From Heterodontus francisci (taxonomy: Eukaryota): a DNA stretch of 64,000 nt. Location of the stretch: assembly GCF_036365525.1 (NCBI RefSeq), contig NC_090377.1, forward strand, positions 103,492,265 to 103,556,264, read 5' to 3'. Made by a program: the position numbers and the translations under genes. Below are positions 1-64,000 of this stretch, piece by piece. Under the pieces are notes generated by a model. That model worked only from the letters and a program-made list of their open reading frames with translations, was not told where the DNA came from and searched no databases. Each line of letters begins with the position of its first letter. The stretch's first letter is position 1.

Positions 1-222
1 ACAGATTTCCTTCCCTAAAGGGGATTAGTGAACCAGGTGGGTTTTTAACAACAATTGATAATGGTTGCATGATTACCATTGAGCTAACTTTTAATTTCAG
101 GTTTATGCATTAAATTCAAATTTCGCCATCTAACGTGGTGGGATGTGAACCCATATCCCGAGAGTATTAGCCCAGGCATCTGGTTTATTAGTCCAGTGAC
201 AATGCCACTACACCATTGCCTT
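1..222 (-). mobile_element. tRNA-derived (Pol III) head of a SINE/LINE family, same family as 26630-26858
   Basis: Minus strand reads AGGCAATGGTGTAGTGG (A box) ... GGGTTCACATCCCACC (B box); aligns by eye with 26630-26855. Confidence 0.7.
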
Positions 223-1214
223 TCATGGTTTAAGTCTAGCTTTTACATCCCCTTTTCTTTGGATGCTCAATTGTAATTGACTTTTACTTTTTGGGCATTG
301 AAGTTTTGCCCTAGAAAATTTCTGTTTAGAACATTTGGTGTTCTCTTTTATCCGTTTCCCACTTTTACTGTTCCAAGACTTGTGATATGCAAATTTTAAT
401 TACTGCATTGTTCTAGGTTGCTTGCAAATTTCACTGTTTGTAGAGGCTTTAACCCTTTTACTGCTGTTTCCACAGCACGTGGGTTTAATAATTCAAGTTC
501 CGCCCCATTGATAATTCTTATCTCAAGGGTGAAAGTGGGTGATAAAATATTTCTAGCTGCTGAGAAACATTTAGTTCTCCTTCTGCACTTTGTCCTTAGT
601 GAGTTCTGAATCTGTTTTGCTGGGCTCAGTTAGCTCTAGATTTAGAACCCGACCCTTTGATTTTTCAGTGGGCACATCCACACTGACCTCACTTTTAGTT
701 TTCTGGTGACTTCCACAAGTATGGTTTACTTTAGGGTATTTTACCTTCCTTTGTCCCTTTGCACTAGGGATTTTTCTTCCCCTAACCTGCCCCATGTCGT
801 CTGGGATACTACTGCTCACAGGTGGTTGTCCAGCTTCCACTGCACTCCCTGGTGGCAATTCAACAAGGTGAGACATCTCCCTCACTTTTGGCTTGCCTAT
901 TTGGGAACTTTTCTTGTCCCTATTTAAATCTTTAAAGAAGATTTCGGTTAAATATATCTTGGTGCTTTTCCTTCAAACTTTGCTGCTTTTATCTCAGCTC
1001 CTTTAAATTCTTCAGGCTCTTGGCATTATAAACTTCATTGGCTCTGTCTTGACCTTTTTAAATTCCACTGGCTTTCCTTTAGACTCTTTAATCTTTAATG
1101 GCCCTATCACACCCTGTGGGATTTTTGGGACTTCCCCAGCCCTCTGCAGCAGTGCAGAGTTTTGTTTGTTCCCCTCAGTTTCTCCAGTCTCCGTGGACTC
1201 CATGGACTCTCCTG

Positions 1215-2993
1215 GGTAACCAGGGAAAGGGTTGGCCCACTCAAGGACAGAGGAGGGAATCGATGTGTGGAGCCAGAGGAAATGGGCGAGGTCCTAAATA
1301 AGTACTTTGCATCAGTATTCACCAAAGAGAAGGACTTGGCGGATGATGAGTCTAGGAAAGGGCGTGTAGATATTCTGGGTCATGTCATTATCAAAAAGGA
1401 GGAGGTGTTGGGCGTCTTGCAAAGCATTAAGGTAGATAAGTCCCAGGGCCTGATGGGATCTACCCCAGAATACTGAGGGAGGCAAGGGAAGAAATTGCTG
1501 GGGCCTTGACAGAAATCTTTGTATCCTCATTGGCTACAGGTGAGGTCCCAGAGGACTGGAGGATAGCCAATGTTGTTCCTTTGTTTAAGAAGGGTAGCAA
1601 GGATAATCCAGGAAATTATAGGCTGGTGAGCCTTACGTCAGTGTTCGGGAAATTATTAGAGAGGATTCTTCGGGACAGGAATTACTCCCATTTGGAAACA
1701 AATGAACTTATTAGTGAGAGGCAGCATGGTTTTGTGAAGGGGAGGTCGTGTCTCACTAACTTGATTGAGTTTTTTGAGGAAGTGACGAAGATGATTGATG
1801 AAGGAAGGGCAGTGGATGTTGTCTATATGGACTTCGGTAAAGCCTTTGACAAGGTCCTTCATGGCAGACTGGTACAAAAGATGAAGTCACAAGAGATCAG
1901 AGGTGAGCTGGCAAGATGGATACAGAACTGGCTCGGTCATAGAAGACAGAGGGTAGTGGTGGAAGAGTGCTTTTCTGAATGGAGGGCTGTGACTAGTGGT
2001 GTTCCGCAGGGATCAGTGCTGGGACCTTTGCTGTTTGTAGTATATATAAATGATTTGGAGGAAAATGTAGCTGGTCTGATTAGTAAGTTTGCAGACAACA
2101 CAAAGGTTGGTGGAGTTGTGGATAGTGATGAGGATTGTCAGAGGATACAGCAGGATATAGATCGGTTGGAGACTTGGGCGGAGAAATGGCAAATGCAGTT
2201 TAATCCGGACAAATGTGAGGTAATGCATTTTGGAAGATCTAATACAGGTGGGAAGAATACAGTAAATGGCAGAACCTTAGGAGTATTGACAGGCAGAGAG
2301 ATCTGGGCATACAGGTCACTGAAAGTCGCAAGGCAGGTGGATAAGGTAGTCAAGAAAGCATACGGCATGCTTGCCTTCATCAGTCGGGGCATAGAGCATA
2401 AAAATTGGCAAATCATGCTGCAGCTGTACAGAACTTTAGTTCGGCCACACTTAGAATATTGCGTGCAATTCTGGTCGCCACACTACCAGAAGGACGTGGA
2501 GGCTTTGCAGAGGGTACAGAAGAGGTTTACCGGGATGTTGCCTGGTTTGAAGGGAATTAGCTTTGAGGAGAGGTTGGATAAACTCAGATTGTTTTCACTG
2601 GAACGACGGAGGTGGAGGGGCGACATGATAGAGGTTTACATAGTTATGAGTGGCATGGACAGAGTGGACAGAGTGGACATAGTCAGAAGCTTTTTCCCAG
2701 GGTGGAAGAGTCAGTTACTAGGGGACATAGGTTTAAGGTGAGAGGGGCAAAGTTTAGAGGGAATGTGCGAGGCAAGTTCTTTACACAGAGGGTGGTGAGT
2801 GCTTGGAACTTGCTGCCGGGGGAGGTGGTGGAAGCAGGTACGATAGCGATGTTTGAGAGGCATCTTGACAAATACATGAATAGGATGGGAATAGAGGGAT
2901 ACGGTCCCCGGAAGTGCAGAAGGTTTTAGTTTATCAAGATCGGCGCAGGCTTGGGGGGCCGAATGGCCTGTTCCTGTGCTGTACTGTTCTTTG
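1215..2993 (+). mobile_element. 5'-truncated CR1 LINE (ORF2 reverse transcriptase remnant plus 3' tail)
   Basis: ORF 1506-2741 with PEDWRIANVVPLFKKG, QHGFVKGRSCLTNLIEFF, GVPQGSVLGPLLF, KFADNTK; frameshifts; CR1 3' end GAATGGCCTGTTCCTGTGCTGTACTGTTCT. Confidence 0.93.
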
Positions 2994-3054
2994 ACTGCTC
3001 TGAACCCTCACTATACAGTACTGTGCTTCCTGCCAAGTCATTGCCCAGCAATAA

Positions 3055-4277
3055 TGTTATGAAAATGCTTCCATATTTTGTTAAATATTTTTTGAGACAC
3101 ATATTTTAATTGTGGAAATGGATTCATTTTGGAAGGCTGAAGATGCTGGACTTTGTTTTTTTGTTGAAAGTTCAATGAAAGGACACTGAGAGGTCTTGTT
3201 TGAAAACAAACCTTTACTGGATATCACATGTGCAATGAGAAGCTTCTTTATGTTGTCTGATGCATCTAAGTGAGATGCGTGGAGTTCAGGTACTTGAGGA
3301 TCTCAAACAGATTTATTGAATAGCTAACAACTATATATAGTACAGAGCTATCTATTTGCAGGTCTTGCCTCTTGGTGTTACAGTTGCAGGGTGAGACTGG
3401 CATGTAGTCACATGACTACATCCTGGCACTCAGCTCATTCGCATACTAAGATCTTAAACATACATTATTCTTAAAGGCAATCACATAACAACATGCCTTA
3501 AGATAAATAAACAACAGAAACCTTGGTGACATGGGAAGATGTTTACAGAGAAGTGACATGTCAAGATTTATGAGGGTCAGGAATTGGTTTCGCTTCTGAG
3601 ATATTGTTTTGATTCAGTTGGGGTGTGGACAGTGTTGAAAAACAATTGGTTTTGTAGCCTGCTGAAAAGAAACCCCCAGCTCATCTTTCCTGCACCGCTG
3701 TAAGAGACCCTCTCACAGCTCCTCTTTCAAAAAACCCTGGGAGTGTGAGAACTGAAACCCCTGATGTCACATATCTCCTGGAAAGCCTACCAGACTAATA
3801 CTCAACATCTCCAGAAGAACTGCTACAGAAAAGATCCCAGTGACCCATCTCCATGTACCTGCCAGACCAAAAGGGACAACTGACATCCTTCCACATATTC
3901 TCTTTCTTCTTCAAGAATTAGCAAGTATTTAGACAAAGTTTTATTTTGTCTTTTTTTTGTAAAAAGACTCTGCAGAGAGAACTTTTTTTTCAGTGTGCGT
4001 GTGAGTTTGTGTGTTGGGTATTTAAGAGGGGGACTTTCATATTTCAATCTGTATGTTAATGTTTTGCATCTTTGCTGGATAAGTCTTGTTTTTACAACAA
4101 ACTGATAGTTTTGTTCTTTATTAAAGAAACCTGGTTGGTATATTTTATTCTGGGGTAAAGAGTAAAGTATATAATTGACCATATTGGTAACTGGGTAAGC
4201 ATTCAAAATATATGTTTGGACCTGTGGAGAAGTGGAACTAGAAAAGACAGTGCACTCTTCCTGCCTCGGTCATAGCA
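3055..4277 (+). mobile_element. Solo LTR inserted in the Gypsy protease region
   Basis: TGTTAT...ATAGCA termini; flanks ATAA/ATAG (imperfect 4-bp TSD); flanking sequences rejoin into one reading (GVNL-LLGNDLAG). Confidence 0.7.
3231..3490 (-). mobile_element. 260-bp solo LTR nested in the larger solo LTR
   Basis: TG...CA ends, perfect 5-bp TSD ACATG (3226-3230 / 3491-3495); reverse-complement homolog of 19204-19466. Confidence 0.8.
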
Positions 4278-5823
4278 ATAGGTTTACCCCCTGCATTGGT
4301 AAGCTCAGAATAATCCCAACCATCACTACCCCAGGTGAACAACTTACTCTGTAGGTACTCTTTAACTAAGGGAACCTACAAGCATTTTCCAGTAAGTCCA
4401 TTTACCAATAATGTGGTATTTGTTCTGCTTTCATGTGGCATTTCTGTAAAACTGGCTGCCAGTAGGGTTTGAAAACCATACTGAGTATCGTTATTTCTTT
4501 GTCTGGTGCCTGAGATACAAAAGGAGTCATTTTTTCTTTTTGTAAAAAGTTCTGGTATGTGTTCTGTTCTTGGGTTATATTAGAACACATGCTTACCACT
4601 TTCATAGCCTCAGACAGTGGTTTGGCTGCAGCGCCTCCTGGTGTTTTTTTGGAATACCAACAATTTGCCTGGACAAGCCCAGATTTCCCACACTGGAAGC
4701 ACATCAGGTGAACCCCAAATGATTTATCACCTGGGTTCCTTCTTTCAAAAGTTGGAGACTGATTTAGGTTTCTTTCCCTAATCACCTTTAGAGCCTATTT
4801 TTGCTTCAGCTGCATCCTTGCTATCTCTCCCTCGCCTGTAAGGGTTACTAGACCAAAATTTATTCTGAGTTAGGGATTTGTGTATTAACTCATAATCGTA
4901 GGTCATTTTTGCTGCTTCTCTGACCCTTGTAACACTTTGTTCTTCATTGTGGATCCTTACACTAACTGGGGTGCTATTTTTAAATTCTTCCAAAAATATC
5001 ACTTCTCTCAAATTTTCATATAAGGGTTCTAGCTTGAGAGATTATATCTAGCAGTCAAAAGCCATATGTTTAATTCTTTAGAATTCAATGTAAGTCTGTG
5101 TAGGTCTTTTCCTGGTGTGTCTGAATATCTGTTGATATGTTCAGGTACGAACTCATATGCACTTAGAACTGTAGTTTTAGTTTGTTCATAGTCAAAGGAA
5201 CTCTCTTCCGATAACAAGGCAAAAGCTTCACGAGCTCTACCCAGGAACTTGCCTTGGAAGAGAAGAGTCCATAATACTTTTGACCATTTTAGCCTGGTAA
5301 CTATTTTCTCAAATGAGATAACGTGTGACTCAATCTCTTCCTCATTAAATTTTGGGGCTAGTCATGAGTGTTTCAGTACATCAAGGTTTTGCTCTGCATT
5401 GGGGATAAGGTTTGAGCGGCTGGTTATCTTATGCTTGGTTATCTTAGCCTTTCTAACTCAAACTGGTTTGCCTCCCTTTCCTCTTTTTCCTTCTGAAACT
5501 GCATCTCCTCTCTTTTCAACTGAATTTTGGCTAGGGCTATCCTTTCAGTTTCAGATTCCATGCTTTATTCTTCTGGTTCAAGAGTAAGTTTAAAATGGTT
5601 AACCAGACTCTTCGCCAGTTCAGGTTTATTTGTTTTTTTTCCTTGAAAGTGATTCCCACCTCTGTAGTTAACCTTTTTAAATCTTCAATACTTAATGTAT
5701 TTTAACTTATCATGGGGTATCTCTCTCGGCTCTGCAAACTCCTTAGCATTAAATATGGCCATCTCTTTTGTTTCTAGCACCATCGAGAAAAAACAGAAAA
5801 GTACAAGAAAACCTGTTTGTTTA

Positions 5824-7862
5824 ATATAAAATAAAAACAAGAAATGCTGGAAATACTCAGCAGGTCTGGCAGCATCTGTGGAGAGAGAAGCAGAGTTAAT
5901 GTTTCAGGTCAGTGACCCTTCATCAGAACTGGCAAAGGTTAGAAAAGTAATAGGTTTTAAGCAAATAAAGCAGTGGTGAGGCAAGAGATAACAAAAGTAA
6001 TGGTGCATGTAGGATAAGGTTACAGAGAATAATTGACCAGCAGGTCATGGAGAAAAGGCAAATGAGATGTTAATGGTGTGTTGAAAGACAAAGCGTTAGT
6101 GCAGAGAGGGTGCTAATTGACAGAAAAATGAAGAGCCCTGGCCCAAAGCACAAGCATGAAAAAACAGTGAGTAGGCACATGGTAAGAAAAATGAATGATG
6201 AAACAAACTAAAATAAAATAAAATAAAAAAAATAGCTGAAAATAAAAAGGGGGGCCCATCATGCTCTGAAATTATTGAACTCAATGTTCAGTCCAGCAGG
6301 CTACAGCATGCCTAATCAGTAAATGAGATGCTGTTCCGAGCTTGCATTGATGTTCACTGGAACACTGCAGCAAGCACAGGATTGATATGTAGGCATGAAA
6401 GCAGTGGGGTGTGTTGAAATGGCAAGCAACCAGAAGCTCGGGGTCATGCTTTCAGACTGAGTGGAGGTGCTCCGCAAAGTGGTGACCCAATCTGCGTTTG
6501 GTTTCCCCAATGTAGAGGAGACCACATTGTGAGCAGCGAATACAGTATACTAAATTAAAAGAAGTACAAGTAAATCGCTGCTTCACCTGAAAGGAGTGTT
6601 TGGGGCCTTGGATAGAGAGGTGAGAGGAGGTAAAAGCAGGTATTACACCTCTTGCGATTGCATGGGAAGGTGCCGTGGGAAGGGGACCGAGGTGTTCGCG
6701 GTAATGGAGGAGTGGACCAGGGTGTCACAGAGGGAACTATCGCTTCAGAATGCTGACAGGGGAGGGGAAGATGTGTTTGGTAGTGGCATCATGCTGGAGG
6801 TGGCAGAAATGGTGGAGGATGATCCTTTGGATGTGGAGGCAGTGGGGTGGAAAGTGAGGACAAGGGGAGCCCAGTCGTGGTTCTGGGAGGAAGGGGAAGG
6901 GGTGACGGTAGAGGTGCGGGAAATGGGCCAGACACGGTTGAGGGCCCTGTCAACCACATTGGGGGGAATCCTCGGCTGAGGAAAACAGAAGACATATCAG
7001 AAGCACTGTCATGGAAGGTTGCATCACCAGAGCAGATGCGTCGGAGACGGAGAAACTGAGAGAATGGAATGGAGTCCTTACAGGAGGCAGGGTGTGAAAA
7101 AGTGTAGTCGAGGCAGCTGTGGGAGCCCGTGGGCTTATAATGAATATTAGTAGACAGCCTATCCAAGAGATGGAGACAGAGAAGTCGAGGAAGGGAAGGG
7201 AAGTGTCAGAGACAGACCATGTAAAGGTGAGAGAAGGGTGGAAATTGGCGGTAAAGTTGATAATGTTTTCCAGTTCGGGGCGGGAGCAGGAAACGGCACT
7301 GATACAGTCATCAATGTACCAGAAAAAGAGTTGGGGGAGAGGGCCTGAGTAGGACTGGAACAAGGAATGTTCGACATATCCCTCAAAAAAACAGGCATCA
7401 CTAGGACCTATGCGGGTATCCAGAGCAACCCCTTTTACTTGAAGGAAGTGAGTGGAGTTGAAGGAAAAGTTGTTCAATGTGAGAACAAGTTCAGCCAAGC
7501 AGAGGAGAGTGGTGGTGGATGGGGACTGGTTAGGCCTCTGTTCAAAGGAAGAAGCAGAGAGCCCTCAAACCATCCTGGTGGGGGATGGAGGTGTACGGAG
7601 ATTGAACATCCATAGTGAAGAGGAGGCGGTTGGGGCCAGGAAACTGGAAATTGTCAAAATGACATAGGGTGTTAGAAGAGTCATGGATGTAAGTGAGAAC
7701 AGACTGGACCAGGAGAGAAAAGATAGAGTCAAGATAGGAAGAAATAAGTTCAGTGGGGCAGGAACAGGCTGAAACAATGGGTTTACCGGGACAGTCCTGT
7801 TTGTGGATTTTAGGAAAGAGGTAGAAGTGGGCTGTCCAGGGTTGTGGAACTGAGGTTGGAAT
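5824..7862 (-). mobile_element. Penelope-like retroelement (RT plus GIY-YIG endonuclease remnant)
   Basis: Frameshifted ORFs LVLTLNNFSFN...YIDDCI and STNIHYKPTGSHSCLDY...SIPFSQFLRLRRICS; GIY-YIG-like VYCIRC...YIGET near 6500-6560; 11-bp flanking duplication CTGTTTGTTTA at 5813-5823 and 7863-7873. Confidence 0.88.
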
Positions 7863-7940
7863 CTGTTTGTTTACTTTTCCACAATTTAGAGGTCAATTTT
7901 CCTCCCATTTTCCAAATTTCTGATTTGTCTGGTGGATCAG

Positions 7941-7960
7941 ATCCTGGCTTCGAGCCCCCA
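7941..7960 (-). promoter_or_regulatory. Primer-binding site (tRNA-Pro) of the Gmr1-like element
   Basis: Minus strand TGGGGGCTCGAAGCCAGGAT, 3 nt after LTR end CATAACA; plus strand resembles tRNA-Pro 3' end ATCCCGGACGAGCCCCCA. Confidence 0.8.
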
Positions 7961-8188
7961 GTTTGTTATGGCCACATGGTGAGGGGTGTGGGTAGTTCCC
8001 ACTGTTCAGCTTCCACCTGACCGCAGCAAGTGTTTGTTGTTGTTAGGGTTTAACCCTTTTGTGTTTTATTTGTCAAATAAACAGACAGAGACAGGTTTTA
8101 TTGTAGATTTAAAACAGAAGATTAATTCTTTATTGAGCAATATGCTTTATCCCGAAATTGTTGCAACTGCATAAACTCATGCATTCAC

Positions 8189-8189
8189 T

Positions 8190-8220
<31 letters not shown>

Positions 8221-8221
8221 A
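8189..8221. repeat. (CA)n microsatellite within LTR
   Basis: Direct inspection of the cacacaca run. Confidence 0.9.
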
Positions 8222-8959
8222 AGATACAGATAGAGAAGTGTTTTTTTAAAGTGAGGTATGGTATACCTGTTGAATTCTCTCAGAGGTCAAGTTCTCTTTA
8301 GGCCTGAGGTGCTTGTAGATTTCGCTCTTGGTTGAAAGTTGAGCTTGAAGGCAGAGAGTCACTTTCAAATCACGGCTGCACAAGTTGAAAATGTAGAATT
8401 CACAGCAGGGCCCCCTACATCTTGGCTTGTAGGAATGTTTCCCAGCTCTTAGCTAGACAAGCTTTTCATGGCGCTTCTTACTGGTTTCCCTCTCTTTCTC
8501 TTCAGGGAGCAAGCATTAAAGCTCAAAAATTGTTTCACACCTTTTCCTTTGTTGGGAGACAGATTTTCTTCCCTGTGGTGACTGACAATGGCCAGTATCT
8601 GGCTACTTCACACCTTCTTTGTTTCAAAAGAACCCATTCAATTCAAAAATGTCCCTTGATGGGTTTAGGATGGGTGCAATTGACACCTCTTAGCTTTGAA
8701 GGTATTCTTTTGTTCATACCAACCAGTAGACAGTTTGAATATACAGAGCCAGAATTTGAACCTTCAGTGGCCATTTTGAAGCATCTTGTTCAGTTTTTAA
8801 AAACAAAGGTCCATTTTTATGCCTCTTCAGGTTGATCTCTTGTAGTTTCAATCACTGCACTTTATGTGAGCATTACAATAATCAGCAGACTATTATATTG
8901 TAATTTACCATCTCCTCTCTCAACCCCTCCACTGCCATTGGTTTTTCACACTGCTTGAC

Positions 8960-9730
8960 TGTTCCAATGCACTCCTGGCTGTCTCCCATCTTCCATTTTT
9001 CATAAACATCAACTCATCCAAAGCCCTGCTTCCCATTCCCTAACTCGCACCAAGTCCCATTCACCCATCACCCTTGTGCTCAAAGACCTGCATTGACTCC
9101 CAGTCCAGCAAAGCTGCAACTTTAAAACTCTCACCCTTTTTGTAAATTCCTCCATGTCTTTGCCCCTCAAAGTGCTAAAACTCAGATAGCCAGGTGGTGA
9201 ATGATGGAACTGGAACTTAATCTTTATACACTTACAAGCTGTTATTTACAGACACACATAATATATGGTGCATCTGCAAACCAACAACCACAGTTTCAGC
9301 CTGCTCCAATAGATTTGAGCACAGGTGAGTCCCCAATTAATGCCCACCACCTGAATACAAATAAACACCCAATTAATATGCCATTAACACTTATCTCTAT
9401 AATTTCCTGCAGCCTGGAAATATCCAAGATCTCTGAATCCTCCTATTTCTGGCCGCTTCTGCATACTCCATTTTAATCACTCCATCATTAGGAGCCAGGC
9501 CTTCAACTACATAGGCCATAAGCTCTAGAATTCCCTTCCTAAACCGCTCCACCTCTCTACCTCCCTCTCCTCCTTTAAGACACCCTGTAAAAGCTATCTC
9601 TTACCCAGCTTTTGGTCATCAGCCCTAATATCATTTATATTGCTTGATGTCAAATTCTGTTTGATAACGTTCCTGTGAAGCACCTTGGAATGGTACTATG
9701 TTAAATGTGCTATATGAATGCAGCTTATGG
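8960..9730 (+). mobile_element. L2 LINE 3' remnant
   Basis: Decayed L2 ORF2 C-terminus (PITLVLKDLH*LPV, cf. HITPVLxxLHWLPV) and tail GTGAAGCACCTTGG...ATGTTAAATGTGCTATATGAATGCA. Confidence 0.65.
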
Positions 9731-12599
9731 TTGGTATGTATAAGCACCAAAAAGAGTTGCTGAGAATCCAAATAAAATATTAACTTTTTTTTCTTGTACT
9801 TGTGCTGGGGAACTGATACTTTTGTTTGTTTCAGGCAACATCATTACTTGTTACTTACAACCAGGTGATCCTCCCCAGTAGTCTGACTATATTGTATATA
9901 TTTCCACAATTAAATGCTAAGAACCCGAAGGAAAATGCTAGCATCTCACATTGAAATTGAGAATAAAACGTGACAGGTTTCCCAAAGATTAATCCTAAAG
10001 ATTTTTGAAGAATTCTGAAGAGACTTCAAAACGTTTTAATGGTTGGACCTTATGTTTATGCCTTTGCAACTGGAACTGCAGTGATTTATTTTCGATGATA
10101 CATTCATTTAGTGAAGTCCGTCTATATTTCTATCAGCTTTACATGTTTGGAATGAGTTACGGTCTGCAAAATAACAGTGGTTTTGCTTCCATGGTAATGG
10201 AACATATTGAAACTGGAAGAGTCCTAACGTGCTGAATAATTGTAAGACATGACCTTAAGAATGCTTTACTTTTGCAGAAAATATGCACTTGATTCTATAG
10301 ACCATACTTATATATGTTCTATCTCCTTGAGTTCAGAAGCAAAAAACTGGAACATAAGAACAGTTGACACAGGTGCAGATAGTCTCTATTTCTGGATTTG
10401 ATTGGATTAGTATATGACCTGTATTAGAGGGAGCTCACATTTAAGTCAAAGGAATACTGTCAAGTGGAGAGAATAGAAAGCTGAAGTCATAATGACTTTA
10501 GATGGTAAGATTGGAACATACCAAGTTCCTTCAAGGAGAATAAAAATCATCTTACCAACCTAATATTCTTCAGTTCCTTTAGATTATGCATTTGACCAGA
10601 TAAATCAGGGTATTAAAGGCTTAGATTAACCAATGTATCTGAAATTGGAAACAGTCTCAGAAAAAACAGGGAAATTAATCTGACTGTACATCAAAGGCAC
10701 AATAATTTCTTTCATTTGAAGGTAAATGGGAAAGATACTTTAGAAATAAAATCAGACTCCATCTCATGGCAATGAATGAGCAGGGGATTTGATGCATCTG
10801 AAATAATGATACCAGATTTCCAGGGCAATTGGCAGATTAGATATAACGTGCAGATAAGGAGGAAAAATTCATGAAAGTTTAGATGTTCGAATAAAAAGGA
10901 TACCTGGAAATTTGGGTAAAAGGGACAGATCTTTAAATATATGTGTTGAGGTGGAATTTGGGGCTAAGAATTAACTGTGTTGCCATGGGACTACTGTCAT
11001 GAATCTCCTATACTTCCTCAGTGTTTAGGTGACTTTGGCAAAGTAAGAGAAGACAATTAGGCTGCTGAAGGAAGAATTTATTGCCAAATTTCACAGAGAA
11101 ATCATGTTCTCTGAGTATTCCCAGCAGGTGGGTTTCTGACAGCTCTGAGGCCATCAATTGAAAAAATGAACAGACCTGTGTATCACAGTCTGGACTTTTC
11201 ATCAACACTGTTGTCATGTCCTCAAATTTTCACAAGTAAACTGAATTCTTGAACTGAACTGAAAATTATGTCTTTTCTGCTGCTGAGTGTAGTTTGGGTT
11301 TAACCAAATCATGGCACATCACTTACTGGAGAATATATGGGATACCCAGCATAATCTACCATTGCATCCGAAGGCAGAAAAATAACAAATCACTAGACCA
11401 AGCTGTGAATAGTACTTGGGCAGATTTATTTGTAGCTAAAACAATGAAGCAAAAATACATCGCAAGGTATTAATACAGTACTATAGCCAAACATGCTGAT
11501 ATAAAGACTGGTATAACTGTTCAAAATGAAGAAAGACAAAGTCCTCAATGTTCACTGACCTTTTAAGCAAGTTCTTGGTAACATCAAATGTGCATTTTCT
11601 TTACAACTTTGTTTTTCCAGCTAGATTAATGAGACTCTCTTCTTCCATGGCTAACATAGGAACTAATCTTGCCTCTGAAAGAAACAAAGTTCACAAATCT
11701 GGATGGGGAAAACAAAGACTTCAAACCTGTGGAAACACATATGAAATATTTATTTTGTAATGAGAAAAAATATCACATCAAAGGGTGCATTCTCCTCCTC
11801 ACTGCCCAGTCATAACTCTGGTGGTGTGGTTTGCCTGTCATTAATAGAACCGGTTTGATCGTTGGGTGAGATCTATAAAGAGCAGGCAATTTGCTCTTCC
11901 AGATGATGACCCAGGCAAGGAAGATGTAAATCTACCCCTAAGCTTCCATCTTTTGATACAGTACATGAAGTTTCCCCTTCCAAGCTCATGGAATCTGGGG
12001 TGTAGTCAGAGGTTGCAACTGGTCTGATTTTACAGTTCTCTACCAATTAGAGAATGTCCTGTAAGTTATAACATGAAAGGGGAATTGGGTAAAAGGAGGG
12101 TGGGTTTGTGGTGAAATTGGGCTCGGTAGTGCCTCTTTGTTAGTGGAGGTGCGCGGAAAACATATTTGTAAAGGAGTATGCGCATGGGCACCTAATGTCT
12201 GCCAACAGCATGCAGAACAAACTGGTCATGACGCCAATCAACATGTAATGCTGTTTTGATGCCAGTGCTGCTGTTTTCAAGCTCTGCATTTCAGCCCATG
12301 ACCTCTCTTAATCTCAGCTGATCAGCAGCATGAAGGGCACCCATCAGTGCGATTTAAATTACTTACAGCTTAGTTACTGGTTTATTTCTTCTGGCTGTTG
12401 CTGCAATTCTACAAGGTTTGGGTGCTTTCTATTGTTAGTTAAATTTTCAATAGTCTACAGTGAGTGATGTGGTAGATGTTGAAGTACTTTTTCACTGACT
12501 TAAAGGTTTCTACACAGACCAGTTGCTCTCAGACACGGGTGGAGATGTAACCCTTCCTCTTGGCTTTGAGCATGACTGGGAGAATGAAGCGAGGCCATG

Positions 12600-12872
12600 A
12601 AGAGCAGGGAAAACTGCTGGAAGAAGACGGAGGAGAAGGGGGAGATGAGCTCTCAGTCAGGGGCCATATCCACAGATGGTGCTCAGAGAGATATTCTCTT
12701 ACCTAACCCTCATCCATGAACAATGTTTGAGATATCTGTGCTTCAGTAAGGAGGTCCATGCTGAAATCTGCTACCTGCTGCAGTCACGACTGCAACCTCA
12801 TAGCAGGTCAAGTACTGTTTTGTCTGTGGCTGTCAAGGTGACCGTAACTGTGAACTTGTACGCATCTGGAAG
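12600..12872 (+). mobile_element. PIF/Harbinger transposase (HARBI1-like) N-terminal remnant, truncated by CR1
   Basis: ORF 12676-12876 FSYLTL...CLRYLCFSKEVHAEICYLLQ...LSVAVKVTVTVNLYASG resembles Harbinger LPVAVKVTxALNFYASG. Confidence 0.7.
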
Positions 12873-13993
12873 ATAGGAGCATAGGAAATAAGAGCAGGAG
12901 TAGGTCATTCACCCCCTCGGGCCTGCTCCACCATTCAACTAGATCATGGTTGATCTTCCACTTCAACACCATTTTCCCGCACTATCCCCATATCCTTTGA
13001 TATCTTTGATATCTAGAAATCTATCAATCTCTGTCTTAAATATAATCAATGACTGAGCCTCCAGAGCACTTTGGGGTAGAGAATTCTGAAGAGTCACGGC
13101 TATCTGAGAGAAGAGATTCCTTCTCATCTCAGTCCTAAATGGCCTACCCTTTATTCTGCGTCCCTTGGTTCTAGACCGCGAGCCAGGGGAAACATCCTCC
13201 CTGCATCTACCCTGTCGAGCCCTGTAAGAATTTTGTATACCTCAATGAGATCACCTCTCATTCTTCGAAACTCTAGAGAATTTAGGCCCAGTTTCCTTCA
13301 TCTCTGCTCATAGGACAGTCCTGTCATCCCAGGGAATAGTCTGGTGAACCTCCATTGCACTCCCTCTATGGCAAGTATATCCTTCCTTAGGTAAGGAGAC
13401 CAAAACTGTACACAAGACTCCAGGTGCAGTCTCACCAAGGCTCTATACAATTGCAGCAAGACTTCTTTACTCCTGTACTCAAATCCTCTTGCAATAAAGG
13501 CCAACATACCATTTGCCTTCCTAATTGTTTTCTGCACCTGCATGTTAGCTTTCAATGACTTACGAACAAGGATGTCCAGGTCCCTTTGGACATCAACACT
13601 TCCCAATCTCTCACCATTTAAGAAATACTCTGCATTTCTGTTTTTCCGACCAAAGTGGATAACTTCACATTCTTCCACATTATGTTCCATCTGCCATGTT
13701 CTTGCCCATTCTCTTAACCTGTCTAAATCTGCTTGAAGCCTTTTTGCATCCTCCTCACAACTCACATTCCAAACTAGTTTTATGTCATCAGAAAACTTGG
13801 AAATATTGCTTTTGATCCCCACATACAAATCATTTATATAGATTGTGAATAGATAGGACCCAAGCACTGATCCTTGCGGTACCCCATTAGTCACAGCCTG
13901 CCAATGTGAGAATTCCCATTAATTTCTCTGTTTTCTGTTTGTTTACCAATTCTCAAACCATACCAGTATATTACCCCTAATCCCACGTGCTCT
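12873..13993 (-). mobile_element. 5'-truncated CR1 LINE
   Basis: ORF 13298-13894 GVPQGSVLG...ISKFSDDIKL...LLQLYRALVRLHLESCVQFWSP; CR1 3' tail at 12875-12950. Confidence 0.9.
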
Positions 13994-13994
13994 A

Positions 13995-15450
13995 AAATAA
14001 AAACAGAAAGTCCTGGAAATACTCAGCAGGTCAGGCAGCATCTGTGGGCAGAGAAGCAGAGTTAATATCTCAGTTCTCTGACCTTTCATCAGAACTGGCA
14101 AAGGTTAGATAAGAATTAGGTTGTAAGCAAGTGAAGGGGGTGGAGTGGTTTGGTGGAGAAGAGAACAAAAGGGAAGGTGTGCGATAGAACAGAGGGCAGG
14201 AGAGATTAAGTAACAGAGATGTCATGAGACAAAGGCAAAGAGAGTGTTAATGCTCATGGTGAAAGACAAAGAGAGTGTTAATGACAGAATAATGAGTAGC
14301 TTTGCCCAAAAGCACATGAAAAACAGGCACATGGTTAAAAAATAAAATAAAATAAAATGATTTAAAATTTTTTTTTTTTTTTTTAAAGTCAGTCATGCTC
14401 TGAAAGTGTTGAACTCAAGGTTGAGTCCACAAGGCCTAATCAAAGATCAGATGCTGCTCCTTGAGCTTGCATTGATGTTCATTGGAACACAGCAGCAGGG
14501 CAAGGACAGAAATGTGGACATGAGAACACGGGGTGTGTTGAAATGGCAAGCAACTGGAAGCTCGGGGTCATGCTTTTGGACTGAGTGGAGGTGTTCCACA
14601 AAGCAGTCACCCAATCTATGTTTGGTCGCCCCAGTGTAGATGAGACAACATTGTGAGCAGCGAATACAGTATATTAAATTGAAGGAAGTATAAGTCAATC
14701 GCTGCTTCACCACAAATGAGTATGTTGGGCCTTGGATGGTGAGGAGAGAGTAGGTAAAAGGGCAGGTATTACACTTCCTGCGATTGCATGGGAACTGCCG
14801 TGGGAAGGAGACGAGGTGTCGGGGGTGATAGAGAAGTGGAGGGAATGATCCCTTCGGAACACTGACAGGAAACAGGAAGAGAAGATGCGGTTGGACGTGG
14901 CAGCAATGGCGGAGGATGATCCTTTGGATATGGAGGCTGGTGGGGTGGAAAGTGAGGATAAGGGGAAACCTTTTACGGTTCTGGGAGGGAGGGGAAGGTG
15001 TGAGGGCAGAAATGCGGGAAATGGGACAGACATGGTTGTGGGCCCTGCCAACCACAGTAGGGGTGGGGGGGAGTGGGGAATCTTTGGTTGAGGAAAAAGG
15101 AAGACATATCAGATGCGCTGTTGTGGAAGGTTACATCATCAAAACAGTTGTGTCAGAGATGGAGAAACTGGGAGAATGGAATGGAGTCCTTACAGGAAGC
15201 AGGAGAAACTGTAGTCAAGGTAGCCATGGGAGTCGGTGAGCTTACAATGAATATTAGTGGACAACCTATCCCCAGAGATGGTGACAGAGAAGTCAAGGAA
15301 GGGAAGGGAAGTGTTGGAGATAGACCATGTAAAGGTGAGAGAAGGATGGAAATTGGAAGCAAAGTTTTCCAGATCAGGGTGAGAGCAGGAAGCGGCACCA
15401 ATACAGTCATCGATGTATCGGAGAAAGGGATGAGGGAGGGGACCACTTTC
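13995..15450 (-). mobile_element. Penelope-like retroelement remnant (same family as 5824-7862)
   Basis: RYIDDCIGAASCS, LSTNIHCKLTDSHGYLDY, FNLIYCIRCSQC...YTGATKHRLGDCFVEHL; same terminus AAATAAAAACA...GAAATACTCAGCAGGTC. Confidence 0.88.
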
Positions 15451-15519
15451 TACCATAAAGATACATGTGCCAATGTTCACGTGCATGGATACAAGCTAGT
15501 GCTTCCCGCTCTCCAGTAG

Positions 15520-17165
15520 AGTATTTACGTCCAGTTTCCAACAATCAGCATGGCACATAAGCTATTGGTCATTTGCATCTATCAATGGACTGTGAGAGTA
15601 CAGCACCAATTGCAGTTCCCAACACATCTGTTGTGACATACATTTCCGCATGTGGGCTGAAATCTGCAAGAACTGATGGAGATGCTATTTTCGTCTTTTA
15701 TGTTTCAAATGCTCTTTGCTGTGCTGCAGTCCATTTCCATTGAGCATCTTTATGCAGTAGCTTCTGAAGAGGCTCCACGATCTTTGCATACTTGGGAACA
15801 AATTTATGATAAAAGTTGGTTGTACCGAGGAACAATACCAACTCTTTCACGTTAGACGGTGTAGGAAGAGCATAAAGGGCTTTGACATTGTCGTGTGTTG
15901 GCTTTACTCCAGCTGCTCTCACTCTGTAACCTAGAAAATCAATCTTGGGTGCCGCAAATATGTATTTGCCCTTGTTGTGCGTCAAATTACGTTTTGCGAG
16001 TCAAATGAGCACTGCTGATAATCGTTGATCATGTTCAGCTTTGTCCCTTCCATGGACAATATCATCACTAGGTTGAGCATTCCCTCAACATCCAACAAGA
16101 CTGAAGAAATGACCTTCTGGAATTCACAAGATGCTGAGCTTAGTCCTTACGGCATTCTTCAGTACTGAATCATACCTTAATGAGTAACAAACGCTGTAAG
16201 ATATCGGCTTTGTTCTTTTAGAGGTATCTGAAGATAGCTCTGTCTCATATCAAGCTTTGTGAAGCTCTGTGGAGTCATGAAATGATGCTGACAGTTCTTG
16301 GATTGTAGAAAGTGGATACTTGTCTGGTACAATAGCTTTGTAGAGTCCTTAAAATGACCTGGTGCTTTAACTTTTGTGATGGTAAACACATGTTGTACCT
16401 CTCGCTCAGGAAAAGGCTCCCCAAAGTGTTGAACCAAATGAAGTCTTTTTCTTTGACGACCTGCACATCTTTGCAAAATGGTTCCACTTTAAGTGTGAGC
16501 TACACTATTTCCCTCGAGCTGGACATGGCATTGTGACTCAATGAACATTTCCACAATTTGGGCACAGTTTTACAGGTAACTGACCTTGATGGGACACATT
16601 TTGATGAGGTTGCTGAGATCTTCTCATCCGTAACCCTTGCACTGAAGCTGGTTGGGCAAGTTGTGTCTGCAACCCTGTAACTAAGGATTCATGTGTGTGT
16701 AACCTCTTTGAATCTAACATGGCAAATTTGATTTGGACTGCCAAGGTTGTGGCTTTTTCCAAGGTTAAATCACGATCCTCTATGAGGAACTGAAGTCTTT
16801 TCAATTAATTGGTAATGAATTAGTTTGTCTCTTAGTGTGCCAAATTTACATGTAGATGCCAATTGCTGCAATGCTATTGTTGAATGGCTTACCATGTCCC
16901 TGGGATCTCTGGCGGAGTGCGCATCACTCTATCATCACACTTTTCTTTGGTTCAAAGTATTTTTCGAGAGCACTTACTGCAGTATCAAATGTAAACATAT
17001 CTTCTGTGAGCTACTGGAATATACGCTGGCATTCTTTTCAGAGACAATATGCAAGTATCACTTCTTTGTGGATCGCTGCTACATTTGGACTACCCATCCC
17101 AGTAGCGAGCAAGTAGACATCTCACAGGTGAAGCACTTTACCCCTCTAACTGACATTTCTAGCAC
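15520..17165 (-). mobile_element. Decayed Gypsy LTR retrotransposon gag-pol internal fragment
   Basis: gag DLTLEKATTLAVQI; RT FTKLDMRQSYLQIPL...YLTAFVTH; connection IDFLGYRV...FLGTTNFYHKFVPKYAKIVEPL...WTAAQQRAFE. Confidence 0.85.
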
Positions 17166-17357
17166 GAATTAATAAATTAATTTAAAATAAATAAATACTT
17201 ATTAAATCCTTACTAAATTGTTATAATTAACTATATTTCAGTGCTGTATCTCTAAAAAAAAAAGAACTGGAAGGTGTTAGAGGTGAAGGAAAAGAGAGAC
17301 CTGCAGATGTATGTACACAAATCTTTGAAGGTGGTAGGCCAGGTTGAGAAGAAAAAA

Positions 17358-17710
17358 GGGCGGCACAGTGGCGCAGTGGTTAACACCACAGCCTCACAGC
17401 TCCAGTGACCCGGGTTCAATTCTGGGTACTGCCTGTGTGGAGTTTGCAAGTTCTCCCTGTGTCTGCGTGGGTCTCCTCCGGGTGCTCCGGTTTCCTCCCA
17501 CATGCCAAAGACTTGCAGGTTGATAGGTAAATTGGCTATTATAAATTGCCCCTAGTATAGGTAGGTGGTATGGAAATATAGGGACAGGTGGGGATGTGGT
17601 AGGAATATGGAATTAGTGTAGGATTAGTATAAATGGGTGGTTGATGGTTGGCACAGACTCGGTGGGCCGAAGGGCATGTTTCAGTGCTGTATAACTAAAC
17701 TAAACTAAAC
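17358..17710 (+). mobile_element. V-SINE (HE1-like shark SINE), full length
   Basis: tRNA head GGGCGGCACAGTGGCGCAGTGG...GGGTTCAATTC, V-domain CTGTGTGGAGTTTGCA...CCTCCGGGTGCTCCGGTTTCCTCCCA, CR1-like 3' tail, (CTAAA)n end. Confidence 0.9.
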
Positions 17711-19203
17711 ATTCTTTGATATCACATGGAGTGAAATGAGTTGGCTGAAGACTGGCATCTCTGTAGGTGGGGACTTCAGGTGGAGGCCAAGAAGAATCAT
17801 TCACTCGGCACTTCTGGCTGACAATAGTTGTGAATGCTTCAGCTTTGTCTTTTACATTTACATGCTGGGCTCCCTGTCATTCAGAATGTGGATGTTCTTG
17901 GAGCCTCCTCCTCCTGTTAGTTGTTTAATTGTCCATCACCATTCATGATTGGATGTGGCAGGATTGCAGAGCTTTAATTTGATCTGTTCATTGTGGATTC
18001 TCTTAGCTCTCTCTATAGCATTCTGCTTCTGCTGTTCAGCATGCATGTAGTCCTGTGATGTAGCTTCAGTAGGTTGCCTCCTCATTTTTCGGCATGCCTG
18101 GTGCTGCTCCTGGCATGCTCTCCTACACTTCGTGCCGCTTCTTTGCTTGAGAGTATTGGTAGAATATGGGATATGCCAGGCCATGAGGTTGCAGATTGTG
18201 ATGAAATGCATATCTGCTGCTGCTGATGGCCCAAAGTGCCTCTTGGATATCCAGTTTTGAGCTGCAAATCTGGTCTGAATCTATCTCATTTAGCATGGCG
18301 GTAGTGCCACACACAACAATGGAGGGTGTCCTCAGTGTGAAGATGGGACTTCATCTTGCCATGCATACAAGAAGTGCGATGATGAAAAATGATGGACTAA
18401 AATGAAAGTTATCAAAATTGGCTTTGTCTTTTAAAAAATGGACCTTTCTTTTAAAAAATGAACAATGTGCTCCAAAATGGCCACTGAAGGTAAAAGACTT
18501 GGCCTTTAGATATTCAAACTGTCTGAGAGGGACAAAGGAAAATCTTCAAAGTGAAGAGGTGTCAATTACACTAATCCCACACCCATCCTGACATCTTCCT
18601 GAATTGAATGGTTCTTCTGAAACAATGAAGGTGTGAAGTGGAAACAGCATAACTGGATTATCATCATCCTGAACCCATCAAAAGACACATTGAATTGAAT
18701 GGGTTCCTCTGAAACAAAGAAGGTGTGGACTAGCCACATCCTAGGCCATTGTCAGTCACCACAGGGAAGAAAATGCTTGTCTCCCATCAGAGGTGAGATG
18801 TAACACATTTTTACCTTGAATAGCAATGCCAGACAGAGAGAGGGAGACCAGAAAGAAGCATCCAAGAAGCTTTTCCAGTTATGAGGCTCGGAGAATTCCA
18901 GCAAGCCAGAAGGCACACCCCTGCAAGAGAATTCTACATCTACACTTAAACAGCAGTGAATTAGAAGTGATCCACTGACTTCAACTGAACTTTCAACCAA
19001 GAGAGAAACCTACAAACACCTCAGGCCTGCAACCGATGAGAGCTTGACTTCCGAGAGAATTCAACAGCTTTACCCTGATCCCCGAAACCTAGCCCCACTT
19101 ACCATCACTTACCCTTTTCCTCACTATCTGTCTCTTCTTATATATGTGCACTGGAGAGAAAGCATGAGTGGATGCAGTTGCGAGAATTTCGCGTTAAGGC
19201 GTA

Positions 19204-19466
19204 TGTAGTGTGATTGCCTTAAAGCATAACTTACTTTTCAGATCTTAGTATGCTAATGAGCCAAGTACCAAGACATAGTCATGTGACTACATGCCTGTCT
19301 TTCACTGCTGCTGCACCACAAAGAGGTAACGTCCTGTAATAGTTGACTGTGTACTGCATATATTAGTTGGCTGTTTAATAAACCTGTTTTGAGATCTTCA
19401 ATCATCTTCAACTCCATGCATCTCATTTATGTTGCATCAGACAACATAAAAAAGCTCCTCATTGCA
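19204..19466 (+). mobile_element. 263-bp solo LTR (copies also at ~28775, 38270, 45847, 55917)
   Basis: TGTAGTG...TTGCA, perfect TSD GCGTA (19199-19203 / 19467-19471), internal AATAAA. Confidence 0.8.
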
Positions 19467-19733
19467 GCGTATTGATCAATAAATAAATGATTTTCTGTTT
19501 TAACCCTACAAGAATACCAGTCACTTTCCGTTTATTTGACAAATAAAACGCAAAGGGATAAACTCTAATAACAAAAAATGCTTGCTGCGGTCAGGTGGGA
19601 CTGGAACAGTGGGAACCGCCCAAATCCCTCACCACATTGCCATAGTAATCTCCACAAGGAGAGTAGTGGTCACTCCTACCTATACTGTCATGGACAGATA
19701 CATCTGCGACAGGTAGATTGGTGAGGACAAGGT

Positions 19734-20013
19734 TGTAGTGTTCTTCTGTGTTCTTAAGTGTTCATTAAATTAAAACCGTAGACTGTATATTTGGATTCAA
19801 CATAAACACTATTTATAGTCTCAGTCATCTACATTGCATGATCTCAGGTCCAGGTCTTTTACTCACAAGTGTGTTTGTACTCTCTGCAAGACATGTGTTG
19901 AAAGTGCCTCTCAAAATGATGTCTCCTATTAAATATGATGTCATCAGTTGCATCAGAGGTCTGATCTCTTAAAGGTACGGTTTTCTTAAAGGTGAAGTCC
20001 TCTTTACACTACA
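19734..20013. mobile_element. Short solo-LTR-like element
   Basis: 7-bp inverted termini TGTAGTG...CACTACA; interrupts the LINE fragment; no clear TSD. Confidence 0.5.
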
Positions 20014-21231
20014 TCACAGACATGAAGTAAGATTTTTCTTTATGTTGCCACAAGTCCAGTCTGCCAGATATGTCCTTCAGGACGAGGCTGGTTAACTCAG
20101 TACTGGTGTAACCAAGACACTCTTGGTGATGGACATTGAAGTCCTCCATCTACAGTAAATTCTGTGCCTTTGCAACTCTCAGTGTCTCTTCCAAGTTGTG
20201 TTCAGCATGGAAGAGCACCATTTCATCTATTGAGAGAAGGCCATAGGCGGTAGATAGGTACTGGTACAAAAGAAAGAAAGATTTGCATTTATATAGCAGC
20301 TTTCACAATCTTAGGATGTCTCAAGTCGCTTCAGATGTGTATTTCAAGAAATAGATATATAGACTAATAGCAGAAAAAGATAATTTTCTTTAAAAAAACT
20401 GCTTGAGATATTTTTGTCATGTGATATGCTTCCCAGTGTGTTTTTCATTTAATGAGTCACATTCTCTTGGTGTATTCACTGGTTGCTCCTGCCCCACTTC
20501 CCCAAGACCACAAGGCCAAACTTCCTCTGACGATCTCCACTGCTCCGGCCCTGATCTTGCATCTTTCTCTAATTTCTCTCCTATCACCCCTCATGCCCTC
20601 TCTAAGCTCTTCTTGTCCATGAGAACAACCTCCTGATCCCTTGCCCTATTCTCACTAAATTGCTGAACATCAGACTTCTCTTCTTGGCTCCTATGTCAAC
20701 TGATATTCTTAATAGTTCTGTCTCATTGGATACTATCTTCCTTTCCTTCGAATGTGCCGTCATCAATCCTGTGTTCAAGAAAACCTCAGTTGAGCTGCAG
20801 GTGGGGACTAGGGATGTTGCACATTCCCGCTTTTCCAGTCTACAAATGCACTGGTGGAGCACTGGAGAATATTAGGCCCGGTGAACTGAAGTATACCAGC
20901 CTCAGAAAGGTGGAAGTATTCCTTATTGGAAGACGTTCAGGCCTAGAAAGCCTATAGACCCATACAAATGGCATAATCTATTGAGTGCACAAATTCCATG
21001 AAGATCAGCAGTGGATGGTGCTATTGGCCCATTCACAGCTTTTCTGGCAGTCTCTTGACCCACACATTTTCTACTTCTCCATTTAATCACTTCAATGATA
21101 ATCATATAGCTGAGATCATTGTGGTAAAATATTCTGCATGAGACTACCAGATACCAGCACTGTTTTGGACAATTTGTATGAGGATCCAAAAATAAGTGAA
21201 TTAAACAAGAAGACAATGTAATAGAGAGTAT

Positions 21232-21237
21232 TTTATT
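21232..21237 (-). terminator. Poly(A) signal of crystallin gene 1 (conserved in all copies)
   Basis: AATAAA on minus strand ~50 nt after the TAG stop. Confidence 0.75.
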
Positions 21238-21286
21238 ATGTTGATAAATGATTCAACAAAATCAGGTCATGTGTTACAATGACAGA

Positions 21287-22895
21287 CTAGAAATCCCTCA
21301 TACATCTGAAAGACCCGATAGTTGAGTTGTAGCCGCCCCAGTCACTGTATCTCCTGTATTCACCGGGTCTCATGAAGTACTGTCGGCCTCTGTAGTTGGG
21401 ATGTTCATAGAAGATCCAGTAACCGTCCATCACATGGCTGGAGTGAATATCACGGTAACGGAAACGATCAGAGACGGATGGGCAGTCATCCTGGAATTCC
21501 ATCATCTGTCCTCCAAAGTCAGGCCTCTCATAAATCTTCATTCTGTAGGAGCCTCCCCTGTACTGTAATAGAAATGAAATGACATTAGTGATAAAACTGC
21601 AAATATACATTTGGTATATGTAGAAAAAGAGAAACTTTGTAAAGGAAGGAATCTAATGGGGCCCAATGACGACATCAACAATGAGAGCAAAGCTGAGATG
21701 ATTTATTCACATCGATTCAATAGGTTAATTATGTTTGAGACTTGTTAACAGCAAGCAGCTTCGGCAATTTTATACTAAATCAGTGAATTATCTGTAATAG
21801 TGTACATTGGACTGATATTAGTTGGTGCATGCAGGTGGAGGTTTATCAATATCAATAAAAATCTAAATGTTATTCTAGTTCCCACTGTGATGAGGTTCCT
21901 TCTCTGTGTGGAGCAGCTTTATCTTTCCTACAATTAAAGTAAGACGAATGGGGTGGGTGCAAACATGTCTGTCAGCACGTTGTAGCCAGTCATAGAGTCA
22001 TTCAGCCCATCAAGTCCATGCTGGCTCTCTACAGAGCTATCTAGTCAGTATCACACCCCCATTCGATCCACACCTTAGTCTAGCTGCAGATGAATTTATT
22101 ACTTCCTACACTGTCAATGCTCCAATTTGGCTTTTGGTTCTGAATATCTGATTAATTATGAACAAATGCATCCAATTATATCTCAGATATTCAGGACTTT
22201 GCAATCGGCGACCATCGTACGACACTTAGAACTTCCTTCCCAGTTGATGCAATTATTGACTTAAGAACCAACCTGCATAAGTTAACTGCAGGTACAAAAT
22301 TACAAGGGCTGATGGTTAATTTCTGGCAGTGCCACAAATGGGTGGTAGTGGATCAGTAAATCAGGCAGGATGTGTGACAGGCAGACAATCCACGACCTGT
22401 TAATCACCACCGCTGAAAGTTAAAATCAGTCCTGTGGAAACAGCTGATAACTCTTCACTGCTGATGCACAGAAACTCAAATGTCACTGATCATTTTCGAA
22501 GTGTCAGTTTGGGTAGAACATCTAAGCCACCAAAGGTAACTCACATATGGGTAGCTGCGACATGACCTGATGCTGTCATTGAATCCCATCCAGCGCTGGT
22601 AGTCAGGATATTCGCCCCTGCTCAGAACATACTGGTATCCCATGTAATTGGGTCTCTCATACAGCACCCACCAGTCACTGTCAACACGGATGGAGTTACA
22701 GCGGCTGAAGTAAGAGTGCAGGTCAGCACAGTCACTACTGCACTCATAGTGCTGACCCTGGAAGTTCCTGTCCTCGTAAAAGATAATCTGTGGAAAGACA
22801 TAGGTTTGTAAATTCATAATTTCTCAAACTTGGCAATACTGGATGAAGAATTCCAATACAATATATAAACTCTGTGTTTTCCTTACCTTTCCCAT
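21287..22895 (-). CDS. Gamma-crystallin gene 1 (shark gamma-crystallin S-1-like / gammaM-type), 175 aa
   Basis: Exons 22887-22895 (MGK|GTAAG), 22545-22787 (243 bp, [11 protein letters not shown]...[10 protein letters not shown]|GTGAG), 21287-21562 (CAG|[18 protein letters not shown]...SFRCMRDF*); GT-AG phase-0 introns; four Greek-key motifs. Confidence 0.96.
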
Positions 22896-22955
22896 TTTGA
22901 GATCACAGTTAGCTTGTAACTAGCTGAATGTTTCACTGCTTCACACAGCTTGGTA

Positions 22956-23045
22956 TTTATATGTTGGGTAAAATGGCTTTACTGAGCTCTTCTTTTGTTA
23001 TTTTAATGATTGCAATGGTTTGAAATCAGCATAAAAGCAGCAAAA
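22956..23045 (-). promoter_or_regulatory. Crystallin proximal promoter: TATA box, Sox-like site, Maf half-sites
   Basis: TATAAA 22956-22961; CTTTTGT 22992-22998; TTTTATGCTGA 23026-23036; second Maf-like half-site at 22978-22986. TATA repeated at 32455, 41971, 50106, 61870. Confidence 0.65.
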
Positions 23046-23747
23046 CACATGACATATACACTCATTGTAAAGAAAATGAATTTAAGGCACCTATGTCCCA
23101 TTGATTGCATTTTGCCTTCATGTCTTTTTAATTGTGTGACAATACATTGGAAGCCATTGTGCTCCCTACACTCTGCTTCCACTGAAATTCTCAAACAGTT
23201 GTCATTGCACATTCAACCAGGTATTTTTCCAGCATTTCAGTGTAATGGCTGAAGTTTACTCCAAAACTGGTCAAAATGCAGGTGTACATATCCAGAACAA
23301 GTTGCTTTCTACATAATCGACAGAAGTATAACTGTCTGTGTATTTAGATTTGAGAATGTGCTTCAAAGTTCATGAGCTTTTATCACTGCATGTATTTATT
23401 TGGTGACATTGCCACTGCAATTTTGAGGGTGGTATTTATTGACACCGGTCACAGCCCATTCACGGTTTCATATTTTAATCAGCGATATTTTGTTATGTAC
23501 TACCTTTCACTTTGTTATAAATTTCAGTTTTGCTGAAGTCATATCAGAACAGTAAAGAGGATAATAGAAAGGCAGATGGTCGTGTAATCAAAATAATTTG
23601 TAGAATGTGCATACTGGGGGAGGGTAGTTGGATTCTTTAGTGGGTACTAAATAAAAAGGAGAAAAGAGACTCTGGGATGACCCTGTTCAAGGGATACAAA
23701 TCAATTGCAATCTAATACATTTTTGACATAATCACAAATATGCTTAC

Positions 23748-24668
23748 TGTCATGAAGATCCCCACCTGCCAAGAATGAGGCATATTAATTTCATCATCTG
23801 AACATTAATTTTTAAACTGTTGCTGGAGTGAAGAAATTACTTTTTAAAAAGCGATAACCAGACACTTGGCTGGAGGACATTTGCATACTAAGAGACAGTG
23901 CTTCGAGATATGAAAAAATGCTCACTGTTTCAATTAACAGAGATTGGGCTGGGTAATGATGATCCACATCTTGTCAGGGTAAGAGACAGCACTACACCCT
24001 CCAAACAAGAGCTTTGGAATCCACAAAGGCAAGAGTGGTTATGATCGCTGGTCACATGACTAACTGGCTGGTCCAGGCAGTTTGAACTAGACACAGGGCA
24101 GTTTGAATTCAGACTGCAGATTGCAACTGAACCTGGAACAAGAGTGCTTATCTCTTGGCTGGCTCTCTCTCTCGCTTTCTCACAAGCCTCCAGACACACT
24201 GAAAACACATAAACCTCAAGAGAGAAAAGACTCCGCCATCGAAACAAGTTAAAGCATGCACTGGGCCCCAACGACCAGCAAGACTTACCGGCAACCAAGG
24301 TCTTCACATTGAACTCAAAAGACCATAAATAACTACCAGATATTGCCTCAAACATTTCCCATTTATTCCTTCTACTTTTTCTGTCTCTATCTGCGTGTGT
24401 GTTTATCGCGTATGCATGCGAGCGTGGTCGCATTGTGTATTCGTAGCCGTTACCCAAACTAGTGTTTAAGATTAATAACTTTCATCTTTCTTGTCTAAAT
24501 CTAATAAAACCTGTCTGATTTATTTGCCTTACAATTGGAAAACAGTGAACAAGGAGTCACTGAAGGGGAGTTAAAACACGGTGTTTTTAAAATTAAATCC
24601 TGTCACAGTGAGACCAGGCAAAGGATGAGAGGGAACACCTGGACCCCCATCTCAACTGGTCATAAACA
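23748..24668 (+). mobile_element. ~920-bp solo LTR upstream of gene 1
   Basis: TGTCATG...CATAAACA termini, AATAAA near 24503; repeated in every unit. Confidence 0.65.
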
Positions 24669-24795
24669 AAAATAGGATAAAAGCAAAGATCCCAGTGACT
24701 GGGAAAGATACAAAGAACAGCAAAGGATGACAAACCAGACAGTAAGTGCTACAAAAAAGAAACTTGTAAGGGATATCAAGATCAAAACAAAAATG

Positions 24796-25875
24796 TGTCA
24801 TGTAGTGATTGATTGATTAGTCTGTCCATTGATCAGTATTCACTGTGTTTGATTGCTTAAGCCTATGGTTGGAGCTGAAGAGTTGAAACTGAAACCAAAA
24901 GATAGAGAGCTAAAATGTTTTACAAAACAGAGACTGTTCAGGAGAAGACATGTACCTTGTAAGAGGTACCTTGTAAGACCTTGTAAGAACTGAGATATTT
25001 TAAAGTCCTGTAAATAAACCAGTTGGTGGTTTAATAGTAGTGTGGTATCTGCATTGCTCTGAGATAAATCAGATGTACGTAATATATCCAGCAATCCGGC
25101 GTAAACATAACAAAAACGAGGCTACGAGGATGATTCCGCAGAGTTCATTGTTATCAACTCCAGAACCATTTGTTTCAATGGTGGGAAATCCTCCCATGTG
25201 CTAGGAGCGATGGATTTCAGGGTTCAAGATGTACTTGCTCACTACAAGGACAGACAGCCCAGATATAGAAGTGAACCAGAAGAAAATGATACTTGTACAT
25301 TGTCTAGGAGCAGAAGGCCAGTGTATATTCGAGCAGGTCACAGAAGATACCTCTAAGTTTGATACAGTGGTAAATGCTCTCAAAAAATACTTTGGGCCAG
25401 AGGAAAGTGTGATGAAAGAGCAATGCGCATTACGTCAGAGATCCCAGGGACTTGGTGAGCCCATTAAACAAAAGTGACAGCATTGCAGTGATTGGTGGCT
25501 ACATGTAAATTTGGCACACTAACCAATAAATTAATTTGTGACCAATTGATTGGAAAGACTTCAATTCCGCAAATTAGGGAATGTCTCCTCATGGAGGATG
25601 ATGATTTGACCTTGGAAAATGTCATCACCTGAGCAGTTCAGATTGAATCTGCCATGTTTTGAAGTGGTTACAAACACATGCACTCTTAGACTCACAGTTA
25701 CAGATACAGCTTGCCCAACCAGCTGCAGTGCAAGGGTTTGGGACAAGAAGAACTCAGCAACCTCATCAAATTGTGTCCCATTAAGGTAAGTTACCTTCAA
25801 AACTGTGCCGAAATTGTGGAAATGCTCATTGAGTCACAATGCCATGTCCAGCTCAAGGGAAAAAGTGTAATTCAA
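24796..25875 (+). mobile_element. Gypsy 5' LTR, PBS-like site and gag remnant
   Basis: TGTCATG...CATAACA LTR (24796-25112), then (T)GGCTACGAGG; gag KKMILVHCLGAEGQCIF...ALKKYFGP...LRQRSQGLGE; homologous in inverted orientation to 16.5-17.1 kb. Confidence 0.75.
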
Positions 25876-26858
25876 GGCCAAGTATGTTTTCCCCTCTTGT
25901 TGGTTCCCTCACCACCTGCCGCATACCCAGTCTAGCAGATATGTCCTTTAGGACTCGGCCAGCTCGGTCAGTAGTGGTGCTACCGAGCCACTCTTGGTGA
26001 TGGACATTGAAGTCCCCCACCCAGAGTACATTTTGTGCCCTCGCCACACTCAGTGCTTCCTCCAAGTGCTGTTCAACATGGAGGAGTATGACTCATCAGC
26101 TGAGGGAGGGCGGTAGGTGGTAATCAGCAGGAGGTTTCCTTGTCCATGTTTGACCTGATGCCATGAGACTTCATGGGGTCCAGAGTCGATGTTGAGGACT
26201 CCCAAGGCAACTACCTCCCTACTGTATACCACTGTGCCACCACCTCTGGTGGGTCTGCCCTGCTGGTGGGACAGGACATACCCGGGGATGGTGGTGGCAG
26301 TGTCTCGGACATTGTCTGTGAGGTATGATTCCGTGAGTATGACTATGTCAGGCTGTTGCTTGACTAGTCTGTGGGACAGCTCGCTCAACTGTGGCACAAG
26401 CCCCCAGATGTTAGTAAGGAGAACTTTGCAGGGTCGACAGGGCTGGGTTTGCCGTTGTCGTTTCCGGTGCCTAGGTCGATGCCGGGTGGTCCGTCCGGTT
26501 TCATTCCTTTTTATTGACTTCATAGCGGTTAGATACAAATGAGTGGCTTGCTAGGCCATTTCAGAGGGCATGTAAGAGTCAACCACATTGCTGTGGGTCT
26601 GGAGTCACGTGTCGGCCAGACCAGGTAAGGACAGCAGATTTCCTTCCCTAAAGAGCATTAGTGAACCAGATGGGTTTTTCCAACAATCGACAATGGTTTC
26701 ATGGCCATCATTAGATTAGCTTTTAATTCCAGATTTATTAATTGAATTCAAATTCCACCTTCTGCTGTGGTGGGATTTGAACCCATATCCCCAGAGCAAT
26801 ACCCTGGGTCTCTGGGTTACTAGTCCAGTGACAATACCACTACGCCACTGCCTCCCCC
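25876..26858 (-). mobile_element. LINE 5' portion: tRNA-like head followed by APE endonuclease ORF
   Basis: A box 26837-26847, B box 26773-26783; ORFs LLTNIWGL...DIVILTESYL...TIPGY...RGGG...TTYRPPS and WVGDFNVHH. Confidence 0.8.
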
Positions 26859-29740
26859 TGAATGATGGGGCCGTAATTGGCCGGGTTGGACTTGTCCTGC
26901 TTTTTGTGTATAGGACATGCCTGGGCAATTTTCCACATTGCTGGGTAAATGCCAGTCTTGCAGCTGTACTGGAACAGCTTGGCTAGGGGCCTGGCAAGTT
27001 TAGGAGCACAGGTCTTCAGTACTATTGCCGTAATGTTATCAGGGCCCACAGCCTTTGCAGTATCCCGTGCCTTCAGTCGTTTCTTGATATCATGCGGAAT
27101 GAATTGAATTGGCTGAAGACTGGCATCTGTGATGCTGAGGACTTCAGGAGGAGGCCGAGATGGATCATTAAGTTGACACTTCTGGCTGAAGATTGTTGCA
27201 AATGCTTCTGCCTTATCTTTTGCACTGATGTGCTGGGCTCCCCCATCATTGAGGATGGGGATATTTGTGGAGCCACCTATTCCAGTTAGTTGTTTAATTG
27301 ACCACCACCATTCACAACTGGCATCTCTGAAGCTGGGACTTCAGCTGCAGGCCAAGCAGGATCAATCACTAGGCACTTCTGGCTGATGATAGTTGTAAAT
27401 GCTCAAGCTTTCTCTTTTGCATTTACTTTCTCAGCTCCCTATCATTCAGAATGGGGATGTTCTTGGAGCCTCCTCCTCCTGTTAGCTGTTTAATTGTCTG
27501 CCACCATTCATGACTGGATGTGGCAGGGCTGCAGAGCATTGATTTGATCTGTTCATTGTGGAATCATTTAGCTCTCCCTATAGCATTTTGCTTCTGCTGT
27601 TCAGCATGCATGTAATCCTGTGTTGTAACTTCACCAGGTTGGCACCTCATTTTCAGATATGCCTGATGCTGCCCCTGGCATGTTCTCCGACACTATTCGA
27701 CAGTTACTTGGCTTGAGGGTACTGGTAGAATGAGGGATATGCTGGGCCAAGATGTTACAGATTGTGGTGAAATGCATATGTGCTGCTGCTGATGGCCCAA
27801 AGTGCTTCATGGATACCCAGTTTTGAGCTGCTAGATCTGTAATGAGTCTATCCCATTTGGCATGATGGTAGTGCCACACAACACAATGGAGGGTGTCCTC
27901 AGTGTGAAGATGGGACTTCATCTTGCCATGTGTACAAGAGGTGCGATGATGAAAAATGATGGACTAAAACAAAAAGTTATAAAAATTGGCTTTGTTTTTA
28001 CAAAATGGACCTTTATTTTAAAAAGTGAACAATGTGCTCCAAAATGGCCACCGAAGGTAAAAAACTTGACCTTAGCTTATTCAAATTGTCTGACAGGGAC
28101 AAAGGAAAATCTTCAAAGCTAAGAAGGGGTCAGTTGTACCCATCCCACACCCATCCTGAAATCTTCCTGAGTTGAATGGTTCTTCTGAAACAAAGAAGGT
28201 GTGAAGTGGAAACAGCATAAACCTGATTATTATCATCCTGAACCCATCAAAAGACACCATTGAATTGAATGGGGGGGGTTCTTCTAAAATAAAGAAGGAG
28301 TGGAGTGGCCACATCCTAGGCAATTGTCAGTCACTACAGGGAAGCAAATGCCTATCTCCCAGCAGAGGTGAAATGTCACGCAATTTTACCTTAAATGGGA
28401 GGTCTAGAGAGAGATAGACCAGAAAGAAGCATCCAAGAAGCTTTTCCAGCTAAGGGTCTGGGAGAATTTCAGCAAGCCAGAAGTGACATTCTCTGCTGTA
28501 GAATTCTACATCTGCACTTAAACAGCAGTGAATCAGAAGTGATCCACTGGCTTCAACTGAACTTTCAACCGAGAGAAGCCTACAAACACCACAGGCCTGC
28601 AACCAATGCGGGCTTGACTTCCGAGAGAACTCAACAAGTTTACCGTGACCCTTGAAACCTAGCCCCACTTACCATCGCTTACCCCTTTTCCTCTCTATCT
28701 GTCTCTACTTATGTGTGTGCGCATGAACGAATGTGTGAGTGGATGCAGTTGGGAGAATTTCGGGTTAAGACATATGTTGTGTGATTTCCTTTAAGAGTAA
28801 TGTACCTTTAAGATCTTAGTATGCTAATGAGCCAAGTGCCAGAATGTAGTCATTTGGCAACATGCCAGTTTCTGCTCCTGTAACACCAAGAGGCAAGGTC
28901 CTGTAATAGTTGGCTCTGTACTGTATATATTAGCTGCTTCATAAACCTGTTTTGAGATCTTCAAACAACCTGAACTCCACGTATATTTACGCTGCATCAG
29001 ACAACATCAAAAAAGATTCTCACTGCAGCGTATTGATCGATAAGTAAATGATTTCCTGTTTTAACCCCACAAGAAAACCAGTAGCTGGCTTTTTTTGACA
29101 AATAAAACACAAAGGGATAAACCCAAATAAAGGGATAAACCCCCAGTCAGCTGGGGGTGGAACAGTAACCATACCGATCTCCACAAGGAGATTGGTGGTC
29201 ACTCCTACCAATGCTGTTGTGGACAGATGCATCTGCGACAGGTATATTGGTGAGGATGAGGCTGTAGTGTTGTTCTGTGTTCTTAAGTCTTCATTAAATT
29301 ATAATTGTAGGCTTTTTATTCAGATTCAACACAAACACTATTTATTGTCTTACTCATCTATATTGCATGAACTCAGGTCCAGGTCTTTTAATCATGTGTG
29401 TGTGTGTGTGCTCTCTGCAAACCATGTGTTGAATGTGCCTCTCAAAATGATGGCTCCTGCATTTGTGGGCTGATCTCTTAAAGGTGTGGTTTTCTTAAAG
29501 GTGAAGTCCTCATTACAGTGCATTACAGAGGACAAGTACATTTTTTTCTTTATGTTGCCACAAGTCCAGTCTGCCAGATATGTCATTTGGACTCAGCCAG
29601 CTTACTCAGTACTGATGGACATAAGTCCTCCACCTAAAGTACATTCTGTGCCCTTGCAACCCCACAGTGTCTTTTCCAAGTTATGTTCAGCATGGAGGAG
29701 TACTAATTCATCTGTTGAGAGAAGGCCATAAGTGGTAGAT
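26859..29740 (-). mobile_element. Fragments of APE-type LINE (linker/RT start, APE C-terminus) with nested LTRs
   Basis: GPDNITAIVLKTCAP...KLFQYS...WKIAQACPIHKKQDKSNPANY; KSHLHTEDTLHCVVWHYHHAKWD; LTR-like inserts ~27925-29170 and ~29263-29560. Confidence 0.75.
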
Positions 29741-30786
29741 AGTCACTGCTAATAAAGAAAGAAAGATTTGCATTTATATAGCAGCTTTCACACTCTCAGG
29801 ATGTCTTAAGGCTCTTCAGATGTGTAATATAAGAAATAGATATATAGACTCACAGCAGAAATAGATAATTTTCTTTAAAAAAAACTGCTTGAGATATTTT
29901 TGTCATGTGATATGCTTCCTAGTGTGTTTTTCATTTGATGTGTCACATTCTCTTGACACATTCACTGTGTGGTTGCTCCTGCCCCACTTCCCCTAGGCCA
30001 CAAGACCAAACATCCTCTGACGATCTCCCCTGCTCTGGTCCTGATCTTGCATCTTTCTCTAATTTCTCTCCTATCACCCCTCATGCCTTCTCCAAGCTCT
30101 TCTTGTCCATGGGAACCATCTCCTGATCCCTTGATCCTATTCTCACTAAATTGCTGAGCACCAGACTTCCCTTCTTGGCTCCTATGTTAGCTGATATTCT
30201 TAATGGTTCTCTCTCATTGGATTTTGTCTTCCTTTCCTTTGTATCTGTCTTTATCAACCCTGTGTTCAAGAAAACCTCAGATGAGGCAGTGTTGCAGGTG
30301 GGGACTATGTATGTTGCAAATTCCTATTTTTCAGTCGACAAATGCACTGGTGGAGCACTGGAGACTGATAGGCCAAGGGAATTGAATCATCACAGCCTCC
30401 GGAAGTGGAAGTATTCCTTATCGGAGGACATTCAGGCCAAGAATAGGTGCCTAAAGGCCCCATACAAATGACATAATCTATTGAGTGCACAAACTCCAGC
30501 AACACCAGCAGTGGATGGTGCTATTGGCCCATTCACAGCTTTTCTGGCAGTCTCATGGCCCACACATTTTCTGCTTCTCTATTTATTCACTTTAATGATA
30601 ATCATATAGCTGAAATCATTGTGGTAAAATATTCTGCATGAGACTACCAGATACAAGCACTGTTTTGGACAATTTGTATGAGGATTCAAAAATAAATCAA
30701 TTGAACAAGAAGACAATGTAATAGAGAGTATTTTATTATGTTCATAAATAATTCAACAAAATCAGGTCATGTGTTACAATGACAGA

Positions 30787-32394
30787 CTAGAAATCCCTCA
30801 TACATCTGAAAGACCCGATAGTTGAGTTGTAGCCGCCCCAGTCACTGAATCTCCTGTATTCACCGGGTCTCATGAAGTACTGTCGGCCTCTGTAGTTGGG
30901 ATGTTCATAGAAGATCCAGTAACCGTCCATCACATGGCTGGAGTGAATGTCACGGTAACGGAAACTATCATCGACGGATGGACAGTCATCCTGGAATTCC
31001 ATCATCTGTCCTCCAAAGTCAGGTCTCTCGTAAATCTTCATTCTGTAGGAGCCTCCCCTGTACTGTAATAGAAATGAAATGACATTAGTGATAAAACTAC
31101 AAATATACATTTGGTATATGTAGACAAAGAGAAACTTGGTAAAGGAAGGAATCTAATGGGGCCCAATGATGACATCAACAATGAGAGCAAAGCTGAGATG
31201 ATTTATTCACATCGATTCAATAGGTTAATTATGTTTGAGACTTGTTAACAGCAAGCAGCTTTGGCAATTTTATACTAAATCAGTGAATTATCTATAAGAG
31301 TGTACATTGGACTGATATTAGTTGGTGCATGCAGGTGGAGGTTTAGCAATATCAATAAAAATCTAAATGTTATTCTAGTTCCCACTGTGATGAGGTTCCT
31401 TCTCTGTGTGGAGCAGCTTTATCTTTCCTACAATTAAAGTAAGACGAATGGGGTGGGTGCAAACATGTCTGTCAGCACGTTGTAGCCAGTCATAGAGTCA
31501 TTCAGCCCATCAAGTCCATGCTGGCTCTCTACAGAGCTATCTAGTCAGTATCACACCCCCATTCGATCCACACCTTAGTCTAGCTGCAGATGAATTTATT
31601 ACTTCCTACACTGTCAATGCTCCAATTTGGCTTTTGGTTCTGAATATCTGATTAATTATGAACAAATGCATCCAATTATATCTCAGATATTCAGGACTTT
31701 GCAATAGGCGACCATCGTACGACACTTAGAACTTCTTTCCCAGTTGATGCAATTATTGACTTAAGAACCAACCTGCATAAATTAACTGCAGGTACAAAAT
31801 TACAAGGGCTGATAGTAATTTCTGGCAGTGCCACAAATGGGTGGTAGTGGATCAGTAAATCAGGCAGGATGTGTGACAGGCAGACAATCCACTACCTGTT
31901 AATCACCACCGCTGAAAGTTAAAATCAGTCCTGTGGAAACAGCTGATGACTCTTCAGTGCTGATGCACAGAAACTCAAATGTCACTGATCATTTTCTAAG
32001 TGTCACTTTGGGTAGAACATCTAAGCCACCAAAGGTAACTCACATATGGGTAGGTGCGACATGACCTGATGCTGTCATTGAATCCCATCCAGCGCTGGTA
32101 GTCAGGATATTCGCCCCTGCTCAGAACATACTGGTATCCCATGTAATTGGGTCTCTCATACACCACCCACCAGTCACTGTCAACACGGATGGAGTTACAG
32201 CGGCTGAAGAAAGAGTGCAGGTCAGCACAGTCAGTACTGCACTCATAGTGCCGACCCTGGAAGTTCCTGTCCTCGTAAAAGATAATCTGTGGAAAGACAT
32301 AGGTTTGTAAATTCATAATTTCTCAAACTTGGCAATACTGGATGAAGAATTCCAATACAATATATAAACTCTGTGTTTTCCTTACCTTTCCCAT
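30787..32394 (-). CDS. Gamma-crystallin gene 2, 175 aa
   Basis: Exons 32386-32394, 32044-32286, 30787-31062; intact splice sites and frame. Confidence 0.96.
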
Positions 32395-33246
32395 TTTGAG
32401 ATCACAGTTAGCTTGTAACTAGCTGAATGTTTCATTGCTTCACACATCTTGGTATTTATATGTTGGGTAAAATGGCTTTGCTGAGCTCTTCTTTTGTTAT
32501 TTTAATGATTGCAATGGTTTGAAATCAGCATAAAAGCAGCAAAACACATGACATATACACTCATTGTAAAGAAAATGAATTTAAGGCACCTATGTCCCAT
32601 TGATTGCATTTTGCCTTCATGTCTTTTTAATTGTGTGACAATACATTGGAAGCCATTGTGCTCCCTACACTCTGCTTCCACTGAAATTCTCAAACAGTTG
32701 TCATTGCACATTCAACCAGGTATTTTTCCAGCATTTCAGTGTCATGGCTGAAGTTTACTCCAAAACTGGTCAAAATGCAGATGTACATATCCAGAACAAG
32801 TTGCTTTCTACATAATCGACAGAAGTATAACTGTCTGTGTATTTAGATTTGAGAATGTGCTTCAAAGTTCATAATCTTTTATCACTGCATGTATTTATTT
32901 GGTGACATTGCCACTGCAATTTTGAGGGTGGTATTTATTAACACCGGTCACAGCCCATTCACGGTTTCATATTTTAATCAGCGATATTTTGTTATGTACT
33001 ACCTTTCACTTTGTTATAAATTTCAGTTTTGCTGAAGTCATATCAGAACAGTAAAGAGGATAATAGAAAGGCAGATGGTCGTGTAATCAAAATAATTTGT
33101 AGAATGTGCATACTGGGGGAGGGTAGTTGGATTCTTTAGTGGGTACTAAATAAAAAGGAGAAAAGAGACTCTGGGATGACCCTGTTCAAGGGATACAAAT
33201 CAATTGCAATCTAATACATTTTTGACATAATCACAAATATGCTTAC

Positions 33247-34165
33247 TGTCATGAAGATCCCCACCTGCCAAGAATGAGGCATATTAATTTCATCATCTGA
33301 ACATTAATTTTTAAACTGTTGCTGGAGTGAAGAAATTACTTTTTAAAAAGCGATAACCAGACACTTGGCTGGAGGACATTTGCATACTAAGAGACAGTGC
33401 TTCGAGATATAAAAAAATGCTCACTGTTTCAATTAACAGAGATTGGGCTGGGTAATGATGATCCACATCTTGTCAGGGTAAGAGACAGCACTACACCCCC
33501 CAAACAAGAGCTTTGGAATCCACAAAGGCAAGAGTGGTTATGATCGCTGGTCACATGACTAACCGGCTGGTCCAGGCAGTTTGAACTAGACACAGGGCAG
33601 TTTGAATTCAGACTGCAGATTGCAACTGAACCTGGAACAAGAGTGCTTCTCTCTTGGCTGGCTCTCTCTCGCTTTCTCACAAGCCTCCAGACACACTGAA
33701 AACACATAAACCTCAAGAGAGAAAAGACTCCGCCATCGAAACAAGTTAAAGCATGCACTGGGCCCCAACGACCAGCAAGACTTACCGGCAACCAAAGTCT
33801 TCACATTGAACTCAAAAGACCATAAATAACTACCAGATATTGCCTCAAATGTTTCCCATTTATTCCTTCTACTTTTTCTGTCTCTATCTGCGTGTGTGTT
33901 TATCGCGTATGCATGCGAGCGTGGTCGCATTGTGTATTCGTAGCCATTACCCAAATTAGTGTTTAAGATTAATAACTTCCATCTTTCTTGTCTAAATCTT
34001 ATAAAACCTGTCTGATTTATTTGCCTTACAATTGGGAAACAGTGAACAAGGAGTCACTGAAGGGGAGTTAAAATACGATGTTTTTAAAATTAAATCTTGT
34101 CACAGTGAGACCAGGCAAAGGATGAGAGGGAACACCTGGACCCCCATCTCAACTGGTCATAAACA
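33247..34165 (+). mobile_element. Solo LTR (unit copy 2)
   Basis: Duplicate of 23748-24668. Confidence 0.62.
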
Positions 34166-34304
34166 AAAATAGAATAAAAGCAAAGATCCCAGTGACTGGG
34201 AAAGATACAAAGAACAGCAAAGGATGACAAACCAGACAGTAAGTGCTACAAAAAATAAGCATGAAAAGAAACTTGTAAGGGATATCAAGATCAAAACAAA
34301 AATG

Positions 34305-35388
34305 TGTCATGTAGTGATTGATTGATTAGTCTGTCCATTGATCAGTATTCACTGTGTTTGATTGCTTAAGCCTATGGTTGGAGCTGAAGAGTTGAAACTG
34401 AAACCAAAAGATAGAGAGCTAAAATGTTTTACAAAACAGAGACTGTTCAGGAGAAGACATGTACCTTGTAAGAGGTACCTTGTAAGACCTTGTAAGAACT
34501 GAGATATTTTAAAGTCCTGTAAATAAACCAGTTGGTGGTTTAATAGTAGTGTGGTATCTGCATTGCTCTGAGATAAATCAGATGTACGTAATATATTCAA
34601 CAATCCGGCGTAGACATAACAAAAATGTGGCTACGAGGATGATTCCGCAGAGTTCATTGTTATCAACTCCAGAACCATTTGTTTCAATGGTGGGAAATAC
34701 TCCCATGTGCTAGGAGCGATGGATTTCAGGGTTCAAGATCTACTTGCTCACTACAAGGACAGACAGCCCAGATATAGAAGTGAACCATAAGAAAACGATA
34801 CTTATACATTGTCTAGGAGCAGAAGGCCAGTGTATATTCGAGCAGGTCACAGAAGATACCTCTAAGTTTGATACAGTGGTAAATGCTCTCAAAAAATACT
34901 TTGGGCCAGAGGAAAGTGTGATGAAAGAGCAATGCGCATTACGTCAGAGATCCCAGGGACTTGGTGAGCCCATTAAACAAAAGTGACAGCATTGCAGTGA
35001 TTGGTGGCTACATGTAAATTTGGCACACTAACCAATAAATTAATTTGTGACCAATTGATTGGAAAGACTTCAATTCCGCGAATTAGGGAATGTCTCCTCA
35101 TGGAGGATGATGATTTGACCTTGGAAAATGTCATCACCTGAGCAGTCCAGATTGAATCTGCCATGTTAGTTTTGAAGTGGTTACAAACACATGCACTCTT
35201 AGACTCACAGTTACAGATACAGCTTGCCCAACCAGCTGCAGTGCAAGGGTTAGGGACAAGAAGAACTCAGCAACCTCATCAAATTGTGTCCCATTAAGGT
35301 AAGTTACCTTCAAAACTGTGCCGAAATTATGGAAATGCTCATTGAGTCACAATGCCATGTCCAGCTCAAGGGAAAAAGTGTAATTCAA
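34305..35388 (+). mobile_element. Gypsy LTR plus gag remnant (unit copy 2)
   Basis: Duplicate of 24796-25875; ORF 34744-34986. Confidence 0.72.
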
Positions 35389-38300
35389 GGCCAAGTATGT
35401 TTTCCCCTCTTGTTGGTTCCCTCACCACCTGCCGCATACCCAGTCTAGCAGATATGTCCTTTAGGACTCGGCCAGCTCGGTCAGTAGTGGTGCCACCGAG
35501 CCACTCTTGGTGATGGACATTGAAGTCCCCCACCCAGAGTACATTTTGTGCCCTCGCCACACTCAGTGCTTCCTCCAAGTGCTGTTCAACATGGAGGAGT
35601 ATGACTCATCAGCTGAGGGAGGGCGGTAGGTGGTAATCAGCAGGAGGTTTCCTTGTCCATGTTTGACCTGATGCCATGAGACTTCATGGGGTCCAGAGTC
35701 GATGTTGAGGACTCCCAAGGCAACTACCTCCCTACTGTATACCACTGTGCCACCACCTCTGGTGGGTCTGTCCTGCCGGTGGGACAGGACATACCCAGGG
35801 ATGGTGATGGCTGTGTCTGGGACATTGTCTGTGAGGTATGATTCCGTGAGTATGACTATGTCAGGCTGTTGCTTGACTAGTCTGTGGGACAGCTCGCTCA
35901 ACTGTGGCACAAGCCCCCAGATGTTAGTAAGGAGAACTTTGCAGGGTCGACAGGGCTGGGTTTGCCGTTGTCGTTTCCGGTGCCTAGGTCGATGCCGGGT
36001 GGTCCGTCCGGTTTCATTCCTTTTTATTGACTTCGTAGCGGTTAGGTACAAATGAGTGGCTTGCTAGGCCATTTCAGAGGGCATGTAAGAGTCAACCACA
36101 TTGCTGTGGGTCTGGAGTCACGTGTCGGCCAGACCAGGTAAGGACAGAAGATTTCCTTCCCTAAAGAACATTAGTGAACCAGATGGGTTTTTCCAACAAT
36201 CGACAATGGTTTCATGGCCATCATTAGACTAGATTTTAATTCCAGATTTATTAATTGAATTCAAATTCCACCTTCTGCTGTGTCCCCAGAGCAATACCCT
36301 GGGTCTCTGGGTTACTAGTCCAGTGACAATACCACTACGCCACTGCCTCCCCCTGAATGATGGGGCCGTAATTGGCCGGGTTGGACTTGTCCTGCTTTTT
36401 GTGTATAGGACATGCCTGGGCAATTTTTCACATTGCTGGGTAAATGCCAGTCTTGCAGCTGTACTGGAACAGCTTGGCTAGGGGCCTGGCAAGTTTAGGA
36501 GCACAGGTCTTCAGTACTATTGCCGTAATGTTATCAGGGCCCATAGCCTTTGCAGTATCCCGTGCCTTCAGTCGTTTCTTGATATCATGCGGAATGAATT
36601 GAATTGGCTGAAGACTGGCATCTGTGATGCTGAGGACTTCAGGAGGAGGCCGAGATGGATCATTAAGTTGACACTTCTGGCTGAAGATTGTTGCAAATGC
36701 TTCTGCCTTATCTTTTGCACTGATGTGCTGGGCTCCCCCATCATTGAGGATGGGGATATTTGTGGAGCCACCTATTCCAGTTAGTTGTTTAATTGACCAC
36801 CACCATTCACAACTGGCATCTCTGAAGCTGGGACTTCAGCTGCAGGCCAAGAAGGATCATTCACTAGGCACTTCTGGCTGATGATAGTTGTAAATGCTCA
36901 AGCTTTCTCTTTTGCATTTACTTTCTCAGCTCCCTATCATTCAGAATGGGGATGTTCTTGGAGCCTCCTCCTCCTGTTAGCTGTTTAATTGTCTGCCACC
37001 ATTCATGACTGGATGTGGCAGGGCTGCAGAGCATTGATTTGATCTGTTCATTGTGGAATCATTTAGCTCTCCCTATAGCATTTTGCTTCTGCTGTTCAGC
37101 ATGCATGTAATCCTGTGTTGTAACTTCACCAGGTTGGCACCTCATTTTCAGATATGCCTGATGCTGCCCCTGGCATGTTCTCCTACACTACACGACAGTT
37201 ACTTGGCTTGAGGGTACTGGTAGAATGAGGGATATGCTGGGCCAAGATGTTACAGATTGTGGTGAAATGCATATGTGCTGCTGCTGATGGCCCAAAGTGC
37301 TTCATGGATACCCAGTTTTGAGCTGCTAGATCTGTAATGAGTCTATCCCATTTGGCATGATGGTAGTGCCACACAACACAATGGAGGGTGTCCTCAGTGT
37401 GAAGATGGGACTTCATCTTGCCATGTGTACAAGAGGTGCGATGATGAAAAATGATGGACTAAAACAAAAAGTTATAAAAATTGGCTTTGTTTTTACAAAA
37501 TGGACCTTTATTTTAAAAAGTGAACAATGTGCTCCAAAATGGCCACCGAAGGTAAAAAACTTGACCTTAGCTTATTCAAATTGTCTGACAGGGACAAAGG
37601 AAAATCTTCAAAGCTAAGAAGGGGTCAGTTGTACCCATCCCACACCCATCCTGAAATCTTCCTGAGTTGAATGGTTCTTCTGAAACAAAGAAGGTGTGAA
37701 GTGGAAACAGCATAAACCTGATTATTATCATCCTGAACCCATCAAAAGACACCATTGAATTGAATGGGGGGGGTTCTTCTAAAATAAAGAAGGAGTGGAG
37801 TGGCCACATCCTAGGCAATTGTCAGTCACTACAGGGAAGCAAATGCCTATCTCCCAGCAGAGGTGAAATGTAACGCAATTTTACCTTAAATGGGAGGTCG
37901 AGAGAGAGATAGACCAGAAAGAAGCATCCAAGAAGCTTTTCCAGCTAAGGGTCTGGGAGAATTTCAGCAAGCCAGAAGTGACATTCTCTGCTGTAGAATT
38001 CTACATCTGCACTTAAACAGCAGTGAATCAGAAGTGATCCACTGGCTTCAACTGAACTTTCAACCGAGAGAAGCCTACAAACACCACAGGCCTGCAACCA
38101 ATGCGAGCTTGACTTCCGAGAGAACTCAACAAGTTTACCGTGACCCTTGAAACCTAGCCCCACTTACCATCGCTTACCCCTTTTCCTCTCTATCTGTCTC
38201 TACTGATGTGTGTGCGCATGAACGAATGTGTGAGTGGATGCAGTTGGGAGAATTTCGGGTTAAGACATATGTTGTGTGATTTCCTTTAAGAGTAATGTAC

Positions 38301-39255
38301 CTTTAAGATCTTAGTATGCTAATGAGCCAAGTGCCAGAATGTAGTCATTTGGCAACATGCCAGTTTCTGCTCCTGTAACACCAAGAGGCAAGGTCCTGTA
38401 ATAGTTGGCTCTGTACTGTATATATTAGCTGCTTCATAAACCTGTTTTGAGATCTTCAAACAACCTGAACTCCACGTATATTTACGCTGCATCAGACAAC
38501 ATCAAAAAAGATTCTCACTGCAGCGTATTGATCGATAAGTAAATGATTTCCTGTTTTAACCCCACAAGAAAACCAGTAGCTGGCTTTTTTTGACAAATAA
38601 AACACAAAGGGATAAACCCAAATAAAGGGATAAACCCCCAGTCAGCTGGGGGTGGAACAGTAACCATAACGATCTCCACAAGGAGATTGCTGGTCACTCC
38701 TACCAATGCTGTTGTGGACAGATGCATCTGCGACAGGTAGATTGGTGAGGATGAGGCTGTAGTGTTGTTCTGTGTTCTTAAGTCTTCATTAAATTATAAT
38801 TGTAGGCTTTTTATTCAGATTCAACACAAACACTATTTATTGTCTTACTCATCTATATTGCATGAACTCAGGTCCAGGTCTTTTAATCATGTGTGTGTGT
38901 GTGTGCTCTCTGCAAACCATGTGTTGAATGTGCCTCTCAAAATGATGGCTCCTGCATATATGATGTCATTAGCTGCATCTGTGGGCTGATCTCTTAAAGG
39001 TGTGGCTTTCTTAAAGGTGAAGTCCTCATTACAGTGCATTACAGAGGACAAGTACATTTTTTTCTTTATGTTGCCACAAGTCCAGTCTGCCAGATATGTC
39101 ATTTGGACTCAGCCAGCTTACTCAGTACTGATGGACATAAGTCCTCCACCTATAGTACATTCTGTGCCCTTGCAACCCCACAGTGTCTTTTCCAAGTTGT
39201 GTTCAGCATGGAGGCGTACTAATTCATCTGTTGAGAGAAGGCCATAAGTGGTAGA
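35389..39255 (-). mobile_element. APE-LINE fragments with tRNA-like head and nested LTRs (unit copy 2)
   Basis: Duplicate of 25876-29740; ORFs 35563-36051, 35366-35578, 37183-37416. Confidence 0.75.
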
Positions 39256-40302
39256 TAGTCACTGCTAATAAAGAAAGAAAGATTTGCATTTATATAGCAG
39301 CTTTCACACTCTCAGGATGTCTTAAGGCTCTTCAGATGTGTAATATAAGAAATAGATATATAGACTCACAGCAGAAATAGATAATTTTCTTTTAAAAAAA
39401 CTGCTTGAGATATTTTTGTCATGTGATATGCTTCCTAGTGTGTTTTTCATTTAATGTGTCACATTCTCTTGACACATTCACTGTGTGGTTGCTCCTGCCC
39501 CACTTCCCCTAGGCCACAAGACCAAACATCCTCTGACGATCTCCCCTGCTCTGGTCCTGATCTTGCATCTTTCTCTAATTTCTCTCCTATCACCCCTCAT
39601 GCCTTCTCCAAGCTCTTCTTGTCCATGGGAACCATCTCCTGATCCCTTGATCCTATTCTCACTAAATTGCTGAGCACCAGACTTCCCTTCTTGGCTCCTA
39701 TGTTAGCTGATATTCTTAATGGTTCTCTCTCATTGGATTTTGTCTTCCTTTCCTTTGTATCTGTCTTTATCAACCCTGTGTTCAAGAAAACCTCAGATGA
39801 GGCAGTGTTGCAGGTGGGGACTATGTATGTTGCAAATTCCTATTTTTCAGTCGACAAATGCACTGGTGGAGCACTGGAGACTGATAGGCCAAGGGAATTG
39901 AATCATCACAGCCTCCGGAAGTGGAAGTATTCCTTATCGGAGGACATTCAGGCCAAGAATAGGTGCCTAAAGGCCCCATACAAATGACATAATCTATTGA
40001 GTGCACAAACTCCAGCAACACCAGCAGTGGATGGTGCTATTGGCCCATTCACAGCTTTTCTGGCAGTCTCATGGCCCACACATTTTCTGCTTCTCCATTT
40101 ATTCACTTTAATGATAATCATATAACTGAGATCATTGTGGTAAAATATTCTGCATGAGACTACCAGATACCAGCACTGTTTTGGACAATTTGTATGAGGA
40201 TTCAAAAATAAATCAATTGAACAAGAAGACAATGTAATAGAGAGTATTTTATTATGTTCATAAATAATTCAACAAAATTAGCTCATGTTTTACAATGACA
40301 GA

Positions 40303-41910
40303 CTAGAAATCTCTCATTCGTCTGAAAGATCCAATTGTCGAACAAGAGGCACCCCAGTCACTGAATCTCCTGTATTCACCGGGTCTCATGAAGTACTGTC
40401 GGCCTCTGTAGTTGGGATGTTCATAGAAGATCCAGTAACCGTCCATCACATGGCAGGAGTGAATGTCACGGTAACGGAAACGATCATAGACGGATGGACA
40501 GTCATCCTGGAATTCCATCATCTGTCCTCCAAAGTCAGGTCTCTCGTAAATCTTCATTCTGTAGGAGCCTCCCCTGTACTGTAATAGAAATGAAATGACA
40601 TTAGTGATAAAACTGCAAATATACATTTGGTATATGTAGAAAAAGAGAAACTTTGTAAAGAAAGGAATCTAATGGGGCCCAATGATGACATCAACAATGA
40701 GAGCAAAGCTGAGATGATTTATTCACATCGATTCAATAGGTTAATTATGTTTGAGACTTGTTAACAGCAAGCAGCTTTGGCAATTTTATACTAAATCAGT
40801 GAATTATCTATAAGAGTGTACATTGGACTGATATTAGTTGGTGCATGCAGGTGGAGGTTTAGCAATATCAAAAAAAATCTAAATGTTATTCTAGTTCCCA
40901 CTGTGATGAGGTTCCTTCTCTGTGTGGAGCAGCTTTATCTTTCCTACAATTAAAGTAAGACGAATGGGGTGGGTGCAAACATGTCTGTCAGCACGTTGTA
41001 GCCAGTCATAGAGTCATTCAGCCCATCAAGTCCATGCTGGCTCTCTACAGAGCTATCTAGTCAGTATCACACCCCCATTCGATCCACACCTTAGTCTAGC
41101 TGCGGATGAATTTATTACTTCCTACACTGTCAATGCTCCAATTTGGCTTTTGGTTCTGAATATCTGATTAATTATGAACAAATGCATCCAATTATCTCTC
41201 AGATATTCAGGACTTTGCAATCGGCTACCATCGTACGACACTTAGAACTTCCGTCCCAGTTGATGCAATTATTGACTTAAGAACCAACCCGTATAAATTA
41301 ACTGCAGGTACAAAATTACAAGGGCTGATAGTAATTTCTGGCAGTGCCACAAATGGGTGGTAGTGGATCAGTAAATCAGGCAGGATGTGTGACAGGCAGA
41401 CAATCCATGACCTATTAATCACCACCGCTGAAAGTTAAAATCAGTCCTGTGGAAACAGCTGATGACTCTTCACTGCTGATGCACAGAAACTCAAATGTCA
41501 CTGATCATTTTCGAAGTGTCAGTTTGGGTAGAACATCTAAGCCACCAAAGGTAACTCACATATGGGTAGGTGCGACATGACCTGATGCTGTCATTGAATC
41601 CCATCCAGCGCTGGTAGTCAGGATATTCGCCCCTGCTCAGAACATACTGGTATCCCATGTAATTGGGTCTCTCATACACCACCCACCAGTCACTGTCAAC
41701 ACGGATGGAGTTACAGCGGCTGAAGAAAGAGTGCAGGTCAGCACAGTCAGTACTGCACTCATAGTGCCGACCCTGGAAGTTCCTGTCCTCGTAAAAGATA
41801 ATCTGTGGAAAGACATAGGTTTGTAAATTCATAATTTCTCAAACTTGGCAATACTGGATGAAGAATTCCAATACAATATATAAACTCTGTGTTTTCCTTA
41901 CCTTTCCCAT
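40303..41910 (-). CDS. Gamma-crystallin gene 3, 175 aa
   Basis: Exons 41902-41910, 41560-41802, 40303-40578; C-terminus [17 protein letters not shown]. Confidence 0.96.
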
Positions 41911-42762
41911 TTTGAGATCACAGTTAGCTTGTAACTAGCTGAATGTTTCACTGCTTCACACAGCTTGGTATTTATATGTTGGGTAAAATGGCTTTACTGA
42001 GCTCTTCTTTTGTTATTTTAATGATTGCAATGGTTTGAAATCAGCATAAAAGCAGCAAAACACATGACATATACACTCATTGTAAAGAAAATGAATTTAA
42101 GGCACCTATGTCCCATTGATTGCATTTTGCCTTCATGTCTTTTTAATTGTGTGACAATACATTGGAAGCCATTGTGCTCCCTACACTCTGCTTCCACTGA
42201 AATTCTCAAACAGTTGTCATTGCACATTCAACCAGGTATTTTTCCAGCATTTCAGTGTAATGGCTGAAGTTTACTCCAAAACTGGTCAAAATGCTGGTGT
42301 ACATATCCAGAACAAGTTGCTTTCTACATAATCGACAGAAGTATAACTGTCTGTGTATTTAGATTTGAGAATGTGCTCCAAAGTTCATTAGCTTTTATCA
42401 CTGCCTGTATTTATTTGGTGACATTGCGACTGCAATTTTGAGGGTGGTATTTATTAACACCGGTCACAGCCCATTCACGGTTTCATATTTTAATCAGCGA
42501 TATTTTGTTATGTACTATCTTTCACTTTGTTATAAATTTCAGTTTTGCTGAAGTCATATCAGAACAGTGAAGAGGATAATAGAAAGGCAGATGGTCGTGT
42601 AATCAAAGTAATTTGTAGAATGTGGATACTGGGGGAGGGTAGTTGGATTCTTTAGTGGGTACTAAATAAAAAGGAGAAAAGAGACTCTGGGATGACCCTG
42701 TTCAAGGGATACAAATCAATTGCAATCTAATACATTTTTGACATAATCACAAATATGCTTAC

Positions 42763-43683
42763 TGTCATGAAGATCCCCACCTGCCAAGAATGAGGCATAT
42801 TAATTTCATCATCTGAACATTAATTTTTAAACTGTTGCTGGAGTGAAGAAATTACTTTTTAAAAAGCGATAACCAGACACTTGGCTGGAGGACATTTGCA
42901 TACTAAGAGACAATGCTTCGAGATATAAAAAAATGCTCTCTGTTTCAATTAACAGAGATTGGGCTGGGTAATGATGATCCACATCTTGTCAGGGTAAGAG
43001 ACAGCACTACACCCCCTGAACAAGAGCTTTGGAATCCACAAAGGCAAGAGTGGTTATGATCGCTGGTCACATGACTAACCGGCTGGTCCAGGCTTTTTGA
43101 ACGAGACACAGGGCAGTTTGAATTCAGACTGCAGATTGCAACTGAACCTGGAACAAGAGTGCTTCTCTCTTGGCTGGCTCTCTCTCTCGCTTTCTCACAA
43201 GCCTCCAGACACACTGAAAACACATAAACCTCAAGAGAGAAAAGACTCCGCCATCGAAACAAGTTAAAGCATGCACTGGGCCCCAACGACCAGCAAGACT
43301 TACCGGCAACCAAAGTCTTCACATTGAACTCAAAAGACCATAAATAACTACCAGATATTGCCTCAAACATTTCCCATTTATTCCTTCTACTTTTTCTGTC
43401 TCTATCTGCGTGTGTGTTTATCGCGTATGCATGCGAGCGTGGTCGCATTGTGTATTCGTAGCCGTTACCCAAACTAGTGTTTAAGATTAATAACTTTCAT
43501 CTTTCTTGTCTAAATCTAATAAAACCTGTCTGATTTATTTGCCTTACAATTGGAAAACAGTGAACAAGGAGTCACTGAAGGGGAGTTAAAACACGGTGTT
43601 TTTAAAATTAAATCCTGTCACAGTGAGACCAGGCAAAGGATGAGAGGGAACCCCTAGACCCCCATCTCAACTGGTCATAAACA
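42763..43683 (+). mobile_element. Solo LTR (unit copy 3)
   Basis: Duplicate of 23748-24668. Confidence 0.62.
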
Positions 43684-43822
43684 AAAATAGAATAAAAGCA
43701 AAGATCCCAGTGACTGGGAAAGATACAAAGAACAGCAAAGGATGACAAACCAGACAGTAAGTGCTACAAAAAATAAGCATGAAAAGAAACTTGTAAGGGA
43801 TATCAAGATCAAAACAAAAATG

Positions 43823-44907
43823 TGTCATGTAGTGATTGATTGATTAGTCTGTCCATTGATCAGTATTCACTGTGTTTGATTGCTTAAGCCTATGGTTGGA
43901 GCTGAAGAGTTGAAACTGAAACCAAAAGATACAGAGCTAAAATGTTTTACAAAACAGAGACTGTTCAGGAGAAGACATGGACCTTGTAAGAGGTACCTTG
44001 TAAGACCTTGTAAGAACTGAGATATTTTAAAGTCCTGTAAATAAACCAGTTGGTAGTTTAATAGTAGTGTGGTATCTGCATTGCTCTGAGATAAATCAGA
44101 TGTACGTAATATATTCAACAATCCGGCGTAGACATAATAAAAATGTGGCTACGAGGATGATTCCGCAGAGTTCATTGTTATCAACTCCAGAACCATTTGT
44201 TTCAATGGTGGGAAATACTCCCATGTGCTAGGAGCGATGGATTTCAGGGTTCAAGATGTACTTGCTCACTACAAGGACAGACAGCCCAGATATAGAAGTG
44301 AACCATAAGAAAACGATACTTATACATTGTCTAGGAGCAGAAGGCCAGTGTATATTCGAGCAGGTCACAGAAGATACCTCTAAGTTTGATACAGTGGTAA
44401 ATGCTCTCAAAAAATACTTTGGGCCAGAGGAAAGTGTGATGAAAGAGCAATGCGCATTACGTCAGAGATCCCAGGGACTTGGTGAGCCCATTAAACAAAA
44501 GTGACAGCATTGCAGTGATTGGTGGCTACATGTAAATTTGGCACACTAACCAATAAATTAATTTGTGACCAATTGATTGGAAAGACTTCAATTCCGCGAA
44601 TTAGGGAATGTCTCCTCATGGAGGATGATGATTTGACCTTGGAAAATGTCATCACCTGAGCAGTCCAGATTGACTCTGCCATGTTAGTTTTGAAGTGGTT
44701 ACAAACACATGCACTCTTAGACTCACAGTTACAGATACAGCTTGCCCAACCAGCTGCAGTGCAAGGGTTAGGGACAAGAAGAACTCAGCAACCTCATCAA
44801 ATTGTGTCCCATTAAGGTAAGTTACCTTCAAAACTGTGCCGAAATTGTGGAAATGCTCATTGAGTCACAATGCCATGTCCAGCTCAAGGGAAAAAGTGTA
44901 ATTCAAG
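43823..44907 (+). mobile_element. Gypsy LTR plus gag remnant (unit copy 3)
   Basis: Duplicate of 24796-25875; ORF 44256-44504. Confidence 0.72.
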
Positions 44908-47858
44908 GCCAAGTATGTTTTCCCCTCTTGTTGGTTCCCTCACCACCTGCCGCATACCCAGTCTAGCAGATATGTCCTTTAGGACTCGGCCAGCTCGGTC
45001 AGTAGTGGTGCTACCGAGCCACTCTTGGTGATGGACTAAAACACAAAGTTATAAAAATTGGCTTTGTTTTTACAAAATGGACCTTTATTTTAAAAAGTGA
45101 ACAATGTGCTCCAAAATGGCCACCGAAGGTAAAAGACTTGACCTTAGCTTATTCAAATTGTCTGACAGGGACGAAGGAAAATCTTCAAAGCTAAGAAGGG
45201 GTCAGTTGTACCCATCCCACACCCATCCTGAAATCTTCCTGAGTTGAATGGTTCTTCTGAAACAAAGAAGGTGTGAAGTGGAAACAGCATAAACCTGATT
45301 ATTATCATCCTGAACCCATCAAAAGACACCATTGAATTGAATGGGGGGGGTTCTTCTAAAATAAAGAAGGTGTGGAGTGGCCACATCCTCGGCAATTGTC
45401 AGTCACTACAGGGAAGCAAATGCCTATCTCCCAGCAGAGGTGAAATGTCACGCAATTTTACCTTAAATGGGAGGTCTAGAGAGAGATAGACCAGAAAGAA
45501 GCATCCAAGAAGCTTTTCCAGCTAAGGGTCTGGGAGAATTTCAGCAAGCCAGAAGTGACATTCTCTGCTGTAGAATTCTACATCTGCACTTAAACAGCAG
45601 TGAATCAGAAGTGATCCACTGGCTTCAACTGAACTTTTAACCGAGAGAAGCCTACAAACACCACAGGCCTGCAACCAATGCGAGCTTGACTTCCGAGAGA
45701 ACTCAACAAGTTTACCGTGACCCTTGAAACCTAGCCCCACTTACCATCGCTTACCCCTTTTCCTCTCTATCTGTCTCTACTTATGTGTGTGCGCATGAAC
45801 GAATGTGTGAGTGGATGCAGTTGGGAGAATTTCGGGTTAAGACATATGTTGTGTGATTTCCTTTAAGAGTAATGTACCTTTAAGATCTTAGTATGCTAAT
45901 GAGCCAAGTGCTAGAATGTAGTCATTTGGCAACATGCCAGTTTCTGCTCCTGTAACACCAAGAGGCAAGGTCCTGTAATAGTTGGCTCTGTACTGTATAT
46001 ATTAGCTGCTTCATAAACCTGTTTTGAGATCTTCAAACAACCTGAACTCCACGTATATTTACGCTGCATCAGACAACATCAAAAAAGATTCTCACTGCAG
46101 CGTATTGATCGATAAGTAAATGATTTCCTGTTTTAACCCCACAAGAAAACCAGTAGCTGGCTTTTTTTGACAAATAAAACACAAAGGGATAAACCCAAAT
46201 AAAGGGATAAACCCCCAGTCAGCTGGGGGTGGAACAGTAACCATAACGATCTCCACAAGGAGATTGCTGGTCACTCCTACCAATGCTGTTGTGGACAGAT
46301 GCATCTGCGACAGGTAGATTGGTGAGGATGAGGCTGTAGTGTTGTTCTGTGTTCTTAAGTCTTCATTAAATTATAATTGTAGGCTTTTTATTCAGATTCA
46401 ACACAAACACTATTTATTGTCTTACTCATCTATATTGCATGAACTCAGGTCCAGGTCTTTTAATCATGTGTGTGTGTGTGTGCTCTCTGCAAACCATGTG
46501 TTGAATGTGCCTCTCAAAATGATGGCTCCTGCATTTGTGGGCTGATCTCTTAAAGGTGTGGTTTTCTTAAAGGTGAAGTCCTCATTACAGTGCATTACAG
46601 AGGACAAGTACATTTTTTTCTTTATGTTGCCACAAGTCCAGTCTGCCAGATATGTCATTTGGACTCAGCCAGCTTACTCAGTACTGATGGACATAAGTCC
46701 TCCACCTAAAGTACATTCTGTGCCCTTGCAACCCCACAGTGTCTTTTCCAAGTTATGTTCAGCATGGAGGAGTACTAATTCATCTGTTGAGAGAAGGCCA
46801 TAAGTGGTAGATAGTCACTGCTAATAAAGAAAGAAAGATTTGCATTTATATAGCAGCTTTCACACTCTCAGGATGTCTTAAGGCTCTTCAGATGTGTAAT
46901 ATAAGAAATAGATATATAGACTCACAGCAGAAATAGATAATTTTCTTTTAAAAAAACTGCTTGAGATATTTTTGTCATGTGATATGCTTCCTAGTGTGTT
47001 TTTCATTTAATGTGTCACATTCTCTTGACACATTCACTGTGTGGTTGCTCCTGCCCCACTTCCCCTAGGCCACAAGACCAAACATCCTCTGACGATCTCC
47101 CCTGCTCTGGTCCTGATCTTGCATCTTTCTCTAATTTCTCTCCTATCACCCCTCATGCCTTCTCCAAGCTCTTCTTGTCCATGGGAACCATCTCCTGATC
47201 CCTTGATCCTATTCTCACTAAATTGCTGAGCACCAGACTTCCCTTCTTGGCTCCTATGTTAGCTGATATTCTTAATGGTTCTCTCTCATTGGATTTTGTC
47301 TTCCTTTCCTTTGTATCTGTCTTTATCAACCCTGTGTTCAAGAAAACCTCAGATGAGGCAGTGTTGCAGGTGGGGACTATGTATGTTGCAAATTCCTATT
47401 TTTCAGTCGACAAATGCACTGGTGGAGCACTGGAGATTGATAGGCCAAGGGAATTGAATCATCACAGCCTCCGGAAGTGGAAGTATTCCTTATCGGAGGA
47501 CATTCAGGCCAAGAATAGGTGCCTAAAGGCCCCATACAAATGACATAATCTATTGAGTGCACAAACTCCAGCAAGATCAGCAGTGGATGGTGCTATTGGC
47601 CCATTCACAGCTTTTCTGGCAGTCTCATGGCCCACACATTTTCTGCTTCTCTATTTATTCACTTTAATGATAATCATATAGCTGAAATCATTGTGGTAAA
47701 ATATTCTGCATGAGACTACCAGATACCAGCACTGTTTTGGACAATTTGTATGAGGATTCAAAAATAAATCAATTGAACAAGAAGACAATGTAATAGAGAG
47801 TATTTTATTATGCTCATAAATAATTCAACAAAATTAGCTCATGTTTTACAATGACAGA

Positions 47859-49466
47859 CTAGAAATCTCTCATTCGTCTGAAAGATCCAATTGTCGAACA
47901 AGAGGCACCCCAGTCACTGAATCTCCTGTATTCACCGGGTCTCATGAAGTACTGTCGGCCTCTGTAGTTGGGATGTTCATAGAAGATCCAGTAACCGTCC
48001 ATCACATGGCTGGAGTGAATGTCACGGTAACGGAAACTATCATAGACGGATGGACATTCATCCTGGAATTCCATCATCTGTCCTCCAAAGTCAGGTCTCT
48101 CGTAAATCTTCATTCTGTAGGAGCCTCCCCTGTACTGTAATAGAAATGAAATGACATTAGTGATAAAACTACAAATATACATTTGGTATATGTAGAAAAA
48201 GAGAAACTTGGTAAAGGAAGGAATCTAATGGGGCCCAATGATGACATCAACAATGAGAGCAAAGCTGAGATGATTTATTCACATCGATTCAATAGGTTAA
48301 TTATTTTTGAGACTTGTTAACAGCAAGCAGCTTCGGCAATTTTATACTAAATCAGTGAATTATCTGTAAGAGTGTGCATTGGACTGATATTAGTTGGTGC
48401 ATGCAGGTGGAGGTTTAGCAATATCAATAAAAATCTAAATGTTATTCTAGTTCCCACTGTGATGAGGTTCCTTATCTGTGTGGAGCAGCTTTATCTTTCC
48501 TACAATTAAAGTAAGACGAATGGGGTGGGTGCAAACATGTCTGTCAGCACGTTGTAGCCAGTCATAGAGTCATTCAGCCCATCAAGTCCATGCTGACTCT
48601 CTACAGAGTTATCTAGTCAGTATCACACCCCCATTCGATCCACACCTTAGTCTAGCTGCAGATAAATTTATTACTTCCTACACTGTCAATGCTCCAATTT
48701 GGCTTTTGGTTCTGAATATCTGATTAATTATGAACAAATGCATCCAATTATATCTCAGATATTCAGGACTTTGCAATCGGCTACCATCGTACGACACTTA
48801 GAACTTCCTTCCCAGTTGCTGCAATTATTGACTTAAGAACCAACCTGTATAAATTAACTGCAGGTACAAAATTACAAGGGCTGATAGTAATTTCTGGCAG
48901 TGCCACAAATGGGTGGTAGTGGAGCAGTAAATCAGGCAGGATGTGTGACAGGCAGACAATCCACTACCTGTTAATCACCACCGCTGAAAGTTAAAATCAG
49001 TCCTGTGGAAACAGCTGATAACTCTTCACTGCTGATGCACATAAACTCAAATGTCACTGATCATTTTCTAAGTGTCAGTTTGGGTAGAACATCTAAGCCA
49101 CCAAAGGTAACTCACATATGGGTAGCTGCGACATGACCTGATGCTGTCATTGAATCCCATCCAGCGCTGGTAGTCAGGATATTCGCTCCTGCTCAGAACA
49201 TACTGGTATCCCATGTAATTGGGTCTCTCAAACACCACCCACCAGTCACTGTCAACACGGATGGAGTTACAGCGGCTAAAGAAAGAGTGCAGGTCAGCGC
49301 AGTCAGTACTGCACTCATAGTGCCGACCCTGGAAGTTCCTGTCCTCATAAAAGATAATCTGTGGAAAGACATAGGTTTGTAAATTCATAATTTCTCAAAC
49401 TTGGCAATACTGGATGAAGAATTCCAATACAATATATAAACTCTGTGTTTTCCTTACCTTTCCCAT
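47859..49466 (-). CDS. Gamma-crystallin gene 4, 175 aa (ORF intact; 5'UTR disrupted by a solo LTR; possibly an incipient pseudogene)
   Basis: Exons 49458-49466, 49116-49358, 47859-48134; private changes Y46F, G61S and DDC>DEC. Confidence 0.92.
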
Positions 49467-49483
49467 TTTGAGATCACAGTTAG

Positions 49484-50057
49484 TGTTGGAGAATTTTCTG
49501 AGCTTTGCTAATTATTTCTTAACTTTGTAAAAATAGAGAAACGGGACGCAGCTTGTAGCTAACCAAACCAATGATCAGGAAATGTAGACAGAGCAACTGA
49601 CCACAATCATCTGGCTTAGGAAGGGACAGAGCTCATGATGGATTTTGGGGAAGTGAAAGCAGAATATTCGTCACTGACTCTTCCGCTTTTATCATATTTG
49701 TGCAACCTAGCCAGAAGTAACGGCCAAATATAGTACCTGGAGTGTGTACGTTAAATAGGGAACAATAGCTTGTTATGCTCGAACTAACGCTCTACTGACA
49801 TCGGACATTGCAAAGGGCACAGAGCTGCAGGTGGTCTTGTGGTTGTCCTGTGGTTTATGCTTAATTGTGAAACTGCTAGCTCTGCTTCTTTTATACTATA
49901 TAAGTCCACGGCGACTTGTAGTTGGCGGGAGCAGCACTGGACTGCATTTAGGTAAGGTGTGCACCCCCATGATATCATGCAATAAAAAGTTTGTTCTCAA
50001 CGTCTGAGTCCGGAGAATTTGTTCAACAATTGGGCACAATCTGGATTTTCTTCAACA
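49484..50057 (+). mobile_element. 574-bp solo LTR inserted in the 5'UTR of gene 4
   Basis: TGTTG...CAACA termini; TSD GTTAG (49479-49483 / 50058-50062); TATATAA 49897-49903 and AATAAA 49981-49986; absent from the other four units. Confidence 0.9.
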
Positions 50058-50897
50058 GTTAGCTTGTAACGAGCTGAATGTTTCACTGCTTCACACAGCT
50101 TGGTATTTATATGTTGGGTAAAATGGCTTTGCTGAGCTCTTCTTTTGTTAGTTTAATGATTGCAATGGTTTGAAATCAGCATAAAAGCAGCAAAACACAT
50201 GACATCTACACTCATTGTAAAGAAAATGAATTTAAGGCACCTATGTCCCATTGATTGCATTTTGCCTTCATGTCTTTTTAATTGTGTGACAATACATTGG
50301 AAGCCATTGTGCTCCCTACACTCTGCTTCCACTGAAATTCTCAAACAGTTGTCATTACACATTCAACCAGGTATTTTTCCAGCATTTCAGTGTAATGGCT
50401 GAAGTTTACTCCAAAACTGGTCAAAATGCAGATGTACATATCCAGAACAAGTTGCTTTCTACATAATCGACAGAAGTATAACTGTCTGTGTATTTAGATT
50501 TGAGAATGTGCTTCAAAGTTCATAAGCTTTTATCACTGCATGTATTTATTTGGTGACATTGCCACTGCAATTTTGAGGGTGGTATTTATTAACACCGGTC
50601 ACAGCCCATTCACGGTTTCATATTTTAATCAGCGATATTTTGTTATGTACTACCTTTCACTTTGTTATAAATTTCAGTTTTGCTGAAGTCATATCAGAAC
50701 AGTAAAGAGGATAATAGAAAGGCAGATGGTCGTGCAATCAAAATAATTTGTAGAATGTGCATACTGGGGGAGGGTAGTTGGATTCTTTAGTGGGTACTAA
50801 ATAAAAAGGAGAAAAGAGACTCTGGGATGACCCTGTTCAAGGGATACAAATCAATTGCAATCTAATACATTTTTGACATAATCACAAATATGCTTAC

Positions 50898-51816
50898 TGT
50901 CATGAAGATCCCCACCTGCCAAGAATGAGGCATATTAATTTCATCATCTGAACATTAATTTTTAAACTGTTGCTGGAGTGAAGAAATTACTTTTTAAAAA
51001 GCGATAACCAGACACTTGGCTGGAGGACATTTGCATACTAAGAGGCAGTGCTTCGAGATATAAAAAAATGCTCACTGTTTCAATTAACAGAGATTGGGCT
51101 GGGTAATGATGATCCACATCTTGTCAGGGTAAGAGACAGCACTTCACCCCCTGAACAAGAGCTTTGGAATCCACAAAGGCAAGAGTGGTTATGATCGCTG
51201 GTCACATGACTAACCGGCTGGTCCAGGCTTTTTGAACGAGACACAGGGCAGTTTGAATTCAGACTACAGATTGCAACTGAACCTGGAACAAGAGTGCTTC
51301 TCTCTTGGCTGGCTCTCTCTCGCTTTCTCACAAGCCTCCAGACACACTGAAAACACATAAACCTCAAGAGAGAAAAGACTCCGCCATCGAAACAAGTTAA
51401 AGCATGCACTGGGCCCCAACGACCAGCAAGACTTACCGGCAACCAAAGTCTTCATATTGAACTCAAAAGACCATAAATAACTACCAGATATTGCCTCAAA
51501 CATTTCCCATTTATTCCTTCTACTTTTTCTGTCTCTATCTGCGTGTGTGTTTATCGCGTATGCATGCGAGCGTGGTCGCATTGTGTATTCGTAGCCGTTA
51601 CCCAAATTAGTGTTTAAGATTAATAACTTCCATCTTTCTTGTCTAAATCTAATAAAACCTGTCTGATTTATTTGCCTTACAATTGGGAAACAGTGAACAA
51701 GGAGTCACTGAAGGGGAGTTAAAACACGGTGTTTTTAAAATTAAATCCTGTCACAGTGAGACCAGGCAAAGGATGAGAGGGAACCCCTGGACCCCCATCT
51801 CAACTGGTCATAAACA
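50898..51816 (+). mobile_element. Solo LTR (unit copy 4)
   Basis: Duplicate of 23748-24668. Confidence 0.62.
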
Positions 51817-51943
51817 AAAATAGAATAAAAGCAAAGATCCCAGTGACTGGGAAAGATACAAAGAACAGCAAAGGATGACAAACCAGACAGTAAGTGCTGC
51901 AAAAAAGAAACTTGTAAGGGACATCAAGATCAAAACTAAAATG

Positions 51944-53027
51944 TGTCATGTAGTGATTAATTGATTAGTCTGTCCATTGATCAGTATTCACTGTGTTTGA
52001 TTGCTTAAGCCTATGGTTGGAGCTGAAGAGTTGAAACTGAAACCAAAAGATACAGAGCTAAAATGTTTTACAAAACAGAGACTGTTCAGGAGAAGACATG
52101 TACCTTGTGAGAGGTACCTTGTCAGACATTGGAAGAACTGAGATAGTTTAAAGTCCTGTAAATAAACCAGTTGGTGGTTTAATAGTAGTGTGGTATCTGC
52201 ATTGCTCTGAGATAAATCAGGTGTACGTAATATATCCAGCAATCCGGCGTAAACATAAAAAAAACGTGGCTACGAGGATGATTCCGCAGAGTTCATTGTT
52301 ATCAACTCCAGAACCATTTGTTTCAATGGTGGGAAATCCTCCCATGTGCTAGGAGCGATGGATTTCAGGGTTCAAGATCTACTTGCTCACTACAAAGACA
52401 GACAGCCCAGATATAGAAGTGAACCATAAGAAAACGATACTTGTACATTGTCTAGGAGCAGAAGGCCAGTGTATATTCGAGCAGGTCACAGAAGATACCT
52501 CTAAGTTTGATACAGTGGTAAGCGCTATCAAACAATACTTTGGGCCAGGGAAAAGTGTGATGAAAGAGCAATGCGCATTACGTCAGAGATCCCAGGGACT
52601 TGGTGAGCCCATTAAACAAAAGTGACAGCATTGCAGTGATTGGTGGCTACATGTAAATTTGGCACACTAACCAATAAATTAATTTGTGACCAATTGATTG
52701 TAAAGACTTAAATTCCACGAATTAGGGAATGTCTCCTCATGGAGGATGATGATTTGACCTTGGAAAATGTCATCACCTGAGCAGTCCAGATTGAATCTGC
52801 CATGTTAGTTTTGAAGTTGTTACAAACACGTGCACTCTTAGACTCACAGTTACAGATACAGCTTGCCCAACCAGCTGCAGTGCAAGGGTTAGGGACAAGA
52901 AGAACTCAGCAACCTCATCAAATTGTGTCCCATTAAGGTAAGTTACCTTCAAAACTGTGCCGAAATTGTGGAAATGCTCATTGAGTCACAATGCCATGTC
53001 CAGCTCAAGGGAAAAAGTGTAATTCAA
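51944..53027 (+). mobile_element. Gypsy LTR plus gag remnant (unit copy 4)
   Basis: Duplicate of 24796-25875; ORF 52383-52625. Confidence 0.72.
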
Positions 53028-56000
53028 GGCCAAGTATGTTTTCCCCTCTTGTTGGTTCCCTCACCACCTGCCGCATACCCAGTCTAGCAGATATGTCCTT
53101 GAGGACTCGGCCAGCTCGGTCAGTAGTGGTGCTACCGAGCCACTCTTGGTGATGGACATTGAAGTCCCCCACCCAGAGTACATTTTGTGCCCTCGCCACA
53201 CTCAGTGCTTCCTCCAAGTGCAGTTCAACATGGAGGAGTATGACTCATCAGCTGAGGGAGGGCAGTAGGTGGTAATCAGCAGGAGGTTTCCTTGTCCATG
53301 TTTGACCTGATGCCATGAGACTTCATGGGGTCCAGAGTCGATGTTGAGGACTCCCAAGGCAACTACCTCCCTACTGTATACCACCTCTGGTGGGTCTGTC
53401 CTGCCGATGGGACAGGACATACCCGGGGATGGTGATGGCTGTGTCTGGGACATTGTCTGTGAGGTATGATTCCGTGAGTATGACTATGTCAGTCTGTTGC
53501 TTGACTAGTCTGTGGGACAGCTCGCCCAACTGTGGCACAAGCCCCCAGATGTTAGTAAGGAGAACTTTGCAAGGTCGACAGGGCTGGGTTTGCCGTTGTC
53601 GTTTCCGGTACCTAGGTCGATGCCGGGTGGTCCGTCCGGTTTCATTCCTTTTTATTGACTTCGTAGCGGTTAGATACAAATGAGTGGCTTGCTAGGCCAT
53701 TTCAGAGGGCATGTAAGAGTCAACCACATTTGCAGTGGGTCTGGAGTCACGTGTCGGCCAGACCAGGAAAGGACAGCAGATTTCCTTCCCTAAAGAACAT
53801 TAGTGAACCAGATGGGTTTTTCCAACAATCGACAATGGTTTCATGGCCATCATTAGACAGGCTTTTAATTCCAGATTTATTAATTGAATTCAAATTCCAC
53901 CTTCTGCTGTGGTGGGATTTGAACCCATATCCCCAGAGCAATACCCTGGGTCTCTGGGTTACTAGTCTAGTGACAATACCACTACGCCACTGCCTCCCCC
54001 TGACTGATGGGGCAGTAATTGGCCGGGTTGGACTTGTCCTGCTTTTTGTGTATAGGACATGCCTGGGCAATTTTCCACATTGCTGGGTAAATGCCAGTCT
54101 TGCAGCTGTACTGGAACAGCTTGGCTAGGGGCCTGGCAAGTTCAGGAGCACACGTCTGCAGTACTATTGCCGTAATGTTATCAGGGCCCATAGCCTTTGC
54201 AGTATCCCGTGCCTTCAGTCGTTTCTTGATATCATGCAGAATGAATTGAATTGGCTGAAGACTGGCATCTGTGATGCTGAGGACTTCAGGAGGAGGCCGA
54301 GATGGATCATTAAGTTGACACTTCTGGCTGAAGATTGTTGCAAATGCTTCTGCCTTATCTTTTGCACTGATGTGCTGGGCTCCCCCATCATTGAGGATGG
54401 GGATATTTGTGGAGCCACCTATTCCAGTTAGTTGTTTAATTGACCACCACCATTCACAACTGGCATCTCTGAAGCTGGGACTTCAGCTGCAGGCCAAGAA
54501 GGATCATTCACTAGGCACTTCTGGCTGATGATAGTTGTAAATGCTCAAGCTTTCTCTTTTGCATTTACTTTCTCAGCTCCCTATCATTCAGAATGGGGAT
54601 GTTTTTGGAGCCTCCTCCTCCTGTTAGCTGTTTAATTGTCTGCCACCATTCATGACTGGATGTGGCAGGGCTGCAGAGCATTGATTTGATCTGTTCATTG
54701 TGGAATCACTTAGCTCTCTCTATAGCATTTTGCTTCTGCAGTTCAGCCTGCATATAATCCTCTGTTGTAACTTCACCAGGTTGGCACCTCATTTTCAGAT
54801 ATGCCTGATGCTGCCCCTGGCATGTTCTCCTACACTACACGACAGTTACTTGGCTTGAGGGTACTGGTAGAATGAGGGATATGCTGGGCCAAGATGTTAC
54901 AGATTGTGGTGAAATGCATATGTGCTGCTGCTGATGGCCCAAAGTGCTTCATGGATACCCAGTTTTGAGCTGCTAGATCTGTAATGAGTCTATCCCATTT
55001 GGCATGATGGTAGTGCCACACAACACAATGGAGGGTGTCCTCAGTGTGAAGATGGGACTTCATCTTGCCATGTGTACAAGAGGTGCGATGATGAAAAATG
55101 ATGGACTAAAACAAAAAGTTATAAAAATTGGCTTTGTTTTTACAAAATGGACCTTTATTTTAAAAAGTGAACAATGTGCTCCAAAATGGCCACCTGAACG
55201 TAAAAGACTTGACCTTAGCTTATTCAAATTGTCTGACAGGGACAAAGGAAAATCTTCAAAGCTAAGAAGGGGTCAGTTGTACCCATCCCACACCCATCCT
55301 GAAATCTTCCTGAGTTGAATGGTTCTTCTGAAACAAAGAAGGTGTGAAGTGGAAACAGCATAAACCTGATTATTATCATCCTGAACCCATCAAAAGACAC
55401 CATTGAATTGAATAGGGGGGGTTCTTCTAAAATAAAGGAGTGGAGTGGCCACATCCTAGGCAATTGTCAGTCACTACAGGGAAGCAAATGCCTATCTCCC
55501 AGCAGAGGTGAAATGTAACGCAATTTTACCTTAAATGGGATGTCTAGAGAGAGATAGACCAGAATGAAGCATCCAAGAAGCTTTTCCAGCTAAGGGTCTG
55601 GGAGAATTTCAGCAAGCCAGAAGTGACATTCTCTGCTGCAGAATTCTACATCTGCACTTAAACAGCAGTGAATCAGAAGTGATCCACTGACTTCAACTGA
55701 ACTTTCAACCAAGAGAGAAACCTACAAACACCACAGGCCTGCAACCAATGCGAGCTTGACTTCCGAGAGAGCTCAACAAGTTTACCGTGACCCTTGAAAC
55801 CTAGCCCCACTTACCATCGCTTACCCCTTTTCCTCTCTATCTGTCTCTACTTATGTGTGTGCGCATGAACGAATGTGTGAGTGGATGCAGTTGGGAGAAT
55901 TTCGGGTTAAGACATATGTTGTGTGATTTCCTTTAAGAGTAATGTACCTTTAAGATCTTAGTATGCTAATGAGCCAAGTGCCAGAATGTAGTCATTTGGC

Positions 56001-56900
56001 AACATGCCAGTTTCTGCTCCTGTAACACCAAGAGGCAAGGTCCTGTAATAGTTGGCTCTGTACTGTATATATTAGCTGCTTCATAAACCTGTTTTGAGAT
56101 CTTCAAACAACCTGAACTCCACGTATATTTACGCTGCATCAGACAACATCAAAAAAGATTCTCACTGCAGCGTATTGATCGATAAGTAAATGATTTCCTG
56201 TTTTAACCCCACAAGAAAACCAGTAGCTGGCTTTTTTTGACAAATAAAACACAAAGGGATAAACCCAAATAAAGGGATAAACCCCCAGTCAGCTGGGGGT
56301 GGAACAGTAACCATAACGATCTCCACAAGGAGATTGCTGGTCACTCCTACCAATGCTGTTGTGGACAGATGCATCTGCGACAGGTAGATTGGTGAGGATG
56401 AGGCTGTAGTGTTGTTCTGTGTTCTTAAGTCTTCATTAAATTATAATTGTAGGCTTTTTATTCAGATTCAACACAAACACTATTTATTGTCTTACTCATC
56501 TATATTGCATGAACTCAGGTCCAGGTCTTATACTCATGTGTGTGTGTGTGTGCTCTCTGCAAACCATGTGTTGAATGTGCCTCTCAAAATGATGGCTCCT
56601 GCATATATGATGTCATTAGCTGCATCTGTGGGCTGATCTCTTAAAGGTGTGGTTTTCTTAAAGGTGAAGTCCTCATTACAGTGCATTACAGAGGACAAGT
56701 ACATTTTTTTCTTTATGTTGCCACACGTCCAGTCTGCCAGATATGTCATTTGGACTCAGCCAGCTTACTCAGTACTGATGGACATAAGTCCTCCACCTAT
56801 AGTACATTCTGTGCCCTTGCAACCCCACAGTGTCTTTTCCAAGTTGTGTTCAGCATGGAGGAGTACTAATTCATCTGTTGAAAGAAGGCCATAAGTGGTA
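53028..56900 (-). mobile_element. APE-LINE fragments with tRNA-like head and nested LTRs (unit copy 4)
   Basis: Duplicate of 25876-29740; ORFs 53371-53679, 53982-54191. Confidence 0.75.
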
Positions 56901-57949
56901 GATAGTCACTGCTAATAAAGAAAGAAAGATTTGCATTTATATAGCAGCTTTCACAATCTCAGGATGTCTTAAGGCTCTTCAGATGTGTAATATAAGAAAT
57001 AGAAATATAGACTCACAGCAGAAATAGATAATTTTCTTTAAAAAAAACTGCTTGAGATATTTTTGTCATGTGATATGCTTCCTAGTGTGTTTTTCATTTA
57101 ATGTGTCACATTCTCTTGACACATTCACTGTGTGGTTGCTCCTGCCCCACTTCCCCTAGATCACAAGACCAAACATCCTCTGACGATCTCCCCTGCTCTG
57201 GTCCTGATCTTGCATCTTTCTCTAATTTCTCTCCTATCACCCCTCATGCCTTCTCCAAGCTCTTCTTGTCCATGGGAACCATCTCCTGATCCCTTGATCC
57301 TATTCTCACTAAATTGCTGAGCACCAGACTTCCCTTCTTGGCTCCTATGTTAGCTGATATTCTTAATGGTTCTCTCTCATTGGATTTTGTCTTCCTTTCC
57401 TTTGTATCTGTCTTCATCAACCCTGTGTTCAAGAAAACCTCAGATGAGGCAGTGTTGCAGGTGGGGACTATGTATGTTGCAAATTCCTATTTTTCAGTCG
57501 ACAAATGCACTGGTGGAGCCCTGGAGACTGATAGGCCAAGGGAATTGAATCATCACAGCCTCCGGAAGTGGAAGTATTCCTTATCGGAGGACATTCAGGC
57601 CAAGAATAGGTGCCTAAAGGCCCCATACAAATGACATAATCTATTGAGTGCACAAACTCCAGCAACACCAGCAGTGGATGGTGCTATTGGCCCATTCACA
57701 GCTTTTCTGGCAGTCTCCTGGCCCACACATTTTCTGCTTCTCTATTTATTCACTTTAATGATAATCATATAACTGAGATCATTGTGGTAAAATATTCTGC
57801 ATGAGACTACCAGATACCAGCACTGTTTTGGACAATTTGTATGAGGATTCAAAAATAAATCAATTGAACAAGAAGACAATGTAATAGAGAGTATTTTATT
57901 ATGTTCATAAATAATTCAACAAAATTAGCTCATGTTTTACAATGAGAGA

Positions 57950-60900
57950 CTAGAAATCTCTCATTCGTCTGAAAGATCCAATTGTCGAACAAGAGGCACC
58001 CCAGTCACTGAATCTCCTGTATTCACCGGGTCTCATGAAGTACTGTCGGCCTCTGTAGTTGGGATGTTCATAGAAGATCCAGTAACCGTCCATCACATGG
58101 CAGGAGTGAATGTCACGGTAACGGAAACTATCATAGACGGATGGACAGTCATCCTGGAATTCCATCATCTGTCCTCCAAAGTCAGGTCTCTCGTAAATCT
58201 TCATTCTGTAGGAGCCTCCCCTGTACTGTAATAGAAATGAAATGACATTAGTGATAAAACTACAAATATACATTTGGTATATGTAGACAAAGAGAAACTT
58301 GGTAAAGGAAGGAATCTAATGGGGCCCAATGATGACATCAACAATGAGAGCAAAGCTGAGATGATTTATTCACATCGATTCAATCGGTTAATTATGTTTG
58401 AGACTTGTTAACAGCAAGCAGCTTTGGCAATTTTATACTAAATCAGTGAATTATCTATAAGAGTGTACATTGGACTGATATTAGTTGGTGCATGCAGGTG
58501 GAGGTTTAGCAATATCAATAAAAATCTAAATGTTATTCTAGTTCCCACTGTGATGAGGTTCCTTCTCTGTGTGGAGCAGCTTTATCTTTCCTACAATTAA
58601 AGTAAGACGAATGGGGTGGGTGCAAACATGTCTGTCAGCACGTTGTAGCCAGTCATAGAGTCATTCAGCCCATCAAGTCCATGCTGGCTCTCTACAGAGC
58701 TATCTAGTCAGTATCACACCCCCATTCGATCCACACCTTAGTCTAGCTGCAGATAAATTTATTACTTCCTACACTGTCAATGCTCCAATTTGGCTTTTGG
58801 TTCTGAATATCTGATTAATTATGAACAAATGCATCCAATTATATCTCAGATATTCAGGACTTTGCAATAGGCTACCATCGTACGACACTTAGAACTTCTT
58901 TCCCAGTTGATGCAATTATTGACTTAAGAACCAACCCGTATAAATTAACTGCAGGTACAAAATTACAAGGGCTGATAGTAATTTCTGGCAGTGCCACAAA
59001 TGGGTGGTAGTGGATCAGTAAATCAGGCAGGATGTGTGACAGGCAGACAATCCATGACCTGTTAATCACCACCGCTGAAAGTTAAAATCAGTCCTGTGGA
59101 AACAGCTGATGACTCTTCACTGCTGATGCACATAAACTCAAATGTCACTGATCATTTTCTAAGTGTCACTTTGGGTAGAACATCTAAGCCACCAAAGGTA
59201 ACTCACATATGGGTAGCTGCGACATGACCTGATGCTGTCATTGAATCCCATCCAGCGCTGGTAGTCAGGATATTCGCCCCTGCTCAGAACATACTGGTAT
59301 CCCATGTAATTGGGTCTCTCATACACCACCCACCAGTCACTGTCAACACGGATGGAGTTACAGCGGCTGAAGAAAGAGTGCAGGTCAGCGCAGTCAGTAC
59401 TGCACTCATAGTGCCGACCCTGGAAGTTCCTGTCCTCGTAAAAGATAATCTGTGGAAAGACATAGGTTTGTAAATTCATAATTTCTCAAACTTGGCAATG
59501 CTGGATGAAGAATTCCAATACAATATTTTTTTTTTTATTTCCAAAATATACTTTATTCATAAAAATCTGTAAAAATTACATTGCCAAACAGTTTCCAAAC
59601 AGCACCAAAAAATACAAACATTGCAAGGGAGATCAGTTTCCTTCAATACTGTCATGAGTTTCTTCCCAACCCTTCCATTTCACAATTGTCATGTCAATTA
59701 CAGTTTTACATTTACAGCAATTCAGAATATTAACGATACAGTTCGAGGGGTTTCCCATTGATCCAGCCCCTCAGTCCAGCTTGGTGGGGGAACCTTACAC
59801 TGTGGTCTTTCCCCATTGAGCCTTTGCTGCGGCTGCCCCAAGCTTTAGTGCATCCCTCAGCACGTAGTCCTGGACCTTGGAATGTGCCAGTCTGCAACAT
59901 TCGTTGGTGGACAACTCTTTGCGCTGGAAGACCAGCAAGTTTCGGGCAGACCAAAGGGCGTCTTTCACCGAATTTATCGTCCTCCAGCAGCAGTTGATGT
60001 TTGTCTCGGTGTGCGTCCCTGGGAACAGCCCGTAGAGCACAGACTCCTGTGTTACAGAGCTGCTTGGGATGAACCTTGACAAAAACCACTGCATCTCTTT
60101 CCACACCTGCTTTGCAAAGGCACATTCCAGGAGGAGGTGGGCGACCGTCTCTTCCCCACCACAGCCAACGCGGGGGCACTGTGCGGAGGGGGCGAGACTT
60201 CGGGTGTGCATGAAGGATCTGACGGGGAGGGCCCTTCTCACCACCAGCCAAGCTACGTCTTGGTGCTTGTTTGAAAGTTCTGGTGATGAGGCATTCCGCC
60301 AAATGACTTTGACGGTCTGCTCGGGGAACCATCCGACAGGATCCACCGTTTCCTTTTCCCGTAGGGCCTTGAGGACATTCCGTGCAGACCACTGCCTGAT
60401 GGACCGGTGGTCAAAGGTGTTTTTCCGCAGAAACTGCTCCACGAAGGATAGGTGGTACGGCGCCGCCCAACTGCATGGTGCGTTCCGCGGCAATGTGACC
60501 AGGCCCATCCTTCGCAACACCGGGGACAGATAGAACCTCAGCACGTAGTGACACTTGGAGTTTGCGTACTGGGGATCTACACATAGCTTGATGCAGCCGC
60601 ACACGAAGGTGGTCATCAGGATGAGGGCCACGTTGGGTACATTTTTCCCACCCATGTCCAGAGATTTGAACATCGTGTCCCTCCGGACCCGGTCCATTTT
60701 AGATCCCCAGACGAAGCGGAAAATGGCTCGGGTGACTGCCACGGCGCAGGAGTGGGGTATGGACCAGACCTGCGCCACGTAGAGCAACAACGTGAGCGCC
60801 TCGCACCTGATGACCAGGTTCTTACCCACAATGGAGAGAGATCGCTGCCCCCACATGCCCAACTTTTGTCGTACCTTGGCTACTCGCTCCTCCCATGTCT

Positions 60901-61809
60901 TGGTGCACGCCCCGGCACTTCCGAACCATATCCCCAGCACCTTCAGGTAATCTGACCTGACGGTGAAGGGGACAAAGGATCGGTCAGCCCAGTTCCCAAA
61001 GAACATGGCCTCGCTCTTGCCGTGGTTAACTTTGGCTCCCGAGGCCAGTTCGAACTGGTCGCAGATGCTCATCAGTCTGCGCACGGACAGCGGATCCGAG
61101 CAGAAGACGGCGACGTCATCCATGTACAGGGAGGTTTTGACCTGAGTGCCTCCGCTGCCTGGGATTGTCACCCCTCTTATGCTCGCATCCTTCCTAATAG
61201 ACTCAGCAAAGGGTTCAATACAGCAAACAAACAAGACCGGGGACAGAGGACAGCCCTGTCTGACTCCAGATTTGATCGGGAAACTTTCAGATTCCCACCC
61301 GTTGATTGACACTGCGCTACTGATGTTTGTGTAGAGCAGTTGGATGCAATTGCAGATTCCCTCCCCAAACCCCATTTTGGAAAGCACGTCCATCATGTAG
61401 GTGTGCGATATCCTGTCAAAAGCCTTCTCCTGGTCCAGGCCGATGAGGCAGGTGTCCACCCTCCTGTCCCGTACGTAGGCGATCGTATCCCTGAGTAGCG
61501 CGAGACTATCAGAGATCTTCCTGCCGGGTACAGTACAGGTCTGATCGGGGTGAATCACCAACTCCAGAGCAGACCTGACTCGACTGGCTATGACTTTGGA
61601 CAGAATCTTGTAATCAACATTAAGCAGTGAGATGGGCCGCCAATTTCTGATTTCTGCCCTCTCCCCCTTCTGCTTGTAAATGAGGGTGATGATGCCTTTT
61701 CTCATGGTCTCTGACATGCTGCCGGCCAGGAGCATACTCTCGTATACTTCCAGCAGGTCCGGGCCGACAATACAATATATAAACTCTGTGTTTTCCTTAC
61801 CTTTCCCAT
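57950..61809 (-). CDS. Gamma-crystallin gene 5, 175 aa (intron 1 expanded by a Tx1/L1 insertion)
   Basis: Exons 61801-61809, 59207-59449, 57950-58225; splice sites intact; intron 1 is 2351 bp versus 99 bp in the other copies. Confidence 0.92.
59526..61767 (-). mobile_element. Young 5'-truncated Tx1/L1-clade non-LTR retrotransposon
   Basis: TSD CAATACAATA(T) at 59516-59525 and 61768-61777; poly(A) tail (T-run 59526-59536); AATAAA 59552-59557; GC/CpG-rich uninterrupted ORF2. Confidence 0.95.
59795..61735 (-). CDS. Tx1-like ORF2 C-terminal part: reverse transcriptase plus CCHC zinc finger (no endonuclease), 646 aa
   Basis: [66 protein letters not shown]; no stops or frameshifts. Confidence 0.85.
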   Translation of the reverse strand: MLLAGSMSETMRKGIITLIYKQKGERAEIRNWRPISLLNVDYKILSKVIASRVRSALELVIHPDQTCTVPGRKISDSLALLRDTIAYVRDRRVDTCLIGLDQEKAFDRISHTYMMDVLSKMGFGEGICNCIQLLYTNISSAVSINGWESESFPIKSGVRQGCPLSPVLFVCCIEPFAESIRKDASIRGVTIPGSGGTQVKTSLYMDDVAVFCSDPLSVRRLMSICDQFELASGAKVNHGKSEAMFFGNWADRSFVPFTVRSDYLKVLGIWFGSAGACTKTWEERVAKVRQKLGMWGQRSLSIVGKNLVIRCEALTLLLYVAQVWSIPHSCAVAVTRAIFRFVWGSKMDRVRRDTMFKSLDMGGKNVPNVALILMTTFVCGCIKLCVDPQYANSKCHYVLRFYLSPVLRRMGLVTLPRNAPCSWAAPYHLSFVEQFLRKNTFDHRSIRQWSARNVLKALREKETVDPVGWFPEQTVKVIWRNASSPELSNKHQDVAWLVVRRALPVRSFMHTRSLAPSAQCPRVGCGGEETVAHLLLECAFAKQVWKEMQWFLSRFIPSSSVTQESVLYGLFPGTHTETNINCCWRTINSVKDALWSARNLLVFQRKELSTNECCRLAHSKVQDYVLRDALKLGAAAAKAQWGKTTV

Positions 61810-62661
61810 TTTGAGATCACAGTTAGCTTGTAACTAGCTGAATGTTTCATTGCTTCACACATCTTGGTATTTATATGTTGGGTAAAATGGCTTTGCTGAG
61901 CTTTTCTTTTGTTATTTTAATGATTGCAATGGTTTGAAATCAGCATAAAAGCAGCAAAACACATGACATATACACTCATTGTAAAGAAAATGAATTTAAG
62001 GCACCTATGTCCCATTGATTGCATTTTGCCTTCATGTCTTTTTAATTGTGTGACAATACATTGGAAGCCATTGTGCTCCCTACACTCTGCTTCCACTGAA
62101 ATTCTCAAACAGTTGTCATTACACATTCAACCAGGTATTTTTCCAGCATTTCAGTGTCATGGCTGAAGTTTACTCCAAAACTGGTCAAAATGCAGATGTA
62201 CATATCCAGAACAAGTTGCTTTCTACATAATCGACAGAAGTATAACTGTCTGTGTATTTAGATTTGAGAATGTGCTTCAAAGTTCATAATCTTTTATCAC
62301 TGCATGTATTTATTTGGTGACATTGCCACTGCAATTTTGAGGGTGGTATTTATTAACACCGGTCACAGCCCATTCACGGTTTCATATTTTAATCAGCGAT
62401 ATTTTGTTATGTACTACCTTTCACTTTGTTATAAATTTCAGTTTTGCTGAAGTCATATCAGAACAGTGAAGAGGATAATAGAAAGGCAGATGGTCGTGTA
62501 ATCAAAGTAATTTGTAGAATGTGCATACTGGGGGAGGGTAGTTGGATTCTTTAGTGGGTACTAAATAAAAAGGAGAAAAGAGACTCTGGGATGACCCTGT
62601 TCAAGGGATACAAATCAATTGCAATCTAATACATTTTTGACATAATCACAAATATGCTTAC

Positions 62662-63580
62662 TGTCATGAAGATCCCCACCTGCCAAGAATGAGGCATATT
62701 AATTTCATCATCTGAACATTAATTTTTAAACTGTTGCTGGAGTGAAGAAATTACTTTTTAAAAAGCGATAACCAGACACTTGGCTGGAGGACATTTGCAT
62801 ACTAAGAGACAGTGCTTCGAGATATAAAAAAATGCTCACTGTTTCAATTAACAGAGATTGGGCTGGGTAATGATGATCCACATCTTGTCAGGGTAAGAGA
62901 CAGCACTACACCCCCCAAACAAGAGCTTTGGAATCCACAAAGGTAAGAGTGGTTATGATCGCTGGTCACATGACTAACCGGCTGGTCCAGGCTTTTTGAA
63001 CGAGACACAGGGCAGTTTGAATTCAGACTGCAGATTGCAACTGAACCTGGAACAAGAGTGCTTCTCTCTTGGCTGGCTCTCTCTCGCTTTCTCACAAGCC
63101 TCCAGACACACTGAAAACACATAAACCTCAAGAGAGAAAAGACTCCGCCATCGAAACAAGTTAAAGCATGCACTGGGCCCCAACGACCAGCAAGACTTAC
63201 CGGCAACCAAAGTCTTCACATTGAACTCAAAAGACCATAAATAACTACCAGATATTGCCTCAAATGTTTCCCATTTATTCCTTCTACTTTTTCTGTCTCT
63301 ATCTGCGTGTGTGTTTATCGCGTATGCATGCGAGCGTGGTCGCATTGTGTATTCGTAGCCATTACCCAAATTAGTGTTTAAGATTAATAACTTCCATCTT
63401 TCTTGTCTAAATCTTATAAAACCTGTCTGATTTATTTGCCTTACAATTGGAAAACAGTGAACAAGGAGTCACTGAAGGGGAGTTAAAATACGATGTTTTT
63501 AAAATTAAATCTTGTCACAGTGAGACCAGGCAAAGGATGAGAGGGAACACCTGGACCCCCATCTCAACTGGTCATAAACA
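62662..63580 (+). mobile_element. Solo LTR (unit copy 5)
   Basis: Duplicate of 23748-24668. Confidence 0.62.
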
Positions 63581-64000
63581 AAAATAGAATAAAAGCAAAG
63601 ATCCCAGTGACTGGGAAAGATACAAAGAACAGCAAAGGATGACAAACCAGACAGTAAGTGCTACAAAAAATAAGCACGAAAAGAAACTTGTAAGGGATAT
63701 CAAGATCAAAACAAAAATGTGTCATGTAGTGATTGATTGATTAGTCTGTCCATTGATCAGTATTCACTGTGTTTGATTGCTTAAGCCTATGGTTGGAGCT
63801 GAAGAGTTGAAACTGAAACCAAAAGATACAGAGCTAAAATGTTTTACAAAACAGAGACTGTTCAGGAGAAGACATGTACCTTGTAAGAGGTACCTTGTAA
63901 GACCTTGTAAGAACTGAGATATTTTAAAGTCCTGTAAATAAACCAGTTGGTGGTTTAATAGTAGTGTGGTATCTGCATTGCTCTGAGATAAATCAGATGT

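Follow-up and report, generated by a model that had tools for sequence, protein, structure and literature searches.

In the window, the 64,000-nucleotide stretch of shark DNA analyzed here, one of five tandem γ-crystallin genes carries in its first intron a 5'-truncated, probably young copy of a very high-copy Tx1/L1-group LINE; its product would probably be inactive and part of the host gene's output is likely lost. The target-site duplication (TSD), the A tail, the empty paralogous sites, the breakpoint inside ORF2 and the missing domains were observed directly. On our analysis, the result is likely at most a weakened redundant gene copy and an ordinary insertion.

Results

Anatomy of the insertion

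The following features, all on the minus strand, define the host gene (gene 5) and the insert.
61801..61875, minus: gene 5 TATA box (61875) and exon 1 (ATG GGA AAG) to the intact GT donor
61768..61778, minus: 5' copy of the TSD (11 bp), a perfect repeat of 59516..59526
59527..61767, minus: LINE copy of the Tx1/L1 group, 5'-truncated (3' 58% of ORF2, 3'UTR and A tail), without counterpart in genes 1–4
59552..59557, minus: AATAAA of the element, then a 10-A tail at 59527–59536
59516..59526, minus: 3' copy of the TSD (11 bp), an exact match to the 5' copy
59207..59449, minus: gene 5 exon 2 (Crystall domain), acceptor intact
57900..58225, minus: gene 5 exon 3 through its own AATAAA

The insert comprises 2,241 bp and lies in sense relative to gene 5, whereas the corresponding site is empty in all four of the other γ-crystallin genes. 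It bears the marks of target-primed reverse transcription: a TSD with an empty site, an A tail behind a poly(A) signal, and 5' truncation within a longer family sequence. Given the exact 11-bp repeat at tail and breakpoint and the four empty paralogous sites, chance is excluded. Base 61768 fits the element as well as the TSD (1-nt microhomology), and the loose ends of the family begin behind this base. An assembly artefact was also considered and ruled out, because TSD, tail and microhomology match a true insertion. An earlier note on this DNA, which had placed a Tx1/L1 copy with a perfect TSD, poly(A) signal and tail in intron 1 of gene 5 on the same strand, was thus correct on these points; the repeat measures 11 bp, the AATAAA stands at 59557 and the tail has 10 A.

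In DNA run X1, the empty-site joint was found and two gene-5-specific intron stretches were seen; the contigs of this run, which drop variants, did not show three alleles private to gene 5. Filled-site junctions were absent among the minority of rows listed for DNA runs X1 and X2.

The LINE family

The family is very high-copy and contains 5' truncations. Summed DNA contig depth, which is not equivalent to copy number, was 0.5–1.1 million on the element; for the crystallin introns and the flank upstream, the contigs listed gave 8–31. Depth over the element declines from 3' to 5', other copies end at scattered points, and family contigs extend beyond 61768. P0259, a full-length relative of 1,138 aa, has the N-terminal APE endonuclease (Exo_endo_phos, 10–231), RT (RVT_1) and C-terminal CCHC (zf-RVT) that characterize the L1/Tx1 group. 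The element matched human ORF2p residues 490–882 (E about 6e-54), and its RT region is 47% identical to a zebrafish protein automatically named TX1 149 kDa. In an RT tree of 21 rows, made up of auto-named proteins only and leaving out human L1 and the curated Tx1 references (Tx1L, Keno, Kibi and Koshi), it formed a clade, supported at 100/99, together with proteins from a skate cluster and from Mobula.

Many Tx1 families are described as target-specific (PMC4494074), and the insertion lies about 80 nt behind the gene 5 start, which TATA spacing would place near 61845. Targeting of the stretch right behind active promoters by this family nevertheless seems very unlikely. Other copies have 3' flanks of mixed sequence (their loose ends agree at 0.38–0.67 in five rows at 59528–59531, among the 24 of 1,169 rows listed), a lens promoter would hardly be active in the germ line, and so abundant a family probably does not sit mainly at one target.

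The open frame and its missing parts

Four minus-strand features bear on the coding capacity of the insert.
61702..61809, minus: 35-codon frame of unspliced gene 5, ending AACQRP-stop and overlapping the RT ATG at 61735
59795..61735, minus: 646-aa open frame, ORF2 residues 492–1138 of P0259
61115..61126, minus: YMDD catalytic motif
60122..60178, minus: CCHC knuckle (C-x4-C-x7-H-x4-C)

The 646-aa frame was said to retain YMDD and a CCHC finger and to lack the endonuclease, and this description holds: the frame is stop-free, matches RVT_1 (E 3.8e-37, model positions 6–204 of 205) and zf-RVT/CCHC, carries YxDD and RT motifs 1–7 as in functional non-LTR RTs, and gave no endonuclease match in the domain search. 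The exact ORF was not found in the protein collection searched. The insert is colinear with residues 482–1138 of P0259, without gaps and at 76% identity. It begins at V482, and the ORF begins at residue 492. The ORF start aligns to human ORF2p at about 499, behind PGPDG at about 471–475 (alignment positions counted manually). The breakpoint lies just behind the KxPGxDG motif-0 loop. Upstream of it, and hence missing, are the endonuclease, the linker/Cryptic region, NTE/Z and motif 0 (PGxDG); with the insert starting past the motif-0 loop, the N-terminal extension and the beginning of the fingers are gone. The word "intact", which the earlier note had applied to this RT, therefore does not fit. 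As the front 40% of the enzyme is missing, the product likely has no RT function, the lost N-terminal parts being needed for reverse transcription.

This view is drawn from human L1. A human ORF2p fragment (349–1275) that is longer than the 646-aa ORF is reported to yield no LEAP cDNA alone (PMC13103738), and in human ORF2p the tower spans 239–440 and the R0 loop caps the template (PMC10830420). Against the view, tower deletions of 302–389 are described as retaining RT activity in vitro (PMC10830420), and the activity of an R2 RT was raised by two point changes in motif 0 (PMC8857657). Unlike the gene 5 ORF, however, the tower-deletion and R2 constructs all retain the region that is wholly missing here.

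Age and selection

Comparison of the ORF with its family displayed 20 differences (40 of 140 table rows), nine of which were near-private (at least 95% of family depth differs). These nine comprised six nonsynonymous and three synonymous changes, against a neutral expectation of 68–70% nonsynonymous (binomial p=0.72), and some fall at residues kept in shark relatives. The 11 shared differences comprised three nonsynonymous and eight synonymous changes, a contrast to 6:3 that is not significant (Fisher p=0.17). The near-private changes thus look neutral with no sign of constraint, on a small n of nine. The youth of the copy is probably all that has kept the frame open. Such a frame would survive 10–30 neutral substitutions with a probability of 0.68–0.31 (substitutions only). 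The insertion is private to one of five recent duplicates. Start codons in frame and close to a breakpoint are frequent by chance, with an ATG no more than 40 nt away at 26% of the possible truncation points in the ORF.

Possible translation of the RT frame

The earlier note put 74 nt between the crystallin ATG (61809) and the first RT-frame ATG (61735), which it assigned to different frames, and had the unspliced crystallin frame end AACQRP-stop. All of this was reproduced, and the unspliced frame counts 35 codons. Its proposal that leaky scanning could yield an endonuclease-less RT in the lens fared otherwise, and as a working enzyme the product finds no support. At the crystallin ATG, the −3A/+4G context is optimal; so strong an upstream start, in a frame overlapping the RT ATG, argues against both leaky scanning and reinitiation at 61735, and we rejected leaky scanning as the main route. 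Among the best 15 of 61 candidate acceptors from a crude heuristic, none was in frame within the opening 900 nt of the ORF.

It is highly improbable that trapping supplies lens cells with a crystallin-LINE mRNA from which they translate the fragment, and that the fragment has an activity or role there or marks early domestication. The frame is open for 646 codons with YMDD and CCHC retained, ATG 61735 has A at −3, and the TGA of the 35-codon frame overlaps RT Met11 (ATG 61705; context ACC-ATG) in an ATGA arrangement that could permit stop-start reinitiation. Reinitiation at overlapping stop and start codons occurs in other retroelements and viruses. Against such a role stand the missing NTE/Z, motif 0 and linker, the inactivity reported for the longer human fragment (PMC13103738), the optimal upstream ATG with its overlapping frame, the lack of an early in-frame acceptor among the best-scoring candidates, the neutral-looking near-private changes, some of them at conserved residues, and the restriction of the insertion to a single duplicate. 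Only a faint chance attaches, likewise, to a more specific form, in which an abundant, capped and polyadenylated crystallin-LINE lens mRNA would give, by restart at Met11, an RT-thumb-CCHC fragment of about 636 aa that serves as a passenger lens protein, or inhibits or partners full-length ORF2. Lens fibre cells have very little protein turnover, and such a fragment would accumulate there.

Possible effect on gene 5 transcripts

The five γ-crystallin copies are 96–99% identical, and the 2.2 kb upstream of gene 5 are 99.5% identical to those of gene 2. Only 33 nt separate the insert from the donor and 66 nt from the acceptor, and intron 1 now measures 2,351 nt; the donor (AAG/GTAAGG), the native acceptor and the coding exons are all intact. 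Private changes in gene 5 numbered zero in ~519 coding nt (exons 2–3) versus four in ~1,300 non-coding nt; 1.6 were expected in the exons (P about 0.2, by hand), a comparison that gene conversion confounds.

Sense LINEs near exons are reported as enriched among mutagenic and depleted among fixed mammalian insertions (PMC3088655), and intronic L1s are described as causing intron retention and cryptic polyadenylation (PMC3192792). Loss of gene 5 function through the sense LINE is, from the sequence, plausible. In its strongest form, nearly all gene 5 transcripts would stop at the AATAAA of the element and gene 5 would be a silent pseudogene in waiting, an outcome that shares its origin with our preferred explanation and differs in degree alone. 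Besides the closeness to both splice sites, the U/G-rich TSD behind the tail could serve as a downstream element, and a cryptic CAG at 59500 would bring an in-frame stop. However, every core splice signal remains, the native acceptor lies ~100 nt past the AATAAA so that splicing could compete, and the absence of private coding changes lends weak support to continued use of the gene; we consider so complete a trap possible yet rather doubtful. Slightly less likely still is the opposite extreme, in which splicing removes the longer intron with full efficiency and gene 5 expression matches that of the adjacent genes. The intact donor, acceptor, TATA box and coding exons and the near-identical upstream region fit such an outcome, whereas position, orientation and poly(A) signal put the insert among those that most often do harm (PMC3088655).

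Under the preferred explanation, partial loss of output, target-primed reverse transcription would have proceeded for about 2.2 kb from the 3' end before halting. Most gene 5 transcripts would still remove the 2,351-nt intron, while some would end at the AATAAA of the element or be mis-spliced, with the 35-aa peptide as their sole product. The many gene copies in the cluster would explain why the insertion is tolerated.

A separate insertion in gene 4

A second, separate insertion in the cluster is unrelated to the LINE.
49484..50057, plus: solo LTR, 574 bp, antisense in the gene 4 5'UTR, with a 5-bp TSD (49479–49483, 50058–50062)

A run search with query 57800–59620 listed no run recorded as RNA and no lens RNA of this species. 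In three of the libraries (X6–X8; guessed to be RNA, from one sample of one study), the sole crystallin transcript was spliced gene 4, running into this antisense LTR. Crystallin depth in X6–X8 was 6–29 versus >200,000 summed in X5, from another organism, which indicates that X6–X8 are not lens. In X5, X6 and X7, intron 1 had no matching RNA contig, a result that says nothing for or against gene 5 transcription.

Discussion

The insert is one of very many truncated shark LINE copies, within a gene array known for gain and loss of members, and in itself matters little. The cluster does, however, offer a natural experiment: among five crystallins of 96–99% identity, a sense LINE interrupts the first intron of one and an antisense LTR the 5'UTR of another, and comparing lens RNA across the copies would show the effect of each insertion on output. 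Were an RT fragment made in the lens after all, it would represent an early step in retroelement recruitment into a crystallin locus, of interest to lens and transposon specialists. A literature search, with family names, subscription papers and Repbase outside its scope, found no account of this locus or LINE family.

Shark γ-crystallin clusters are described as birth-and-death arrays, with 41 genes in the catshark (PMC11979771). The present cluster resembles this duplication hotspot of jawed vertebrates in its recent tandem copies, three exons and signs of decay in some members. The account available to us reports a non-coding pseudogene and no transposon hits, whereas here two of five copies carry separate insertions at most 42 nt from the ATG. 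Like the mutagenic or hypomorphic intronic LINEs (PMC3088655; PMC3192792), the gene 5 insert is in sense, <100 nt from exons and equipped with its own poly(A) signal; unlike the >5 kb class (PMC3088655), it is 2.2 kb long and promoterless, and it sits in a gene that has many near-identical counterparts. With human L1 ORF2p (PDB 8UW3/8SXT) and the Tx1 clade (PMC4494074), the element shares the TSD, A tail, internal poly(A) signal, 5' truncation and RT-thumb-CCHC order, but it differs in belonging to a chondrichthyan subfamily with a 1,138-aa ORF2 and, among the 3' flanks listed, no sign of one fixed target.

Arrangement of the gamma-crystallin genes

Five gamma-crystallin genes lie in tandem on the minus strand of the window, in units of 7.6–12.3 kb, and their gene bodies show 23–68 differences per ~1,816 aligned bases. 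Genes 1–4 have an intron 1 of 99 nt; that of gene 5 measures 2,351 nt. For the catshark, the accessible part of one report describes 41 gamma-crystallin genes, 40 of them within a single cluster, presented there as a hotspot of duplication in which pseudogenes have probably arisen (PMC11979771).

Crystallin genes and insertions (window positions)
22895, 32394, 41910, 49466, 61809; minus strand; ATGs of gamma-crystallin genes 1–5
49484–50057; antisense to gene 4; 574-bp insert in the gene 4 5'UTR, with TG...CA ends and a 5-bp duplication
59527–61767; intron 1 of gene 5; extra sequence with AATAAA (59557) and ten As at its end

Exon 3 ends are of two types (genes 1–2 versus genes 3–5; 21287–58216), whereas exon 1 and promoter variants pair gene 2 with gene 5, a mosaic that points to gene conversion or to unequal crossing over. 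Unit 4 is without ~1.9 kb found in units 2, 3 and 5 (45029–45036). Two of these five recent copies have separate insertions no more than 42 nt away from the ATG (49466–50057 and 59516–61809), 17 nt upstream in gene 4 and 42 nt downstream in gene 5. This could be chance, or could reflect relaxed selection or else an open site.

The LINE insertion in gene 5

The gene 5 insert has an exact 11-bp duplication on both sides; 33 nt separate it from the donor and 66 nt separate it from the acceptor. We confirmed the 646-aa ORF with YMDD and CCHC motifs described in an earlier note, along with its ATG positions, the 74-nt gap between the crystallin and reverse transcriptase (RT) ATGs, and the 35-codon unspliced crystallin frame. 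The closest named relatives of the encoded protein are from cartilaginous fishes: a Heterodontus francisci model (93% over 242 aa), a Cetorhinus relative (84%) and a Hemiscyllium relative (78%), which makes the host a shark or a close relation of sharks. The target duplication at 61768–61778 partly resembles family sequence ~20 nt upstream of the breakpoint, as seen in loose ends of contigs from DNA run X1, and this is possibly microhomology used for joining the 5' end of the insert. Elsewhere, at 1440–2741, a 433-aa stop-free frame of another LINE RT (27% to the Tx1 ORF) has motifs that we take to be CR1/L2-like.

In X1, 38,006 contigs matched 57750–62300. Summed contig depth, which is not copy number, was 0.5–1.1 million over the element, dropping from 3' to 5', and 8–31 over the crystallin introns and upstream flank among the contigs listed. 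This depth, rather than a copy count, points to a family whose members number roughly in the tens of thousands, most of them truncated. Their 3' flanks look mixed among the X1 loose ends listed.

We examined 40 of 140 sequence differences, 20 of them inside the ORF. Nine ORF changes were absent from at least 95% of family depth; six were nonsynonymous and three synonymous, which fits the neutral expectation of 68–70% nonsynonymous (binomial p = 0.72). The 11 differences common to part of the family (three nonsynonymous, eight synonymous) depart from the neutral expectation (p = 0.003), which is what lineages obliged to stay active should show. The two sets do not differ significantly from each other (Fisher p = 0.17). 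Since such a frame remains stop-free in 68–31% of cases after 10–30 random substitutions, and 26% of truncation points have an in-frame ATG within 40 nt, selection is not needed to explain the open RT frame or its nearby ATG.

Predicted effect on gene 5 and on translation of the RT frame

The donor, acceptor, TATA and exons of gene 5 are all intact, and exons 2 and 3 carry zero private coding changes. In the accessible parts of the literature, sense LINEs near mammalian exons are rarer among fixed and commoner among disease insertions (PMC3088655), and intronic L1s may cause retention and cryptic polyadenylation (PMC3192792). From the sequence and these analogies, the insert is predicted most likely to cause a partial loss of gene 5 output. 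Full trapping of gene 5 transcripts by the insert and, with slightly lower probability, an insert without effect on gene 5 are less likely but serious alternatives; both overlap with partial loss as regards the origin of the insert. A cryptic CAG acceptor at 59500, 51 nt ahead of the native one and directly followed by a gene-5-private base change, could be usable once the intron is lengthened, and its use would bring in an in-frame stop.

The earlier note had proposed translation of the RT by leaky scanning. With A at −3 and G at +4, the crystallin ATG stands in the optimal start context, and the unspliced crystallin frame passes the ATGs at 61735 and 61717 before stopping at 61704; leaky scanning is therefore disfavoured. 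The stop overlaps the third RT-frame ATG (61705) in an ATGA stop-start layout (61702–61705). Such overlaps can couple translation, and this one would be the only attractive route to RT-frame translation, with a product even shorter than the 646-aa ORF. A crude scan found no in-frame acceptor near the ORF start among the best 15 of 61 candidates.

A gene-4-type transcript and the solo LTR of gene 4

Runs X6, X7 and X8, presumed RNA and all from one non-lens-like sample, each yielded a single crystallin contig in which both introns are spliced out at CT..AC joints; it carries gene-4 alleles in all three runs. The contigs of X6 and X7 have zero differences to gene-4 exon 2 and extend 55 nt upstream of the match, 29 nt of which lie inside the 574-bp insert; this overlap is below the 31-letter bridging threshold, and start sites are not readable from contigs. 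Because other copies of the insert have a primer-binding-site-like stretch after them (presumably of tRNA-Ser type) and a purine tract before them (plus strand), the insert is recognizable as a solo LTR that lies in antisense orientation to gene 4. The LTR family is abundant in these RNA-like libraries, with a summed depth that reaches 97,000 in X7 versus about 600–55,000 in DNA run X2. The LTR likely drives gene 4 transcription at a low level outside the lens, while the contig could instead stem from a gene-4-like copy outside the window.

Comparison with known RTs

P0259, a full-length relative (1,138 aa), carries APE endonuclease, RT and zf-RVT domains. The RT ORF region aligns to it gap-free at 76% from V482 to the end, and the start Met corresponds to residue 492, or to human ORF2p ~499 on alignment to solved structures. 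The conserved KxPGxDG loop lies just upstream of the ORF start (human ~469–475, hand-counted). The RT, which the earlier note called intact, thus begins after this loop and is not a complete non-LTR RT.

In the accessible portions of the structural reports, human ORF2p has a tower at 239–440 and an R0 loop that covers the template as a lid (PMC10830420), and the NTE, formerly Z, touches template and cDNA (PMC10830416). Fragment 349–1275, which extends ~150 residues further at the front than the gene 5 ORF equivalent, produces LEAP cDNA only if Cryptic is supplied in trans (PMC13103738). Two observations count against inactivity of the gene 5 fragment: ORF2p with internal tower deletions retains RT activity in vitro (PMC10830420), and two motif-0 substitutions raise the activity of an R2 RT, whereas PGPDG changes lower it (PMC8857657). 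However, none of these constructs is without the whole region that the gene 5 ORF has lost, and the fragment is therefore predicted, by analogy, to be inactive. As judged from a 21-row tree of auto-named proteins, the insert likely belongs to the Tx1 clade proper (PMC4494074), and it behaves like the 5'-truncated insertions of the L1/Tx1 group, whose defining features it shares.
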